Positions 1 through 64,000 of a stretch of DNA of 64,000 nt are shown here, in pieces. Each line of letters begins with the position of its first letter. Position 1 is the first letter of the stretch. Origin of the DNA: an uncultured Poribacteria bacterium (GTDB taxonomy: Bacteria > Poribacteria > WGA-4E > WGA-3G); assembly GCA_958296135.2 (NCBI GenBank), contig CATQHZ020000001.1, forward strand, positions 4,480,001 through 4,544,000, in the 5' to 3' direction. The notes below the pieces were generated by a model. That model made no database searches and had not been told where the DNA came from. It was given only the letters and a program-made list of their open reading frames with translations. The translations under genes were made by a program, and so were the position numbers.

Positions 1-2725
1 TGAGGGTTTCCACGTCATCGGTGGGACGGTGGTAATCTTCATGGGCACCGGTGAAGAAATTCAAGACCGGCACCTTTTTCGGATAAAATGCTGTTACATC
101 GGTTGGAAGATACGGGTCAGACTGAAGCGTCACGTTAAAGCCGATGGGAACATTCTGCTTCTCAATCAGTGCGGGCCACACACTCGATGAACCAACGCCT
201 TGAAGTATCAGTTTGTTATCTTGCAGCCGGCCCACCATATCAAAATTGAGATACGCGGCGATTTTCTCTAACGGAATCACCGGATTTTCAACGAAGTAGG
301 AAGAGCCGATTAGCCCGATTTCCTCCCCAGACCAGAGTGCGAAGAGGATGCCTCGATGAAACTTGTCTGGCTCCGCCTCGCGCATTTTGCTAAGCTTTGC
401 GGCCAATCCCAAGACGACAGCGGTGCCAGAGGCGTTGTCATCTGCACCGTTGTGAATCTGTCCTTCTTCGCCTTTCCGCGCGAGCGAGCCGGTTGCGCCG
501 TAGCCGAGCCCATCATAGTGCGCACCGACGACGATATACTCCGCATCAAGACCCGAGCCTACTGGCGGAAGCAATGCGATGACGTTCCGGTCGGTTTTCT
601 TCACTTTCTCGACTGAAACTGCGATTTTGATAGTGACATCGGGCAACGGAAATTGCCCGACAAAATGCGGATTCTCCACATCAAGTCCCGATTGAACCTC
701 CTTTAATCGCTTTCCCGAAGGCGCGAACAGCGCGTTCGCCACAGTATCGCTGATGGAGGCGGCGATGATGCCCGAATCCGCGAGGCTATTATCAAAATCC
801 AATGGAATGAGCTTGCTTGCATTGGGCGAATTCGGTCCGGCGACGACGAGGAACGCCTTCGCGCCGCGCTCTCGCGCCTGCATCGCTTTATAGCGCAGGC
901 CGGCATACCGATTCAGCTGCTGCCGCCGCTCAGGTTCAACCTCTTCTGGGACATAGCGGAGCGCGACCGCGATTTTGTCTTTGACATCTATACCCGCGTA
1001 AGAATCGTAGCCTTCTCCCATTTCGCCGGGGACGGTCAGTCCGTAGCCGATGAAAACGACTTCGCCTTCAACCACGCCGTTGCGCGAGAAAGAGAGCGGC
1101 ATAAAATCGGTTTCAACGCCGAATTCCAATCTTTCTTCTCCCTTCTGTCCATGCCCCGCAGGCGCGCTTTGTAAGGACGCTTCACTCATCTGCCGCATAA
1201 GCCAGAACCGATTTTCGTTTGGAACAAGTTTTCGCCCTGCGGTGAATTCAAATGTTTGGAAGTAAGGCGAGGCATCGCGGGGGACAGGCCCCCGCGCTAC
1301 GTCATCATCAGAGGGCGAGGCATCGCGGGGGACAGGCCCCCGCGCTACGTCACCCGCAGCACCTCCTGCCTCGCCAACGTCCCTCATCTCGTAGGGCGAG
1401 GGCCTGTCCCTCGCCAGGCTAACGGGTTTAAGGTTGAGTTGCGCGAATTGTTCGGCGATGTAATCCGCCGCCTGTTTCGCGCCTTCGGAGCCAGTCATCC
1501 GTCCTTCCAATGCGTCATCTGCAAGGAATTCAATGTGCGTTTGAATGCTCTTTTCCGGTCCGCGCTTTAAGGACCCGGCCCTCGCCGTGCTGTTTGCTTG
1601 ATGCGGTTCAACCGCGTGTCTGCTTTCCGGTGCCGCCGCAATCGCAGCCAATGCCGCTTGATGGTTCCATACCGCCAAATAGAGTTGCGAAACGTCTTGG
1701 CTGTTGCGGTTTGATGTCCAACACAGCGTATCTCCATCGGGTGAAAAAACAGGGAGGCCATCAAATCCATCTGTGTGCGTCACGCGGATGGGTTCGTGTC
1801 GTCCGGCGGCATCGACAATGAACAACTCAAAGTTGGAAAAACCGAACTTGTTGGAAGCGAAGACGACATACGCGCCGGAGGGATGGAAATAAGGTGCCCA
1901 CGACATGCTATCAAAATCGGTGAGCCGTTTCACGCCTGAGCCGTCCACGCGCATCGTGTAGATGTCGGCTTTGCTGCCATCGGGTGTGAAGTGTCGCCAG
2001 ACGATGTGTTGCCCATCAGGTGTAAAGAAGGGGCCGCCATCGTAGCCAGGCCTATCCGTCAACCTTTGCTGGTCTGAGCCATCGGCGTTCATGATGTAAA
2101 TTTCGCCGAAATAGGCAGGATCGAGTTCCAGCTGCTTCAGTTCCCGCGGTGACAATTCGCTTTTTGGATATGCATCGCGGAGGGAGCAAAAAACGATGCG
2201 CGTGCCATCGGGTGAGTAAGATGCCTCCGCGTCGTACCCGGGGGCCTCTGTCAACTGCGTGAGGTTGCTGCCATCGCGGGTAGCGGTGAAGATGTCCATC
2301 GCCTCATCGTAATCCCAGCTATAGCGGCGTTCCTTTCCCGACTCGCGGAATTCAAGTTCCTCCTCCTGTTTGGCAGTGGCGAATCTATCGTGGTGCGTTG
2401 AGGCGTAAAGCACTTCATCGGTGCCGGGGCGGAAGAAGGCGCATGTCGTCTTGCCTACGCCGGGTGACACGCGATGCGTGTCGCCTGTCTGAAGACTCAT
2501 GAGATAGATTTGGTAGAACGGATTGTCGGGCTCGCGTTCGCTTTGGAAGATGAGCGCGGTGCCATCTTCGGAGAAGTATCCTTCCCCTGCGCGCTTGCCG
2601 CTGTATGTTAATTGCCGGATGTTGCTGAGAAACTGTGCTTCTTCTAGCACCGTCTCGCCTGAGCCCGTTACCGAAATCGCGAAGCACAGCGCGCAACACA
2701 CGCCTAACCATTTTATGAAATGCAT
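1..2725 (-). CDS. Exported M28-family peptidase with N-terminal PD40/TolB-like beta-propeller and PA domain (runs off the left edge; missing from the ORF track)
   Basis: Manual translation from ATG 2725: signal peptide MHFIKWLGVCCALCFAISVTG, PD40 repeats (GYDAEASYSPDG, GYDGGPFFTPDG), M28 motifs GAHYDGLG, NGADDNASG, SGEEIGLIGS, NFDMVGR, DYHRPTDD; the frame is consistent to position 2. Confidence 0.88.
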   Translation of the reverse strand, partial: MHFIKWLGVCCALCFAISVTGSGETVLEEAQFLSNIRQLTYSGKRAGEGYFSEDGTALIFQSEREPDNPFYQIYLMSLQTGDTHRVSPGVGKTTCAFFRPGTDEVLYASTHHDRFATAKQEEELEFRESGKERRYSWDYDEAMDIFTATRDGSNLTQLTEAPGYDAEASYSPDGTRIVFCSLRDAYPKSELSPRELKQLELDPAYFGEIYIMNADGSDQQRLTDRPGYDGGPFFTPDGQHIVWRHFTPDGSKADIYTMRVDGSGVKRLTDFDSMSWAPYFHPSGAYVVFASNKFGFSNFELFIVDAAGRHEPIRVTHTDGFDGLPVFSPDGDTLCWTSNRNSQDVSQLYLAVWNHQAALAAIAAAPESRHAVEPHQANSTARAGSLKRGPEKSIQTHIEFLADDALEGRMTGSEGAKQAADYIAEQFAQLNLKPVSLARDRPSPYEMRDVGEAGGAAGDVARGPVPRDASPSDDDVARGPVPRDASPYFQTFEFTAGRKLVPNENRFWLMRQMSEASLQSAPAGHGQKGEERLEFGVETDFMPLSFSRNGVVEGEVVFIGYGLTVPGEMGEGYDSYAGIDVKDKIAVALRYVPEEVEPERRQQLNRYAGLRYKAMQARERGAKAFLVVAGPNSPNASKLIPLDFDNSLADSGIIAASISDTVANALFAPSGKRLKEVQSGLDVENPHFVGQFPLPDVTIKIAVSVEKVKKTDRNVIALLPPVGSGLDAEYIVVGAHYDGLGYGATGSLARKGEEGQIHNGADDNASGTAVVLGLAAKLSKMREAEPDKFHRGILFALWSGEEIGLIGSSYFVENPVIPLEKIAAYLNFDMVGRLQDNKLILQGVGSSSVWPALIEKQNVPIGFNVTLQSDPYLPTDVTAFYPKKVPVLNFFTGAHEDYHRPTDDVETL
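1262..1416. repeat. Three family-A REP-like palindromes (two as 48-bp tandem units) inside the peptidase CDS
   Basis: ggcatcgcgggggacaggcccccgcgctacgtca at 1271 and 1319; gtagggcgagggcctgtccctcgcc at 1390. Confidence 0.9.
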
Positions 2726-2767
2726 GTCGATTTCCTCATTATACGGAAACGCGCGACGGCGCGGGTA

Positions 2768-3619
2768 TCACAGATACTGCGCCGCCATCTTTTTCAAGAA
2801 CGCAAGCCCATCCGTCGCGAGGCTTTCCGCACTCGGCGCGATGTCACGCCAAATGCAGGTCGCGGCGGCAATCTCTTTGACAGCCGGTGTAAACGACTCG
2901 ATCACCAGCCATCTGTCGTAATTGATTTTCGCGAGCGCGCTGAAGACATCATCCCAAGCGACTAAGCCGGTGCCGGGTGTACCCCGGTCGTTTTCACAGC
3001 AGTGGACGTGATGCAAGAAGTCACCGGTATTGACGATGGCTTGCCCCTGGTTCTTCTCCTCAATGTTCATGTGGAACGTATCCAAATGGACTTTGAAATA
3101 GGGGCTCCCCACCGCTTCGGCGAGTTTGACTGCATCCTCGGCGATGTTGACAAAATAGGTCTCGAATCGGTTGAGTGGTTCACTAGCGAGGGTTACGCCG
3201 TGGTTGCCCGCGAATTCGGCGACTTCCTGGAGTCCCTCAACGCACCAGTCCCATTCCTGCTGATTCCTGCCTCTGCCGACGAGTTTGCCCACAGCACTAT
3301 ACATCGGCCCGACGTAAGTGTCGCCGCCGAGTTCAGCAACGAGCTCAATGGCGCGTTTGAGGTAAGCCTTCCCGTTTTCGCGAACGCCCGGGTCTTCATC
3401 AATAGGGTTCCGGTCGGGGCTCATGATATTGCATCCGATGGCTTGCAACCCGGTCTCTTTCAGTGCGGCTTGCGTATGTGGAATATCCACAGTCTCCGGA
3501 TCGAAGATGGGGATTTCAACACCGTCGAACCCCATCTCGGCGACTTTGGGGATAAGCTCTACGGTTTCCCGGTCAAACTTATCCGCCCAAAGTAATAAAT
3601 TGACACCAAATTTTGGCAT
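2768..3619 (-). CDS. Sugar phosphate isomerase/epimerase, D-psicose/D-tagatose 3-epimerase family
   Basis: GFDGVEIP, EPLNRFE, HLDTFHMNIEE, HCCENDRGTPGTG motifs. Confidence 0.88.
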   Translation of the reverse strand: MPKFGVNLLLWADKFDRETVELIPKVAEMGFDGVEIPIFDPETVDIPHTQAALKETGLQAIGCNIMSPDRNPIDEDPGVRENGKAYLKRAIELVAELGGDTYVGPMYSAVGKLVGRGRNQQEWDWCVEGLQEVAEFAGNHGVTLASEPLNRFETYFVNIAEDAVKLAEAVGSPYFKVHLDTFHMNIEEKNQGQAIVNTGDFLHHVHCCENDRGTPGTGLVAWDDVFSALAKINYDRWLVIESFTPAVKEIAAATCIWRDIAPSAESLATDGLAFLKKMAAQYL

Positions 3620-3834
3620 TTTTTTGTTATTCTCCTATAACATTGCACGCCTAACGGCGTTTTAAAGGAATGAGATTTTTCCTATTGATTGGTTTTTCGT
3701 CTGAGCGCAGAAAATAACGTCTCCTTTCGCCCTGACTTTTTTAGGCTAATGGAAACCGTTGGTTCCTGCAACAACAGAAGAACTGTTTTTTAATGTAGCA
3801 GAAACTGCAATCTGTTGCAAGTGAAATGTTGTGC

Positions 3835-3880
3835 AAAAAAAAGCGCGAGCAAGGAAGGTGAAGTCCTTGCCCGCGTTTTG
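3835..3880 (-). terminator. Intrinsic terminator downstream of ilvC
   Basis: Minus strand CGCGGGCAAGGAC-TTCACCT-TCCTTGCTCGCG hairpin followed by a T7 run. Confidence 0.6.
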
Positions 3881-3969
3881 AGTTCAGATGAGAGTCAACC
3901 TCACCTGTGCCTAAAAACATTCACGTAATTTCCGAACAGAAACGAAACGAATCAACCTCATTTAGTATT

Positions 3970-4079
3970 CATCCTGTGAATCTCATGAATCCTGATTCAG
4001 GCAGCAGCCTCGCGCGTCAGAAACCGCGCCGCCCGCCAAGCGACACCCTCATCCTGGAAATCCGCGATTCAGACAGACA
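3970..4079. repeat. ATCC(TG/GC)ATTCAGAC-type repeat family (further copies at 5466-5491 and 48518-48563)
   Basis: aatcctgattcaggcag and aaatccgcgattcagacagac; reverse-complement copy gtctgtctgaatcaggat at 48518. Confidence 0.6.
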
Positions 4080-4154
4080 AAAACACAGGCAGGGAACGTA
4101 CTCTCTACCGTAGGGAGAGGGACAGGCTAATTATCTTAAATCCTAAAAGCTCGC

Positions 4155-4268
4155 ATCTTCGGGTGAAGGACCGCGAGGGACAGGCCCTCGCGCTACAGGG
4201 GGCCGGGCATTATCTTCGGGTGAAGGACCGCGAGGGACAGGCCCTCGCGCTACAGGGGGCCGGACATT
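4155..4268. repeat. 57-bp tandem duplication, each unit carrying a family-A REP
   Basis: atcttcgggtgaaggaccgcgagggacaggccctcgcgctacagggggccgg occurs at 4155 and 4212. Confidence 0.9.
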
Positions 4269-4325
4269 TTTCGGAAGCAAGACCGGGAGGCACCTCCCAC
4301 TGAGGCAGACTAAATCCCAACAACG

Positions 4326-5318
4326 CTATTCGTCAAGCCAGCTCATCATGCTGCGGAGATTTGTGCCGACTTCTTCGATCTGGTGTTCCGCTTCCTGCCG
4401 GCGGAGCGCGCCGAGGACCGGTTGGTTCGCCTGATTTTCTAGCACCCACTCCCGGGCGAACACACCACCCTGCACGTCCGCTAAAATCTGGCGCATCTTG
4501 TCGCGGACACCATCGTCGATGAGCATCGGGCCGCGTGTCAAGTCACCGTATTCAGCAGTGTTGCTGACATCGTTGCGCATTTTGCTCAAGCCACCCGTGT
4601 AAATCAGATCGACGATGAGTTTCAACTCATGGAGGCATTCAAAATAGGCCATCTCCGGTTGGTAGCCTGCCTCAACGAGGGTATCAAAGGCAGCTTTGAT
4701 GAGCGCCGCGGTGCCGCCGCACAGCACTGCCTGCTCGCCGAAGAGATCGGTTTCAGTCTCCTCACGGAACGTCGTCTCGATGACACCGGCGCGGGTGCCG
4801 CCGATGCCTCTAGCATAAGCGAGCGCGATGTCGCGCGCCATGCCGCTCGTGTCTTGATGGATGGCGATGAGGCACGGCACACCGCCGCCGCCTTCAAATA
4901 CCTCGCGGACGAGAGAACCGGGGCCCTTCGGCGCAATCATCGCCACGTCAATATCAGCAGCGGGGACAATCTGACCGAAATGGACGCTGAACCCGTGCGA
5001 TACCATCAGCATGTTGCCAGCCTGCATATTCGGTGAAATCTGCTCGCGGTAAACGGCGGAATGCAGTTCATCGGGGATCAGCACCTGAACGATGTCTGCC
5101 ATCGCCGCCGCTTCTTCAACGTTCTTGACGGTGAGGCCTTCTGCTTCGGCGCGTGCTTTCGAGCGGCTCCCTTCGTATAAGCCGACAACGACGTTCGCGC
5201 CGCTGTCTTTGAGATTGAGCGATTGCGCTCTGCCTTGCGCACCATAGCCAATAACGGCGACGGTGCACTGTTTGAGCAAGTCAAAATTCGCATCGCTATC
5301 GTAGTAAATTGTTGCCAT
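4326..5318 (-). CDS. ilvC: Ketol-acid reductoisomerase
   Basis: [36 protein letters not shown]; start reassigned to MATIYYD. Confidence 0.97.
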
Positions 5319-5483
5319 TTTTGTTGTTCCTAGCGGTGGCTCAGTCTCCCAGGTCCTAGCAAACCTAAAAAGACATCGGTTTCCGACGATGCATCGTTGC
5401 CAGACACTCACTCAGAACTGAACCGGTTTAATGAGGAAAAATGAGATGTCCACAAGAACCCTCAGAATCCTGCCACTCCTGAT

Positions 5484-5993
5484 TCAGACACTGGTGCCGC
5501 GCAGCATGGCGATTTTGCCGGTGCGGGCCAATTCGAGAATGCCATAGGTATCAAGCACTTCGATCGCCGCGTTCAGTTTTCCCTCATCGCCGGTGATTTC
5601 CAGCGTGAGAGAGGTGGGTTTCACGTCAACAACGCGGGCGCGGAAGATTTCTGCGACTTGCAGAATCTCAGCCCGCTCCTGCGGCTTCGCGCTGAGCTTG
5701 ATGAGGACGAGCTCGCGTTCAACATGCGTGCCGGTAGTGAGGTCTGTCACCTCAATCACGTCTATCAGCCGGTTCAGATGCTGATAGATCTGCTCAATAA
5801 TCTGCGCGTCGCCGTGCGTGACAAGCGTCATTTGTGAGATGCTCTCGTCGTGCGTCTCTGCGACGTTGAGGCTGTCAATATTGAAGCCGCGCCCGCTGAA
5901 AAGCCCTGCAACGCGGGCGAGGACACCGAATCGGTTTTCGACTAAAACCGAAAAAATATGTCGTTCTTCTGGATTCATGTCTCTTTCTCTCAT
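5484..5993 (-). CDS. ilvN: Acetolactate synthase small (regulatory) subunit
   Basis: ACT domain VENRFGVLARVAGLFSGRGFNIDSL, ERELVLIK, ELARTG. Confidence 0.96.
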   Translation of the reverse strand: MRERDMNPEERHIFSVLVENRFGVLARVAGLFSGRGFNIDSLNVAETHDESISQMTLVTHGDAQIIEQIYQHLNRLIDVIEVTDLTTGTHVERELVLIKLSAKPQERAEILQVAEIFRARVVDVKPTSLTLEITGDEGKLNAAIEVLDTYGILELARTGKIAMLRGTSV

Positions 5994-6089
5994 TCTGTCA
6001 CGTAGCGCGAGAACCTGTCCCTCGCAAACCTAAAGGCACCTGCAACCGGCGCACGAGGGCCTGTCCCTCGCAAACCGCCGACTGACAAA

Positions 6090-7766
6090 TTAGGACAACC
6101 CGCGGATGACATCACCGAGCCCCGCGCCCGCCGGCACCATCGGGAAGACGTTCTCCTCTTCGGCCACGATGAAATCGATGACGACAGGCCCGTCGTCAAT
6201 CCCCTTCGCCTTCTGCAAGGCGGGCCGGACATCTTCGACATGTTCAACGCGGAGCCCGGTGGCACCGAACGCCTGCGCGAGCATCGCGAAATCAGGGTTA
6301 TCGTGGTAGTCAACGGCGGAATAGCGCTTGCCGTGGAACAACTCCTGCCATTGCCGCACCATCCCCAAATACATGTTGTTGATGATGAAAATCTTGAGTG
6401 GCAGCTTCAGCGTAATCGCCGGCACGAGTTCCTGAATCGTCATGATATAGGAGCCGTCGCCGTTAATGTTGACTACGGTTTTGTCGGGGCATCCGAGTTG
6501 CGCACCGATAGCGGCAGGCAAACTAAAGCCCATCGTGCCGAGGCCGCCGGAGTTGAGCCACTGCCGCGGCTCCGTGAATTTGAAATACTGCGCCGCCCAC
6601 ATCTGATGCTGTCCGACATCCGCAACGACGATGGCATCGCGGTAATGCTCATAAATCTGCTCAATGACATATTGCGGCATCACCTTGCCGCCCTTCTGCT
6701 CGTATTCAAACGGATATTTCTGCTTCCATTCCTGAATCTGAGCCCGCCACGGATCGATGTCGGCCTTGCCAACCTGCTTGTTCAGTTCAGTGATAACGCT
6801 CTTCGCGTCGCCGACGACCGGCACGTCAATCGGCACATTCTTCCCGATGCACGATGCGTCAATGTCAACGTGAATCTTCTTGGCGTTCGGCGCGAATTTG
6901 CCGAGGTCGCCCGTAACCCGGTCATCGAATCTGGCACCGATGGCGATAACCAGGTCTGCGTCCGTGAAGGCGTAATTGGCACAGCAGGAGCCGTGCATGC
7001 CGGGCATCTCCATGGCGAGGGGATGCGTCTCCGGGAACGCGCCGAGCCCCATCAAGGTGACGGTAATCGGGATGCCGGTTTTGAGGGTGAACTCGCGCAG
7101 CTCCGCAGCGGCATTCGCGAGGACAACGCCGCCGCCAGCGTAAAGCATCGGGCGTTTCGCCTGCTTTATCAGTTCTACCGCCTTGGCAATTTGGCTCGGG
7201 TCGCCGTGCACCTGCGGTTTGTAGCTGCGGATGTTCACCGATTCCGGATAGTGATAAGGTGCCTCCTTGATCTGGGCATCCTTAGCGATGTCAATGACGA
7301 CAGGCCCCGGCTTCCCAGTGCGTGCGATATGAAACGCCTCCGCAACGACATCCGCCACCTCATCGCTACTTTTGATAAGGTAACTGTGTTTGCAGATAGG
7401 ACGCGTCACGCCGATAACGTCGCACTCTTGGAAGGCATCGCTGCCGATGTAATGCGTAAAGACTTGCCCGGTGATCGCCACCATCGGGATGGAATCCATG
7501 TAGGCGGTTGCAATGCCGGTGACAAGGTTCGTCGCGCCCGGTCCCGATGTTGCAAGGGCAACACCGACTTTTCCGGTGGCGCGGGCGTATCCATCAGCGG
7601 CATGTGAGCAGCCCTGTTCGTGCCGCATCGGGATAAGTTTTATATCTGTTTCACCGTAGAGTGCGTCGAAAATCGGCATCGCTGCGCCACCGTTGACACC
7701 AAAAATATATTCAACGCCTTCCTGTTTGAGACTTTCAATCAGGCTCCTGGCTCCTGAGAGTTCCAT
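6090..7766 (-). CDS. ilvB: Acetolactate synthase large subunit
   Basis: RHEQG, TSGPGATN, GGLGTMGFSLPAAIGA, GDGS ThDP motif; start reassigned to MELSGARS. Confidence 0.97.
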   Translation of the reverse strand: MELSGARSLIESLKQEGVEYIFGVNGGAAMPIFDALYGETDIKLIPMRHEQGCSHAADGYARATGKVGVALATSGPGATNLVTGIATAYMDSIPMVAITGQVFTHYIGSDAFQECDVIGVTRPICKHSYLIKSSDEVADVVAEAFHIARTGKPGPVVIDIAKDAQIKEAPYHYPESVNIRSYKPQVHGDPSQIAKAVELIKQAKRPMLYAGGGVVLANAAAELREFTLKTGIPITVTLMGLGAFPETHPLAMEMPGMHGSCCANYAFTDADLVIAIGARFDDRVTGDLGKFAPNAKKIHVDIDASCIGKNVPIDVPVVGDAKSVITELNKQVGKADIDPWRAQIQEWKQKYPFEYEQKGGKVMPQYVIEQIYEHYRDAIVVADVGQHQMWAAQYFKFTEPRQWLNSGGLGTMGFSLPAAIGAQLGCPDKTVVNINGDGSYIMTIQELVPAITLKLPLKIFIINNMYLGMVRQWQELFHGKRYSAVDYHDNPDFAMLAQAFGATGLRVEHVEDVRPALQKAKGIDDGPVVIDFIVAEEENVFPMVPAGAGLGDVIRGLS

Positions 7767-7854
7767 GCCAATTCTCCTATAATCCGTAGCGCGAGGGCCC
7801 ACCCCTCGCAAACTCCAGACCGTTCCCGAAAATGTATATCCGTCCAAGCGAATT

Positions 7855-8245
7855 AAAAAAAGCCCGACTCGTTCCAGATTTGGAGACGAGAAGGGCTGCA
7901 AAGGGCCTTTCCGTGGTACCACTCCAATTCTCTTTCTCACTGCAGCAGGGTGCGCGCTTTTCAAGCGCGCCTACCTGAACAGTCTGTAGCGCGAGGGAAA
8001 ACCTCGCCAAATCGGCCATAGCGCGAGGGCTAGCTCGCCAATGAGAAAGAGCACTCATTCGGATGCGATAACGGGCATCACACCGGCCCATCCTAATTAG
8101 GTCTGGCACTTGCTGCCAAACGTCGGACGGTTCAGATGGGCAGCTCCGGGGCGACATTCAGTCAAGGTAACTTGAGGAGACCTCTCAGCCTATGAGTCTC
8201 CCGCTCTGGCAAGCCCGGGCGACTTACTCCTCCCCTTCAACGCTT
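7855..8245 (-). ncRNA. T-box riboswitch leader of ilvBNC (predicted Val specifier GUC) with antiterminator and terminator
   Basis: Minus strand: stem I with AGTA and GCTGAG motifs; specifier loop GAA-U-GUC-G; GCCCGTTATC (stem IIA/B); T-box AATTGGAGTGGTACCACGG (7911-7929); terminator GCCC-TT-CTCGT-CTCCA-AATC-TGGA-ACGAG-TC-GGGC-T7. Confidence 0.88.
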
Positions 8246-8300
8246 TTATCGTGATCAATCTAATTATTTAATTGTAATTCGCGCACACGCGCCTTATTTA

Positions 8301-8329
8301 AGTATACCACATTTTAACCCAAATGTCAA
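8301..8329 (-). promoter_or_regulatory. Sigma70-type promoter for the T-box/ilv leader
   Basis: TTGACA-17 bp-TATACT. Confidence 0.75.
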
Positions 8330-8444
8330 GAAAAAATGTGATTTGGCAGAAATTTCGCCCGTAGCGCGAGAGCCTGTCCCTCGCAAAAGCCAAACCGTAG
8401 CCAAAAAAAGTAGGGCTCAGACGAGCCCTACCTACGGATTGATG

Positions 8445-9050
8445 CTACGCGTTCGCGATGTAGAGTTCGTTGACGCGCGTCCAATTGATGACGTTCATCC
8501 ACGCCTCAAGGTAATCGGGACGGCGATTCTGGTATTTCAGATAGTAGGCGTGCTCCCAGACATCAACGCCGAGCAGTGGGGTGTGCCCCTGCATCAGCGG
8601 GCTGTCCTGATTCGCCGTGGAATAAATCTCCAGGCCGTTATCGCCGAGGACGAGCCATGCCCATCCGGAGCCGAACCGTGTCGTCGCGGCGGTGCCGAAC
8701 AGGTCGCGGGCTTCTTCCAGCGAGCCGAACGTGGAGGCGATTGCGGATGCGATTTCGCCGCCGAGCTCGCCGCCATTCGGGCTCATAGTAGCCCAGAAGA
8801 GCGAGTGGTTCGCATGGCCGCCGCCGTTGTTAATCACCGCTTGGCGTTTGTCTTCGGGCACCCGGTCAAGGTTTTGCAGCAAGTCTGCAACGTCCATATC
8901 CGCGAGGTCCCCGAGGCCCTCAAGAGCAGCGTTCAGGTTGTTGACGTAGCCTTGATGGTGTCGCCCGTGGTGGATTTCCATCGTCTGTGCGTCAATGTAA
9001 GGTTCCAAAGCATCGTGCGCGTAAGGCAAAGCCGGTAATGTATGTGCCAT
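8445..9050 (-). CDS. sodA: Superoxide dismutase, Mn/Fe family (Mn-type signature)
   Basis: [35 protein letters not shown]; alternative TTG start at 9098. Confidence 0.95.
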
Positions 9051-9163
9051 TTGAATTCTTCGTCGGAGTTTCATTCCAGCTCGAACGAGTTCCGACAAAA
9101 AACCTCCTTAAAATATGATGTAAAAAGTATAACAGATTTGCGATTTATATGCAAGCGAAAAAT

Positions 9164-12100
9164 TTATGCTTCCGCATCCATGCTTTCGGGAACCGCGCCG
9201 ACGCGGCACATCTGCTTGTAGGCGCAATAACTACAGGGTGCCGTTTTGTTGCGCGGTGTGAGTGGGAAGCTGCCGTCTTCCTCGGAATCCACAAACGTAT
9301 TCACGCGGGTGATGAGCGGGAATTTGCCGCTGCTCATCGCGTCTACGTACTGCTCAACGTAGCCGACGACGCGCTGAAGAGTGCCACCAAGAAACTCATC
9401 CAGCTGGCCATTGGATGCCCCAAACTTTCTCCACACTTCGCCGTTATACGCTTGGAAGGCACTGTCGTTGAGCGCCTTGTTGCCGAGGCCGAGTTCAACT
9501 GTGCACGCATCAAACCGAATTTTGTGATACAACCCCGCCGCTGGGGTGTATTTCCCAGGCAGCAGATGCTTCGCAATTTCGAGATAGATGGGCAGTTGGA
9601 GAGCACGTCCCTCCAAGATGTCTCGGATCCGAATTGTTGAGCCCCCGGTCTTATAGTCAATGACGTTAAAAACGCCGTTGCCGATATCAATCCTGTCGAT
9701 TTTCGCATCCAGCAGCACCCTGCCGATAGGGATGGACCGGGGGCGACTGAGCTTCGCATCGGCGTTCCCCTGCTCTCGTCCGATGTTGACTTCAAAGTAG
9801 CGGGGAACAACCGGTAAAGCGGCATCGCGCTCCGCCGCAAGCCATTTGTGCAAAGCGATTTGCAACCGCTCTTTCTCTATCTGCCAGAAGAGGTTGTCTC
9901 TGCCAATAGCGGTCTCTTGCCTCGTGCTGAGGCGGTCGCGGTGTTCTTCAGAAGCGCGCTCCAGCACTTCATCCAATTGCCGTTTTGCTTCGTCAAAGTT
10001 CCCCGGGTCAGGCTGTTGTCCGTTGCGGCCGGTGTAGAATTCAAAGAGGATCTGGTGGACTAAGATGCCTTTTTCAAGCGCGGAGAGTCCCTCTTCGTCA
10101 TCTCTCGGTGCCTTGAGTTTTAGAATTCTGTTGGCGAAATACTGGAACGGGCACTTCGCATACGTCTCTAATTCTGTGACAGAATGTGGGTCGTTTCGCA
10201 GACTCGCGAGGGCACTGTGGTTTTTCGCTGTTAAGAACCCTTCGTAGTCTAAGCGATTGTGCGTTTCCTCTCGGCTTTTTTCAACAAGGGAGACATGGTT
10301 CACCAGCGACATCGCCGCGTCTAGCGGCTCGGTTGCCGGGGCTTCAGTTGCCCACACATACTGCCCATATTTCTGAAGGAAGCGCGCGCGACTGAATTCC
10401 CCGGTACTCTCAACCTCTGCGGTGCCAATCCTCGCGACCTGCTCAAGTTGGGCAAGGAACGGTGAAGGGATGAGCTCTGATTCGTTTTCTGTCTTCGGGC
10501 TTACCAGATAGAGACGTTCTCGGAAAGCCTTGAGTGCCATATAGAAGAGGAATCGCTGCCGGCACAAGTGATCGGACTCGCTAGGGACGTGGGTATCGGG
10601 GAGCAACACATCAGGACGATAATTGGCAGGGAACCTACCATCAATGAAGTCACCGAGGATCACCGTGTCAAAGTCAAGGCTTCGAAGTTGGGATAAACTG
10701 AGAATGCGCACGCCGCCGCTCGTTTCAGGCGTTGGATACACCGTATGCGCCGCCATCAGCCGGAGCCACTGGACGTATTCATGATATTGGCACTTCGTCT
10801 CAGCAAGTGAGCGACACAATTCTTTAACCAGTTTTTCAAGTTCTTGACACGCAGCTATTTCCGATGAAATAACGGAACTATCAATCGCAGCCGGTGAGTT
10901 CAGAATGTTGGGGAGAACCTCTCCCTGTTCAAGCAGCGCGCTAAAATAGGCTTGAAACTCCATCGGTGTCATTTCCTTATCTTTCGACGGCATCTCACCC
11001 TGAGAAAAATAGGGAGATTCTGGCGGCACCGCACTCTTCGTCAAACAAGAAAAAATTGCCTTTACCAACGGCGACTGCGCGAGCGGACACCCTTCTGTCA
11101 CTGAATAGGGGATGCCGTGCTCGGGAAAAATTTCGGCGATGCGCTGTAGATACAACCGGAGGTTGTGATACGTGACACAGATATCATCTAGTTGACACGC
11201 GCCGCTTTTGATGCGTTGCCGGATGAGGTGCGCAACCTGCTCTACCTCGTCTGTCCGGTTCTCCGGCCTGACGAGTTTAATTTGCGCGTGCAGATCCAAC
11301 TGTGAACCTTCGTCTGAATTAGAACGAAACAGGTTATCGGCGAAATGCGAGACACGTTCTTGCTGGTGTGGCAGCACGGTGGTAGCGTGAGGGCCTGTCC
11401 CTCGCGAGCCCTCGCTTGAAATGAAAAACGCAGTTATCACGTTGGAATCGCTGAGCTCCTCAAAGAGTTTCTTAACATGCCCAAACAGCGCAGGATTGCC
11501 TTCGCGATAATCCGATCGGAGGTATACCTGTATATTCGGCATATCAGCAATCTGTGCCAAAAGTTTGACATCTGTTTTGGAGAGGACATCAAAATCCTCC
11601 ACGCTAACGAGGGAGACACCTGGGAACGCTTTCCTCATCAACTTCGGCTCGAACTGTGTGGCAAGGAAAAGGTGCTTTCCCTGCTCATCTATCCATCTGC
11701 GGTTGAGCTTGCCCTGATACTTACCGTAAATCTCCGAGAGGGCGTTCAGGTGCGCGTTTCGCGCCTCCAACTCAAAGTTTTCCCATTCGGTATCGTCGGT
11801 GCCGCGCTCTTTAAGATAATTAATCGTGTTGACAATGAGGGACAGGGTGCTATCCGGGGTGGGAACATCTTGCACCGGACGGAACGACTGCCGCTCTTGT
11901 TTGTCAACGAGCTCGCGTAGCCAAAGAGTTTGCAATCCGGGTGAAATTTCTGTGCGTTTTTTGTTCCAATCAAGTTGCGCGTAGAGCCGTTGCACAAATT
12001 TGGCTAACGTATGCACGCGCAGATTCGCGACTGTCCCGCTCGGGTGATACTGGAGCAATTCGCGTTGTCGTTTCAAACGCGCCGAATGGGTAGGGACAAT

Positions 12101-12166
12101 CACGACGAATGTTTCTGCGCGGTCTGCCTCAATACGAGCTTTGAGGATGTTTTCAACGTCTTGCAT
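9164..12166 (-). CDS. AddB/RexB-like helicase-nuclease subunit with C-terminal PD-(D/E)XK nuclease and Fe-S cysteines
   Basis: SVTELETYAKCPFQYF, KIDRID, VIDYKTG, CSYCAYKQMC. Confidence 0.8.
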   Translation of the reverse strand: MQDVENILKARIEADRAETFVVIVPTHSARLKRQRELLQYHPSGTVANLRVHTLAKFVQRLYAQLDWNKKRTEISPGLQTLWLRELVDKQERQSFRPVQDVPTPDSTLSLIVNTINYLKERGTDDTEWENFELEARNAHLNALSEIYGKYQGKLNRRWIDEQGKHLFLATQFEPKLMRKAFPGVSLVSVEDFDVLSKTDVKLLAQIADMPNIQVYLRSDYREGNPALFGHVKKLFEELSDSNVITAFFISSEGSRGTGPHATTVLPHQQERVSHFADNLFRSNSDEGSQLDLHAQIKLVRPENRTDEVEQVAHLIRQRIKSGACQLDDICVTYHNLRLYLQRIAEIFPEHGIPYSVTEGCPLAQSPLVKAIFSCLTKSAVPPESPYFSQGEMPSKDKEMTPMEFQAYFSALLEQGEVLPNILNSPAAIDSSVISSEIAACQELEKLVKELCRSLAETKCQYHEYVQWLRLMAAHTVYPTPETSGGVRILSLSQLRSLDFDTVILGDFIDGRFPANYRPDVLLPDTHVPSESDHLCRQRFLFYMALKAFRERLYLVSPKTENESELIPSPFLAQLEQVARIGTAEVESTGEFSRARFLQKYGQYVWATEAPATEPLDAAMSLVNHVSLVEKSREETHNRLDYEGFLTAKNHSALASLRNDPHSVTELETYAKCPFQYFANRILKLKAPRDDEEGLSALEKGILVHQILFEFYTGRNGQQPDPGNFDEAKRQLDEVLERASEEHRDRLSTRQETAIGRDNLFWQIEKERLQIALHKWLAAERDAALPVVPRYFEVNIGREQGNADAKLSRPRSIPIGRVLLDAKIDRIDIGNGVFNVIDYKTGGSTIRIRDILEGRALQLPIYLEIAKHLLPGKYTPAAGLYHKIRFDACTVELGLGNKALNDSAFQAYNGEVWRKFGASNGQLDEFLGGTLQRVVGYVEQYVDAMSSGKFPLITRVNTFVDSEEDGSFPLTPRNKTAPCSYCAYKQMCRVGAVPESMDAEA

Positions 12167-12314
12167 CTGTTTTCTCCGAAGTTGACGCGAAACTGTTTCG
12201 CGTCAAACTCTTCAATTGCCTAACGCGGGTTTTAACGTTTTGTACCCCGCGGGTGGAAAAGCGAACTTCCAACACGATAAACCGGCAGTCAAGAATGGTT
12301 TGCGCACGGTTTCC

Positions 12315-14231
12315 TCACCGAATTTGTGTACCGAGGGGGACTTCTGTCTCCAACGTTGCCAAAACCACCGAATCCCCACTCGCCGCAAGGAGCATGCCTT
12401 GCGATTCAACACCGCGGAGAGTTACTGGCTCTAAATTCGTTACGACGATGACCTGTTTTCCGATTAAGGTTTCCGGCGTGTAATGCGCCGCAATGCCCGC
12501 GACAACTTGCCGTTTTTCGGCACCCAGGTCTACCTGCAATTTCAGGAGCCGGTCTGCCCCCTCAACTGGTTCAGCGGCGATAACCTTGGCAGCACGCAGG
12601 TCCAACTTTTGGAAGTCCGAAAAGGAGATAAGATTGCTCGGAGATTTTTCCGCCTTCTGTTTCGGTGCCGCCTTTGGGCTTGGAGGCGGCGACGCTTTCT
12701 TCTGGCGCGTCTTTTTATCAATGCGCGGGAAAATCGGTTCGCCGCGCGCTATCGCGAGGTTTTTCGGTAAGCCGCCCCACGTCGCTATCGTATCAAAACC
12801 GTTTGCACCGACAGGTAAATTCAGCTGCTGTCGGATTTTGTCCGCCGTGTCGGGCATAAACGGCGCAATCAGCACGGAGATGATGCGCAACGCTTCCAAT
12901 CCGTTGTAAAGGATGGTGCCCATGCGCGGCCGCTTCTCCGGGGTGTTGAGCGTCCAGACTTCGGTTTGCTGGATGTAGCGATTGATGCGCCGCACGAACC
13001 CCCAAATCGTCTCTAACGCCGTATCAAAAGCGAACGTCTCCATTAAAGCGTCCAATTTCTGAAGGGTTTCCCGATGCATCGCTTTGACTTCGTCGTCGAA
13101 TTCGCCCGGTGTCGTCGGTTCTGGCACTCGCTTGAAGTGTTTGCCGACGAGGCCGAGGACGCGATTGAGGAGGTTCCCCAAATCGTTGGCAAGATCGGCG
13201 TGGTAGCGTGCGTTTAATCTGCTAAGCCGATAGTCGCCATCGTTTCCGAAACTAAATTCGCGCAGCAGATAGTAACGGAAGGCATCCACACCGTAGGTAG
13301 CGATGTCGGTATCCATATCGATGAAGATGCCGCGCGTCTTGCTCAACGCCTCGCCATCCTTCGTTAACCATCCGTGCGCGACGATGTGCTTCGGCAGCGG
13401 GAGGTTCAACGCCATCAGCATCGCAGGCCAGATTAAGGCGTGGAATCGGGTGATGTCCTTCGCCATCATGTGCACATCCGCAGGCCAAAAGGTCTGGTAT
13501 CGTTCGCTTTCGGTTTCGTAACCAAGCGCGGTCATGTAATTGCTCAAGGCTTCGATCCAGACGTAGGCAATGTGCCGCGGATCGAACGGCAACGGGATGC
13601 CCCACGATACAGAGGAACGGGAGATGCTCACATCTTCCAACCCCGCTTCTAAAAAACTCAGGAGCTCATTTCGCCGGGGTTCCAGATGGATGAACATCGG
13701 GTTCTCGCGGATGTGCGAACTCAGCCGCTCTTGATACTTGGAGAGTCTAAAGAAGTAGTTTTCTTCCTCCACCCATTCCAAAGGCAATTGATGAACGGGA
13801 CAGATTTTCTCCTCGGTCAGCTCTTTCTCCGGAAAAAATTGCTCACACGGACGGCAGTAGTGGCCCTCGTAGGTGTCTTTGTAGACATCCCCGCTTGCTT
13901 CAAGGGCGGTGAGGAATTTCCGGACCCCGCGCTTGTGCATCTCGCTCGTCGTGCGGAGAAAAATGTCGTGCGAGATGTTCAGCCGCTGCCACAACTTTGT
14001 GAACGTGGGTGCCATCTTATCGCAGTAGGCTTGCGGTGCGAGGCCCTCGTTCTCGGCAGATTTATGCACATTCGCGCCGTGTTCATCAACACCGGTGAGA
14101 AAGAACACGTCGTACCCCTTGAGGCGATGATACCGCGCCAAGACATCGGCGGCGATGTTGGTATAGGCATGCCCAGCGTGCGGTTCGCCGTTGACATAGT
14201 AAATAGGCGTAGTGACGTAAAATGCAGTCAT
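12315..14231 (-). CDS. metG: Methionine--tRNA ligase with C-terminal tRNA-binding domain
   Basis: FYVTTPIYYVNGEPHAGH, TGVDEHG, KDITRFH, Zn knuckle, C-terminal RGVESQGMLL. Confidence 0.96.
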   Translation of the reverse strand: MTAFYVTTPIYYVNGEPHAGHAYTNIAADVLARYHRLKGYDVFFLTGVDEHGANVHKSAENEGLAPQAYCDKMAPTFTKLWQRLNISHDIFLRTTSEMHKRGVRKFLTALEASGDVYKDTYEGHYCRPCEQFFPEKELTEEKICPVHQLPLEWVEEENYFFRLSKYQERLSSHIRENPMFIHLEPRRNELLSFLEAGLEDVSISRSSVSWGIPLPFDPRHIAYVWIEALSNYMTALGYETESERYQTFWPADVHMMAKDITRFHALIWPAMLMALNLPLPKHIVAHGWLTKDGEALSKTRGIFIDMDTDIATYGVDAFRYYLLREFSFGNDGDYRLSRLNARYHADLANDLGNLLNRVLGLVGKHFKRVPEPTTPGEFDDEVKAMHRETLQKLDALMETFAFDTALETIWGFVRRINRYIQQTEVWTLNTPEKRPRMGTILYNGLEALRIISVLIAPFMPDTADKIRQQLNLPVGANGFDTIATWGGLPKNLAIARGEPIFPRIDKKTRQKKASPPPSPKAAPKQKAEKSPSNLISFSDFQKLDLRAAKVIAAEPVEGADRLLKLQVDLGAEKRQVVAGIAAHYTPETLIGKQVIVVTNLEPVTLRGVESQGMLLAASGDSVVLATLETEVPLGTQIR

Positions 14232-14270
14232 CGGTTTCCTTTGGTTCTCAATTATTGTCTGTTTTATTGC

Positions 14271-14299
14271 ATTTTACCATAAAATCCTCTGTTTGTCAA
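14271..14299 (-). promoter_or_regulatory. Sigma70-type promoter of metG
   Basis: TTGACA-17 bp-TAAAAT. Confidence 0.65.
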
Positions 14300-14319
14300 G
14301 AAATTTTGTGAGTCCAGCG

Positions 14320-15696
14320 TTATTTCGCGGCATCTTGTGCAGCCTGAATTTCCGATAACAGCTGTTGATACGCAGTCCTATCCGGCTCCATTTCCAAGGC
14401 GCGACGAATTGCAGACAACGCCTCCGAATATTCCCCATGACGGTAATAGGCGTAGGCGAGAGTATCGTAATGCTTTGCCGTGGGGGATAACGCAACCGCC
14501 TGCCTCGCTAACGCAACCGCTTTTTGCAATTCCTTGCCGAGTCCGGCGTAGACGCGCGCCAAATTGTTGTGTGCCTCCGCCGATGTGCTATCGGCAGAGA
14601 TTGCGGCGTGGAATGCCCGGATGGCATCGGAAAACCGTTTTTGGTTAACAGAGATGATACCCAACTTTAGCCATGCCTGCGCATCTTTAGGGGCAATCTC
14701 GGTGGCACGGGTATAGACTGCAATCGCCTTTTCCAAGGCGCGCTGTCGGATAAACAACTCGCCGAGGCGATGGTAGGGCGGCAAAAACACCGGATGCACC
14801 GTCGTCGCAATCTGGTAAATGCGTTCTGCCGCCGATAGATTATCGACAGATTCGTGGAGTTCGCCTAGTTTGACATATAGCATCGGCATGTTCGGATTTG
14901 TATAAAGTGCCTCACGATACTGATGCACTGTATCCCCGTAAGCCTTCAGACGGGTGAACCGCGCCATCGCGGTTTTAGCATGTCCGGCTTCTCGTAAACG
15001 GCGGTAGGTGAGAGCAAGGCGGTAATAGGCTTGTGCGAGATAGGGATTGCGCGCAATCGCATCGCGATAATAGATGACAGCCGCCGTGAGATTATTCTGC
15101 ATCTCTGCCACTCTGCCCAACCCGTAATAGGATTCGGTGGACTCCGAGTCTAGGCGGATGCCGGCGCGATAGGCACGTTCAGCCGCACTCAATCGGCGTT
15201 GGAGAAAGTGGACATCGCCGAGGTGGAGGTGCGCCGCGGCGGTTTCTGGGAGCAGCGTCACCGCCCGCTTGAGGTGTTTTTCAGCCAGCAGCAGTTGTCC
15301 CTGCGCTTTGTGGACGATGCCGATGTGCAGATGCGCGCTGCCGTGGACGTGTGGCGGCGCATCTACTGCTAATGCCGCCTGATATGCAGATATCGCTTCG
15401 CTGAGCCTATTTTTTTCTTCGTAGATAATGCCGATGTAGCAGTGGACGAGACTCTGAGCGGGCGTTTGTTTTAAGAGGGATTGAAATTCGGCGAGCGCCT
15501 GGTCATATTGCTCCAATTCAAGATAGTGAACGGCTTGTCCAAACTGCGCACGCAACCGGGAAGTCGCGCCTACATCAAACTGCACTCGCGACGGGGAGAT
15601 TGTGCCGACAGGCGAGGCTTCCTGCCACGCAGGTTGAACGAACACGCCGAAGAAAAGAAGCAGGAATGGGTAGAGAGGCAGCGCGCGCGCTAACAT
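14320..15696 (-). CDS. Exported tetratricopeptide repeat protein
   Basis: Hydrophobic N-terminus, many TPR units (AHLHLG, SYYGLG, AHNNLA, YDTLAYAYY); GGAGG 8 nt before the ATG. Confidence 0.85.
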   Translation of the reverse strand: MLARALPLYPFLLLFFGVFVQPAWQEASPVGTISPSRVQFDVGATSRLRAQFGQAVHYLELEQYDQALAEFQSLLKQTPAQSLVHCYIGIIYEEKNRLSEAISAYQAALAVDAPPHVHGSAHLHIGIVHKAQGQLLLAEKHLKRAVTLLPETAAAHLHLGDVHFLQRRLSAAERAYRAGIRLDSESTESYYGLGRVAEMQNNLTAAVIYYRDAIARNPYLAQAYYRLALTYRRLREAGHAKTAMARFTRLKAYGDTVHQYREALYTNPNMPMLYVKLGELHESVDNLSAAERIYQIATTVHPVFLPPYHRLGELFIRQRALEKAIAVYTRATEIAPKDAQAWLKLGIISVNQKRFSDAIRAFHAAISADSTSAEAHNNLARVYAGLGKELQKAVALARQAVALSPTAKHYDTLAYAYYRHGEYSEALSAIRRALEMEPDRTAYQQLLSEIQAAQDAAK

Positions 15697-15933
15697 CAAG
15701 TGAACCTCCGGGGGTAGAAACTTTCCAACTACGCCACAATTGCAACAATGACAGCGGCCAGCGCGACGATGGGAGAGAAATGGAAATCCGCGTAGCCTTT
15801 CGCGCTATCCCCCCGCTCGTTGCTTCCACCCTGACGCTTTCAAGGGAAGCGCGCTTAAAAAGCGCGCCTACCGAGATGAAGAATGCGCCCACTTTACAGT
15901 GGCAGCGCGCGCCTACCGGGTTCGGATAAGAAA

Positions 15934-16725
15934 TTAGTCACGACGGGCTTTCACAGAGCCCCATGTCGTGGTAAGTTTATCCTTCGGCTCAACGGGGAGC
16001 AGATTCCCATCCATCACATCTACCACCTCGTTATCACTGAGGGCGCGGTCGTAGACGTAAAGGTCATCGATGTAGAAGAGAGCAGCACCGTAGCCGGTTT
16101 TACCGACGTAGAGTTTCTCTTCGCCTTGCGCGTGGTCCTTCGGAACGGCCTGTTCCTCGATTTCTTCGCCATCGATGTAAAACCGCAGCTGGGCACCCTC
16201 TTTGACACCTGCAATATGATACCATTTACCAGTGTCAAACTCATCGCCTTCGCCGCCGGGCCCGGTGCAATGCGTCCCTTGGTTTCCTGGATTGAACCGA
16301 TAGTGGATGTGCAAGGTAACGCGGTTGCAGGTCCAGATACCGGGAGACCTGTCAGAGCCAGGGGCCTTTTTGGCGATGATTTGGTTCCAACTCCCGGAAT
16401 TCTTTTCGGTGAATTGGAGCCAAAAGAGATAGGAATTATCCCCGTAATCATCTAACGCTTTGAAGGAGTCAACCGTCATCCCCGTCCCGGCATCTTCGCA
16501 GCGCAACGCGCCGGATCCGTAGACAATCTCCTTGTCAGTTATCTCCGCTTTATCAAGCTGCCCATCGTTCCCGCCGCCGGTTTCATCCGTCACCGTTCCG
16601 CCTTTTTCGTTATCGAAACTGAAATAGAGGATGAGGCCGTCGTCTTGTACCGTGGCAGCCTGCGCGACAATTGCGTTGCTTCCGAGAAGGAGCGCAATCG
16701 TGAACAAAAACATAATCGCTCGCAT
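15934..16725 (-). CDS. Secreted LamG-like jellyroll (concanavalin A-like) protein
   Basis: Signal peptide, LILYFSFD, WYHIAGV, FYIDG, IDDLYVYDRALS; C-terminal VEPKDKLTTTWGSVK. Confidence 0.85.
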   Translation of the reverse strand: MRAIMFLFTIALLLGSNAIVAQAATVQDDGLILYFSFDNEKGGTVTDETGGGNDGQLDKAEITDKEIVYGSGALRCEDAGTGMTVDSFKALDDYGDNSYLFWLQFTEKNSGSWNQIIAKKAPGSDRSPGIWTCNRVTLHIHYRFNPGNQGTHCTGPGGEGDEFDTGKWYHIAGVKEGAQLRFYIDGEEIEEQAVPKDHAQGEEKLYVGKTGYGAALFYIDDLYVYDRALSDNEVVDVMDGNLLPVEPKDKLTTTWGSVKARRD

Positions 16726-16940
16726 GAGTAAACCTCCTCATACTATGTAGATTTGCACTGACGCAAACCACACGTCCCGTAGGTGCTGTTGAAAACCACG
16801 CCTACGGGGGGTTCCGCGTAAGTCCTACGTAGAAAAGAATTAACAACTTGTGCGAACCTCTTCCGCAAAAAAGAAGTCCGCGTTCCGACTCATGATATTA
16901 TTTTACAAAAAACGCGACAATTTGTCAAGAAAAAAAATAT

Positions 16941-16969
16941 TTGACCTGGGGATGCGAATTTGGTATAAT
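16941..16969 (+). promoter_or_regulatory. Sigma70-type promoter
   Basis: TTGACC-17 bp-TATAAT. Confidence 0.65.
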
Positions 16970-17070
16970 ATTTTTGCTGTAGTTTTAAAACTTACGTGAA
17001 GCCGATAGGCGCGTGATGCGAAGTCACACGTTTCAAAGGATAATGTAGCGAACAGACGCAAAAACGAAAA

Positions 17071-17655
17071 ATGCCGCAAACCCAGAATAAACCCATTGCT
17101 GTTGTCGCCTTGTGCGGAAGCCTGCGGGAAGGCAGCTCCACGCACGCTGCCCTTCGTATCGCCCTTTCCGGTGCCGAAGAGGTGGGCGCGGCAGTTGAAT
17201 TGCTTGAGCTCGGGGCGTATCAACTCGTCTTCCAAGGTTCTGTCTCAAACGAGGCAGACTATCCGCCGGATGTTTTCGCGCTCCGCGAAAAGGTGAAGCG
17301 CGCCGATGGAATACTCCTCGGCTCGCCGGAATATCACGGCAGTTTCAGCGGCGTGCTTAAAAGCGCGCTGGACCTGATGGGATTCGCTGAATTTGAGGAC
17401 AAGGTTATCGGGCTCGTCGGTGTCTCCGGGGGACGGATGGGCGCGGCGAACGCGCTGTCTATGTTGCGGATAGTCGGCACCGCTTTGCGCGCCTGGGTAG
17501 TGCCGAACGATGTCTCCATCCCGCGTTCGTCTGAGGCGTTTGATGCGCACGGCAACTTGCACGATGCCGAACTCGCGGCGCGCGTCAAATCTGTCGGCAG
17601 GGATGTCGCATTGTTCGCTGCCATGCACAACCAAACCCCGGAACAGAAAACATGA
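17071..17655 (+). CDS. NAD(P)H-dependent FMN reductase
   Basis: CGSLREGSST, SPEYHGSFSGVLKSALD, VSGGRMG. Confidence 0.92.
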   Translation: MPQTQNKPIAVVALCGSLREGSSTHAALRIALSGAEEVGAAVELLELGAYQLVFQGSVSNEADYPPDVFALREKVKRADGILLGSPEYHGSFSGVLKSALDLMGFAEFEDKVIGLVGVSGGRMGAANALSMLRIVGTALRAWVVPNDVSIPRSSEAFDAHGNLHDAELAARVKSVGRDVALFAAMHNQTPEQKT

Positions 17656-18344
17656 GCACAATACACAACTGGGAGACATGGCTCGGCACAGACGAGGCAG
17701 GAAAAGGCGATTACTTCGGCCCGCTTGTTGTCGCAGGCGTTTATGTGAACGCTGAACTCCGCGAGGTATTTGCAGAACTAGGGATTGCAGACGGGAAAAC
17801 ACTCACGAACCGGCGCATCCGGCAACTTGCAGAATCGATGCGCAGCGGCTACGCGGAGGCCATCGCTGTCGTGGAAAAAATGCCCGCCGAATACAACGCG
17901 CTTTATGGCGATTTTCGCCGACGCGGGAAAAACCTAAACCATCTGCTCGGCGCGCTCCACGCCGAAGTCATCGAAACGTCGCACGTCCGATTGGGCGAGC
18001 AACATGTCTGTGTTGACCGGTTTTCCAACGCGGATGTCATCACACCGCAGATAGGCATCACCATTCGGCGCAACTTGCTGATAAAGCAGGTAACAAAGGC
18101 AGAAAGAGACATCGCTGTCGCCGCGGCATCCGTCATTGCCCGGGATGCGTTTCTGTCAGGCATGGAGACGTTGTCTGAAAAATATGATTTTCAGTTACCG
18201 CGCGGTTCATATCAGGTTACGGAAGCCGGCAAAGAATTTGTCGCGTTGCATGGGGCGGAAGCACTAGGCGATGTGGCGAAACTCCATTTTAGTTTAACGG
18301 ATGCTGTCCTCGCGCCGAAGTTATTTCGTTTTCCTGCCTTGTAG
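17652..18344 (+). CDS. rnhC: Ribonuclease HIII-type catalytic domain
   Basis: GTDEAGKGDYFGPLVVA, DGK, KAE-VAAASVIAR, AKLHF; ATGA overlap with upstream gene. Confidence 0.82.
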   Translation: MSTIHNWETWLGTDEAGKGDYFGPLVVAGVYVNAELREVFAELGIADGKTLTNRRIRQLAESMRSGYAEAIAVVEKMPAEYNALYGDFRRRGKNLNHLLGALHAEVIETSHVRLGEQHVCVDRFSNADVITPQIGITIRRNLLIKQVTKAERDIAVAAASVIARDAFLSGMETLSEKYDFQLPRGSYQVTEAGKEFVALHGAEALGDVAKLHFSLTDAVLAPKLFRFPAL

Positions 18345-18405
18345 ACAGAATAACTAAATGCCCCCGTGCAAAAACCTAGTGGCAGGAATACCAGGAGACA
18401 CACCG

Positions 18406-18519
18406 ATGACAAAAATGGGAGACTGGCGCGAATTTTTAATCAAAGCACTAGGAGAAAACTTAGCAGGTATGGAATGCGTCACCGAAACCGAGGTGGCGCG
18501 CATGGAAAATGTGGCATAA
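18406..18519 (+). CDS. 37-aa small ORF, possibly a truncated antitoxin/HTH N-terminus
   Basis: AGGAG 8 nt before the ATG; MTKMGDWREFLIKALGENLAGMECVTETEVARMENVA. Confidence 0.35.
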   Translation: MTKMGDWREFLIKALGENLAGMECVTETEVARMENVA

Positions 18520-18573
18520 GGAGGACTTGCGCGAATTTCAGCATGTCCTCTACGCCGCGAACATACAAAAATC

Positions 18574-19743
18574 ATGAAAGAACTCTTTACGATTCATTAC
18601 GCCGAAGTCGGCCTGAAAGGGAAAAATCGGGCGTTTTTTGAGAGACGGCTCGCGCAAAACATCAAGCAATCGCTGCGCGGCACCGGATACGCCTTAGTCA
18701 AACGGCTCCACGACAGGATTCAGGTGCAGTTGGAGCCGCACGCCGACATCGCCGACATCAAGAAACGCCTTAGCCGGGTGATGGGCATCGCACATTTTGA
18801 ACTCGTCTGCCGCACCGAGAAGAACATGGCGGCGATTAAGGAGACAGCCCTGCGGCACACCGAGGGCAAAACGTTTCAGACGCTGAAAGTGGAGACAAAA
18901 CGTTCGGATAAAACCTTTCCGCTGCTCTCCCCGCAAATTAGTGCCGAGGTAGGCGCGTATCTTATCCAACACACCGGCGCGCGCGCCGATATGCACACCC
19001 CAGAACTGCTCTGTCGCATCGAAGTCTCCCAAAACGCCGCCTATATTTACACGGAGAAATTGCCGGGCATCGGCGGGCTGCCTGTCGGCGTGAGTGGCAA
19101 GGTGCTGGTGATGCTCTCCGGCGGCATCGATTCGCCTGTCGCCGCGTGGCGACTGATAAAACGCGGCGCGAAAGCCGTTTTCATTCACTTTTACAGCTAC
19201 CCCTACACTGACAAAGCCTCTCTGGAAAAGGTGATGGAGTTGAGTCATATCTTGGCTGAATCGAACTATCGGAGTGCCCTTTATCTCGTTCCGTTCGCCG
19301 ATGTGCAACAAGCCATCGTGGCAGGAACGCCCGCACCGTTTCGGGTGCTGCTGTATCGGCGATTGATGACGCGGATTGCCGAACGCGTTGCGGCCCTCGT
19401 CGATGCGGAGGCGATTGTCACGGGTGAAAGCCTCGCGCAGGTTGCATCGCAGACGTTAACGAACCTGCGCGCAATTGAAGCCATCGCCGACATCCCGATT
19501 CTGCGTCCGCTCATCGGCGATGACAAAGCGGAGATTATCGCACAAGCGGAGCAGATAGGCACGTTTGCGGTATCCACGCTGCCGCATCAAGATTGCTGTT
19601 CGCTTTTCGTCCCAAAGCATCCTGCGACGCGCGCCACCGCCGCCGATTTAGAACGCGCCGAGGCGGGTTTGGACATCGAGGCATTGGTAAAAAGCGCGAT
19701 GGAGGGGATTGAGAAGCGGGTGGTGAATTTCCCGTATGAATAG
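18574..19743 (+). CDS. thiI: tRNA 4-thiouridine(8) synthase
   Basis: YAEVGLKGKNR, THUMP region, PP-loop LSGGIDSPVA, GESLAQVASQT, DCCS. Confidence 0.96.
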   Translation: MKELFTIHYAEVGLKGKNRAFFERRLAQNIKQSLRGTGYALVKRLHDRIQVQLEPHADIADIKKRLSRVMGIAHFELVCRTEKNMAAIKETALRHTEGKTFQTLKVETKRSDKTFPLLSPQISAEVGAYLIQHTGARADMHTPELLCRIEVSQNAAYIYTEKLPGIGGLPVGVSGKVLVMLSGGIDSPVAAWRLIKRGAKAVFIHFYSYPYTDKASLEKVMELSHILAESNYRSALYLVPFADVQQAIVAGTPAPFRVLLYRRLMTRIAERVAALVDAEAIVTGESLAQVASQTLTNLRAIEAIADIPILRPLIGDDKAEIIAQAEQIGTFAVSTLPHQDCCSLFVPKHPATRATAADLERAEAGLDIEALVKSAMEGIEKRVVNFPYE

Positions 19744-19909
19744 AGGACCCTCTTTACAAAAGGTTATCCACTGAGACAAAAAATTTAACTTTTTCCTTGC
19801 CTTTTTTCTTAGGATATGATAAACTTTAGTTAATTGGCAACAAGCGTGCGCGGCTGTACGTATTTTCTGTTGCGCCTATACAATATTGCTAAGCCCTCGG
19901 AGATAAGGT

Positions 19910-21910
19910 ATGAAGGTAAACATCTCACAATTGAGATCCGCTGACCTCGGTGCAGTGGACACGTTAATGAAGCGTTACAGTCAGACGCTCGGTTTTCTGC
20001 CCGGGCAAGCACTGCAAAGTTACCTTGAAAAAGGAACTGTGTTAGGAGCGACTACCGATGCAGGTGAACTCGTGGGTTACCTTCTCTACGCCGCCTATCC
20101 AAACTACTTCCGGATTACGCATCTCTGTGTATCGGAAGAATACCGAGGGAAAGGTATCGCGAAGCATCTCGTCGATGCATTAAAGATGGCTGCCGACACC
20201 CAAAAGGTTATCAAACTTCATTGCCGTCGTGATTTTCCGGCGAATGATTTGTGGCCCAAATTGGGGTTTGTCGCCATAGACGAGAAGCCTGGCAGATCCA
20301 GGGCCGGACACCGTCTGACAGTCTGGCATTTTCGGCTCGCTCCAGACGACCAGATGGAACTTTTTCAGGCTGCAACGTCTGATGATACTCTTGACATTGT
20401 CATTGATGCCCAAATCTTCTTCGATTTTGATGAGCCGGATAGCGATAAAACTCAGCCATCTAAGGCACTGCTGTCCGACTTCTTAGTTGATTCACTTAAC
20501 CTCTGGATTACGGATGAGCTGCTGAATGAAATCAATAGGCAGGAAGATCGCGAAAAGCGCGAAAACTCGCGGCGCAGCGCTCATAATTTTCCCAAAGTAG
20601 AGTCTGTGCCACACCTCATCGAAGAATTTGATAACCGGTTAAGGGACTTTCTTCCAAAGCGCAGGGCAAGCCAAGAGTCTGATATTAGACAATTAGCGCG
20701 GGCCGCCGCTTCTCGGATCAAAACCTTTGTCACCAAAGACCATGCGCTTTTGGAAGAGGCAGAGAAAATCGCGGAGTTGACCGGGCTTGAGGTAATCAAT
20801 CCAGTGGACTTAATCGTTCGACTTCACGAGTTGGCTAAAAGGCAATCCTACGCACCGGATTATATTGCAGGTTTTAACCTTCGTTGGACTCGCTTGGCCT
20901 CTAACGATCTCACCTCTCTTTCTTTTAATCCTTTTCTTCTCCTACAGGAGACGAGTGGTAAATTCAGAGAAAAATTGGAATCCTTAGTTGCGCAAGTCGA
21001 TTGTTACGAATGCGAACTTCTCCGGTCCGGGGATGAGGTTATCGCCATCCGAGTCCTCACAGTAGGTGCCAATAAGACGCTCATGTCTCCCTTGGCGAGA
21101 GTTGCACATTCTGCAGACCGGACGCTATTCGGCCGTTTTTTAATAGTCGACACAGTTTCCAAAGCGGTGGAAAAGAATCAGGACATGGTGGCATTTGAAA
21201 CTACTGAGCTCACTCCCAGCTTAATGCCATACTTGCTAGAGATGGGATTTATCGCCGGTAACAGCAGTTTCGTGAGGTTCTGCTTCTCGCGTCGTTTGCG
21301 CCGCACAGAAGTCTTGGCCGAGATCTCTGCGCTGTGCCCGGAAGCTGCACGCAAGTATCAGGACATGTCAGAGCTTGACCTTGAGCGTTGCTGCTCTCCC
21401 CTTGTTTTGAATCCGCCAGAGCAAGAATGCTTTCTGGTACCCATTCGTCCGTTCTACGCGACTGGACTGATTGACAGACATCAGTCAGGGAGAGAACTTT
21501 TTGGCGGCAACCCCAATGTCCTACTGCGCTGGGATAATGTGTATTATCGAGCCGCAAATCGTCACAGGATGCTTAAACCCCCTGCCCGAATTCTATGGTA
21601 CGTCAGCAGTCCGAGGCAACAAATCATTGCCGTGTCCGGTCTGGACGATGTCTTAATTGATACCGCTAAGGAGCTTTTCAGGCAATTCCGAAAATTTGGA
21701 ATCTTGAGATGGAGAGACCTCTACGAAATGTGCGCTCGGGATCCGTCAAGAAACCTCATGGCGTTGAAATTTTCGCACACGTTCCTGTTTCGGAAACCGA
21801 TTTCATTGGCCGTGATGAGAGAGGTAGGCATCTTGCATCCACAAGGGCCTTTGAAAATCTCGCCAGAAATCTTTCGCGAACTCTTTCAGAGAGGATATCC
21901 AAACCAATGA
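19910..21910 (+). CDS. GNAT acetyltransferase-PIN nuclease-(degenerate GNAT)-PUA/ASCH-like fusion
   Basis: LCVSEEYRGKGIA (acetyl-CoA motif A); PIN-like IVIDAQ...ELLNEI...SDIRQL...FVTKD; C-terminal VPIRPFYA...NVYYR...ILWYVSSP. Confidence 0.75.
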   Translation: MKVNISQLRSADLGAVDTLMKRYSQTLGFLPGQALQSYLEKGTVLGATTDAGELVGYLLYAAYPNYFRITHLCVSEEYRGKGIAKHLVDALKMAADTQKVIKLHCRRDFPANDLWPKLGFVAIDEKPGRSRAGHRLTVWHFRLAPDDQMELFQAATSDDTLDIVIDAQIFFDFDEPDSDKTQPSKALLSDFLVDSLNLWITDELLNEINRQEDREKRENSRRSAHNFPKVESVPHLIEEFDNRLRDFLPKRRASQESDIRQLARAAASRIKTFVTKDHALLEEAEKIAELTGLEVINPVDLIVRLHELAKRQSYAPDYIAGFNLRWTRLASNDLTSLSFNPFLLLQETSGKFREKLESLVAQVDCYECELLRSGDEVIAIRVLTVGANKTLMSPLARVAHSADRTLFGRFLIVDTVSKAVEKNQDMVAFETTELTPSLMPYLLEMGFIAGNSSFVRFCFSRRLRRTEVLAEISALCPEAARKYQDMSELDLERCCSPLVLNPPEQECFLVPIRPFYATGLIDRHQSGRELFGGNPNVLLRWDNVYYRAANRHRMLKPPARILWYVSSPRQQIIAVSGLDDVLIDTAKELFRQFRKFGILRWRDLYEMCARDPSRNLMALKFSHTFLFRKPISLAVMREVGILHPQGPLKISPEIFRELFQRGYPNQ

Positions 21911-22428
21911 CGAAAGCAACAATGCAACCCTTGCTTCTCGCCTTGAAGCCCTGTTACGCAGATATGGTTTTTGAAGGGCTCAAAACCGTTGAACTTCGAC
22001 GGCGGATCGCTTATGATATGGAAAATCGCGACGTGTTCATCTACGTTTCTAGCCCCACTATGGCACTGCGCGGCGGGTTCCACGTTGGCCACGTCTGGCA
22101 AGATTCTCCGGAAGCAGTATGGGACATAGTGTGCGATCTCGCTCAGGTGGAGAAGCGGGATTTCGACATCTATTTTGAGGGCAAAACTGTCGCCTGTGCC
22201 TTTGAAATCAGAGAGGTTTGGGAATATGAAAACCCAGTCAATCTCCACACGTTGAGGGACCAATTCCCAAACTTCGTTGTCCCGCAGTCATGGCGTTACG
22301 TCCGCGATGATGAGCACCTGTTTTTCAAGTTTTTCCGGACAACGCGTCCGAAACCAACAAAAGTCTCCCATATTGAGAAACGGCAAGGGCGAGTCCAACC
22401 GTTGCATCCTCAACACGCCTCCCTTTGA
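21907..22428 (+). CDS. ASCH/PUA-fold protein
   Basis: ALKPCYADMVFEGLKTVELRRR (GxKxxExR), IYVSSP, PQSWRY; ATGA overlap with upstream gene. Confidence 0.82.
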   Translation: MTKATMQPLLLALKPCYADMVFEGLKTVELRRRIAYDMENRDVFIYVSSPTMALRGGFHVGHVWQDSPEAVWDIVCDLAQVEKRDFDIYFEGKTVACAFEIREVWEYENPVNLHTLRDQFPNFVVPQSWRYVRDDEHLFFKFFRTTRPKPTKVSHIEKRQGRVQPLHPQHASL

Positions 22429-22444
22429 GGCGAGCAACCTGACT

Positions 22445-23545
22445 ATGGCGCGAATAAAAAAATGCAAAAAAATCTTGCTTATTCGGCTCAGTTCACTCGG
22501 CGATGTTGTGCTGACGACACCGGCCATCCGCGCGGTGCGCGCGCATTTCCCAAACGCGCATATCGCTATGCTCGTCGCGAAGCAATCCGCCGAGGTCCTT
22601 CGCGAAAATCCGCACCTCAATGAGATTCTTCGGTTTGATAGACTCGCCCCAGACAAGGATATTGGCGAGATGTGGCGGGTTATCCGCACGCTACGCGAAC
22701 GGAAATTCTCGCTGACGATTGACTTCCAAGGGAAATTTCGGACGAAGGTGTTAGCGTACCTCAGCGGTGCCGCCGAGCGTGTCGGGCGAGGAAGATTATG
22801 CACTGTCCGTGTCCCACAAGACAAATCGCAACCGGGAGAGCGCGCATCCAGAAAACACGCAACGGAGCAAAACCTCGCCTTGCTACATGCAATCGGCATT
22901 CCGGCCGAAGATCGGACGTTGGAGATGTTTCTCGCTGAATCTGAACGCGAAGAAGCAACCAAGCGGTTTGACGCAGCAGGCATCCCCAGTAGCAAGCAAC
23001 GCCACGTCCCGATAGTCGGCCTGTTTCCCGGTGCAGGGTGGAAGTTGCGGGAATGGATGCCGGAACGGTTCGCCGCCATCGGAGATAAACTCGTGCGGCA
23101 CTTCAACGCGCATGTGCTGATTTTCGGGGGCCCACAGGAAGTTGAATTGGTAGCCAAGGTCGCCGGACTGATGCACGCGTCCGCTGTGCCGTTCGCTGGC
23201 AATCTGCAGATTCGGCAGCTTGCAGCATGCCTTGAAAAATGCAGCCTCTTCCTCACCAACGATACCGGACCGATGCACATCGCCGCGGCGGTGGGAACCC
23301 CTACCGTTGCGCTGTTCGGTCCCGGCAATCACCATCGGTTTCAGCCGCTCGGCGTTTTGCACCAGACACTCCGTCACGATGTACCGTGTAGTCCGTGTAA
23401 GCAGTTCACGGATAAGTGTCAAGATAACGTCTGTATGAAACGGATTCGCGTTGATGAGGTGTGGGAAGCTGTAAGGGCGCGCTTACAACGCGTGCCTACA
23501 TTAACTGGCTCTTACCCACACGCCGCCTCAAAAACGCGGAGATGA
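22445..23545 (+). CDS. GT9 lipopolysaccharide heptosyltransferase (WaaF-like)
   Basis: ILLIRLSSLGDVV, PGAGWKLREW, TNDTGPMHIAAAVGTPTVALFGP. Confidence 0.9.
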   Translation: MARIKKCKKILLIRLSSLGDVVLTTPAIRAVRAHFPNAHIAMLVAKQSAEVLRENPHLNEILRFDRLAPDKDIGEMWRVIRTLRERKFSLTIDFQGKFRTKVLAYLSGAAERVGRGRLCTVRVPQDKSQPGERASRKHATEQNLALLHAIGIPAEDRTLEMFLAESEREEATKRFDAAGIPSSKQRHVPIVGLFPGAGWKLREWMPERFAAIGDKLVRHFNAHVLIFGGPQEVELVAKVAGLMHASAVPFAGNLQIRQLAACLEKCSLFLTNDTGPMHIAAAVGTPTVALFGPGNHHRFQPLGVLHQTLRHDVPCSPCKQFTDKCQDNVCMKRIRVDEVWEAVRARLQRVPTLTGSYPHAASKTRR

Positions 23546-24564
23546 TTTCCGCCGAGCACCTTCTGGATGTCTTCATCGGTATAGCCGCGCGCGCTTAACT
23601 CCGACGTGATTTTCGGGAAGTCTGTCGCATCCTTGAGGAGCTCACCGCCGCCATCAAAATCAGAACCGATGCCAACGTGGTCGATCCCGGCGATATCGAT
23701 CGCATACGCAAGGTGATTGATGAGCTGCGCAAACGGCGGTGTCTTCGTCCAGCCATCTGCCGTGATAAACCCCGGCACGAACGTGATACCCACCACGCCG
23801 CCGTTGGCTGCCAACGCCTTGAGTTGCTCGTTCGTCAAATTGCGGGAGTGGTGGCACAACGTCTCGCAATTGCTATGCGATGCGATGACCGGGCGTTCCG
23901 AGATATCCAGCACGTCCCAGAACCCGCGCTCGCTGATATGCGACACATCTACTAGCATGCCGAGCCGGTTCATCTCTCGCACCAAGTCCATCCCGAAGCG
24001 CGTCAAGCCGCCGCCCATATCACTCTCGCTGTTGCCAGCCGATGCCCACGTATTCGGGTTGTGCGTCAAACCGATAGAGCGCACGCCGAGCAGATAGAGT
24101 GAGTGCAGAATATTCAGGCTCCGTTCCACCGCCTCGCTGTTTTCAATGACAAGCACGGCGGCGAGCTTACCCTGCGCTTTCGCCGCCCGGATGTCGTCCG
24201 CTTTCCGAACGATGCAGATGTCGTCCGCATTTGCTTGCACCTCCGCCGTGAACCAGCCGAAAGCATCCAACGCGTAGGCGAGATGGTTCTTCCACGCCCG
24301 GGTCACGTCTACGGCAAAGAAGGCAGCATCAATGCCACCTTGCCGCATTTTCGGGATGTTGAGTTGGATGCCGAGTGCCGCCTCTTCCGGCGGCACCGGA
24401 CCGCGTAGATAGGCGATAGTGCCGGGATACTGCGCGGGGTCCTCGATATTTTCATCGGCAAGACTGATGTTGCCCCGGCGGATGTGCGCGACGATGGCAT
24501 CGTTATGCGAATCAATAACAAGGGATTGATGGTGCAACTCCAAGGCGCGGGTATCTGATGGCAT
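23512..24564 (-). CDS. Membrane dipeptidase (peptidase M19)
   Basis: IDSHND, VDVSH, ASHSN, GIGSDFDG, GGNHLRV. Confidence 0.92.
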   Translation of the reverse strand: MPSDTRALELHHQSLVIDSHNDAIVAHIRRGNISLADENIEDPAQYPGTIAYLRGPVPPEEAALGIQLNIPKMRQGGIDAAFFAVDVTRAWKNHLAYALDAFGWFTAEVQANADDICIVRKADDIRAAKAQGKLAAVLVIENSEAVERSLNILHSLYLLGVRSIGLTHNPNTWASAGNSESDMGGGLTRFGMDLVREMNRLGMLVDVSHISERGFWDVLDISERPVIASHSNCETLCHHSRNLTNEQLKALAANGGVVGITFVPGFITADGWTKTPPFAQLINHLAYAIDIAGIDHVGIGSDFDGGGELLKDATDFPKITSELSARGYTDEDIQKVLGGNHLRVFEAACG

Positions 24565-24623
24565 TCTGATTGTTCTCCTTTTTTAATTCGGCTTACGCGG
24601 CACAATTTTGGCGCAAGGTCCGC

Positions 24624-25619
24624 TCAATCTAAGACTGTCTGTATCGTTCGTTCGGCGATTTCCGGCGTGATGCGCAACGTTGACGCAACGGTGTAGGGCA
24701 ATTGGTGCTGCGTGACATACGCCGACAAATGCGTGAGTGTCTCCGCAATCGCATCGGGAGAAACAGCAGTCGGACGGTAGTTAATCTGTAAGCACTCCAG
24801 CGCGTGCCGATACTGAAGCCACGGCTGCGATTGCAGCACAGCCATGAGTAAGATGCCTAACCCGACTAACTCGCCGTGCAAAACAGGCACTGTCAACCGG
24901 TTCTCCAATGCATAGGTGAAATAGTGCTCGCTTCCCTCTTCCAGCCGGCTGTGTCCACAGAGATTGCAGAGCTGCACCTCCATGCAGAGTAACTCAAAGA
25001 GGCACGTTAATCCCTCAGGTGTGCCGCTGCCAATGTCCCGCGCGTTGTCTAAAAGCGTCTGGAGGAGCGCGTCGCCGATGTCAACGGCTTGGCGCGTAAC
25101 TCGTTCGTCGGCACGGTTCTCCCCCAACTTTTCTGCCTCCTGCCACTCCCACATCGCCGTTGCGATGGAGAGGACATCCGCCGCCCCGCTCGCGCGCATG
25201 GATGCCGGCGCGTTGCACAAGACTTCCATGTCAACAATAACGGTGTCCGGCGTTTTTGTTGGCAGGTAGCGGACACACCCGGCTTCTCGCACGCCTGTTG
25301 CATCAGTGAGGAAAGCATCGGTTGAGAGAACGGTGGGCAGCGCGATGAGGGGTAAATTGTTCGCTGCGGCGACGAGCTTCGCGGTGTCTATCGCCAATCC
25401 GCCGCCGATGCCATAAACCACTTCGCCTTCACACGCCTCGGCGATGGCTTCCATATCGGCCTGCGTGTTGCCGTGAATAGAGATGCGCTGTCGCGGATTT
25501 ATTGAAATGGCCCTAGCGCACTCCCATGCCGGCTCCGTTGTCAAGACAATAGCCTCACTCGGGTCTTCTACCGTGGCGAAGGGACGTTTCTCAATACTCG
25601 GTAATCGTGAAATTTCCAT
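24624..25619 (-). CDS. Glycerol-1-phosphate dehydrogenase/glycerol dehydrogenase-like enzyme
   Basis: GIGGGLAIDTAK, PTVLSTD, EGSEH, LHGELVG. Confidence 0.75.
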   Translation of the reverse strand: MEISRLPSIEKRPFATVEDPSEAIVLTTEPAWECARAISINPRQRISIHGNTQADMEAIAEACEGEVVYGIGGGLAIDTAKLVAAANNLPLIALPTVLSTDAFLTDATGVREAGCVRYLPTKTPDTVIVDMEVLCNAPASMRASGAADVLSIATAMWEWQEAEKLGENRADERVTRQAVDIGDALLQTLLDNARDIGSGTPEGLTCLFELLCMEVQLCNLCGHSRLEEGSEHYFTYALENRLTVPVLHGELVGLGILLMAVLQSQPWLQYRHALECLQINYRPTAVSPDAIAETLTHLSAYVTQHQLPYTVASTLRITPEIAERTIQTVLD

Positions 25620-25709
25620 ATTTTCTGTATCGCTTGGACAGGTGTCAAACCCTATCCCATAGGCGCGGTTTGTCACCGCGCTTACCGGGGGATGCTTCCG
25701 TCTTGTGGC

Positions 25710-26840
25710 TCAGCCTGACATCAGATGCATCAAATCAACGTGGTAGATTTGCCGCGAGCCTTCATGCACCGAATCGAAGGTGACTGTCGTTCCATCGGGG
25801 GCCCAGCGCGGGTGCAAATCGCATCGGATATCGCCGGTAAACTGTTCTTCATGATGGAATTCGCCTAAGGGCATCTGCCTATTTTCGGCGATGTTGTAAA
25901 CCATCAGTGCCGCTAACCGTGCCTCGCCGCGTGGGTAGGTATCGCACAGTAGCCACTGCCTATCGGGTGAAAAAGAGGCGTGTCCATCACTCGGTAGCAC
26001 GCCGCGTCCAAACGGCGTGAAGTCGCGCGCGCCATCGGTAAATTCAACGAACCCCATCTCACCCGTAATGTCGGAGGATACGAGAATCCGCGTCGGCGTT
26101 CGCCAATCAAAGTGCGATACGCGGTATCCGAACGGAATCTGCATCTCCAACTCGGAACCGTCCGGGCGAACAGTCCAGAGGGAGGAGTAGAATCCTTTTT
26201 CGTGGCGGCATCGGCAGAAGAAGAGGATGCGCGTGCCATCCGTATTGAAAAGGACATGATTAAACCACGTCCTCCCTCCGACGAGGCGTTCATCGCCGCT
26301 CTTCTGGACAACCTCAGCGATGGTGAGGACAAGTCGCGCGCTTCCATCTTGCAGATTGAGGAGGTATAAGCCATCATCTTCAGGCTGTGCCACAATCTCA
26401 TCCGGGTTCATCTCATTGGCGTAGCCGACTACGGCGCGGCAGTGTGCCATCCGCGCATAGTTCAACCCGATAGCGAGCGGTGCAGTCGGTGAGATGGCGG
26501 CAATCGCGCCTTGAATCGTTCGGACTGCCCCGGTTTTCGGGTTCACCGCGCGGGATACGAGTGTGCCATTGTCCCAATCGTTAAACGTGAATTCCTCGCC
26601 TATCCAATGCAACATGCTACCCTGTTGGAGGTTGAAGGCGGTGGTGTTCGCATACGCGGCAAATTCGCGCGTTTCTCGGTGGAGGAGGCCGACAGCGGCG
26701 ACATCTTCCAGCACCGGGCGGTGGGTATGGAAACCCGTTTCAAGCGCGAGGTGATATGTGCCGGTGCTATCCCACGGGTTGATACCGTAATAGCCGAAGA
26801 AATGGTGTTTGGGAGTCGTGGATAATCTGTTAACTTTCAT
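25710..26840 (-). CDS. TolB-like beta-propeller protein (oligogalacturonate lyase-like)
   Basis: HFFGYYGINPW, WFNHVLFNTDG, DGHASFSPD, RCDLHPRWAPDG. Confidence 0.7.
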   Translation of the reverse strand: MKVNRLSTTPKHHFFGYYGINPWDSTGTYHLALETGFHTHRPVLEDVAAVGLLHRETREFAAYANTTAFNLQQGSMLHWIGEEFTFNDWDNGTLVSRAVNPKTGAVRTIQGAIAAISPTAPLAIGLNYARMAHCRAVVGYANEMNPDEIVAQPEDDGLYLLNLQDGSARLVLTIAEVVQKSGDERLVGGRTWFNHVLFNTDGTRILFFCRCRHEKGFYSSLWTVRPDGSELEMQIPFGYRVSHFDWRTPTRILVSSDITGEMGFVEFTDGARDFTPFGRGVLPSDGHASFSPDRQWLLCDTYPRGEARLAALMVYNIAENRQMPLGEFHHEEQFTGDIRCDLHPRWAPDGTTVTFDSVHEGSRQIYHVDLMHLMSG

Positions 26841-27004
26841 CACTCTAAGGTTTTGAAACAAAAACCTGCTTGCATCGTTTTAAAGGGTAAGACTCGCGCG
26901 AAATCAGATGAACTCGCTGAACGCTGGAATCTCCGCCGAAGACACCGTAGTTTTCCGGCACTCTAATTTGACTTGACGCATAGGGTGAGGGGCTATCCCT
27001 CGCC

Positions 27005-27763
27005 ATGCATGCAGCCACACAGGAAGAAATGAAAATCGTAGCCAGAACAGACATAGGCAAACTTCGCGACCGGAACGAAGACTCCTACTATTTTGACGCG
27101 CCGCTCCAACTTTTCGCCATCGCCGATGGCATGAGCGGGCACGAAAGAGGCGACATGGCGAGTCGTCTCGCGATGAGCGTTATTGAGGAGTGGCTCGCGG
27201 CCAAAGCGCACGCCTATAGCGATTTGGGGCACATCCACAAACTTGAAATCCTGAGCGAACTCGCCACGCAAGCGAACCAACGTGTCTATACTACCGCGCA
27301 GCACCAGGCGCAGCAACGCGGCATGGGCACAACGCTCGTCGCCGGCTTTGCTACCGCCAGTTATCTGGCATACGTCTACGTCGGAGATAGCCGGCTCTAC
27401 GTGTTACACGATGAGACGCTCACACAAATAACGACAGACGATACACTCGTGCAAAAAATGGTGGACGAGGGAAAAATCACGCCCGAAGAAAGCCGGGTAC
27501 ATGCGAAACGGAATATCCTTATGCAAGCAATCGGCTTGGCCCCCACCGTCACCGTCCATGCCGATGTGCATCCGCTCACCCCTGGCGACATCATCCTCGC
27601 ATGCACGGATGGCCTGCATGACCTGGTTATCGATGACAAGGAAATCGCGGACACGCTGCTCTCGGCACCGAATATTGAGGCGGCATGCGAAAACCTTGTC
27701 CAGAAGGCACTTGATTACGGCGGCATAGATAACGTTACGGTGCTCCTCGCGACGGTGGAGTAA
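27005..27763 (+). CDS. PP2C/Stp1-family Ser/Thr phosphatase
   Basis: RDRNEDS, IADGMSGH, MGTT, VGDSR, CTDGL, GGIDNVT. Confidence 0.93.
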   Translation: MHAATQEEMKIVARTDIGKLRDRNEDSYYFDAPLQLFAIADGMSGHERGDMASRLAMSVIEEWLAAKAHAYSDLGHIHKLEILSELATQANQRVYTTAQHQAQQRGMGTTLVAGFATASYLAYVYVGDSRLYVLHDETLTQITTDDTLVQKMVDEGKITPEESRVHAKRNILMQAIGLAPTVTVHADVHPLTPGDIILACTDGLHDLVIDDKEIADTLLSAPNIEAACENLVQKALDYGGIDNVTVLLATVE

Positions 27764-27778
27764 TCTTACGCAACCCGC

Positions 27779-27808
27779 GTAGGCGCGGGGTTTCAAACCG
27801 CGCCTACG
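27779..27808. repeat. Family-B GTAG REP-like palindrome (representative; others near 7950, 15845, 16778, 23471, 25658, 33229, 40505, 42819, 47135, 49293, 49784, 54408, 60949)
   Basis: GTAGGCGCGGG-TTTCAAA-CCGCGCCTAC. Confidence 0.85.
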
Positions 27809-27845
27809 GGAGCCAGGGAATCGCGCTCAGGAGCTCGCCCATCCC

Positions 27846-28274
27846 TTAGTCCGCCTGCAGTCCCAAGAGCAGCGCGTCTTCATCGTATTCGTCGGATTCG
27901 GGGAGCGGTGGTTTTTCCAACACCGGTAACTCAATCCGGCCTGCCTCTGCCCACAACCGCTCCAGGTTATAGTAGTCACGTCTTTCTGCGAGAAAGATAT
28001 GCACGACAAAATCGACGTAGTCTAACAAGAGCCAGTCTGCCTTGCGTGCGCCCTCCCGATGCCAGGGCCGTTGTTCCCAGTTCTGTTCCAGTTCCTCGAT
28101 GACAGCTTCCGAGATACCTTCAACTTGGATGTCGGAGGCACCGCTGAAGATTGCGAAGTAGTCCGTGAAGCCGTCAAGTTCGCGCAAATCGAGGATAACG
28201 CCGTTTTGCGCGCGCCTTCCCATTGCTGCGGCCGCCGCCGCTTTCACCATGGCTAATGTGTTATTTTCTCTCAT
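27846..28274 (-). CDS. rsfS: Ribosome silencing factor
   Basis: TDYFAIFSG, WLLLDYVDFVVHIF, YYNLERLW. Confidence 0.93.
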   Translation of the reverse strand: MRENNTLAMVKAAAAAAMGRRAQNGVILDLRELDGFTDYFAIFSGASDIQVEGISEAVIEELEQNWEQRPWHREGARKADWLLLDYVDFVVHIFLAERRDYYNLERLWAEAGRIELPVLEKPPLPESDEYDEDALLLGLQAD

Positions 28275-28360
28275 TTATCATGCCTCCCTGTTTCTCTGCC
28301 GGTAGCCGCGCCCTGATGGCGCGTCCAATGCCTGCACGGTGCAAACCGTACCTACGGCGT

Positions 28361-28984
28361 TTATTCTGCGTCCGCGAAGGTGTGATTATAGGTATGCAGT
28401 GTATCCGGATGAATCATCACCCGTTTCTCAAGGAGATGCTGGATCTTATAGCGTGCTACGTGATGCACGGCGTGCGGCAGATGCGTGTAAGCTAACGCCC
28501 GAACCACGTCAACTCCTTCGTGTGTGCGCGTCGGCTCCGCAAAATCAGCGACGTAAAGCACCCGCGCGATTGTGCCCATCAACGGGCTACCTGTGGTATG
28601 GCACCGGATCGCTTCAAGCACCTCCAGGTCTGCCACAGCGAACTGCTCCTCAGCAAGTTTCACGCCGATGAGAGCGTGTAAGAGCGCGGGGGTGCGCTGC
28701 TCCACCGGGTCGAGTTGGAGTTCATAGCGTGCAGCGGCACTGAACAATTCTTCCCGGTTCATCCACTTCGCGCAATCGTGCAGCAGCGCGGCGAGGCTGG
28801 TTTTCCAGATATCGACGCCATGGCACCGCGCGAGCTCAATCGCCATCTCCTGCACAGAGAGGACGTGATGGTAACGCTTCGCTGTCAGTTTCACCGAGAG
28901 ATACGCCTGTATCTCAACGGATTTCGGGTGTGCCCGGAGCACTGTTTTTGAACAAAGTGGCAGTTTATTCGGTGCCATCGTCAA
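28361..28984 (-). CDS. yqeK: HD-domain bis(5'-nucleosyl)-tetraphosphatase
   Basis: RYHHVLSV, LLHDCAK, HTTG, YVADFAEP; nadD-rsfS context. Confidence 0.9.
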   Translation of the reverse strand: MTMAPNKLPLCSKTVLRAHPKSVEIQAYLSVKLTAKRYHHVLSVQEMAIELARCHGVDIWKTSLAALLHDCAKWMNREELFSAAARYELQLDPVEQRTPALLHALIGVKLAEEQFAVADLEVLEAIRCHTTGSPLMGTIARVLYVADFAEPTRTHEGVDVVRALAYTHLPHAVHHVARYKIQHLLEKRVMIHPDTLHTYNHTFADAE

Positions 28985-29198
28985 CGTTGATTCCCAATTC
29001 GGTCAGAATTTCGTGTTCTGTTTCAGACGTTATCGGAACAGGCAAGGGGGTGCTGATGGCGTATTCTTCGTTGAGCCATTTGCCCAGGTCTATCGCCTTG
29101 CACCGCGCGCTGCAGAAAGGGAAGTTTTTTGGCAAGGGTGTGCCTGCTTCCCAGACGAATTCGTAAACCGTTCCGCACATGCTACAAGTATGTTGCAT
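28965..29198 (-). CDS. yacG: DNA gyrase inhibitor YacG
   Basis: CSMCG...FPFCSARCKAIDLGKWLNEEYAI. Confidence 0.88.
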   Translation of the reverse strand: MQHTCSMCGTVYEFVWEAGTPLPKNFPFCSARCKAIDLGKWLNEEYAISTPLPVPITSETEHEILTELGINVDDGTE

Positions 29199-29350
29199 CT
29201 CTTTTTATCCTCAATCTTACCGAAAACGTTTTTGATGAAACCGCGGCACGGCGAGGGCCAAAAACGAAGGAAAGTCCCTCGCCCTACGGGTTAAAGGTAC
29301 CCCCCGCGGTACAGCAAGGAACAGGCCCTCACCAGCCGATGACGCGGGAG

Positions 29351-29944
29351 TTACCGATACAGTCGATGCTGATGGATATATTCCCGGACAGGTGCGGGGA
29401 CGAGGTATCGGATTGAACGTCCCTGCGCGATGCGTTCCCGAATCTCTGTCGCCGATATATCCACACCCGTTATCCGAAAGGTGGTAACGCGATTCCGCAC
29501 TGTGGGTGGCACGCGCGTCAGTTCATAATTCGGGCGCGTCGTCGCTATCATCATGCACCGGGCTAAGACTTCATCAAAATCCTTCCAGATTTGATATTCA
29601 ATGAGTGAATCCGCGCCGATAATCCAACCGATGTTGGCTGTGTCGCCGTAGAAGGTTTGCAAATCCTTCAATGTCTGGATGGTATATGAAGGCCCGGCGC
29701 GCTCTAACTCCATCCGTGACACCTCAAAGCGCGGGTTTTCAGCCGTGGCTAAGCACACCATCTGATAGCGGTGTTCTGGTGAGACGATGTCGGTTGCGTA
29801 TTTATGCGGCGGGCGCGCTGAGGGCATAAACAGGATTTTATCGTAGCCTAAACCCTCCCGCACCTGTTCCGCACTGAGCAGATGCGCGTAATGAATCGGG
29901 TTGAATGTGCCGCCCATGATGGCGATTTTCTCTCGGGTCTTCAT
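29351..29944 (-). CDS. nadD: Nicotinate-nucleotide adenylyltransferase
   Basis: GGTFNPIHYAH, SYTIQTL, IIGADS, ISATEIR. Confidence 0.95.
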   Translation of the reverse strand: MKTREKIAIMGGTFNPIHYAHLLSAEQVREGLGYDKILFMPSARPPHKYATDIVSPEHRYQMVCLATAENPRFEVSRMELERAGPSYTIQTLKDLQTFYGDTANIGWIIGADSLIEYQIWKDFDEVLARCMMIATTRPNYELTRVPPTVRNRVTTFRITGVDISATEIRERIAQGRSIRYLVPAPVREYIHQHRLYR

Positions 29945-30016
29945 ACCGCGTCCGCGCCTTGATAGTAAAGTATACAACTTTTTAGAAGAAAAATCAATGA
30001 AAAAACGCCGCGCTAC

Positions 30017-30076
30017 CGTAGGGTGAGGGCCCATCCCGCAATAGGAAGGAACGCGAGGGACAGGCCCTCGCGCTAC
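30017..30076. repeat. Family-A GTAG REP-like inverted doublet (representative; others near 6002, 6050, 7786, 8361, 11382, 29250, 31268, 38478, 41716, 45391, 46605)
   Basis: gtagggtgagggcccatcccgc...gcgagggacaggccctcgcgctac. Confidence 0.85.
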
Positions 30077-30091
30077 GAACCAAAAAGGTTT

Positions 30092-31177
30092 CTATCTTTC
30101 GCCGAGTGTTACCGCGTGCATCTGCACCCGTCCCTCCCGGTAGATTTTTAGGCGGACCTGCGTATTTGGCGAGGTGCTCATGACACACTGCAGCAGCTGC
30201 GGGTAATCTTCCACACGATGATTGTTGAACTCAAGGATAACGTCCTTGGGTAAAAGGCCGCTTTTGTGCGCCGGACCATCTTCAGTAACACGCGTGATGA
30301 AGACACCGGATTCGCCCACCTCAATCTGGACACCGAGCCAGCCGCGCGCGACCTTCCCGTGCGCGATGATTTCGTTCGCAAGCGCCGTGACTGTTTCGAT
30401 CGGAATAGCGAAAGTCACCCACCCTTGCGATACCGGTTGGACGTGAAATTTCGTGATGTGACTTCCTTCAACAACCGTCGGGAAACTCGGTGAGGATTCT
30501 GTCAGCACAGCAAGAATCATTCCGACAACTTCGCCTGCGGTATTGACTACCGCGCCGCCGCTGTTGCCGGGCGTGACAGGGGCGTTGATTTTGATGACTT
30601 CGGCGCAGGGGTGCTTAGGCAAGATGTCCCACCCACCGACGACACCGAACGAGATAATCGGGCTAGCACCGTAAGAGTTGCCCACCGTGACAACCCAAGA
30701 GCCGCTATCAATGTTGGAGGAATTGCCGGGGCGCATGTGGGGGCGCGAGCGGCCAGCGCCAGTGTTGACACGCAGCACGGCAATATCCATCATGATATCC
30801 TCGCCGAGCAGTTTGGCATCGGCACTGCTGCCATCGTGAAAGACGACTTCTACCTTGTGGACATCCGCGTCAAACGTCGTTGTGACAACGTGCCCGGCGG
30901 TGTCGATGACAATCCCGGAGCCGATGCTTTGCCGCGTCAGCACCGGTTTTTTCTGTGCATCCGGCGGGAATTGCGGCAATTCAATCTGATGTGTTGCCAC
31001 CACTTTGACAACCGCTGGGCGCGCAGACGCGACTACCTTCTGAAATTCTTCTTCAATCTGTTGTAGCATGTTACCCTGCGCAACACCTGGTGCAACGGCG
31101 TAAAAGAGCAGGCAGAGCAGTGCCAGCATCAGTAGCACAAGTGCTGGGTTGGTTAGATTCAAATTGTCAGGACGCAT
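30092..31177 (-). CDS. HtrA/DegP-like trypsin-PDZ protein (catalytic His apparently absent)
   Basis: GSGIVID, DIAVL, PGNSGGAVVN, RGWLGV PDZ; TTTF where TNxH is expected. Confidence 0.85.
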   Translation of the reverse strand: MRPDNLNLTNPALVLLMLALLCLLFYAVAPGVAQGNMLQQIEEEFQKVVASARPAVVKVVATHQIELPQFPPDAQKKPVLTRQSIGSGIVIDTAGHVVTTTFDADVHKVEVVFHDGSSADAKLLGEDIMMDIAVLRVNTGAGRSRPHMRPGNSSNIDSGSWVVTVGNSYGASPIISFGVVGGWDILPKHPCAEVIKINAPVTPGNSGGAVVNTAGEVVGMILAVLTESSPSFPTVVEGSHITKFHVQPVSQGWVTFAIPIETVTALANEIIAHGKVARGWLGVQIEVGESGVFITRVTEDGPAHKSGLLPKDVILEFNNHRVEDYPQLLQCVMSTSPNTQVRLKIYREGRVQMHAVTLGER

Positions 31178-31312
31178 GTGTTTATCCTCTGTGGCGCGGA
31201 TGAATTAAGTGAAAAGGCGTGCTTTCCGAAAATTATCCGATGTCATTCTGACACTTCATCAGCGGCACGGTGAGGGCGTATTGCCCTCGCCGAACGGTAA
31301 TAAAACTGGTGA

Positions 31313-31870
31313 CTACAGCCCTCCTTGTGTCGGAACGTTGGTGTAACTCACCTGCTTTAAGACGTAATGCTGCATCGGTTGCGATGAGATGCTGGTTCCG
31401 GCGAAGCCGGGAGGCACTGCCGGCCCGCGGGTGCGCGTCTCGCTGCGCGCTGGCGTGGCGCGTTCGGCAGGCAATTGCCGCGGCTGTTCCACGGTAGGTA
31501 TCGCGCGGCCTGGGTTCCGCTCAAACAGAGCACCCTGGTAAACGACGTAGGTAGTCGTCGTAGCGAAAACCAACAACAGCGCGCCGTATGCCCACCGTGG
31601 TAACGTGAACCCGTAGACAAGACGTTTCCAAAAGGGGACTGTGATGCGCGGCTCTTCGGCGAGCCGTTGGTGTAACGTCGCCATAAAGTGGGGCGAAGGC
31701 GCAACTTGCGGTAACGCCTCCACTTCGGTAATAGTTTGCGCGAACAGAACGTAGTCGCGCTGACATTCCCCGCATGCCTCGATATGCGCCTCAAAACTTC
31801 TTAAGGTTCGATAATCGATTTCGTCTTCAAGATGGGCGGAGAAGTGTTGCTCAGCCTGTAAGCAGTTCAT
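31313..31870 (-). CDS. Zinc-finger (ZAS) transmembrane anti-sigma factor
   Basis: HIEACGEC (HxxxCxxC), one TM segment, overlaps the sigma gene. Confidence 0.85.
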   Translation of the reverse strand: MNCLQAEQHFSAHLEDEIDYRTLRSFEAHIEACGECQRDYVLFAQTITEVEALPQVAPSPHFMATLHQRLAEEPRITVPFWKRLVYGFTLPRWAYGALLLVFATTTTYVVYQGALFERNPGRAIPTVEQPRQLPAERATPARSETRTRGPAVPPGFAGTSISSQPMQHYVLKQVSYTNVPTQGGL

Positions 31871-32475
31871 AATCTCTCCATGAAAGGTTTTAACTTATCC
31901 TTCAGCATGAGTCGAGCTCGGTTGATTCGAGATTTTGTCGTGCCGGGGCGGATTTCAAGCACCTCGCTGATTTCCTCGTAACTGAGGCCTTGAATATCGC
32001 GAAGCACCAGCGGCTCTCGATATTTTTCCGGTAACTCCGCGATGGCTTTTCGGAGCGCGTTGTGGAGTTCCTTGCGTTCAAGCACCACATCGGGTTGATA
32101 AGAGACATCGGCGGGCGCACTGGCGATGCGGTTCTCTGCATCCGCCGCTGCATCGCCCGGCTCCCCCTCGCTCACCGTGTTATCCACCCAATGCCGGCCA
32201 CGGCGGCCGCGGTCGCGGAGCTCGTTTTTGCACAAGTTCGACGCAATGTGATACATCCACGTGTTAAATTGCGCGTGCCCCGGCTTGTAACGAGGCGCCG
32301 CTTGGAAAATGCGGATGAACGTCTCCTGAGCCAAGTCCTCCGCACTGTCTCTGTCACCGATGAACCGCGCGATAAAATTGATGAGCGGCTGCTGATGTCG
32401 ACGGACTAAGAGCGTAAACGCGCTCTCATCACCTTTCTGAAAGCGTTCCATTAATTCATCGTCTAATTCAGGCAT
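31867..32475 (-). CDS. ECF sigma-70 factor
   Basis: AEDLAQETF, TWMYHIASN, GLSYEEISEVL, GTTKSRINRAR. Confidence 0.95.
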   Translation of the reverse strand: MPELDDELMERFQKGDESAFTLLVRRHQQPLINFIARFIGDRDSAEDLAQETFIRIFQAAPRYKPGHAQFNTWMYHIASNLCKNELRDRGRRGRHWVDNTVSEGEPGDAAADAENRIASAPADVSYQPDVVLERKELHNALRKAIAELPEKYREPLVLRDIQGLSYEEISEVLEIRPGTTKSRINRARLMLKDKLKPFMERL

Positions 32476-32654
32476 CAGTTCCCTCCATCGGTGCTTACTA
32501 TCTTATTATACACCTAACTACCGATTTAGTTGCATTTTTTTACATCTGCAGAACTTGACCTCGAAACGTTTTTCATGTTATGATGAAAATCGCGCAAAGA
32601 TGATAGCGAATTTTATCATATATACCCCAAAATGTCAATTTTCTGGAGGGAACT

Positions 32655-33224
32655 ATGTTTGAACAAGTTTTACAAGAAGTTGAGACGCAATGTCGGGAAG
32701 AACGCATCCCGATGTTAGGGCCCGAAAAGGCGGAATTTCTCGCCGCCCGCGTAGAAAAGGCCAAACCGACGCTGATTGTGGAGTGCGGGACAGCCATCGG
32801 CTACTCCGGACTCTGGATGCTGCGCGTATTGAAGCGGCTCGGCTCGGGACGCTTGATAACGGTGGAGATAGATGCAGACCGGGCACATCGCGCGCGTGAC
32901 AGCTTCAAACGTGCCGGCGTGGCAGACCTGGTTGATTCGCGCATCGGCGATGCACAAGAAGTGCTGAAAAGCATTGACACCCCGGTCGATTTTTTGCTCC
33001 TTGACAACAACTTCAGCAACTACTTTCCCTGCTTCCAAGCGATTGAATCGCGGTTAACGAACCCAGCCACGGTCCTCGCGGACAACGTCGGCATCGGTGC
33101 CAATGATATGGCAGATTACCTCGCGCACGTCCGCGACCGGTATGAGTGCGAGACACACTGGTTTGACATTGACTTGCCGTGGGTGAAACAGGACGCGATT
33201 GAGGTGAGTAGTTATCGGCGGTGA
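32655..33224 (+). CDS. Class I SAM-dependent O-methyltransferase
   Basis: VECGTAIGYSGLW, ITVEID, LADNV. Confidence 0.88.
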   Translation: MFEQVLQEVETQCREERIPMLGPEKAEFLAARVEKAKPTLIVECGTAIGYSGLWMLRVLKRLGSGRLITVEIDADRAHRARDSFKRAGVADLVDSRIGDAQEVLKSIDTPVDFLLLDNNFSNYFPCFQAIESRLTNPATVLADNVGIGANDMADYLAHVRDRYECETHWFDIDLPWVKQDAIEVSSYRR

Positions 33225-33300
33225 GCAAATAGGCGCGCTTGCAACGCGCGCCTACCAGGGTTTATGAAGCCCTACCGAGGATAGCGTGATGAGGACTTAC

Positions 33301-35955
33301 ATGAAATACGATTTTACCGATATTGCACGGCTACCTGCGCCAGGTGACAACGTTGCTATCGCGACGCAGCGGTTGGAAGCTGGCACCCAGATTCGCCACA
33401 ACGACAGCTCGTTTCGGCTGTCACACACGATTTTAGAGGGGCATCGTTTTGCCATCCAGCCTATCGCTGCGGAAGCACCGTTGCTGTCCTGGGGATTGCC
33501 GTTCGGTTTTGCCTCGGGCGCGATTGCCCCCGGCGATTACGTCTGCAATCAGAAGATGATTCAGGCGTTGACGATTCGGAACCTCGATTTCGCGCTGCCG
33601 GCGAGCCCCAATTTTCGCGATGCCATGGCGCCTTATACCCTAGACGCGGCAAAATTCCGCGCGGGACAGCAGGCGGCACGTTACGAACACCAACGCGCTT
33701 TTCTCGGCTATCCGCGGCCGGGGAAGCGCGGTGTCGGCACGCGGAACTACATCGTCGTGATGGGTACAACGTCGCGCACTGCCAGTTTTGCGCGACAACT
33801 CACCGATAAGTTTGCTGGCGTTGCCGAAGCGTACCCAAACATCGATGGCATCGTCGCCGTGGCACACACCGAAGGCGGCGAGAGCCAAAAACCGAATAAT
33901 CTGGAGATGCTCCTCCGAACCCTCGCCGGTTTCACCGTGCATCCGAACGTCGGCGCAATACTCCTGGTTGACTACGGGACTGAATCCGTTACCAACGAGA
34001 TGCTGGCGAACTACATGGCGCGCGAGGGATATGAGACAGACAATGTGCTTCACCAATTCTTTCACTTGCAGGGAAGTTTTGACGCGGACTTAGCCGGTGG
34101 GGCGGAGATTCTCAACAGCTGGCTTGAGAAAGTCAACGCTGTTGAACGAACAGCGCAACCGTTGGAAAAACTCAAAATCGCGTTGCAGTGTGGCGGTTCG
34201 GATGCGTTCTCCGGCGTCTCTGGCAACCCGCTCGCCGCTTATGTCGCGAAGGAGGTAATCCGTTACGGTGGGTGTGCCAACCTCGCGGAGACTGATGAAC
34301 TCATCGGCGCGGAGGCGTATGTGCTGCAGAATATCTGCGATCTGCCCACAGCGCGCAAATTCCTCAACACGATTGAGGACTTCAAGGAGCGAGCCGGGTG
34401 GCACGGACATTCTGCAGAAGGGAATCCATCGGGCGGCAACAATTTCAGGGGGCTCTATAACATCGCTATTAAGTCCATCGGCGCAGCGATGAAGCGGCAC
34501 CCGGATGTCTGCCTCGACTATGTCATCAACTACAGCGAGTTGATGGAAAAGCCAGGCTACTATTTCATGGATAGCCCCGGCAACGATTTAGAGAGCATCG
34601 CCGGGCAGGTGGCATCCGGGTCCAACATGATTTTCTTCGTGACAGGCAACGGCTCCATCACCAACTTCCCCTTCGTACCGACGATTAAGATTGTGACAAC
34701 AACGGGACGATACGAGATGCTGTCAAACGATATGGATGTGAACGCCGGTGAATATCTCGATGGCACGCCGATGGATGAACTCGGTGAGGAGATGCTAGAA
34801 CTGACGGTAGATGTCGCATCCGGCACGCGTTCGGTGGGCGAAAAAGCGGGGCATTCGCAAGTCTCGCTGTGGCGCGATTGGAAGCAGACAGGGCCCGCGG
34901 ATTTGGCTCCGGCACTGGAAGCATCGGCGTTGAAGTCAGGTGAACCGGTTGCAATTGGAACCGAGGCAGCAGCAACTCCCGCTGCCAAACAGACGTTCCG
35001 CGCCTTCCAAACAGCAGCCGGATACAGAACCGAGCAGCTCGGGCTCATCTTGCCGACAAGTCTCTGTTCCGGGCAAATTGCACAGATGATTGCGCATCGT
35101 TGCAACGAAAAAGGTATCGGCAAGGAGAAGGGTATCTCCCGATTTGTGGCACTGCCGCACACGGAGGGGTGCGGCGTTTCCAGTGGGCGTTCCGAGGAAA
35201 TTTACACCCGCACGATGATAGGCCACCTCACGCATCCATCCATCGCGCTCGGTTTGCTCCTCGAACACGGATGCGAGAAAACGCACAATGACCAGGTGCG
35301 CCACGACATCCTGCAACTCGGCATCTCTCCAGAACGATACGGCTGGGCAAGCGTGCAACTCGATGGCGGCATTGACGCTGTCATTGAGAAGGTGCAAGAC
35401 TGGTTTGAGGATACCCTCGTCAAGCAACCGAAGAACCCTGTCGTTGACGCGGCATTGGCGCACCTCTGTATCGGTATGATGTCAACAGGCGAATGCCCCG
35501 AAGGTTTGGCGGCGTTAACGCACACGATTGTCCGTGCAGGCGGAACCGTTGTCGTGCCAGCGAATGCGACGTTTCTTCCAGCACTGCACGCGCCTACCCC
35601 GACATTGGCGTACGGGCAAGCTGTCGAAAAGCCAGGGTTGCATATCATGGAGACACCGACAGACCAGCCGACAGAGACGTTGACTGGATTGGCCTCAACC
35701 GGTGTTGCACTGACACTGGCGCATGTCGTCGGTGCGCCGCTCCAATCGCATCAGATGGTGCCGCTCATTCAGTTGACTACCGACACCGCCACACAAGATA
35801 AATATGGTGACGACATGGATCTGGCTACCGATGATGTGGCAGCGATGCTGGCATGCGTTCTGGAGGTGGCTTCGCGTCGCTATACGCCAAAACTGCACGG
35901 CAAGGGGAACACGGATTTCCAATTGACGCGCGGGTTATTGGGGATTTCAATGTAA
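33301..35955 (+). CDS. UxaA/GarD-family sugar-acid dehydratase, SAF domain plus partially duplicated catalytic region
   Basis: DNVAIA SAF, VGTRNYI, HTEGG, LQCGGSDAFSG; second copy HTEGCG, EHGCEKT. Confidence 0.88.
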   Translation: MKYDFTDIARLPAPGDNVAIATQRLEAGTQIRHNDSSFRLSHTILEGHRFAIQPIAAEAPLLSWGLPFGFASGAIAPGDYVCNQKMIQALTIRNLDFALPASPNFRDAMAPYTLDAAKFRAGQQAARYEHQRAFLGYPRPGKRGVGTRNYIVVMGTTSRTASFARQLTDKFAGVAEAYPNIDGIVAVAHTEGGESQKPNNLEMLLRTLAGFTVHPNVGAILLVDYGTESVTNEMLANYMAREGYETDNVLHQFFHLQGSFDADLAGGAEILNSWLEKVNAVERTAQPLEKLKIALQCGGSDAFSGVSGNPLAAYVAKEVIRYGGCANLAETDELIGAEAYVLQNICDLPTARKFLNTIEDFKERAGWHGHSAEGNPSGGNNFRGLYNIAIKSIGAAMKRHPDVCLDYVINYSELMEKPGYYFMDSPGNDLESIAGQVASGSNMIFFVTGNGSITNFPFVPTIKIVTTTGRYEMLSNDMDVNAGEYLDGTPMDELGEEMLELTVDVASGTRSVGEKAGHSQVSLWRDWKQTGPADLAPALEASALKSGEPVAIGTEAAATPAAKQTFRAFQTAAGYRTEQLGLILPTSLCSGQIAQMIAHRCNEKGIGKEKGISRFVALPHTEGCGVSSGRSEEIYTRTMIGHLTHPSIALGLLLEHGCEKTHNDQVRHDILQLGISPERYGWASVQLDGGIDAVIEKVQDWFEDTLVKQPKNPVVDAALAHLCIGMMSTGECPEGLAALTHTIVRAGGTVVVPANATFLPALHAPTPTLAYGQAVEKPGLHIMETPTDQPTETLTGLASTGVALTLAHVVGAPLQSHQMVPLIQLTTDTATQDKYGDDMDLATDDVAAMLACVLEVASRRYTPKLHGKGNTDFQLTRGLLGISM

Positions 35956-35958
35956 TTG

Positions 35959-36125
35959 CTGTTCCCTGAAATCGCGACATATCTGGACAAGTCCGTATGA
36001 GTCTGTCCGATTTCTAAAGTTCCTGCTTCAGCACTCACCGCCTCCGAGTCACACCAGGTGTGCCTACTATGAGGTCTGACACGAGCTCCACAGGCGTTTT
36101 ACCTCTCCGTCAAACCAGCGGCGAG
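35959..36125 (-). ncRNA. Putative TnpB omegaRNA scaffold / element right end
   Basis: AAAACGCCTGTGGAG...GAAGCAGGAA...terminal hairpin GAAATCG/CGATTTC; blocks shared with the second tnpB locus. Confidence 0.65.
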
Positions 36126-37189
36126 GGTTCCAAATTCCTTGCAGCGTTCAAATCGCGGTCGATGCGCAACCCACAGTCACTGCAGTGATAGTCACGTTCC
36201 GATAACGTGAGGGTATCCTTCTTATGTCCACAAGCACTGCACGTCTTCGATGAAGCGAACCACTGAGAGGCTTCCTCAATCCGCAACCCTAATGCCGTCG
36301 CTTTCGTTTTCAGCATCGCTAGAAATCCCCCGAGTGCTGCGTCTGATAATGCCTTCGCCAAACGCCGGTTTTTCATCATACCTTTCACGTTCAGAGATTC
36401 GATACCGATTGCTGAGACACCTTTCACAATCGCCGTGCTTGCTTTGTGATGCGCGTCTTCGCGGATGCAAGCGATACGATAGTGGATACGAACAACACGT
36501 TCCTTCTTCTTCCACCAATTCTGACTACGATAGACTGAACGACTTAGGGCGCGTTGCGCACGGCGGAGTTGACGCTGATAACGGGCCAAGGCGCGTGGGT
36601 TTCCAAAGGTACGTCCATCAGAGCAAGTGGCGAGGGTGTTGATACCTACATCGATGCCCACGGTAGGCAACCCGCGTAAATCGGGTTTGGCTCGGGGCGT
36701 GGTTTCGACGAGCACCGATGCAAACCAACGATGCCCTCGCTTCTTGATAACAACGCGCATCACGTCGCCTTTGAACCGTAATGCTTCAAACGTCCGCACC
36801 CAGCCTATCTTCGGCAGGTAAAGCCGTTTACCTTCACATTTTATCGCATTGCGTTTATTGTCAACGCGAAACGATTGTTTACCCGACTTCCGCTTATACT
36901 TCGGAAACTTGGCGATTTTGTTTTTCCACCGTTGACACGCCGTGTTAAAATCATCGAAGACATGTGATGCCACGCGGGCGATGAGCGGTTTCTGCCATTC
37001 AAACTGTGTGTCTTTTACGGCGTTAAACCGAGTGCGCAATGTGCGGCCGTTCCGCCATTCGCCTGCTGTCAAGCCCGCTTTGAAATCGGACAAAGCATAG
37101 TTATAGACGAAGCGTCGGAATCCGGCATGCTGATGGAATTGTTGAACCTGCGCCACAGAGGGCCGCAAGGCAATATGATGAGTTTTCAT
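36110..37189 (-). mobile_element. tnpB: IS200/IS605/IS607-family RNA-guided endonuclease TnpB, no adjacent tnpA
   Basis: N-terminal HTH, RuvC GIDVG / IESL / DRDLNAA, zinc finger CSACG...CSDCG. Confidence 0.93.
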
Positions 37190-37392
37190 CGTGTGTTCCC
37201 GTATGCTGTGTGTCGCCTATATCATAAGGTGGGCAAAAGGTTTGTATCTCCCGTAGACGGGAGGACATACCGAAACACTTCGTATAGCACTTATGTTGGC
37301 GTTTATCACGATAAATCCGCTTTTATCACGATGTGTCTCGATTTTCGGGGGCTAGGAACGTCCTCCCAGATTGGCCACCTCTGTATTGGCTC

Positions 37393-38454
37393 TTACAACG
37401 GCAACGCAATCGGCGCGCCGATTTCAGAGGAGCGATACGTCGCCTCCGCCAATTCAATTCCATCGCGGCCGATGCGGCCGTGCGTTGTCGGCTGTTCCTC
37501 GCCGGCGATGCATCGGAGCCAATGATGAATGCTGGCCCCTTTGGCGGCGACACCCCAATACCGTTGCTCGCGCTGCGCCGCCGACATATTGCGATAGGTA
37601 TCATCGTCCGGCACCGGCGCGGTGAACTCTGCCGTTGATGCCATATCGTGTGTTTTCCACCGGAGCCCATGCCGTATGAGTGTCGCGGAACCGTTGCTTG
37701 TGACGAGGCCATTCCCGCTATTGCCAATCTCCGCCGCCCAACTCTTCATCATCATCCCCACGCCGCCGTTTTTGAAGTGCACGGTGAGGACAGCGTTGTT
37801 TTCCACAGCAGCGTCAGGTGCCGGATATGTGCCGCCGAGAGGGACATAGCTGGTGACACCGTAAACGGAAGTGGCAGGCCCATAGAGCCACAGCCAGATA
37901 TCAAGGTGATGAATCGCTTGCTCCACTAGCATCCCGCCGGATTCCGCCTTGACAAATAGCCACGGGTGTCGTTCCGGCGAAAACCAACCGACCTGGTTGG
38001 AATACGCCATCTGCAAGGTGCCGAGAGTGCCATCGTCTAGCAATGCCTTCAGTTTTTGATGCCCCGGGTCAAAGCGCATCATATATGCTACCATGAGGAG
38101 GACATCGGCGTTCTCCGCGGCGGCCACCATCTCGTCGCCCTCGGCGACGTTGCAGCACATCGGTTTCTCCATGAGGATATGTTTGCCTGCAGCTGCCGCG
38201 GCCAGCGTGATGTCGCGATGGGGACGGGGATGCACGCACACGTCTACCGCGTCAATATCCTTTCTATCGAGGAGCGCGCGGTAATCGGTATAAGCATCCG
38301 CACCGAATCGAGCCGCTTGTTCGGTGGCCGATGCTGCGTTAATGTCGGCGATAGCGACGATGTCGGCGCGCCGTGTCGGTTCTTCGTAATATGGGGCATG
38401 GAGGCTTCGGAAAATGCCGCCGCATCCAATAATGCCAACGCTGATTTTGTCCAT
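37393..38454 (-). CDS. Gfo/Idh/MocA oxidoreductase
   Basis: GIIGCGG, GKHILMEKP, SGGMLVEQAIHHLD. Confidence 0.92.
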   Translation of the reverse strand: MDKISVGIIGCGGIFRSLHAPYYEEPTRRADIVAIADINAASATEQAARFGADAYTDYRALLDRKDIDAVDVCVHPRPHRDITLAAAAAGKHILMEKPMCCNVAEGDEMVAAAENADVLLMVAYMMRFDPGHQKLKALLDDGTLGTLQMAYSNQVGWFSPERHPWLFVKAESGGMLVEQAIHHLDIWLWLYGPATSVYGVTSYVPLGGTYPAPDAAVENNAVLTVHFKNGGVGMMMKSWAAEIGNSGNGLVTSNGSATLIRHGLRWKTHDMASTAEFTAPVPDDDTYRNMSAAQREQRYWGVAAKGASIHHWLRCIAGEEQPTTHGRIGRDGIELAEATYRSSEIGAPIALPL

Positions 38455-38505
38455 GGGATGTCTCCTATTTTAGGGATTGCGAGGGACAAGCCCTCGCACT
38501 ACGGA

Positions 38506-39246
38506 CTACGGGCCACTTTTTTTGCGCAGGAGGGGCGGTGGGCTCTCATCCTCCAAGAGTGCAAGTGCTTCAGCGATAATCTCGTGTTGCAAAGCCGGAT
38601 TATTCGGTTCGCCGAGCGGGTGCCCGAATGGATACGGCACCAACAGCGCACGCGGCGGTTTCACATGCCTCGCGATGCTCTCAACAAGCGCAACAGAGAC
38701 CGTGGAGATGCCGACTTCTTCAACCGCACGTTGGATCAGGCCTACAGACTGATTGCACACCGGTCAAACCGGGGTCAGGAACGCAGCGTCCACGCCATCA
38801 CCTTTGAGAAGCCGCGCGACTTCCGGGGCAGTCTCATCAATTAGCCGTTGCGGTTTCACAATGGAGCCCATGAAACTGAAGTGTCTGTGATTGAGGCACC
38901 CGATTGTGCCATCGCGTTCTAGCTCGCGGAACCTGTCTAGCGGAAAGACGAGGTTCGCGTCAAGTTTGGTATCGCTGGTATCGTAAGCACGGCTTTGATG
39001 CGCGATAGCGACGCTTTGCGTTTCAACGGTGTTCGGTATTTCACGATATGAACAATCGCCGCCCGAGATGGTTTCATCGAAAGGCGGTTGCTCGTCTAGG
39101 TAGAAACCGGCAGTAGTCACCAGCGCGACGCGGCACCCGCTCAGCGGCAAACGGAGCGGCGCGTGCGGGACGGTGTCATACCTTTGATAGCGGTAAGCCT
39201 TCATAAAAAGACGTAAACGGAGACTCAGTTCGTTAAAAGATGCGAT
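38506..39246 (-). CDS. Glycine/sarcosine/betaine/D-proline reductase selenoprotein B (PrdB-like), in-frame UGA read as Sec
   Basis: ORFs 38764..39294 and 38506..38760 are in one frame: AFLTPV-TGA-PVCNQSVGLIQR = UxxC; RVALVTTAG, VFPLDR, FSFMG; SECIS-like hairpin follows the UGA; start uncertain. Confidence 0.85.
38727..38766 (-). promoter_or_regulatory. Putative bacterial SECIS element
   Basis: About 10 nt after the UGA: AUCAGUC-UGUA-GGC(C)UGAU hairpin with GU in the apical loop. Confidence 0.65.
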
Positions 39247-39280
39247 GGGTTTACCTCGTTTGTTGTAGCTGCCTTGGCTC

Positions 39281-40306
39281 CTAGCCGTTCGCAAAAATGA
39301 GGCGGTTTCTATTCTGGCACGGCAACTGGACTGTCTCTCCCGTTATCCCGCTCTCAATCGTGGCGAATCCGATTTCGTTGACAGCGGTATAATCGTCACG
39401 CGCGCAGTCGGGAAGCGCGCCGCCATCAAGGTAATCGCTAATCTGTTTGTAAGCGATTTTGAAAGGACTGGCGTTTTCGGGAAGCCCGAGCGGGGCGTTG
39501 TCAATGACTTTTCCATCTTTCTGCACAACCGTGCCAGAGTAGAAGCCTGTATTCACTACGCCTTCACTGCCGAGAATATCCACCGAAAATCCGCCGCGCG
39601 CCCCATGATTTCCGACGTGGAACCCCATAACGCCGCTTGAAAAACGGATAGTAGCACCGACAATCGCGGGTTCCGGTTCGTAAGGCGCGGGGACATTCCC
39701 ACCGCCTTTCACGTAACCGGTTACCGAACCCGGGTCATAGCCTGCAAACTGGCAGATCATGTCGGTGGTGTGGATGGCAAACGACAGTACACCGCCGCCG
39801 CAGTAGCCGATGACGCTTTGCACCTCGCCGATGAGGCCATCTCGGATAAGCGATTGGAGCCGGATGAGATGTGGGCCCCAGTGCCGCGTGTAATCAACAA
39901 CGATGGGGATGCCTTTTGCGTCTGCGCCGGCTGTCATCGTGTCTACCTCTTCAAGCGAACAACCAGCCGGCTTTTCAAGAAAGATTGCCTTGATATCCGC
40001 CGTCAGGACGTTCTGCATTACTTTGAAATGGTGGGGGCCACGCACACAGACAGCGACAATATCCAACTCTTCGCTCTCCAGCAGCTGGGTGTCAGTTTCA
40101 TAATAATTGATGGTGCCATCTGGAAAGGCCGGACCCCACGTCTGTTGAAACTCGGTTTGGCGTTCGGTGGACATGTCTGCCACTGCCACCAATGCGGTTG
40201 TCTCACAAAGCCGGATGCCGCCCGCGTGGCAATAGGGATATGGTTCATCGGGGGTTGAATAGCGGGAGGCGATGTTGCCTAACCCAATAATGCCGACACG
40301 ATACAT
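39281..40306 (-). CDS. Gfo/Idh/MocA oxidoreductase
   Basis: GIIGLGNI, IFLEKPAG. Confidence 0.88.
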   Translation of the reverse strand: MYRVGIIGLGNIASRYSTPDEPYPYCHAGGIRLCETTALVAVADMSTERQTEFQQTWGPAFPDGTINYYETDTQLLESEELDIVAVCVRGPHHFKVMQNVLTADIKAIFLEKPAGCSLEEVDTMTAGADAKGIPIVVDYTRHWGPHLIRLQSLIRDGLIGEVQSVIGYCGGGVLSFAIHTTDMICQFAGYDPGSVTGYVKGGGNVPAPYEPEPAIVGATIRFSSGVMGFHVGNHGARGGFSVDILGSEGVVNTGFYSGTVVQKDGKVIDNAPLGLPENASPFKIAYKQISDYLDGGALPDCARDDYTAVNEIGFATIESGITGETVQLPCQNRNRLIFANG

Positions 40307-40645
40307 TGGAATTGCTCCTTTGTTCGGAACGTGTTGCTATGGCTATGAATTATACCACAAAAATGTTTCGGTTTGCAACTGCAAATTACCAGGGGCATTT
40401 AGTTGTCCCATCTCTGTCGTTTGAGATGAGTTCGCCGCATCGCAAACAGTGGACATCTCTGCAGCGTCATGGCGGCGTGACAGGTTGAGACCGGGCACCG
40501 GGGAGGTTGCGCGCGTCCAAAGCGCGCCTACGGAGTTGAGTCCGCGTTCGTCCTGAAGATATATAGAGTCTACCTCAATTCTATACCAAATGTCAACTTT
40601 TTTCCAACCGAAAACGAACGCATCCGGCGTATTTCATAAAATCTC

Positions 40646-40675
40646 TTGACAGAAAACCGTTTTTTAGGGTATAAT
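40646..40675 (+). promoter_or_regulatory. Sigma70-type promoter
   Basis: TTGACA-18 bp-TATAAT. Confidence 0.7.
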
Positions 40676-40705
40676 TAATGTGGAAATGATGCAGGATATC
40701 TGTCA

Positions 40706-40747
40706 GTGTCGTTGCTGATGCCGGGGCAACGCAACGACGCGTTTTTT
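40706..40747 (+). terminator. Terminator-like hairpin within the 5' UTR of the aldolase gene
   Basis: GTGTCGTTGC...GCAACGACGC followed by GTTTTTT. Confidence 0.5.
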
Positions 40748-40768
40748 CGGCGTAACGGAGGTAAAATT

Positions 40769-41476
40769 ATGGCAACAACGAATTTGAAACAACGGATTCG
40801 CAACGGAGAACATGTCTACGGCGTTTCTGTCTCAATGACGACATCGCGCGACGCGCTCGCCGCTCGGATTGAGGCGGGCGGCTACGATTTTGTCGCCGTC
40901 GATAGCCAACATTCGGCACTCAGTGAAGAACGGCTCGTTGCATTTTGCAACGTGGCAGATGAATTGGACATCCCGGTCAACTTTCGGATTAAGCATACCC
41001 GGAACGCTTACCTCATCGGGAACTACCTCGACCTAGGTCCCGCCGGCATCGAGGTGCCGCAGGTGGAACTCGATGCGACGGTGGACGAAGCAGTCGCCGC
41101 TTTTTACTATCCGCAGCAGGGGATTCGCAGCTGGGGCGGCGGCGCGCGCAAAAATTCTGCCGGCCGCGAACGGCTCGAATACGCCGACTGGTGGAATAAT
41201 TACGGCGTGCTTTGGATGCAGATTGAATCGATTGAGGCGGTAACGCATGCCCGGCAGCTTGCCAAACCCGGCGTGGATTGTCTCTCCTTCGGGCCCGCCG
41301 ATTTGACGTTCAGCATTGAGAGCCACCCACATCACGCACTCCAAACGGTGGATGCGTGCGTGCAGTATGTCGCAAGCGCGTTGGAGGAGAGCCCCACCAC
41401 CGTCTGCTTCCGGAACGGCAGCCCGAACACCCGTCAAAAGTATGCGGACATGGGTGTCACCGTGTTTTTAGAATAA
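40769..41476 (+). CDS. HpcH/HpaI aldolase/citrate lyase family protein
   Basis: DFVAVDSQH, LDLGPAGIEVPQV, MQIES, FGPADL. Confidence 0.88.
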   Translation: MATTNLKQRIRNGEHVYGVSVSMTTSRDALAARIEAGGYDFVAVDSQHSALSEERLVAFCNVADELDIPVNFRIKHTRNAYLIGNYLDLGPAGIEVPQVELDATVDEAVAAFYYPQQGIRSWGGGARKNSAGRERLEYADWWNNYGVLWMQIESIEAVTHARQLAKPGVDCLSFGPADLTFSIESHPHHALQTVDACVQYVASALEESPTTVCFRNGSPNTRQKYADMGVTVFLE

Positions 41477-42795
41477 TGAACTACGCACTCATCAGCAAGG
41501 TTATAGGAGACAGAGACCGGGGAAAACTGCGGGAAGGCGCGCGCCGGCTGGCGAAAATGGCGCATAAATACGGCATCCCGATAACATGGGCCATGGCCGC
41601 CGATACCGCCAGAACCTTGGCGAAGGACCTCACCGCATGGCACAACGAATCTGGCGATGAACCGTTGCTCATGGTGGACATCAAGCCGCTGTGGGACGCG
41701 AGCTGGCAGCACCACGTAGCGCGAGGGCAGGCCCCTCGCGATGCCTCAACCCAAACGCAAAACGGAGCGCGAGGGCCTGGGCCGGCCGGCCGCGCCCTTC
41801 CCATCGGGATAGAAACGGAATACCTCGCAGAACATCTCGTCAACATGCGGGAAAAGTTGCCGAAGTTCATCACAGCGGAGTGGGGCAAACTGACGCGGGC
41901 GATGCCGTGGGCGGAGCCGGGCACCGCAGGCGCAGTGTGGAAACATCACGTCCTACTTCACGCTTTGGAAAAAGCCGGGTTTCAGTGCCTCTGGGGATAC
42001 CATCACGAAAATGCCGAGACTGATAACGGCGCGCCTTTCGGATGCTTTTATCCATCGGCGGAACAGCACAACTTCAGCGCGCCATCAGCAGACGGGATAG
42101 TCGGTATCCCGTATCAATCACCACCGATAGAAAATGTCCGCGCCGCGCTTTTGAACGATACGCCGCTGCAGCAACTCAATATCTATCTGGAGAATTGCGC
42201 ATGGAACAGGTGGCTCGGCTACGTCGAACATATCAACGCGCTGGAAGTTGCAGAACTCGGAGAAGAGACGCTAGAACGGCTGGATGCCTATTTCGCTCAC
42301 GTCGCTGATGCGGAAACGATGAAGGTAGTACCGCTACCCGAAATGGTTCGCGATTACCGGACGAACTGCCAACGCACTGAGCCCACCTTTCTCCTTTATC
42401 GTCAGGGAACCGGGGAGTGTGCAACCGCAAAAAAAGCGGTTTTTTACTACGATGCTGAGTGTCAACTCACCTTCACCGAAGGCACAATGGAGCCGGTCGA
42501 AATGAAAAACTACGTCTCGCCACGGGGCGACGCGGCGATTGATGGTGCGGAGTATCATTTACCGAAAATAACGCAACTGCTGCCAACTCGACAGCGTTCG
42601 GAATTGCGAATCGCCTTGACGTTGGAATCGACAAAGGCGATGCCCTACGGCGTGGCGATTTGGGGAGACCACGGGGGATTGCGCCTCGCCAAGTCTAACG
42701 CCGAAGCAGTAGCATGGATAGGCGAACATCTGTTGTTCGCGCGCCTCGCCTTGCAACCCGGCAACAACGCATTTGAAATTATTTTAACGATTTGA
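41476..42795 (+). CDS. Hypothetical protein (possible deacetylase/GH57-like barrel) with in-frame REP insertion
   Basis: TAATG coupling; HKYGIPITWA motif; 440 codons. Confidence 0.65.
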   Translation: MNYALISKVIGDRDRGKLREGARRLAKMAHKYGIPITWAMAADTARTLAKDLTAWHNESGDEPLLMVDIKPLWDASWQHHVARGQAPRDASTQTQNGARGPGPAGRALPIGIETEYLAEHLVNMREKLPKFITAEWGKLTRAMPWAEPGTAGAVWKHHVLLHALEKAGFQCLWGYHHENAETDNGAPFGCFYPSAEQHNFSAPSADGIVGIPYQSPPIENVRAALLNDTPLQQLNIYLENCAWNRWLGYVEHINALEVAELGEETLERLDAYFAHVADAETMKVVPLPEMVRDYRTNCQRTEPTFLLYRQGTGECATAKKAVFYYDAECQLTFTEGTMEPVEMKNYVSPRGDAAIDGAEYHLPKITQLLPTRQRSELRIALTLESTKAMPYGVAIWGDHGGLRLAKSNAEAVAWIGEHLLFARLALQPGNNAFEIILTI

Positions 42796-42916
42796 AAATC
42801 ACACGCACAACAATTCTGGGAGGCGCGCGCAGCTTGAAACCGCGCACGGATGAAGCTGCACGCTTACAAAACGCGCCCACGGGGTTTGTTCTGCGGCCGT
42901 CCTAAGGACTAAAAAA

Positions 42917-44149
42917 ATGGAAAAAGTTTTAGGTTTAAAATGCCGAGAATGTGAGCGGAGATATCCCAAAGAACCGCTCCACGTCTGCGAATTCTGTTTC
43001 GGACCGTTGGAAGTTGACTACAACTACGAAGTCATCCAAAAGTCCATATCCAGACGCTCTATTGAGCAGGGACCGGAAAGCCTGTGGCGATACGCCGCTC
43101 TCCTGCCGATTGATGAAGAACCCACTGCCGGGCTCCACTCCGGCTTTACGCCGCTCATTCACGCGAAAAACCTGGGCGACGCGCTCGGCGTGCCGGCACT
43201 CTATATCAAAGACGATTCAGTCTGCTACCCGACGCTCTCTTTCAAAGACCGGGTGGTGGCGATTGCGCTAAGCAAAGCGAAGGAATTCGATTTCGACACC
43301 GTCTCGTGCGCGTCCACCGGCAACTTGGCGAATTCTGTCGCAGCGCACGCCGCCATCGCCAATCTGAACTGCTACATCTTCATCCCCGCCGATTTGGAAC
43401 TCGGCAAAGTGGTCGCGTCGCTCGTCTACGCGCCCACCGTCGTCGGCATTATGGGCACCTACGATGAGGTAAACCGCCTCTGCAGTGAGATTGCAGGCGT
43501 ATACCCATGGGCGTTCGTCAACATTAACATCCGGCCCTTTTACGCCGAAGGTTCTAAAACGCTCTGCTTTGAACTCATCGAACAGTTAGGGTGGGAAGCA
43601 CCAGCCCACATCGTCGCACCCGCCGCCGGTGGCTCGCTCGTCACGAAAATCGGCAAGGCACTCAAGGAATTCCATCTGCTCGGATTAATTGATAAACCAA
43701 ACACCAAAATACACGTCGCGCAAGCGAAAGGGTGCGGGCCGATTGTTGACACGCTGAAAGCAGACAGCGATTTTGTCAAACCTGTCAAGCCGGACACCAT
43801 AGCGAAATCGTTAGCGATAGGGAATCCGGCGGATGGCATCTACGCCGCCGATACGGTTCGGAACTCCGGCGGCGCAGGCGAGCACGCAACCGATGAAGAC
43901 ATTATTGATGCCATAAAACTCCTCGCCGCCACCGAGGGAATTTTCACCGAAACAGCGGGCGGAGTCACGTTGGCTGTCACAAAAAAACTAATTGAGAGCG
44001 GCCACATCAGCCGGGACGAACGCGTTGTCGTCGCTATCACCGGCAACGGGCTCAAAACGGTGGAAGCACTCGAAAACCAGACGGAGGCACCGCACATCAT
44101 CGCACCACAGCTGAATGCCTTCCGGAAATTGATGGCGACGGTTGCATAG
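42917..44149 (+). CDS. thrC: Threonine synthase
   Basis: PTLSFKDR PLP lysine, CASTGN, EGSKT, ITGNGLKT. Confidence 0.95.
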   Translation: MEKVLGLKCRECERRYPKEPLHVCEFCFGPLEVDYNYEVIQKSISRRSIEQGPESLWRYAALLPIDEEPTAGLHSGFTPLIHAKNLGDALGVPALYIKDDSVCYPTLSFKDRVVAIALSKAKEFDFDTVSCASTGNLANSVAAHAAIANLNCYIFIPADLELGKVVASLVYAPTVVGIMGTYDEVNRLCSEIAGVYPWAFVNINIRPFYAEGSKTLCFELIEQLGWEAPAHIVAPAAGGSLVTKIGKALKEFHLLGLIDKPNTKIHVAQAKGCGPIVDTLKADSDFVKPVKPDTIAKSLAIGNPADGIYAADTVRNSGGAGEHATDEDIIDAIKLLAATEGIFTETAGGVTLAVTKKLIESGHISRDERVVVAITGNGLKTVEALENQTEAPHIIAPQLNAFRKLMATVA

Positions 44150-44266
44150 GCCCTGTAGGCGGGAACTCCAGAACTCGATGTTAGAAGAATCAAGACAGGG
44201 AGAATGCGCCTACTGGCACCTGAGACGAACCCAATCTACGATGGGGAATGTGGCATAACAGACATC

Positions 44267-45355
44267 ATGATAAAACCGAAACCCGGCATCGAAACCATCC
44301 AACCGTATCAGGGCGGTAAACCGGTCGAAGAAGTCCAGCGCGAATTGGGTATCGCTGACATTATCAAGTTGGCATCCAACGAAAACCCGCTGGGGCCCTC
44401 GCCGTTAGCGGTGCAAGCCATCGCGGAAAATGCAACACAGGTGCATCTCTATCCCGATGGCAACGCCTACTACCTCAAGGCAGAACTGGCGAAACATGTA
44501 GGCGTTTCAGCCGAGCACCTGATTCTAGGGAACGGCTCCAACGATGTGCTGCAACTCGTCGGGGAAGCATACCTCGCACCCGGCGATGAGGCTATCTACG
44601 CGGCGGGGGCCTTCATCGTCTATCACCTCGTGACGAAAATTTGCGGCGCGACTGCAGTTGTCGTCCCGATGCAGGACGATACACACCACCTACCGGCGAT
44701 GGCGGCAGCAATCACGAAGAAAACGAAGGTTATCTTCATCGCCAATCCGAACAACCCTACCGGGACGATGGTAACAGCGGACGAAACGGCGGCGTTTATG
44801 GCACAGGTGCCAGAAAACGTGCTCGTCGTTTTCGACGAGGCCTACTACGAATACGTCACGCGCACCGATTATCCGCAGACGCTGCCTTACATCTTGGAAG
44901 GACGCAACGTCCTCATCACGCGCACTTTTTCCAAGATTTACGGGCTAGCGGGACTTCGCATCGGTTACGGCATCGCGCCGCCGGCGATAGGTGAAACGCT
45001 GAATCGCGTGCGGCAGCCCTTTAATTGCAACTTGGTGGGACAGGCGGCGGCACGTGCCGCCCTCAAAGATACCGCGCACGTCCAAGAGAGTCAGCGGCAC
45101 AACGCAGCGGGAAAAACTCTCTTGGACAACGCGCTTGACGAGCTCGGGGTGGGTTATATCCCAACCGAAGGCAATTTTATTATGCTGCATCTGAATAACT
45201 CGGGGGCCAGCATCGCCAACGCGTTGATGAGAAAAGGTGTCATCGTCCGTCCGATGGCAGGCTACGGTTATCCTAATGCGATTCGAGTCACGATTGGCAG
45301 GCAGGCGGAAAATGAGCGGTTCATCGCGGGACTAGGAGAAGCGATAAGGCGATAG
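44267..45355 (+). CDS. hisC: Histidinol-phosphate aminotransferase
   Basis: KLASNENP, NPNNPTG, DEAY, RTFSKIYGLAGLRIGY. Confidence 0.95.
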   Translation: MIKPKPGIETIQPYQGGKPVEEVQRELGIADIIKLASNENPLGPSPLAVQAIAENATQVHLYPDGNAYYLKAELAKHVGVSAEHLILGNGSNDVLQLVGEAYLAPGDEAIYAAGAFIVYHLVTKICGATAVVVPMQDDTHHLPAMAAAITKKTKVIFIANPNNPTGTMVTADETAAFMAQVPENVLVVFDEAYYEYVTRTDYPQTLPYILEGRNVLITRTFSKIYGLAGLRIGYGIAPPAIGETLNRVRQPFNCNLVGQAAARAALKDTAHVQESQRHNAAGKTLLDNALDELGVGYIPTEGNFIMLHLNNSGASIANALMRKGVIVRPMAGYGYPNAIRVTIGRQAENERFIAGLGEAIRR

Positions 45356-45487
45356 GTGAAGAACACCTGACGTTTCAAGTCACTCATCGCCGTAGCGCGA
45401 GGGAAAACCTGTCCCTCGCCACAACGAACGCGGCAGACATGCCCCCACGATACGAACTCATTTGCAGGAAACCCTAAAACGAAAACT

Positions 45488-46594
45488 ATGAAAGAAATCC
45501 TCCAAATCAGCAACAAACGGCCCACCCGGAAAATTAGCGTGGGCGATATCCCCATCGGTGGCGGCAGTCCTATCTCTATCCAGACGATGACGACAACGCT
45601 GACGCACGACATCGATGCTACGCTCGCGCAGGTAGAACGATGCGCAGCGGCAGGCGCGCAGATTGTCCGGGTCGCTGTCCCGGAACAGAAGGATGCGAAC
45701 GCGCTCAGCACGCTTGTCAAACGCGCACCGGTGCCAATCGTGTCGGACATTCATTTCAATTACCGCTATGCGCTCGCCGCGGTGGACGCAGGCATCGCGA
45801 AGGTGCGCATCAACCCCGGCAACATCGGTAGTGAAGAACGGATTCAACAGGTGTTGTCTGCCGCCAAAGCGGCGAATATCCCCATTCGCATCGGGGTAAA
45901 CGAAGGTTCGCTTGAGAAGGACCTGTTGGAGAAATACCCCTCGCCGACAGCGGACGCACTCGTTGAGAGCGCGATGCGGCACGTCAAGATCTGCGAGGCA
46001 CACGATTTCAGGGACATCGCCATCTCCGTCAAATCCAGTGATGCGCTGCGGATGATAGCGGCGAACCGGATGCTCTCGGCAAAGGTGCGTTACCCGCTGC
46101 ACCTCGGGGTGACAGAAGCAGGCACGCCACGGCGCGCGCATGTCAAATCGACGCTTGGCATCGGCACACTGCTGTTGGAAGGCATCGGCGATACCATCCG
46201 CATCTCTATCACAGGAGACCCGGTTGAAGAAGTCTTGACAGCGAAGGAGCTCCTGCGGACCCTCGGCATGGCGGAAGATATGCTTGATGTCGTCTCCTGC
46301 CCCTTCTGTGGACGGGGAGACCCCGAGGCAGATTACGAGAACATCGTCTCCATGGCAGAGGAACTCCTGGAAAAACACGGCATCAAAATCCCAGTGGCGG
46401 TGATGGGGTGTGAAGTCAACGGACCGGGGGAGACCCGCAATGCTGAAGTCGGCATCCATCTCGGTGGGAAGGAGCTCGCCGTGCTGAAGGTGCGCGGCGA
46501 ACGGGTGAGGACGTTCCGCGGCAAAGCCGAAGTCAATCCGCAGTTTCTGGCAAATGCGTTGTTAGAAGCGGCGCAGCAATTACAAAAAGGTTAA
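45488..46594 (+). CDS. ispG: (E)-4-hydroxy-3-methylbut-2-enyl diphosphate synthase
   Basis: DIHF, RINPGNIG, RIGVNEGSL, HLGVTEAG, CPFCGR, MGCEVNGPGE. Confidence 0.97.
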   Translation: MKEILQISNKRPTRKISVGDIPIGGGSPISIQTMTTTLTHDIDATLAQVERCAAAGAQIVRVAVPEQKDANALSTLVKRAPVPIVSDIHFNYRYALAAVDAGIAKVRINPGNIGSEERIQQVLSAAKAANIPIRIGVNEGSLEKDLLEKYPSPTADALVESAMRHVKICEAHDFRDIAISVKSSDALRMIAANRMLSAKVRYPLHLGVTEAGTPRRAHVKSTLGIGTLLLEGIGDTIRISITGDPVEEVLTAKELLRTLGMAEDMLDVVSCPFCGRGDPEADYENIVSMAEELLEKHGIKIPVAVMGCEVNGPGETRNAEVGIHLGGKELAVLKVRGERVRTFRGKAEVNPQFLANALLEAAQQLQKG

Positions 46595-46847
46595 CTGCTA
46601 CGCCGTAGCACGAAGCCTTGTCCCTCGCGCTCTTCGCAGATGCACGAACCGAACGGACGACAGATTCAGGATACACTCTGCTTCTTGCTGTTCGGTGACA
46701 ACCGCAATGAGGGCATCAATTTTCGCATCCTGCCGATCGGCGCGCGTCGCCCAGTCACATCGGGCATCCACCTCGCGAAACAGCTCAGCAGTATGCTCCT
46801 TAATCAACTCAATCTGCTCGAAGGAAAAAATAAACTCCCTCAAAAAA

Positions 46848-48518
46848 ATGCATTTCCTTCAAAAATCTATCAAATCCATCGTTATCCAGACCGGGGCTTT
46901 AGGGCTATTTTTCTTCGGATACCATAAATTCCTGGGCTACGCGATGCGAGAGGCATCGATTAACATCGGCGCAGTGAAATTTAACAGCCATTTCGTGCCG
47001 CTTTATGCCGAACCGCGCGTCGATTTGCATTGGTGGCTCTTGCCTGCTATTCTCGTGTGCATCGGGTTTCTGGTAATCTGCCGGAGGTATTTCGTCACGG
47101 ATGAGGCAGACGACTTGGGATTTCGACACGGCTCAAGCGCAGTTGAAAACCGCGCCTACGGGGGAATGAGTGCGACATTTGAAAACCGCGCCTACGGGGG
47201 ACGTTCGCCACTTATCTGGATAGCTGTTGGCTGCTTCATCGTCATCCACATCAGCATCGCGCAGATTGATGGGTATCGCGAGAAGGATGATGGGGAACGG
47301 ATTTTGGCTCTTTTGGAGCCTTACACGCGCACGTCCCTGGAATACTACGGGGACGTGCCGCGGGTTGATGAGAAGGGCCTCCGCGGATTTTTGCGGGGCT
47401 ACAGCGAACCGGCGTTTTTCAATACGCTCTCCGGGCACACCCGCACGCATCCACCGGGGGGAGTGATATTTTTGTGGGGTGTCAGCAAGTTATTCGGCTA
47501 TAACTTGGTATCAGCATCGCTGGTATCAATTCTGTTTACAGCGTTGACAGTCATCCCGATTTATCGGCTGGGGACGCGGCTTTACGGAGAGAAAGTTGGG
47601 CGATACGCGCTCGCGCTCTTCCTCATCACGCCGAACTTTGTCATGTTTACCGGCACGTCGATGGACGGCCCCTTCAGCGTCTTTCCTATCCTCAGCCTCT
47701 ATCTCTTCTACAAAGCCATCGCTTTGCATCCACTCAAGACGGGACTTCCTTCCGCCGCACCGACAGAACGCGATGAGCATCGAGTGGAGTTCCTCTACCG
47801 TTTCTTTACGGAAAAGCGGCGGAATCGGTTGAAGGAGATTCGGCAGCAGTTACGAACGTGGAACGTCTATAGCTTGCTGACAGGGATTTCGCTGGCCCTC
47901 GGCATGTTCATGACGTATTCTACCGTGGTTATCGGAATTTTTCTTTGCGTTTTGACGTTGTTGCCCGTTGCGCGCTTGGAAAGCGAGCCCGCCGGGAATT
48001 GGCGCGGCAACTTCGTTCGGCATACGAAAGTGCTGTTGGTAGCAGGCGCGGGGTTTGTCGCGTTTTATCTACTGCTCTTCGTGCTGACAGGGTTCCGGCC
48101 GATTGAGGCACTCTGGGCAGCAATTAAGAAAGATGAGGCGGGAATGGGCACCGGATATGAAAGCATTGAGCGATATTTCCATATCAGCTTCGCAAATCTG
48201 TTCGCGTTCCTAATCGGCGTTGGCCTCCCGATAACGACTGTTTGGCTGCGGCAATTAGTGAAGACAGCGCGCGCCTGTAGGGAAAACGGAACGAACGACA
48301 CGTTTGTCATCGGCTACGTGATAACGCTCCTCTTCTTTGCCTTTTCAACGCTGTTCACGATGGAGGTAGAACGCATCTGGATTTTCATGGTGCCGTTTCT
48401 GGTTATCCCCGTTGCGAGATATCTCACGGAGCGGCCCCGCGCGGATTTCTATTGGGTGGCGGGGATGTTGGTTGTCCAACTGATTGTGTCTGAGGTATTG
48501 CTGTATACGTATTGGTAG
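46848..48518 (+). CDS. Polytopic membrane glycosyltransferase (GT-C/PMT-like) with in-frame REP insertion
   Basis: Many TM segments, RTHPPG, EVERIW. Confidence 0.72.
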   Translation: MHFLQKSIKSIVIQTGALGLFFFGYHKFLGYAMREASINIGAVKFNSHFVPLYAEPRVDLHWWLLPAILVCIGFLVICRRYFVTDEADDLGFRHGSSAVENRAYGGMSATFENRAYGGRSPLIWIAVGCFIVIHISIAQIDGYREKDDGERILALLEPYTRTSLEYYGDVPRVDEKGLRGFLRGYSEPAFFNTLSGHTRTHPPGGVIFLWGVSKLFGYNLVSASLVSILFTALTVIPIYRLGTRLYGEKVGRYALALFLITPNFVMFTGTSMDGPFSVFPILSLYLFYKAIALHPLKTGLPSAAPTERDEHRVEFLYRFFTEKRRNRLKEIRQQLRTWNVYSLLTGISLALGMFMTYSTVVIGIFLCVLTLLPVARLESEPAGNWRGNFVRHTKVLLVAGAGFVAFYLLLFVLTGFRPIEALWAAIKKDEAGMGTGYESIERYFHISFANLFAFLIGVGLPITTVWLRQLVKTARACRENGTNDTFVIGYVITLLFFAFSTLFTMEVERIWIFMVPFLVIPVARYLTERPRADFYWVAGMLVVQLIVSEVLLYTYW

Positions 48519-48642
48519 TCTGTCTGAATCAGGATAGACAAGATTTCAGGATTTTTCCGGATTAGGAACTGTTCGCGCGATGAAACTCGCTTAGGGCTGA
48601 CGAACCTAAAGCGGGCCCTTCCTAACGAATCGGTATAAAACA

Positions 48643-49788
48643 TTGCGGATTATTTACGTCATCGATTCCATGACAAAAGACGGTGCCGAATCGCAGTTAC
48701 ACAAGAACTTAGCGCGGTTATCACCAGCCCGGTATGAGGCTTACGTTGTGCTGAGCCGTGCCATGGGAGCACGCGCAGACAAACTTGCCGCCATCCCCTG
48801 TGTGCAAGAAGTCTCCCCCATTGTGCCGGAAGGCAAACGCGCGACGCTCCTCGAAAAAGCGTTCATCTTGGGCGGCATTGTGAAGGCACTCCAGCCGAAC
48901 CTCGTGCATAGCTGGCTGTGGTACTCCAATTTTCTGTGCGGCTTCTCCCGAAAACTCGGTTTTTGGAGAAGCGTGCCGTTCATCGCATCGCAACGCGGCG
49001 ATTACCACGCGAGATACGGTAAACTCCGGCTCTGGTTCACTGAAAAATTCATCTACCACACCGCGGATACCTTGCTGACGAATTCGGAACACATTCAGCG
49101 AAGCCTCTGTCAACGGTACCCGGACAAAAAGATTTTTGCTATCCCCAATCTGCTGGAACTACCGGATTGTAACGACAGTTTGCTATATCTGTCCGATGCG
49201 CGCGACTCAGACGAAAAACGGATTGTGAGCACCGGGAGATTCGCACCAGAGAAGGGGCACCGTTATCTCATAGAGGCGTTAAGTTTGCTCAAGGAAGCGC
49301 GCTTACAACGCATGTCTACCGGGGAAAGCGCATTAACGTGGCGATGCACATTCCTCGGCGAAGGCGAATTGGAGGCGGAACTGCGCGGGCTCGCAGCGAA
49401 ATATCACATCACCGAACAGATGGCGTTCCCAGGCTTTTGCGACGATGTGTTCCCCGTGCTTGCGACAGCTGATGCCTTCGTGCTTCCCTCTCTACACGAG
49501 AGCTCGCCGAACGCCTTAATCGAGGCAATGGGCATCGGATTGCCGTGCATCGCATCGGAAGTGGGCGGCATCCCAGACCTGATTGAGGACGGGAAAAATG
49601 GGCTCTGTGTCCCGCCAAAAGAGCCTGAAGCGTTGGCGGCGGCACTGCATCGGGTGTTGACTGAGCCAGACTTTGCGCGCGAACTCGGCAGAAACGCGCG
49701 ACTGACTATCCAGCAGAGATTCAACAACGACGAATCTATCCGAAAACTGGAAGAGATTTATAGGACATCCGCGGCACGAACCCCGTAG
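48643..49788 (+). CDS. GT4 glycosyltransferase
   Basis: GAESQ, GRFAPEKG, PSLHESSPNALIEAM, GGIPDLI. Confidence 0.92.
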   Translation: MRIIYVIDSMTKDGAESQLHKNLARLSPARYEAYVVLSRAMGARADKLAAIPCVQEVSPIVPEGKRATLLEKAFILGGIVKALQPNLVHSWLWYSNFLCGFSRKLGFWRSVPFIASQRGDYHARYGKLRLWFTEKFIYHTADTLLTNSEHIQRSLCQRYPDKKIFAIPNLLELPDCNDSLLYLSDARDSDEKRIVSTGRFAPEKGHRYLIEALSLLKEARLQRMSTGESALTWRCTFLGEGELEAELRGLAAKYHITEQMAFPGFCDDVFPVLATADAFVLPSLHESSPNALIEAMGIGLPCIASEVGGIPDLIEDGKNGLCVPPKEPEALAAALHRVLTEPDFARELGRNARLTIQQRFNNDESIRKLEEIYRTSAARTP

Positions 49789-49894
49789 GCGCGATTTCAA
49801 ACCGCGCACAGTCGCACCGTCACCACCGGTAAGAACAGATTTCCATATCTGTCCCTATGACAACGTCAATAACAGCTATACGAAGAGAAATGGG

Positions 49895-50833
49895 ATGACA
49901 CAGAAAACGTTAACGAACGCCTCGCGACTGACAAAAAACGTCATCGCATCGGTAGTCTGTTTATCAGGGATGCCTTTCCTCATTCGGGAATGGCTGTGCC
50001 GTGATAAGGTGACGATGCTGATGTATCACGATGCGAAGCCAGCGGTGTTTCGGAAGCATCTCGCCTACCTCTCGCGGCATTACACCCTTATTTCGCTAGA
50101 TAGACTCGTTGATGCCATCTACCAATCGGATTTCTCGCAGCTGCCGCGGAAGAGCATCGTCATTACCTTTGACGATGGACATGCAGGTAACTTCGCAATG
50201 CTGCCGATTTTCAAGGAATTCGGCATTCGCCCGACGCTCTACGTCTGCACACAGATTATCAACACGCATCGGCACTTCTGGTTCAAAATCACCGGGCAAT
50301 CCAAGCGGGACAAAGCGCGGCTAAAGAAAATGGCGAATTCAGAACGCTTGGCGCGACTCAAGCGCGATGCAGACTTTGAACCGGAAAAGGAATTTACAGA
50401 ACGGCAGGCTCTCAATCTGGACGAATTGACAGCGATGGCACCGCACGTTGATTTGCAACCGCACACCCAATTCCATCCGATTTTGCCGCGCTGCACAGAG
50501 ACTGAATGTGAACAAGAAATTCTCGGAAGCAAGCAGGATTTGGAACGGCTTTTGGGAGAAACGTGCAACCATTTCAGCTATCCGAACGGCGATTATTCGG
50601 CGCGCGAGATTGAGGTTGTCAAGACGGCAGGCTTCCGTTCCGCACGCACGACAGAGATTGGGTGGAACACACCGAGAACTGTCCCGTATCACCTGAAGGT
50701 TATCCCCATGACAGATAACGCAGGCCCTATCCTCTTCCGCGCCGAGTTGACTACAATTCCGCAGCGGCTTTTTCGGCTGTTTGCGGCGCTGATGTCATTG
50801 CAATTTGCGGGACTGACGCAGAACGCCCGCTGA
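49895..50833 (+). CDS. Polysaccharide deacetylase (NodB/CE4)
   Basis: LMYH, ITFDDG, HTQFHP, FSYPNG. Confidence 0.9.
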   Translation: MTQKTLTNASRLTKNVIASVVCLSGMPFLIREWLCRDKVTMLMYHDAKPAVFRKHLAYLSRHYTLISLDRLVDAIYQSDFSQLPRKSIVITFDDGHAGNFAMLPIFKEFGIRPTLYVCTQIINTHRHFWFKITGQSKRDKARLKKMANSERLARLKRDADFEPEKEFTERQALNLDELTAMAPHVDLQPHTQFHPILPRCTETECEQEILGSKQDLERLLGETCNHFSYPNGDYSAREIEVVKTAGFRSARTTEIGWNTPRTVPYHLKVIPMTDNAGPILFRAELTTIPQRLFRLFAALMSLQFAGLTQNAR

Positions 50834-50917
50834 CAGAAAATTGATTCGTCCTGAGACTTGACAACAAAAACGGTTTTCGTTATTATCTCTCTATACAATT
50901 CCAATAGGAGGAAAATC

Positions 50918-51706
50918 ATGAAATATTTATCGCTAATTTTAATGCTCGCCGTGGTCTGCAGCACTTACGCGTCGGCGGATTTGCTGGAAGGGCTCGTGCT
51001 TTACATGCCCCTTGATGAAGGCAGCGGCACGAGCACCGAAGACTTTTCGGAGAATGGGTTCACCGGTGAACTCAACGGCGGTGCAAACTGGGTAGATGGC
51101 AAATTCGGGAAGGCTCTCCAATTCAGCGCGTCTGCTGATTTCGTCGCCGTTGCAGACCACGAGGCATTTCACATCGAAGGGGCAATCACGCAAGCCGCGT
51201 GGATTAACCTCGACCGGCTGCCGAGCGCGCACGCCATTATCTTCGGCACCCGCGCGGGAGGTGGCGGCAGAAACATCGGATTCGGATTCGGCACAAATCC
51301 AGCAAACGGCATTAAGGTCTGGACGAACGGTGCCGGCGGTGGGTTCTTGGACATCAACGACAACGAAACCGCGCTGGACACCGGCAAGTGGTATTATCTC
51401 GCCTATACCCATACCTCGGATAACAACGGGCTGGTGGAAATCTACGTTGATGGCGAACTGACACACGCGCAGGATTCCAACAATCCAGTCGCGCCATCGG
51501 AGACAACGAGTAGCATCCAGATTGGCACCTGGTCAGGAGAAGCATGGCCGGGTATCGTTGACGAAGTCCGTCTTTGGAACCGTGCGCTCTCCGCTGACGA
51601 GGTGAAAGAGAGCATGGAGTTGGGGATGGCAGCATTCTTCTTAACCGCTGTCGATCCGCAAGACAAACTTGCCACTTCGTGGGGCAACATTAAGCGACTG
51701 CGTTAA
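50918..51706 (+). CDS. Secreted LamG-like jellyroll protein
   Basis: Signal peptide, DGKFGKALQF, IVDEVRLWNRALS; C-terminal AVDPQDKLATSWGNIK. Confidence 0.87.
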   Translation: MKYLSLILMLAVVCSTYASADLLEGLVLYMPLDEGSGTSTEDFSENGFTGELNGGANWVDGKFGKALQFSASADFVAVADHEAFHIEGAITQAAWINLDRLPSAHAIIFGTRAGGGGRNIGFGFGTNPANGIKVWTNGAGGGFLDINDNETALDTGKWYYLAYTHTSDNNGLVEIYVDGELTHAQDSNNPVAPSETTSSIQIGTWSGEAWPGIVDEVRLWNRALSADEVKESMELGMAAFFLTAVDPQDKLATSWGNIKRLR

Positions 51707-51900
51707 ATCAAAATCGCATACCTTTCAACAGCGTCACAGAGAGTTCCTTTCAGTCAGAAAGGAGTTCGTCAGTCGGGCTCGCCCGAGCCCGACTCCGCTC
51801 ACGTGCCGCTGTCATTCGCACCCTGCAGTAAGGGCAGATTTCTCTCTACCCGCAAGTCAAAATACCCCGTTTCTTTGAAGCCATCCAACAGGAACAGAAT

Positions 51901-52542
51901 GTGACAAACTGGCACCGCGCTTACATTCAAAACGCACAGCGCGAACTAGCACGCGGCACAACGCGCAAACAGAGCCACGCGCTGAACCTTAAGGCCGCTG
52001 GCAAAAAAGTCCTTGATGTCGGTTGCGGCGCGGGAAATCTTCTTACTGTCTTCGCTAACGATTCGCCCGAACTCCTCATCGGTGTTGATGTAGATGCGGT
52101 TTTCTTGGCACACTGTAAGCAAGTCGGCGTGCCATTGTTTCAAGCCGCGCTGCCACATTTGCCCTTCGCAGACGAAACGTTTGACCTGGTTACTTGTTTC
52201 CTCGTGATGCCGCATGTCCCCGATGACACAGAGGCGTTAAAGGCACTCGCGCGCATCTTGAAACCCGGCGGCACCCTCGCCATCTCTGGACACGGAATGG
52301 GGTTCCCACTCGGGCACCTGAAACGCTTGAAACCGAAACCGCTCCTCATGTATCTCGCCACCCTGATTTATAGCATTACCGGGAGAAAATGGATGCGTAA
52401 CACGCTGCAAAACGATAAGCAGATGTGCGATATTCTCAAGGGCATCGGTGTGGTACCGGAGATGCAGTTTTGCACGAAAAAGACGCTAGGGTGCGTCAGC
52501 ACGTATTGGATTCGGGGAACTAAGATTACCGGAAGAACGTAA
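51901..52542 (+). CDS. Class I SAM-dependent methyltransferase
   Basis: VLDVGCGAG, LPFADETFD, ILKPGG. Confidence 0.87.
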   Translation: MTNWHRAYIQNAQRELARGTTRKQSHALNLKAAGKKVLDVGCGAGNLLTVFANDSPELLIGVDVDAVFLAHCKQVGVPLFQAALPHLPFADETFDLVTCFLVMPHVPDDTEALKALARILKPGGTLAISGHGMGFPLGHLKRLKPKPLLMYLATLIYSITGRKWMRNTLQNDKQMCDILKGIGVVPEMQFCTKKTLGCVSTYWIRGTKITGRT

Positions 52543-52579
52543 TGATGAACGACACAAGCCGCACTACATAACCTATGAG

Positions 52580-52752
52580 CATCTCGTCAAATGTAGACTT
52601 ATCTGGAAACCTGTGCAAAGTCTACGAGTCTCTGTTCGGTCAGCGGTTTCCTGCTTCTTCCGCGCACACGCGGGTTCTGATGCCAGCCTACCAAAGTAGG
52701 TGTTACAGCATCTCCACAGGCGTTTTGGCTCTCCTCAGTGCTTGAGGCGAGC
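52580..52752 (-). ncRNA. Putative TnpB omegaRNA scaffold overlapping the tnpB 3' end
   Basis: AAAACGCCTGTGGAG...GAAGCAGGAA...hairpin GTAGACTT/AAGTCTAC. Confidence 0.65.
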
Positions 52753-53825
52753 TGTCGAAGGTTTATAGCGGCGTTAACGTCTCTGTCCTCTACCAATCCG
52801 CAGATACCGCAGTGGTATTCTCTGTCCTTGAGCGTCAGTTTGAATTCGCCACGTTTGACGTCTCCACAGGAACTGCATCGCTGTGTTGACGGCCAGAACT
52901 TATCTGCCGACACAATGCGGATGCCGCGCCACACCGCCTTGTATTTGAGTTTGACGAGGAAGCCGCCAAGACTTGCATCGGCGAGTGCCTTGCTCAGCTT
53001 GCGGTTCTTCATCAAACCTTTCACGGTGAGGCTTTCAATCCCAAGTGCAGAGATGCCTTGCAGGATGCGATGTGTCACCTGATGATGGGCATCGGTTCTC
53101 ACATTGGCGATACGGGCATGCAGGCGGGCGAGGCGTTCCTTCGCCTTCCACCAGTTGCGGCTCAGGAACGTCTTGCGGGCGAGTGCCTTATTGGCGCGGC
53201 GTAGTTTGCGTTCATTGACGCGCAAGGCACGCGGATTTTCGTAGACAGTGCCATCGTCCATCGTGGCGAGGGCAGAGATGCCGACATCACAACCTGCGGC
53301 GGGCAGTGCTGACGTGTCGGGCGGTTCCGGGACATCAACGTCGACGAGGATGCTGAGATACCAACGATGTGCGATTCGCTTGACGAAAGCACGGCGAACT
53401 TCACCTGTCCATCGAGGCGGTTCATGCAACCTAACATTACCTATAATCGGAAGGACGACGTGTTTACCGTCCTCCGTCATTTTGACAGTATTGACACCAT
53501 TATCAATCTGGAACGCAGGGGCAGACTTATGCGTCTTCCGTTTGGGCGCACCATTCTGTCCCGATTTGTATCTGGCGATAGCATCACCGAAGGAGTGGAT
53601 AGCATTCTTGCCTGCGTTTTGAGAACACGCGGCGAATTCGGGGAACACCTCGCGCTTCCGTGAGTTGAAGATTTTCTTCAAATCGTAGAGAGAGTTACGG
53701 CGGTCGGCGTTCCAATCAGCATGCGCGGCATTATAGGCGGCGCGTGCGAATTGCACATGCAGGTTAAATGCCTCGACCTGTTCCTCAGTTGGATGGAGTG
53801 CTATCTTCTGGGCTCGTAGTGCCAT
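52599..53825 (-). mobile_element. tnpB: RNA-guided endonuclease TnpB, no adjacent tnpA
   Basis: Start reassigned to MALRAQKIALHPT; RuvC GCDVG / IESL / DRDVNAA; zinc finger CSSCG...CGICG. Confidence 0.93.
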
Positions 53826-53839
53826 AGGCATCACCGTTC

Positions 53840-53926
53840 GCCGTTGTTTTTCCTTCCTACTAAGGTAAGGTGGAGGTGAGAGACACGGCGGGATGCCGCG
53901 CTTAGTAGGTCTCACCTCCCAACGGC
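53840..53926 (-). ncRNA. Structured, potentially pseudoknotted leader RNA upstream of tnpB
   Basis: Three perfect complementary pairs of 7, 10 and 9 bp plus a 6-bp hairpin, starting about 7 nt after a -10 box. Confidence 0.6.
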
Positions 53927-53932
53927 AACTAT

Positions 53933-53961
53933 ATTATACCACAAATCCAAGCCGAATGCAA
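53933..53961 (-). promoter_or_regulatory. Sigma70-type promoter for leader RNA/tnpB
   Basis: TTGCAT-17 bp-TATAAT with extended -10 TG. Confidence 0.7.
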
Positions 53962-54005
53962 GTCAAAATGCACACTGCTAGATTAGGGTAGGTTATCCTA
54001 GTATC

Positions 54006-54845
54006 TCATAGAGTTATCGCCACTGCACCGAGCCCTAAAGCGACGCAGTAATATGAAAACACCGAGAATTTGCCGCGGTTGAGCATTATCAATAGAAACC
54101 GTAATGCGAGATAGCCCACAACAAACGAGGCCAGCATCCCACCGCCGATAATATGGAGAGGTATCGCGGTATCAACGACATCGCGCATTTTAAGCACCAC
54201 CGCGCCGAGGATGGCAGGAATAGAGAGCAGGAAGGAGTATTCCGCCGCCGTTTTCGCAGAAATTCCGCACAAGAGTGCTACCGAGATAGTCGCGCCTGAA
54301 CGCGAGATGCCGGGCGTAATCGCGCACCCTTGCGCAATGCCGATAAGCGGCGCATGCCACCACCGGAGTGATGTATCCGCTGCTCCTGGTCTGCCGCTGC
54401 CGTTTTTCCCGCAGACGCGCGTTGGAAGCGCGCCCTCGCGCCGCAGCCGAGGCAATTGGAGAACCCCGCCCGTGACAATTAACATCACACTCACCAGCCA
54501 CACCTTCTCAAAAGCGGATTCTAGCGTATCCTTAAACAGCACGGCGATGAGCCCCGTCGGCACTGAACCGAGCAAAATCAGCCCGATAAACTTCAGTTCA
54601 GGTTGCTGCAGGTCGCGCCGCGCAACGGCCGCAACACCGCCGCTTATTAAAGTGCCGATAGCACTACGATAGACGACGAGGACAGCGGCGAGCGTGCCAA
54701 CGTGAAGCATCACGTCAAAGAAGACGAGCGGTTCACTCAAGCCGAGGAACGCCTGCGCAAGGACAAGGTGCCCGGAACTGCTCACGGGCAAAAATTCGGT
54801 CGCGCCTTGTAAAATGCCGAGGAGAATTGCTTCAAGAAATGTCAT
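54006..54845 (-). CDS. uppP: Undecaprenyl-diphosphate phosphatase with in-frame REP insertion
   Basis: GILQGATEFLPVSSSGHL, PGISRSGATI, YSFLLSIP. Confidence 0.95.
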   Translation of the reverse strand: MTFLEAILLGILQGATEFLPVSSSGHLVLAQAFLGLSEPLVFFDVMLHVGTLAAVLVVYRSAIGTLISGGVAAVARRDLQQPELKFIGLILLGSVPTGLIAVLFKDTLESAFEKVWLVSVMLIVTGGVLQLPRLRREGALPTRVCGKNGSGRPGAADTSLRWWHAPLIGIAQGCAITPGISRSGATISVALLCGISAKTAAEYSFLLSIPAILGAVVLKMRDVVDTAIPLHIIGGGMLASFVVGYLALRFLLIMLNRGKFSVFSYYCVALGLGAVAITL

Positions 54846-55062
54846 CGTTTTTGTATTGTCGCCAAGCGTTCGGTTAGGTTTTCTCCGCAGGGCAGCCGTG
54901 TTTACGTATCGGGCTGACGCTGCGGATGCCTTCGCTAAGTCCAAGGTAATATCATAGCAGTTTTTGCAAAATTATGCCAGCACAATTACGCCCGTTCTCT
55001 ATTCGGGCATCGGGCGAATAGAGACATCCGCCCTTACAGAACAGTGGCGGCCTCAAAAAAGA

Positions 55063-55091
55063 TTGACACTATTCCTTATATATGCTAAAAT
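55063..55091 (+). promoter_or_regulatory. Sigma70-type promoter
   Basis: TTGACA-17 bp-TAAAAT. Confidence 0.65.
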
Positions 55092-55121
55092 AGTATCAAT
55101 AAACTGAAGGAGGCATACAAT

Positions 55122-55898
55122 ATGCGCAGAAATCTAATTGTGTTCGGGCTTGCAGCGGTGTGCATTTTCGCTGTCAGCCTCGCATACGCCGTGGAAGAAG
55201 GCGACATCCTCGTTTACTACTCCTTTGATAAACTGAGTGGGAATACCTTCGAGGATGGCTCCGGCAACGGCAACGATGCAGAGTTAGTCGGTAAAGGTTC
55301 GCTAGTTGACGGGCCATTTAACAAGGCTGTCCATTTGAACGGCGGCATCGTCCAAATGGAGGCTAACGATTTTATCGTGCCTATCGGCGAGAAGGGCGAA
55401 ATCACGATGGAGGCCTGGTTCTACCTGAACGAGCACGCCTCTTACGACGGTATCATCTCCATTGAAGCCGCAGCCGGCGGCTGTTGCGAATTCCGCACGA
55501 TGGTGAACCCGGGCTTCAATCCGTTCTGGGATGCCGGGCACCACGCCGATAAACAGTTGGGCAACTTCCAATTTGAAGAGGACGAATGGTATCACTACGT
55601 GTTAGTCGCCGATGGCAAAGACGGGAAAATTTACGTCAACGGCGAATTTATCGGGGCGCAGCCGGAGAATTTCAAATGGCCGAAGTTCAAAGAGGCAGCG
55701 ATTTACATCGGCGCAGGTGAAAACCCAAACCTTCACAAAGTGGAGGACGCGATTATTGACGAAGTCGTCATCTACGCCAAAGCGTTGACGGAAGACGAGG
55801 TTCGCGCTTCAATGGAGCTGAGCGTGCCGGTTGTGCTCGCTGTTGAGGCGAACGACAAACTGGCAGTTACGTGGGGCTCCTTGAAATCCCGTTTTTAA
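55122..55898 (+). CDS. Secreted LamG-like jellyroll protein
   Basis: Signal peptide, VYYSFD, WYHYVLV, IDEVVIYAKAL; C-terminal AVEANDKLAVTWGSLK. Confidence 0.87.
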   Translation: MRRNLIVFGLAAVCIFAVSLAYAVEEGDILVYYSFDKLSGNTFEDGSGNGNDAELVGKGSLVDGPFNKAVHLNGGIVQMEANDFIVPIGEKGEITMEAWFYLNEHASYDGIISIEAAAGGCCEFRTMVNPGFNPFWDAGHHADKQLGNFQFEEDEWYHYVLVADGKDGKIYVNGEFIGAQPENFKWPKFKEAAIYIGAGENPNLHKVEDAIIDEVVIYAKALTEDEVRASMELSVPVVLAVEANDKLAVTWGSLKSRF

Positions 55899-56016
55899 AG
55901 TCCCGAATCATGGCAAATGCCTTTATGCAGGGCAGCATCACCTGCCCTGCTCTGCTTAGGCTCGGACGAGCCCGAAATACAAACGGAAATTGTTGTGAGA
56001 CTAGCGAGGAGACATT

Positions 56017-56418
56017 ATGAAATTCGGATTTTTATCCAAAATTTTTGAAGGGGCCTTGAGCATTGAAAAAACATACAACGAATGCGACAAGGCACTCAGC
56101 GAACTGAGGGCATACAATCAGAAACGGAAGGCGGCGAATGGCACCCTATCCCCCGAAGAAAAGGCGGAATTGGATGCAGTCGTCAACACCGCGATTGAGA
56201 ATGCCACCCGCATCATTGATAAAGAAGGCGAACGGCAGTGGCCAGGTGTCTTTCGGGAAATGCACAAGAACCTGGCGGACATCTATTTGGAACTAGACCG
56301 GCACGATAAGGTGCGCGAGGCGTGTGAACGTCTGCAGGCCTACGGGACGGTGGGCAAGCAATTCGCCGACGAAGTGATGCAGAGTCTCAACGAGAAAGAG
56401 GAAAACGAGTCTGCATAG
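56017..56418 (+). CDS. Hypothetical helical (TPR-like) protein
   Basis: GAGGAG RBS, 133-aa ORF. Confidence 0.7.
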   Translation: MKFGFLSKIFEGALSIEKTYNECDKALSELRAYNQKRKAANGTLSPEEKAELDAVVNTAIENATRIIDKEGERQWPGVFREMHKNLADIYLELDRHDKVREACERLQAYGTVGKQFADEVMQSLNEKEENESA

Positions 56419-56428
56419 GGTGGGCGAA

Positions 56429-58414
56429 ATGGAATTCCTGAACCCTGCCGCGTTCTATCTGCTAGGCACGATTCCGATTGTCGTGGCACTCCATTTCCTG
56501 AAACTGCGCCGCCGTGCCTACCGCGTACCGAGCCTCATGCTGTGGCACACCATCGCTGAAGATAGGCAAGCCAATGTCCCCTTCCAACGCCTCCGGCACA
56601 TCTTGCTGCCGCTGCTGCAGATGCTATTTTTGTTGATGCTGACGCTGAGCGTGGCGCGTCCCGCCGTGCGCCGCGCAGGGTTCATGCACGGAAAAGCGAT
56701 TCTCATCGTTGACAATTCCGCCAGCATGCAGTCAAATGAACTGGGACAGACACGGCTTAAAATGGCGAAGCAGGCGGCCCAAGAACTTATCCAGCAGATT
56801 TCCGCGAGCGGCGGCATGATGGTGCTAGTAACGCACGCCGCCGAAACGCATATCCAACAAGCGTTCACCACAGATATGGCACAGCTGCGCCGTGCGATAG
56901 AAACTATCGCGCCCACCGCCGCTGTCGGGAGTCCGCGTGCCGTCTTCGATGCCGCCGCGCACTACGCAGATTCATCCCAAGATAAAGTCTTCTTTATCAG
57001 CGATAATTTCAAGACGCTTCCCGATACTGCCTTGCCGCTCCATAGAATCGGTGTCGGCACTGAAGCGGAGAACATCGGCATCGTGCAATTCAGTGTGGAA
57101 ATGGCGAACACCCCTCGCGGCAAAGCGTATACCCTCCTCGCGGGCATTCAGAATTTCACCGATACCGACAGAGAGGTGAAGGCCTCACTAGCATTAGCCG
57201 CTCCTTTAAACACTAGCACCAAGAACGTAGGCATCGCCAACGGTGATGACGGCTCCCGCAGAGAGAGTTTCTTTGCTCAAGAAACCCTTACCGAACGCCT
57301 CGCGAACTACGAAAAACCTTTTGATGACAAGGTTGTCTCCATCCCAGCAGGGCGAACGCAATCGGTGCTGTTTTCTGGCGATGCAGCAGGGTTGGAGGGA
57401 CAGGTTATCAGCGTCCGCCTTGAACTCACAGACGATTTTCCGCTGGATAACACTGTATCCTCGCTCCTCCTTCCGCGGCCGCCGCTCCACATCCTACTCG
57501 TCAGCGACAGGGAGCTCTCTCTGCTGACGCACCTTTTGAAAACGCACGGAGAACATGTGGAAGCGCGCCAGGTTTCCACAGATGCTTATCACGGCAGCGG
57601 CGATGCAGATGTCACCCTTTTCGACAGGTTTTCGCCTGAAAACGTCCCGACAGGGAACGTTATTTTTCTCAATCCGCGCGAGACATTGCCATTTGGGACA
57701 GACGTTGAAACGGACACCGCCGCCGCGCGCGTGATTTCAGAAGATAAAACGCACCCGCTCATGCAAGGTGTATCACTGATAGGGCTGCAGGTGAGCGAAG
57801 CATCGCACAGGGAATTGCCTATCTGGGGACGTTCGCTTGTGGAAACGGAGAAGGGTTCCCTGATCTGGGCTGGCACTGAGGCTGATAGGCAGATTCTCGT
57901 CTTTGAGTTCGATGCCTTCACGCCGGAAATCTCTGCCTTCGCGCTGACTATCCCGGCAGCACCGCTGTTTATTTATCACACTTTGGCGTGGTTTGAAGCG
58001 GGGACAGCACCCATTCAGCCGCTTTCGGACAGATATGGACAGCAGGCCTTACGTCACGCCTTCCGCACCGGCGAAAGTTTGAGGATGGCGTTTCCGTCAA
58101 CGGCGCGCATTCACGTACAGAAACCTGATGATACCCGAATTGAAGTGGACACCGGCGTGTTTACGCAAACAGACATGACAGGCATTTATACCGTTTTGGT
58201 TGAAGATACGCCGGTTGAACGCTTCACGGTAAACTTACTTGACGCGGCGGAGTCTACACTCTCACCACCCCTCACCACATCAGCAGAGACAGAACGGGCA
58301 ACTACGGACGCGCCTTTGCAACCTGTCACGCAGGAGGTGTGGCGGTGGCCGGCGGTTTTGGCGTTCGCGCTGCTGCTGCTGGAGTGGGGAGTTTATCACC
58401 GAAAATCTGAATAG
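56429..58414 (+). CDS. BatA N-terminal double-TM and VWA domain protein
   Basis: MEFLNP...VPSLMLW...ARP; MIDAS DNSASM; C-terminal TM LLLLEW. Confidence 0.88.
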   Translation: MEFLNPAAFYLLGTIPIVVALHFLKLRRRAYRVPSLMLWHTIAEDRQANVPFQRLRHILLPLLQMLFLLMLTLSVARPAVRRAGFMHGKAILIVDNSASMQSNELGQTRLKMAKQAAQELIQQISASGGMMVLVTHAAETHIQQAFTTDMAQLRRAIETIAPTAAVGSPRAVFDAAAHYADSSQDKVFFISDNFKTLPDTALPLHRIGVGTEAENIGIVQFSVEMANTPRGKAYTLLAGIQNFTDTDREVKASLALAAPLNTSTKNVGIANGDDGSRRESFFAQETLTERLANYEKPFDDKVVSIPAGRTQSVLFSGDAAGLEGQVISVRLELTDDFPLDNTVSSLLLPRPPLHILLVSDRELSLLTHLLKTHGEHVEARQVSTDAYHGSGDADVTLFDRFSPENVPTGNVIFLNPRETLPFGTDVETDTAAARVISEDKTHPLMQGVSLIGLQVSEASHRELPIWGRSLVETEKGSLIWAGTEADRQILVFEFDAFTPEISAFALTIPAAPLFIYHTLAWFEAGTAPIQPLSDRYGQQALRHAFRTGESLRMAFPSTARIHVQKPDDTRIEVDTGVFTQTDMTGIYTVLVEDTPVERFTVNLLDAAESTLSPPLTTSAETERATTDAPLQPVTQEVWRWPAVLAFALLLLEWGVYHRKSE

Positions 58415-58465
58415 GAACACGGGCGGATCTGAACGAAATCCGCCCTTACGATGGAGACATCCGCC

Positions 58466-59062
58466 TTAATGTGCCTCAACGCTTATCAATGCGAGGATCT
58501 CCTCAACCAATACCGCTTTCTGCTTCGCGCCGATAAAACTGCCAACAACCTCCCCGTTTTGGAATACGATGTAGGTAGGCGTTGCCCGAATCTCATATTC
58601 TGCAGTTTTCGCCGGCTGGGTGTTGACATCCAACTTGACGACAGCGAACGTCTCGCGATGCTCTGCCGCCACTTCCGCTACAATCGGCTTCATCAACTGG
58701 CACCATCCGCAGAACTCCGATTTGAATTCAACAACGATCGGACGTTCAGAACCTAACACAACGCTGTCAAACGTCGCATCGGTGACTTCAAACGGGATGC
58801 CGGAAGTTTCGCCGAAATGCCTCGCAACCAGCACCAAGTCTAGGATATTGACGATGTCGTCACCATTCAGGTCTGGGTTGGGGCTCTCATCCGCAGTGGA
58901 TGTCTCGCCAAAGTGCGCGGCGACGAGCGTCAAATCGAGGCCATCTATCATTCCATCGGCATTCAAATCGAGGCGCGCGACGTTGGCATCATCCGCGTAA
59001 CTTGTGCTTAACATTCCTAACGTAAAACTGAGCGTTAGGAAAAAATAAATTAAGGTTTTCAT
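58466..59062 (-). CDS. Exported dockerin-like/EF-hand + thioredoxin fusion
   Basis: Signal peptide; DLNADGMIDGLDL / DLNGDDIVNILDL; FCGWC active site; cis-Pro ATPT. Confidence 0.85.
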   Translation of the reverse strand: MKTLIYFFLTLSFTLGMLSTSYADDANVARLDLNADGMIDGLDLTLVAAHFGETSTADESPNPDLNGDDIVNILDLVLVARHFGETSGIPFEVTDATFDSVVLGSERPIVVEFKSEFCGWCQLMKPIVAEVAAEHRETFAVVKLDVNTQPAKTAEYEIRATPTYIVFQNGEVVGSFIGAKQKAVLVEEILALISVEAH

Positions 59063-59167
59063 CGTTAGGTTTTCTCCATTTTTACACGGCGAGGGACAGA
59101 CCCTCGCACAAGGTTTTCATCGTTAGGTTTTCTCCATTTTTACACGGCGAGGGACAGACCCTCGCAC
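59052..59167. repeat. Exact 58-bp tandem duplication containing RBS, start codon and a family-A REP
   Basis: aaggttttcatcgttaggttttctccatttttacacggcgagggacagaccctcgcac at 59052 and 59110. Confidence 0.92.
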
Positions 59168-60219
59168 TACGAACAGCGAGCAAGAACGGACGAGCCAAAG
59201 TGCTCGTGCCACTCCTTGATTGCCGCTGGAATAGCTTGGAGGTTTTCAATCGTGGTTTGGAGCGGGATGGCGCACTCCGGGCCGATGAGCGGCACGCCTG
59301 CCTCCAGATTTCTCACAACCTCCGCTTTCACGTCCTCCGGCTCCTTCGCAAACAAAGTCTCGGGGTTATTGATATTGCCGACGAGGGCAATCCGATCCTG
59401 AACAATGTCCATCGATTCCTGTGGTTTGTTTTTGGAATCGTAGTGGAAGGCAGCCATCCCGGTTTGCGCGATGTATTCCATCCTATCAACGGTGCGGCCA
59501 CAGATGTGCAAGATCAGCGGAATCGGAATGCGTTCGACAAATTCAATGTGCAGGTCGCGGAGGTAGCGGTGGTAGTACTCGCCGCTGACTAGGTCCCCGG
59601 TGGCGTGGTCTGGGAGAGTGAGCGCATCCGCGCCTGCCTCAATCTGCGCAATGCCGAACTGCACAGTGGCTTCCTTCATCCGGTCTAACGCGAGTTTGGT
59701 TTTGCCCGGGTCATCGAGAGACAACAACAAGAAGGGCTCCACGCCGAAGCAGTGGTATCCGAGCGACCAGGGCCCCATCGTCTTCCCAATCACGACGACT
59801 TCATCGCCGTATTCCTGCTTCAGAATCTTAATCGCATCCAACACGCATCGCGTATCCGGGTGCGTCAAGAAATCGTCAGGAATTTTGATATCGTCTACAT
59901 CTTCCCAAATCGGCTCGCGCATCCGCACCGTCGGCCAGTTATCCTTTTGCTCCCACTGAATGCTGCAACCGAGGGCACTCGATTCTTGGACGATGGTGAA
60001 GACCGGCATGATGGTATCAAAGCCGAGCTCGGTATAGCCGGTAGCAGCAAGGCGCGCCATCAATTCAGGTTCGCGATTCGCTTGCGGGAAAGGCGCATCC
60101 ACCAGATCCATCAACTCCACCGTGGCGACAGAAGTCGGGTTACAGACAGGTGTCCGGTCAGTAGGTTCGTTGCGAAGTGCGGCAAGCACGCGTTCGCGGC
60201 CGGTCATCGATTTTTGCAT
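59167..60219 (-). CDS. MtaA/CmuA-family methylcobamide methyltransferase (URO-D fold)
   Basis: MTGRERVLAAL, ILHICG Zn motif, GNINNP, GPECAIP. Confidence 0.88.
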   Translation of the reverse strand: MQKSMTGRERVLAALRNEPTDRTPVCNPTSVATVELMDLVDAPFPQANREPELMARLAATGYTELGFDTIMPVFTIVQESSALGCSIQWEQKDNWPTVRMREPIWEDVDDIKIPDDFLTHPDTRCVLDAIKILKQEYGDEVVVIGKTMGPWSLGYHCFGVEPFLLLSLDDPGKTKLALDRMKEATVQFGIAQIEAGADALTLPDHATGDLVSGEYYHRYLRDLHIEFVERIPIPLILHICGRTVDRMEYIAQTGMAAFHYDSKNKPQESMDIVQDRIALVGNINNPETLFAKEPEDVKAEVVRNLEAGVPLIGPECAIPLQTTIENLQAIPAAIKEWHEHFGSSVLARCS

Positions 60220-60230
60220 CTTCGGTTACC

Positions 60231-60866
60231 TCATAACTGTTGGCTCGGCGCGGCGAGGACACCGCGTGCCGCTTCCATCTCCGCCTCACGGAGGACGACA
60301 CGGACGTTCGGCGCGCGGACTAACAGCAATCCCACTAGTGCGTCGTGCGGATGCCCACACGCGAAAGCGACGGTGTCACTGCTGTCTTCAACACGTGCCA
60401 TCTCTCCCAATTTCATCAGGCCCCCAGCAATAGCCGAGACCCGCCGTGCAGCACCGCGTCCCTCGCCTTCTGCCGCAACACGATAGATGCCGGTTCCAAC
60501 AGAATCCACCGTGATAGTCAGCCGCGATTTCTTATCTAGCGTTTGCAAAGGACGCTGTTCAATCGGGCTACCCTGGGCGAATTTGCATGCCGCTAAAAAG
60601 ACGCGCCGGCACGCCGCTTCATGTCCCGCACCGCAGTGAAAACAGAGCCGTCCATCCGGCGTTTCTTGCATGCCGCCAAGCGTTTTCATCGCCTGCACGA
60701 TGGACTGAACCCGTTCGTGCGAGCCTTCAACTCGGCTGTAGGTATGCACGAGGAAGGCGGGCTTGCCATCGCGTTGCTGGCGGTATAACGCGAGGGTGAT
60801 GTCATAGAAATGCAGATCGATCGGCACAAGTTCAATGCGCCTCCCGATGTCAACGACGCGTCTCAT
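60231..60866 (-). CDS. Hypothetical protein with two FxCGxxH motifs
   Basis: 211-aa ORF ending 11 bp before mtaA-like gene; CFHCGAGH and FACGHPH. Confidence 0.7.
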   Translation of the reverse strand: MRRVVDIGRRIELVPIDLHFYDITLALYRQQRDGKPAFLVHTYSRVEGSHERVQSIVQAMKTLGGMQETPDGRLCFHCGAGHEAACRRVFLAACKFAQGSPIEQRPLQTLDKKSRLTITVDSVGTGIYRVAAEGEGRGAARRVSAIAGGLMKLGEMARVEDSSDTVAFACGHPHDALVGLLLVRAPNVRVVLREAEMEAARGVLAAPSQQL

Positions 60867-60992
60867 AGTTTTGGATTTCCTAGCGGTTGTTTGGCTTCTC
60901 CTTGGCTGAGAGAATTCAACGTTATTAGGTTTACGGCGAACGAGCCGGCTAGGCGCGCGTCCAAAGCACGCCTACCCGGCAAAAATCGCGCA

Positions 60993-61934
60993 TCAATAAT
61001 TGACAAGATAATCATACGCCTTTTCAGAGACGCGGCGGAGGATGTTAGCGCGCCGCGTCACCCAAGCACCGAAAGACTGATACCGATTCCGCCGGTTCGT
61101 CTTGGTCCTATCTTGAATCATGCCGGTAAAGACATACGGGCGCGTTCTGCCTCTCGAATCCTTGAAAACCAAGATGCCGCTGTCCGCTACCAAGCCGTAG
61201 ACCGTGCCGGTCTTGTTATAAACCTTGACTGATGCGGGGATACGAGTCTTTTTGTAGATGTAATCCCCGTTCGGCAGCTTGAGGTACCACTTCATTTTCT
61301 CCGAATAGGGGAGGTTGCCGTTCCACAACTGCACATAAAACCGATTCAAATCATGCGCGGAAGTCATGTTCCGATACGTGCGTCCCCCTGCCGGGATATA
61401 CTCAACAATCCGGGTCTGCTGAAAATAGGGATAGTTCACTCTCAAGATGCGCTGCACTCGCCGCGGGCCGCCGAGCAATCGGATAAAATAGTTAGTCGCC
61501 GGGTTCGAGCTCTTCTGAATCATCAACCGCAGCTGCCGCCGGTTTTTATCGGTGTGCACTTTCCGCCGCTGCTTCACTTCGTGAAAATAAGCCAGCATCA
61601 CGAAGTTTTTGATGAGCGAGGCGGCCATCATCGGCCGGTCTTCATTAATGGAGACGACCTTTTTCTGCCGGGATAAGTCATAGACGACGAAACTCGTCCG
61701 CTCGGTTGAGGCTAACTGGCGGCTCCGCCGATATTTTTTGATGTATCGATCGATGCTTGCTTCCAGCCGCGAATCTAAGGTGCTCGCGCGCAACGCGCCA
61801 GCTGGAAGGAAGCACGCTGTCAGGATGACAAGGAGCGCGGAAAGATACCTTTCAGGCCTCCAACAAACGTTCACGCTTTGTCGTAGGGCGCACAGTTTGT
61901 CGGTGCACATTCGGATGATTGCACGTCCTATCAT
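60993..61934 (-). CDS. Class A beta-lactamase-like serine hydrolase
   Basis: ASLIK (SxxK), SSN (SxN), KTG; start uncertain. Confidence 0.82.
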   Translation of the reverse strand: MIGRAIIRMCTDKLCALRQSVNVCWRPERYLSALLVILTACFLPAGALRASTLDSRLEASIDRYIKKYRRSRQLASTERTSFVVYDLSRQKKVVSINEDRPMMAASLIKNFVMLAYFHEVKQRRKVHTDKNRRQLRLMIQKSSNPATNYFIRLLGGPRRVQRILRVNYPYFQQTRIVEYIPAGGRTYRNMTSAHDLNRFYVQLWNGNLPYSEKMKWYLKLPNGDYIYKKTRIPASVKVYNKTGTVYGLVADSGILVFKDSRGRTRPYVFTGMIQDRTKTNRRNRYQSFGAWVTRRANILRRVSEKAYDYLVNY

Positions 61935-62064
61935 GTTAAATTTCATTCCTCTTTTTGTAGAAATTCGCCTCATTTTTTACAAGGCAAGTGTTTCACAATG
62001 GACGAGAGAATGCCCCTCGCCATGCCAAAACCGCCCTTTTGACTTGTGGGCTGATATAGCAAAA

Positions 62065-63591
62065 TCACTCCGCAGCGACAAGTGGCAATTGATAGCAGGC
62101 AGCCTCCCGGTCGTTCCGCACGAGCAGATAGGGGGCTGCGAATGCCGGTGTATTCCACGTCCTGCCTTCCAAGGCAGTGAAACGCGCGAGCTCCACGAGT
62201 GCCGCCGGATTCGGTTCTATCAGCACCACATCGCCGGACTCCGTTAGCACCAAAATGACACCCTCAACAGAGAGGACTTGTCCGTGCCCATACCGGCCAC
62301 GCTTCCACTGCCGCTTGCCATCTGCAAGATTGAGACAGACGAAAATGCCATCGTCCAGTCCATACAGGTACCCGCCATCATGGAGGACAGTAGTGAATTT
62401 TGCCTTGAGATATATCGTTTCCCATAAAAGTGAAACGTTAAATTCCCCGGCCGGGTTACGTTCGACCTGGAATAGTTTCCCGCCGACTCCGTAAGCGGTT
62501 GAGACGAAAAGCCGGTCACCGGGAAGAGGAAGCGGCTGCGAAACGCATTCAGCCTGCCCCGCTGGCACCCAAGGCTGTTTCCAAAAAAGTTCACCAGTCG
62601 CGGGTTCATGCGCAGTGACGAGGCCCTGATTGAAAATCACAAGCTGTTCTGTGCCAACTAACGTCGTTAAAAACGGCGAACTATAGCCGGTGCTCGCCCG
62701 ATATCCCTGCCAGACGACTTTGCCGCTCTCCTTGTGATACGCCACCGGGCCGCCCGCACTGACGATAACAAAGTCACCGAAAACAAGCGGCGAGATACTC
62801 ACACCCCAATCCGGCGGCTCCGCGGCGTTCTCCTCAAAAATGTTGGTTGTCCAGAGCGGTTCCCCTGTCTCAAAATCGAGGCAGTTGAAGATGCCGGTTG
62901 AACCAAGGGTGTAAACCCGATTGCCTGCGATTGTGGGTGTAGCGCGCGGACCGATTCCGGCGAGCGCGGAATCATATCTGCCACGGTCGCGATGGCTCCA
63001 CTTTACTTTACCAGTCATCAATTCATAACAGACGACCTTTTCCCATTCGCCTTCTTGTTCCTGTGTGATGGCAGAATCTCCGACCACGGCAAACGCAGAC
63101 CAGCCTGCACCGATGGGTTGCCGCCAAATGAGTTCAGGCGGATGCTTCTCCCAATCCTGCTCCAAGCGGATGCCTTTGATAACAGCATTCCGGTCAGGTC
63201 CGAGGAATTGCGGAAAATCTGTCCCTAAGGTGAGTGTGCCTGTTGTGTTCTCAATTGTGACACTTTCCACCGGTTTGCTTCCCCATCGCCATTCAACTAT
63301 CGGTGTGAGATCGCCGCTAACGCCTGTAATTCGGAAGAGGATGCCGAAGATGCCGAGGCAGACGACAACAACTAACAGCGAGAGCAGTCTCGCACGCCAT
63401 GGCAAACGTGAAAGCAATAAGAGCCAGAGCACTCCCAGAACAAGGGAGAAAATCAGGATGAAAATTGTTAGGAACACTTTGCTTTCGCGTTCCGCTGCAT
63501 CCACTCCCCAAAGCACGCCGATGGCTATACCGACGAGAATTCCGATGATGAGCAGCGGCCACCAGCGCGCGCGTTTCTTGGTGGTATCCAA
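62065..63591 (-). CDS. Membrane-anchored PQQ-like beta-propeller (BamB-like) protein
   Basis: N-terminal TMs, FPQFLGPDRN, GPRATPT, YSSP, TWNTPA. Confidence 0.85.
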   Translation of the reverse strand: MDTTKKRARWWPLLIIGILVGIAIGVLWGVDAAERESKVFLTIFILIFSLVLGVLWLLLLSRLPWRARLLSLLVVVVCLGIFGILFRITGVSGDLTPIVEWRWGSKPVESVTIENTTGTLTLGTDFPQFLGPDRNAVIKGIRLEQDWEKHPPELIWRQPIGAGWSAFAVVGDSAITQEQEGEWEKVVCYELMTGKVKWSHRDRGRYDSALAGIGPRATPTIAGNRVYTLGSTGIFNCLDFETGEPLWTTNIFEENAAEPPDWGVSISPLVFGDFVIVSAGGPVAYHKESGKVVWQGYRASTGYSSPFLTTLVGTEQLVIFNQGLVTAHEPATGELFWKQPWVPAGQAECVSQPLPLPGDRLFVSTAYGVGGKLFQVERNPAGEFNVSLLWETIYLKAKFTTVLHDGGYLYGLDDGIFVCLNLADGKRQWKRGRYGHGQVLSVEGVILVLTESGDVVLIEPNPAALVELARFTALEGRTWNTPAFAAPYLLVRNDREAACYQLPLVAAE

Positions 63592-63734
63592 GAGAAAGCC
63601 TCCCTAAACGTGAAATGTTTTGTCTATAATAACATTTTTTGCTAAAATTTGTCAAGAATAATTTTTCTCAAAAATGCTTGACACCATACGCCAAAACAGG
63701 TTATCATAACTCCAAGCATATACGGAGGTTTCTC

Positions 63735-64000
63735 ATGCCGAACATTGAAAAAGTTTTTGACTCACCCGGCCCGCAACCGAACGGGATGCAAGCCACCGAA
63801 GCAGGGCTCTGGATACTGGACCAGGGCACAAACGAAGTCCACCTCGTCTCTTACGAAGGCGTTGTCCAAAAGACGCTCGCTACCGGCTCTGATAGAGGCA
63901 GCGGGATTACCGATACAGGCACGGCACTCTGGCTGGCATCAACCTACAGTTGTGAGATTCTTTCTGCCGATCCAACGGATGGAAAGACGCTTGCCTCGTT
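63735..64000 (+). CDS. Partial beta-propeller-like protein (runs off the right edge)
   Basis: GGAGG RBS; MPNIEKVFDSPGPQPNGMQATEAGLWILDQG... Confidence 0.65.
   Translation, partial: MPNIEKVFDSPGPQPNGMQATEAGLWILDQGTNEVHLVSYEGVVQKTLATGSDRGSGITDTGTALWLASTYSCEILSADPTDGKTLAS

Follow-up and report, generated by a model that had tools for sequence, protein, structure and literature searches.

A GNAT-extended gene pair of the PDC-M11 family as a candidate defence accessory of restriction-modification systems

Described systems closest to the pair

Operons encoding a PIN-GNAT-PUA protein together with an ASCH protein have been described computationally, with the families PIN_15 and PIN_17 in Matelska et al. 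2017 (PMC5499597) and as (PIN)-GNAT-EVE + ASCH operons in Bell, Wolf & Koonin 2020 (PMC7641849), and both papers credit Iyer et al. 2013 for them. In the sections of the two papers that deal with these operons they are presented as sporadic, associated with restriction-modification (RM) systems and sometimes accompanied by an ATPase, none of them being characterised. Such pairs of a PIN / GNAT-like / PUA protein and an ASCH protein, noted more than a decade ago, are now named PDC-M11 in PADLOC, their function not having been demonstrated. According to the available text of their description, the PDC systems are 145 phage-defence candidates which a guilt-by-embedding screen picked out inside BREX, DISARM and type I RM loci and which are stated to be candidates without a test (Payne et al. 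2024, 10.1101/2024.01.29.577857). Within the literature text available, the name "PDC-M11" was found only in two strain surveys.

Several ASCH-type proteins have assigned activities. ZmASCH from Zymomonas mobilis (PDB 5GUQ, 5GUS, 5Y6B and 5Y6C) is reported to cleave single-stranded RNA in vitro in a Mg-dependent manner, with roles for Tyr47 and Ser128 in its nucleic-acid cleft (Kim et al. 2017, PMC5615036). YqfB hydrolyses N4-acylcytosines, according to a review, and EOLA1 is described as an ASCH enzyme that deacylates N4-acylcytosine. BapA, which has a ZmASCH-like barrel, is reported to take the glucose off the glc-5hmC of phage DNA, thereby widening Brig3 immunity (10.64898/2026.02.25.707755).

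The pair analysed here (genes A and B) lies in a window of 64,000 nucleotides, the whole stretch of DNA that was analysed. Protein B matched the PADLOC PDC-M11B profile PDLC04425 with an E-value of 2.7e-29 over positions 3-126 of 132. Protein A matched two PDC-M11A profiles, each partially: PDLC04421 with an E-value of 2.2e-17 (profile positions 2-157 of 486, the PIN part) and PDLC04422 with an E-value of 9.5e-13 (profile positions 311-493 of 501, the C-terminal part), the middle of the protein being uncovered. The PDC-M11 layout, two adjacent genes on one strand, was found as well, here with an ATGA overlap, and was the same in 27 of 27 loci of relatives; like PDC systems, relatives of A and B are embedded beside RM-type systems. 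The PDC-M11A profiles (376-501 positions) begin at the PIN domain and have no N-terminal GNAT domain, whereas A has one. Compared with the PIN-GNAT-PUA + ASCH operons as set out in the relevant sections of their descriptions, residues 160-663 of A correspond to the PIN, the GNAT-like domain devoid of motif A and the PUA-like domain, B is the second PUA-like/ASCH (COG4933-type) protein alongside, and some relatives of A and B also come with an ATPase. In those same sections (PMC5499597, PMC7641849) the GNAT-like domain always follows the PIN domain, whereas A has an additional canonical, motif-A-bearing GNAT in front of it; the C-terminal domain in Bell et al. (PMC7641849) is an EVE domain, whereas the barrel of A is ZmASCH-like; and the RM partners beside relatives of A and B are type IIG systems and an HKD-Snf2 protein, as against type I systems for the described operons.

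The family to which the pair belongs can be placed as a sub-clade within PDC-M11 and within the PIN-GNAT-PUA + ASCH operons known from computation. With the PIN-to-ASCH part as a query, 1494 clusters formed at 50% identity were retrieved (E <= 0.001), and all four domains of A were present in 120 of the best 150 of these; judged from these sequences, the added, active-looking N-terminal GNAT defines a large sub-clade. We found no description of this GNAT-extended sub-clade in the available text of the literature on the PIN-GNAT-PUA + ASCH family, and no experimental characterisation or phage phenotype of any family member in the literature. A reading of the DNA made from sequence alone (hereafter the sequence-only reading) had called the system not experimentally characterised, which agrees with this search, and had not recognised the family, which was in fact already described computationally.

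The locus and the domains of its proteins

Gene A (19910-21910, + strand) encodes a 666-aa protein with four domains in the order GNAT / PIN / GNAT-like / ASCH-like, and gene B (21907-22428, + strand) encodes a 173-aa stand-alone ASCH protein of ZmASCH type, with core residues 8-140 and a variable tail. The stop of A and the start of B overlap as ATGA at 21907-21910, and this start of B (ATG at 21907) is backed by the alignment of homologues. Upstream of gene A lies thiI (18574-19743), on the same strand as the pair, and downstream of gene B a GT9 glycosyltransferase gene (22446-23545). The 166-nt spacer between thiI and gene A (19744-19909, + strand) is AT-rich, with a GC content of 0.386, and carries GGAG at 19899-19902, 7 nt before the ATG of gene A; a sigma-70 scan gave no + strand site in it and no promoter was assigned. 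The GC content of the module, 0.495, lies below the window mean of 0.545 (standard deviation 0.015, 2.5 kb windows), and no other 2.5 kb of the window is as poor in GC as 19751-22250. The two genes have GC3 values of 0.52 and 0.56, against 0.58-0.71 in nine neighbouring genes. REP-like palindromic repeat families occur in the window (D1 in 10 copies, D2-D8 in many more), and none of their copies falls within 19744-22445, the nearest being at 16786-16811 and 23477-23507.

In all five relatives without the module, one from the same genus (G001) and four from the same family (G003, G004, G006 and G007), the GT9 gene comes straight after thiI, an empty site, and one further genome of the same genus (G002) carries the module at the same thiI site (locus L018). 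No repeats, direct or inverted, were found to flank the module other than matches of a size expected by chance, and an Rfam search of 19000-23000 gave no match at E <= 1. A minus-strand ORF that overlaps gene B (21886-22263, 125 aa) was treated as spurious. The coupling of the two genes, the AT-richness of the module, its freedom from REPs and its insertion between thiI and GT9 had all been claimed from the sequence alone and held up here, while the promoter-like region of its own that had also been proposed for the pair was not recovered by the sigma-70 scan. Within 10 kb, the neighbours of the pair are housekeeping genes (metG, rnhB, thiI, GT9 and an M19 peptidase), so the defence context of the family comes from the loci of relatives. 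Since the pair stands alone between thiI and GT9 here, it would have to work with no RM system next to it.

The N-terminal domain of A (19910-20359, + strand; residues 1-150) is a canonical GNAT acetyltransferase domain, which matched Pfam Acetyltransf_10 above its cutoff (E-value 6.8e-12) and, in searches with the predicted model, superposed on Ard1 (4pv6_D; Z 18.1, rmsd 2.0, 141 aligned residues) and on RimI (Z 17.9). The RGKGIA stretch (R79-G-K-G82-I-A84) is an intact GNAT motif A (R/Q-x-x-G-x-G/A), and the motif is kept among the 57 GNAT-bearing proteins of 60 relatives (R/Q79 in 51, G82 in 52 and A84 in 49). The nearest solved folds among the matches listed are protein N-terminal acetyltransferases, and no aminoacyl-tRNA-acetylating toxin stands among the structure matches listed for this domain. 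Whole-model structure searches of A returned a list filled by GNAT matches to residues 1-156; similarly, a full-length profile of A searched against PDB sequences gave GNAT chains only, with no PIN or ASCH chain among the best 60 of 78 matches (E <= 10). We predict that this domain is an active acetyltransferase, its cofactor motif being intact.

The following domain (20387-20839, + strand; residues 160-310) is a predicted PIN nuclease of the VapC/PIN_3-like type with an intact metal-binding tetrad. Its four acidic residues, D166, E203, D258 and D277, are invariant in 60 of 60 relatives, and the region forms an alpha/beta domain in the predicted model of A. The match of A itself to PIN_3 falls below the Pfam cutoff (E-value 0.14, 13.4 bits against a cutoff of 27), and five relatives (P0279, P0285, P0290, P0369 and P0328) reach 28-45 bits with PIN_3 at the homologous place.

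A second, degenerate GNAT-like domain is predicted at 20879-21394 (+ strand; about residues 324-495 of A). It aligned to the profile of the N-terminal GNAT with hhalign at a probability of 67.7% (E-value 4.9e-5, score 32.2), where the reversed control gave 11.9 and 30 column shuffles gave at most 16.6, with control E-values of 0.035 or worse. In the model its elements run b1-a1-a2-b2-b3-b4-a3-b5-a4-b6, the same order as in the N-terminal GNAT, and an ESM Atlas search with residues 315-495 gave a best value of 0.83 to GNAT clusters, a weak lead. The R/Q-x-x-G-x-G/A motif is absent from this domain at the aligned place.

The protein ends in an ASCH (PUA-like) barrel of ZmASCH type (21413-21898, + strand; residues 502-663), which superposed, as a predicted model, on ZmASCH 5y6c_A with Z 16.5 and rmsd 2.9 over 140 of 142 residues and was matched by Foldseek to 5guq_C (E-value 3.3e-7, TMt 0.76). 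The barrel also aligned to the profile of B with hhalign (probability 83.5%, E-value 8e-6, shuffles at most 3.9%) and gave a weak match to PDC-M11B (E-value 1.6e-4). It has no GxKxxExR motif, but Y564 stands where ZmASCH has Tyr47. Searches with Pfam EVE (PF01878) gave no match, either to A (E <= 1) or to 18 relatives (E <= 0.01). The GNAT, PIN and PUA/ASCH domains of the sequence-only reading, with its acetyl-CoA motif and its acidic PIN residues, are therefore all borne out by these results, whereas its count of three domains missed the fourth, at residues 324-495.

Profile matches mark protein B as a further ASCH barrel of ZmASCH type: its profile matched 5GUS/5GUQ (ZmASCH) with an E-value of 2e-19 over residues 7-144, and the PDB matches at E <= 1 were ZmASCH chains only, plus noise. 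YqfB, which may all the same share its chemistry with B, was not among the PDB matches of the B profile at E <= 1. The match of B to Pfam ASCH is below threshold (E-value 0.015). Its GxKxxExR motif, which had been pointed out from the sequence alone, is G24-x-K26-x-x-E29-x-R31, and K26, E29, R31, Y46, Q127 and S128 are invariant in 36 homologues. B keeps equivalents of Tyr47, Gln127 and Ser128 of ZmASCH, whereas Lys53 of ZmASCH is not conserved in B. No HTH, RHH or AbrB match was found in B.

Distribution and genomic context of relatives

Within the phylum, 18 of 176 genomes carry relatives; five of these 18 copies are broken. A copy from the same family is 52% identical, against 62-65% for copies from another family, so that the identities of the copies do not agree with taxonomy. 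The empty sites, the low GC, the patchy occurrence and identities that do not track taxonomy together argue for the horizontal acquisition that had already been suggested from the sequence. In the 27 fetched loci, as in the window, B lies directly downstream of A without exception, and the two proteins are fused in P0362 and P0367. A broken A stands beside an intact B in L018 of G002 and in L034, an observation that says little either way about a toxin-antitoxin role.

Contexts were compiled from genome searches, metagenome contigs and plasmids (a single-protein scan of genome contigs gave 2 loci). Only G002 shares the thiI site; the other fetched loci lie elsewhere, mostly amid RM and defence genes. 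A type IIG/Eco57I-family methylase is located directly upstream, on the same strand, in 11 of the 27 loci; among the other 16, the upstream sequence is shorter than 2 kb or cut by an IS in 11, and at least 3 kb without a methylase are available in 5, so the RM link is not obligatory. An HKD-Snf2 helicase (PADLOC C3a139, E-values of about 1e-46 to 1e-132) is present in 6 loci. Further neighbours of relatives include ThsB/TIR, GmrSD, DarTG (DarT-Macro), EVE, HEC-01A/B and type III Mod/Res, as well as SoFic, AbiJ_NTD4, FRG and transposases, and on cyanobacterial plasmids the copies have an m5C RM system and a McrBC-like gene next to them and an AAA ATPase after them. The family is found in defence islands, very often directly behind a type IIG restriction-methylase and with or without the HKD-Snf2 helicase-nuclease. 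It is not typically viral: no match was found in the INPHARED phage genomes, and IMG/VR gave 2 loci.

Candidate roles of the pair

The best reading is that of a candidate accessory defence module linked to RM systems. We think it rather probable that the pair is an acquired, self-contained two-gene conflict module, a GNAT-extended candidate of the PDC-M11 family, that backs restriction against phages. The two ASCH/PUA-like barrels would act as readers of a nucleic-acid feature, or as hydrolases that trim its base; the feature would most likely be a modified base that belongs to an invading phage, or an RNA produced in the course of infection, and its recognition may direct or unleash the PIN nuclease. 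The N-terminal GNAT could add a second, acetyl-CoA-dependent activity on a protein, an aminoacyl-tRNA or a nucleic acid, and the pair as a whole would reinforce restriction, or broaden it, where phages evade the RM system next door. As reported in the available text, BapA-Brig3 offers a likeness in working logic, in that an ASCH-like barrel of a defence operon acts on a modified phage base and thereby enables its partner enzyme. This likeness was drawn by setting the descriptions side by side and is one of logic only, not of membership: unlike A and B, BapA has two barrels, works with a DNA glycosylase and comes with neither PIN nor GNAT. The sub-clade of this locus, whose large proteins have gained a second GNAT at the front, its cofactor motif intact, is a good experimental entry point, being compact and able to stand alone as here, and its linkage elsewhere to the type IIG methylase and HKD-Snf2 suggests an RM-accessory role against phages with modified DNA. 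Should the GNAT act on nucleic acid, this would be new chemistry in bacterial immunity; otherwise the pair would be one more accessory nuclease module.

The sequence-only reading had left the role open between a toxin-antitoxin and an anti-phage system; the neighbours of relatives and the PDC-M11 matches speak for conflict or defence, and the layout is not that of a classical toxin-antitoxin pair. TacT and AtaT are GNAT toxins that belong to toxin-antitoxin systems of type II. Together with VapC-type PIN toxins, they resemble the pair in the four acidic PIN residues, the GNAT with its acetyl-CoA motif and the small, mobile operon. As an addiction module, A would be a growth-arresting toxin through its PIN RNase, its GNAT or both, B would neutralise it, and the pair would stabilise the island or the RM genes rather than sense phage. 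PIN and GNAT domains are indeed common toxins, the ATGA coupling and the joint presence of A and B in 27 of 27 loci would suit this role, as would a module that is mobile, patchy and often decaying, and the relevant sections of PMC5499597 and PMC7641849 read the PIN-GNAT-PUA + ASCH operons as toxin-antitoxin-like. B, however, is encoded downstream of A and shows none of the DNA-binding domains of an antitoxin (neither HTH nor RHH); rather than a small toxin, A is a 666-aa protein that holds both enzyme domains and two more in one chain; and the A-B fusions P0362 and P0367 fit a complex better than a labile antitoxin. On balance we regard an addiction module as unlikely.

Less likely still is a system of acetylation marking, the idea of the sequence-only reading, which follows Iyer et al. 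2013 in the form in which later papers cite it. In such a system the GNAT would write an acetyl mark on a base of DNA or RNA, the ASCH barrels would serve to read the mark or to remove it as an amidohydrolase of the YqfB kind does, and the PIN domain would cut nucleic acid, unmarked or marked. Its ingredients are present in an intact and conserved motif A, two ASCH barrels and a GxKxxExR motif that is invariant in B; ASCH enzymes that deacylate N4-acylcytosine are described (YqfB, EOLA1), and the family often adjoins DNA methylases, another kind of marking enzyme. The GNAT-like domain of the core family is, however, devoid of motif A, both in the account of PMC5499597 that is available and in the middle domain here, from which it follows that the ancestral activity was not acetyl transfer; among the structure matches listed, the GNAT folds nearest to that of A belong to protein N-terminal acetyltransferases and not to nucleic-acid acetylases; B matches the RNase ZmASCH, with YqfB absent at E <= 1; and no acetylated base is known for the organism. 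Just as improbable in our view is a fuller form, in which the conserved, cofactor-competent N-terminal GNAT would make the sub-clade an effector or marker of immunity that depends on acetyl-CoA: the barrels would sense modified or foreign nucleic acid, A would acetylate a base or a charged tRNA and its PIN domain would cut, and B would be a trimming or deacetylating hydrolase like BapA or YqfB. Such a system would resemble restriction but be founded on acetylation instead of methylation, and would supplement type IIG RM.

A housekeeping pair of RNA metabolism that works with thiI, for instance in tRNA modification or quality control, is disfavoured and very improbable: the pair does come immediately after thiI and shares its strand, and ASCH/PUA domains and ZmASCH act on RNA, but thiI and GT9 are contiguous without it in 5 of 5 relatives, the pair occurs in 18 of 176 genomes, the thiI site is common only to G002 while the other loci lie elsewhere and mostly among RM or defence genes, its GC is deviant and its copies are often broken.

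Gene layout and domain architecture

Gene A (19910-21910, + strand, an ORF of 666 aa) and gene B (+ strand, an ORF of 173 aa running from the ATG at 21907 to 22428) share an ATGA overlap that contains the stop of A and the start of B, the latter being the start used by homologues in the alignment. The pair lies between thiI (18574-19743, with ThiI, THUMP and ferredoxin-like domains) and a family-9 glycosyltransferase (GT9) gene (22446-23545) that follows B after 17 nt, in agreement with an earlier description of a translationally coupled pair between these genes, and its neighbours in the window are housekeeping genes. The 166-nt spacer 5' of A has a GC content of 0.386, with GGAG placed 7 nt upstream of the start codon; a sigma-70 scan of this spacer yielded no promoter-like site on the + strand, so that the promoter-like region of its own once attributed to the pair stays putative. 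A 125-aa ORF on the minus strand (21886-22263) falls entirely within the A/B coding region and is probably spurious.

Protein A has four domains (GNAT, PIN, GNAT-like and ASCH) and was modelled with AlphaFold (pLDDT 77.6, pTM 0.60). Residues 1-150 are a canonical GNAT, as established with Pfam (Acetyltransf_10, _1 and _7 above cutoffs, E-values down to 7e-12) and by superposition of the model on Ard1 over 141 residues (Z 18.1, rmsd 2.0) and on RimI (Z 17.9). Its motif A (R79-G-K-G82-I-A84) is intact, and among 57 GNAT-bearing relatives (26-50% identity) R/Q79 is kept in 51, G82 in 52 and A84 in 49. Two other stretches of this domain are nearly invariant in the clade, H-L-C on strand b4 (residues 71-73, window 20120-20128; C73 in 57/57) and C-R-R-D on strand b5 (residues 105-108, window 20222-20233; C105 in 56/57), their cysteines C73 and C105 being unusual conserved residues close to the presumed active site. 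The PIN domain (residues 160-310) was assigned from the scores of relatives, the PADLOC PDC-M11A profile and an acidic tetrad: A itself scores below the PIN_3 threshold (E 0.14), relatives reach 28-45 bits at the homologous place (cutoff 27), PDC-M11A matches the PIN part of A from profile position 2 (E 2e-17), and D166, E203, D258 and D277 are invariant in 60/60 relatives.

Profile-profile alignment and the AlphaFold model suggest that residues 324-495 form a second, GNAT-like domain. This region aligned with the N-terminal GNAT of the family (probability 67.7%, E 4.9e-5, score 32.2, versus 11.9 for the reversed control, at most 16.6 for 30 column shuffles, and E 0.17-0.36 when set against the PIN and C-terminal domains), and its modelled element order (b1-a1-a2-b2-b3-b4-a3-b5-a4-b6) is that of the N-terminal GNAT. 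Motif A is absent at the aligned place, and the GNAT clusters found in the ESM Atlas for this domain (0.83) were too weak to count. Residues 502-663 form an ASCH barrel that superposes on the ASCH protein of Zymomonas mobilis (ZmASCH, 5y6c_A; Z 16.5, rmsd 2.9, 140/142 residues; Foldseek E 3.3e-7, TMt 0.76) and aligns with the B family using hhalign (probability 83.5%, E 8e-6, shuffles at most 3.9%). This barrel is without the GxKxxExR motif and keeps, in 59/60 relatives, Y564, which aligns with Y46 of B and Tyr47 of ZmASCH. The sequence-only reading, real and well read overall, had thus recognised the GNAT with motif A, the acidic PIN residues and the PUA/ASCH-like end, and had overlooked one domain, at 324-495.

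A profile built from 36 homologues of B matched ZmASCH chains 5GUS, 5GUQ, 5Y6B and 5Y6C over residues 7-144 (E 2e-19), with no other credible match at E <= 1; the source paper, in the part used here, accounts for the deposition of all four chains (PMC5615036). B also matched PDC-M11B (E 2.7e-29) and fell below threshold with Pfam ASCH (E 0.015). Invariant residues are K26, E29 and R31 of the GxKxxExR motif, Y46, Q127 and S128, and the Lys53 position is variable; B is therefore the GxKxxExR-bearing ASCH protein that it had been taken for. The pairing is obligate: in the window and in 27/27 fetched loci of relatives that hold the 3' end of A, B is the gene immediately after A (two of the 27 B genes were identified by tblastn). 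In addition, A or part of it is fused to a B-like ASCH domain in two homologous proteins, P0362, in which a full A is joined to B (820 aa), and P0367 (530 aa).

Family membership and proposed activity

Using A residues 151-666 as a query, we retrieved 1494 clusters (50% identity) at E <= 0.001, including 566 at E <= 1e-30. Among the best 150 clusters, 120 have four domains (median 694 aa), 15 lack the N-terminal GNAT and comprise the PIN, middle and ASCH domains (median 520 aa), and the remainder are fragments. Named members, annotated as "GNAT family N-acetyltransferase" or "hypothetical protein", come from Candidatus Poribacteria, Gemmatimonadetes and plasmids of Calothrix and Nostoc. Viral collections contain few members of the family, with no match in INPHARED phage genomes and two loci in IMG/VR.

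Sections of two earlier studies (PMC5499597, PMC7641849) describe operons encoding a PIN/GNAT-like/PUA protein and a second PUA-like or ASCH protein as sporadic, RM-associated, at times accompanied by an ATPase, and uncharacterised; in the first of these the GNAT-like domain is said always to follow the PIN domain and to lack motif A. Residues 160-663 of A fit this description, whereas the N-terminal motif-A GNAT is an addition not described in those sections. The PDC systems of PADLOC are presented, in the portion of the preprint drawn on here, as 145 untested candidates located inside BREX, DISARM and type I RM loci (Payne et al., 10.1101/2024.01.29.577857). We conclude that the pair is a GNAT-extended variant of an already catalogued family, listed by PADLOC as the untested defence candidate PDC-M11, and, on present evidence, not a new kind of system. 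The sequence-only reading did not recognise it as experimentally characterised, which agrees with our literature searches for PDC-M11 and the domain combinations, where no functional study was found; the family had nonetheless been catalogued computationally. Because it is compact, stands alone in the window and belongs to a common family, the pair is a worthwhile object for testing.

We infer that the ASCH barrels may direct the PIN nuclease by reading or trimming some feature of a nucleic acid, and that the N-terminal GNAT would contribute an acetyl-CoA-dependent activity. Precedents, as far as the cited sections go, are ZmASCH, an RNase (PMC5615036), YqfB, an N4-acylcytosine amidohydrolase (review), and BapA, an ASCH-like hydrolase that removes glucose from phage glc-5hmC and thereby enables the Brig3 glycosylase to act (bioRxiv 10.64898/2026.02.25.707755). 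The alternative of a toxin-antitoxin module is weakened because there is no DNA-binding antitoxin, B lies downstream of A, and A-B fusions exist. A writer and eraser of acetyl marks, as first proposed, is possible but unsupported: the GNAT of the core family is without motif A, the solved structures listed as closest to the N-terminal GNAT are acetyltransferases of protein N-termini, and the profile of B matches ZmASCH, with no YqfB among the PDB hits at E <= 1.

Acquisition and distribution of the module

The module has a GC content of 0.495 versus 0.545 for the window (sd 0.015, 2.5 kb windows), and nowhere in the 64 kb does a 2.5 kb stretch have a lower GC than 19751-22250. GC3 is 0.52 in A and 0.56 in B versus 0.58-0.71 in nine genes nearby. 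The spacers of the window are rich in REP-like palindromic repeats, of which scanning detected none in 19744-22445; the module is hence both more AT-rich than its flanks and free of recognisable REPs, as previously noted. These GC-rich intergenic elements belong to at least two families (for example at 1266-1363, 4155-4268, 15849-15879, 23477-23507 and 59052-59181), one with core GCGCGCTTnnAAGCGCGCCTAC in 10 copies in the window and one with core GCGAGGGACAGGCCCTCGC in more than 20, some as tandem pairs.

In 5/5 module-less relatives examined (one of the same genus, four of the same family), the GT9 gene comes immediately after thiI, and G002, a second species of the genus, carries the module at the same place as the window. 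Neither a target-site duplication nor terminal repeats were detected around the module. The empty thiI-GT9 spacer of G001, of the same genus, holds a tandem duplication of ~61 nt (locus L038, 2700-2835).

Full-length or near-full-length A was detected in 8/41 relatives, the window's genome counted in, and the other 3 matches among the 41 cover the GNAT part only. The PIN-to-ASCH part is present in 18/176 genomes of the phylum (14/133 high-quality genomes, 6/31 genera), and 5/18 copies are broken: frameshifted in G002, split in G154, split with a TGA in G172, bearing a TAA in G159, and reduced to the C-terminal part in G149. In G002 the frameshift splits A near codon 490-499 (locus L018, 9186-11205) and B is intact; an additional HTH/antidote-like gene (7224-7808) lies there between rnhB and thiI. 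The identity of A is 52% with a same-family copy versus 62-65% with copies in another family, which does not fit vertical descent. Together with the empty sites, the low GC and the patchiness, this supports the horizontal acquisition suggested earlier: the module is mobile. The empty sites and the patchy distribution contradict a housekeeping role connected with thiI.

Defence-related neighbourhoods

In relatives, the pair resides in RM-adjacent defence islands. An Eco57I-family/type IIG methylase gene lies upstream of A on the same strand in 11/27 loci (L001, L002, L013, L015, L016, L020, L021, L024, L026, L028 and L033; PADLOC REase_MTase_IIG, to E 3e-250). In 11 of the other 16 loci the upstream sequence is shorter than 2 kb or A is interrupted by an IS110, and the methylase is absent despite at least 3 kb upstream in L014, L017, L018, L019 and L032. 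At six loci an HKD(PLD)-Snf2 helicase precedes the methylase (PADLOC C3a139, with E between about 1e-46 and 1e-132), and a tight cassette of helicase, methylase, A and B recurs in L024 (2074-13559), L026, L001, L013 and L020/L021. Gaps are at most 3 bp in L024 and L026, and because of those in L024 the cassette may represent a single, larger system.

In L023, L024 and L026, the gene directly after B encodes a mad3/AriA-type ABC ATPase. On the Calothrix and Nostoc plasmids an AAA ATPase comes after the pair, which on the Calothrix plasmid also lies beside an m5C methylase, an Eco29kI enzyme and a McrBC-like gene. Other neighbours in relatives include TIR-TPR, ThsB-TIR, GmrSD, DarT + Macro, stand-alone EVE, PIN, HEC-01A/B, type III Mod/Res, SoFic, AbiJ_NTD4, FRG and Schlafen/AlbA_2 genes and transposases. 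Directly downstream of A-B, L032 encodes DarT, a DarG-like macrodomain protein, a stand-alone EVE protein and one PIN protein (5840-9213). In L034, L035 and L036 (59-1222 and 1532-2209), an IS110-family transposase gene replaces the first 443 codons of A; what remains is an ASCH-only remnant of 225 aa, together with B, which is intact.
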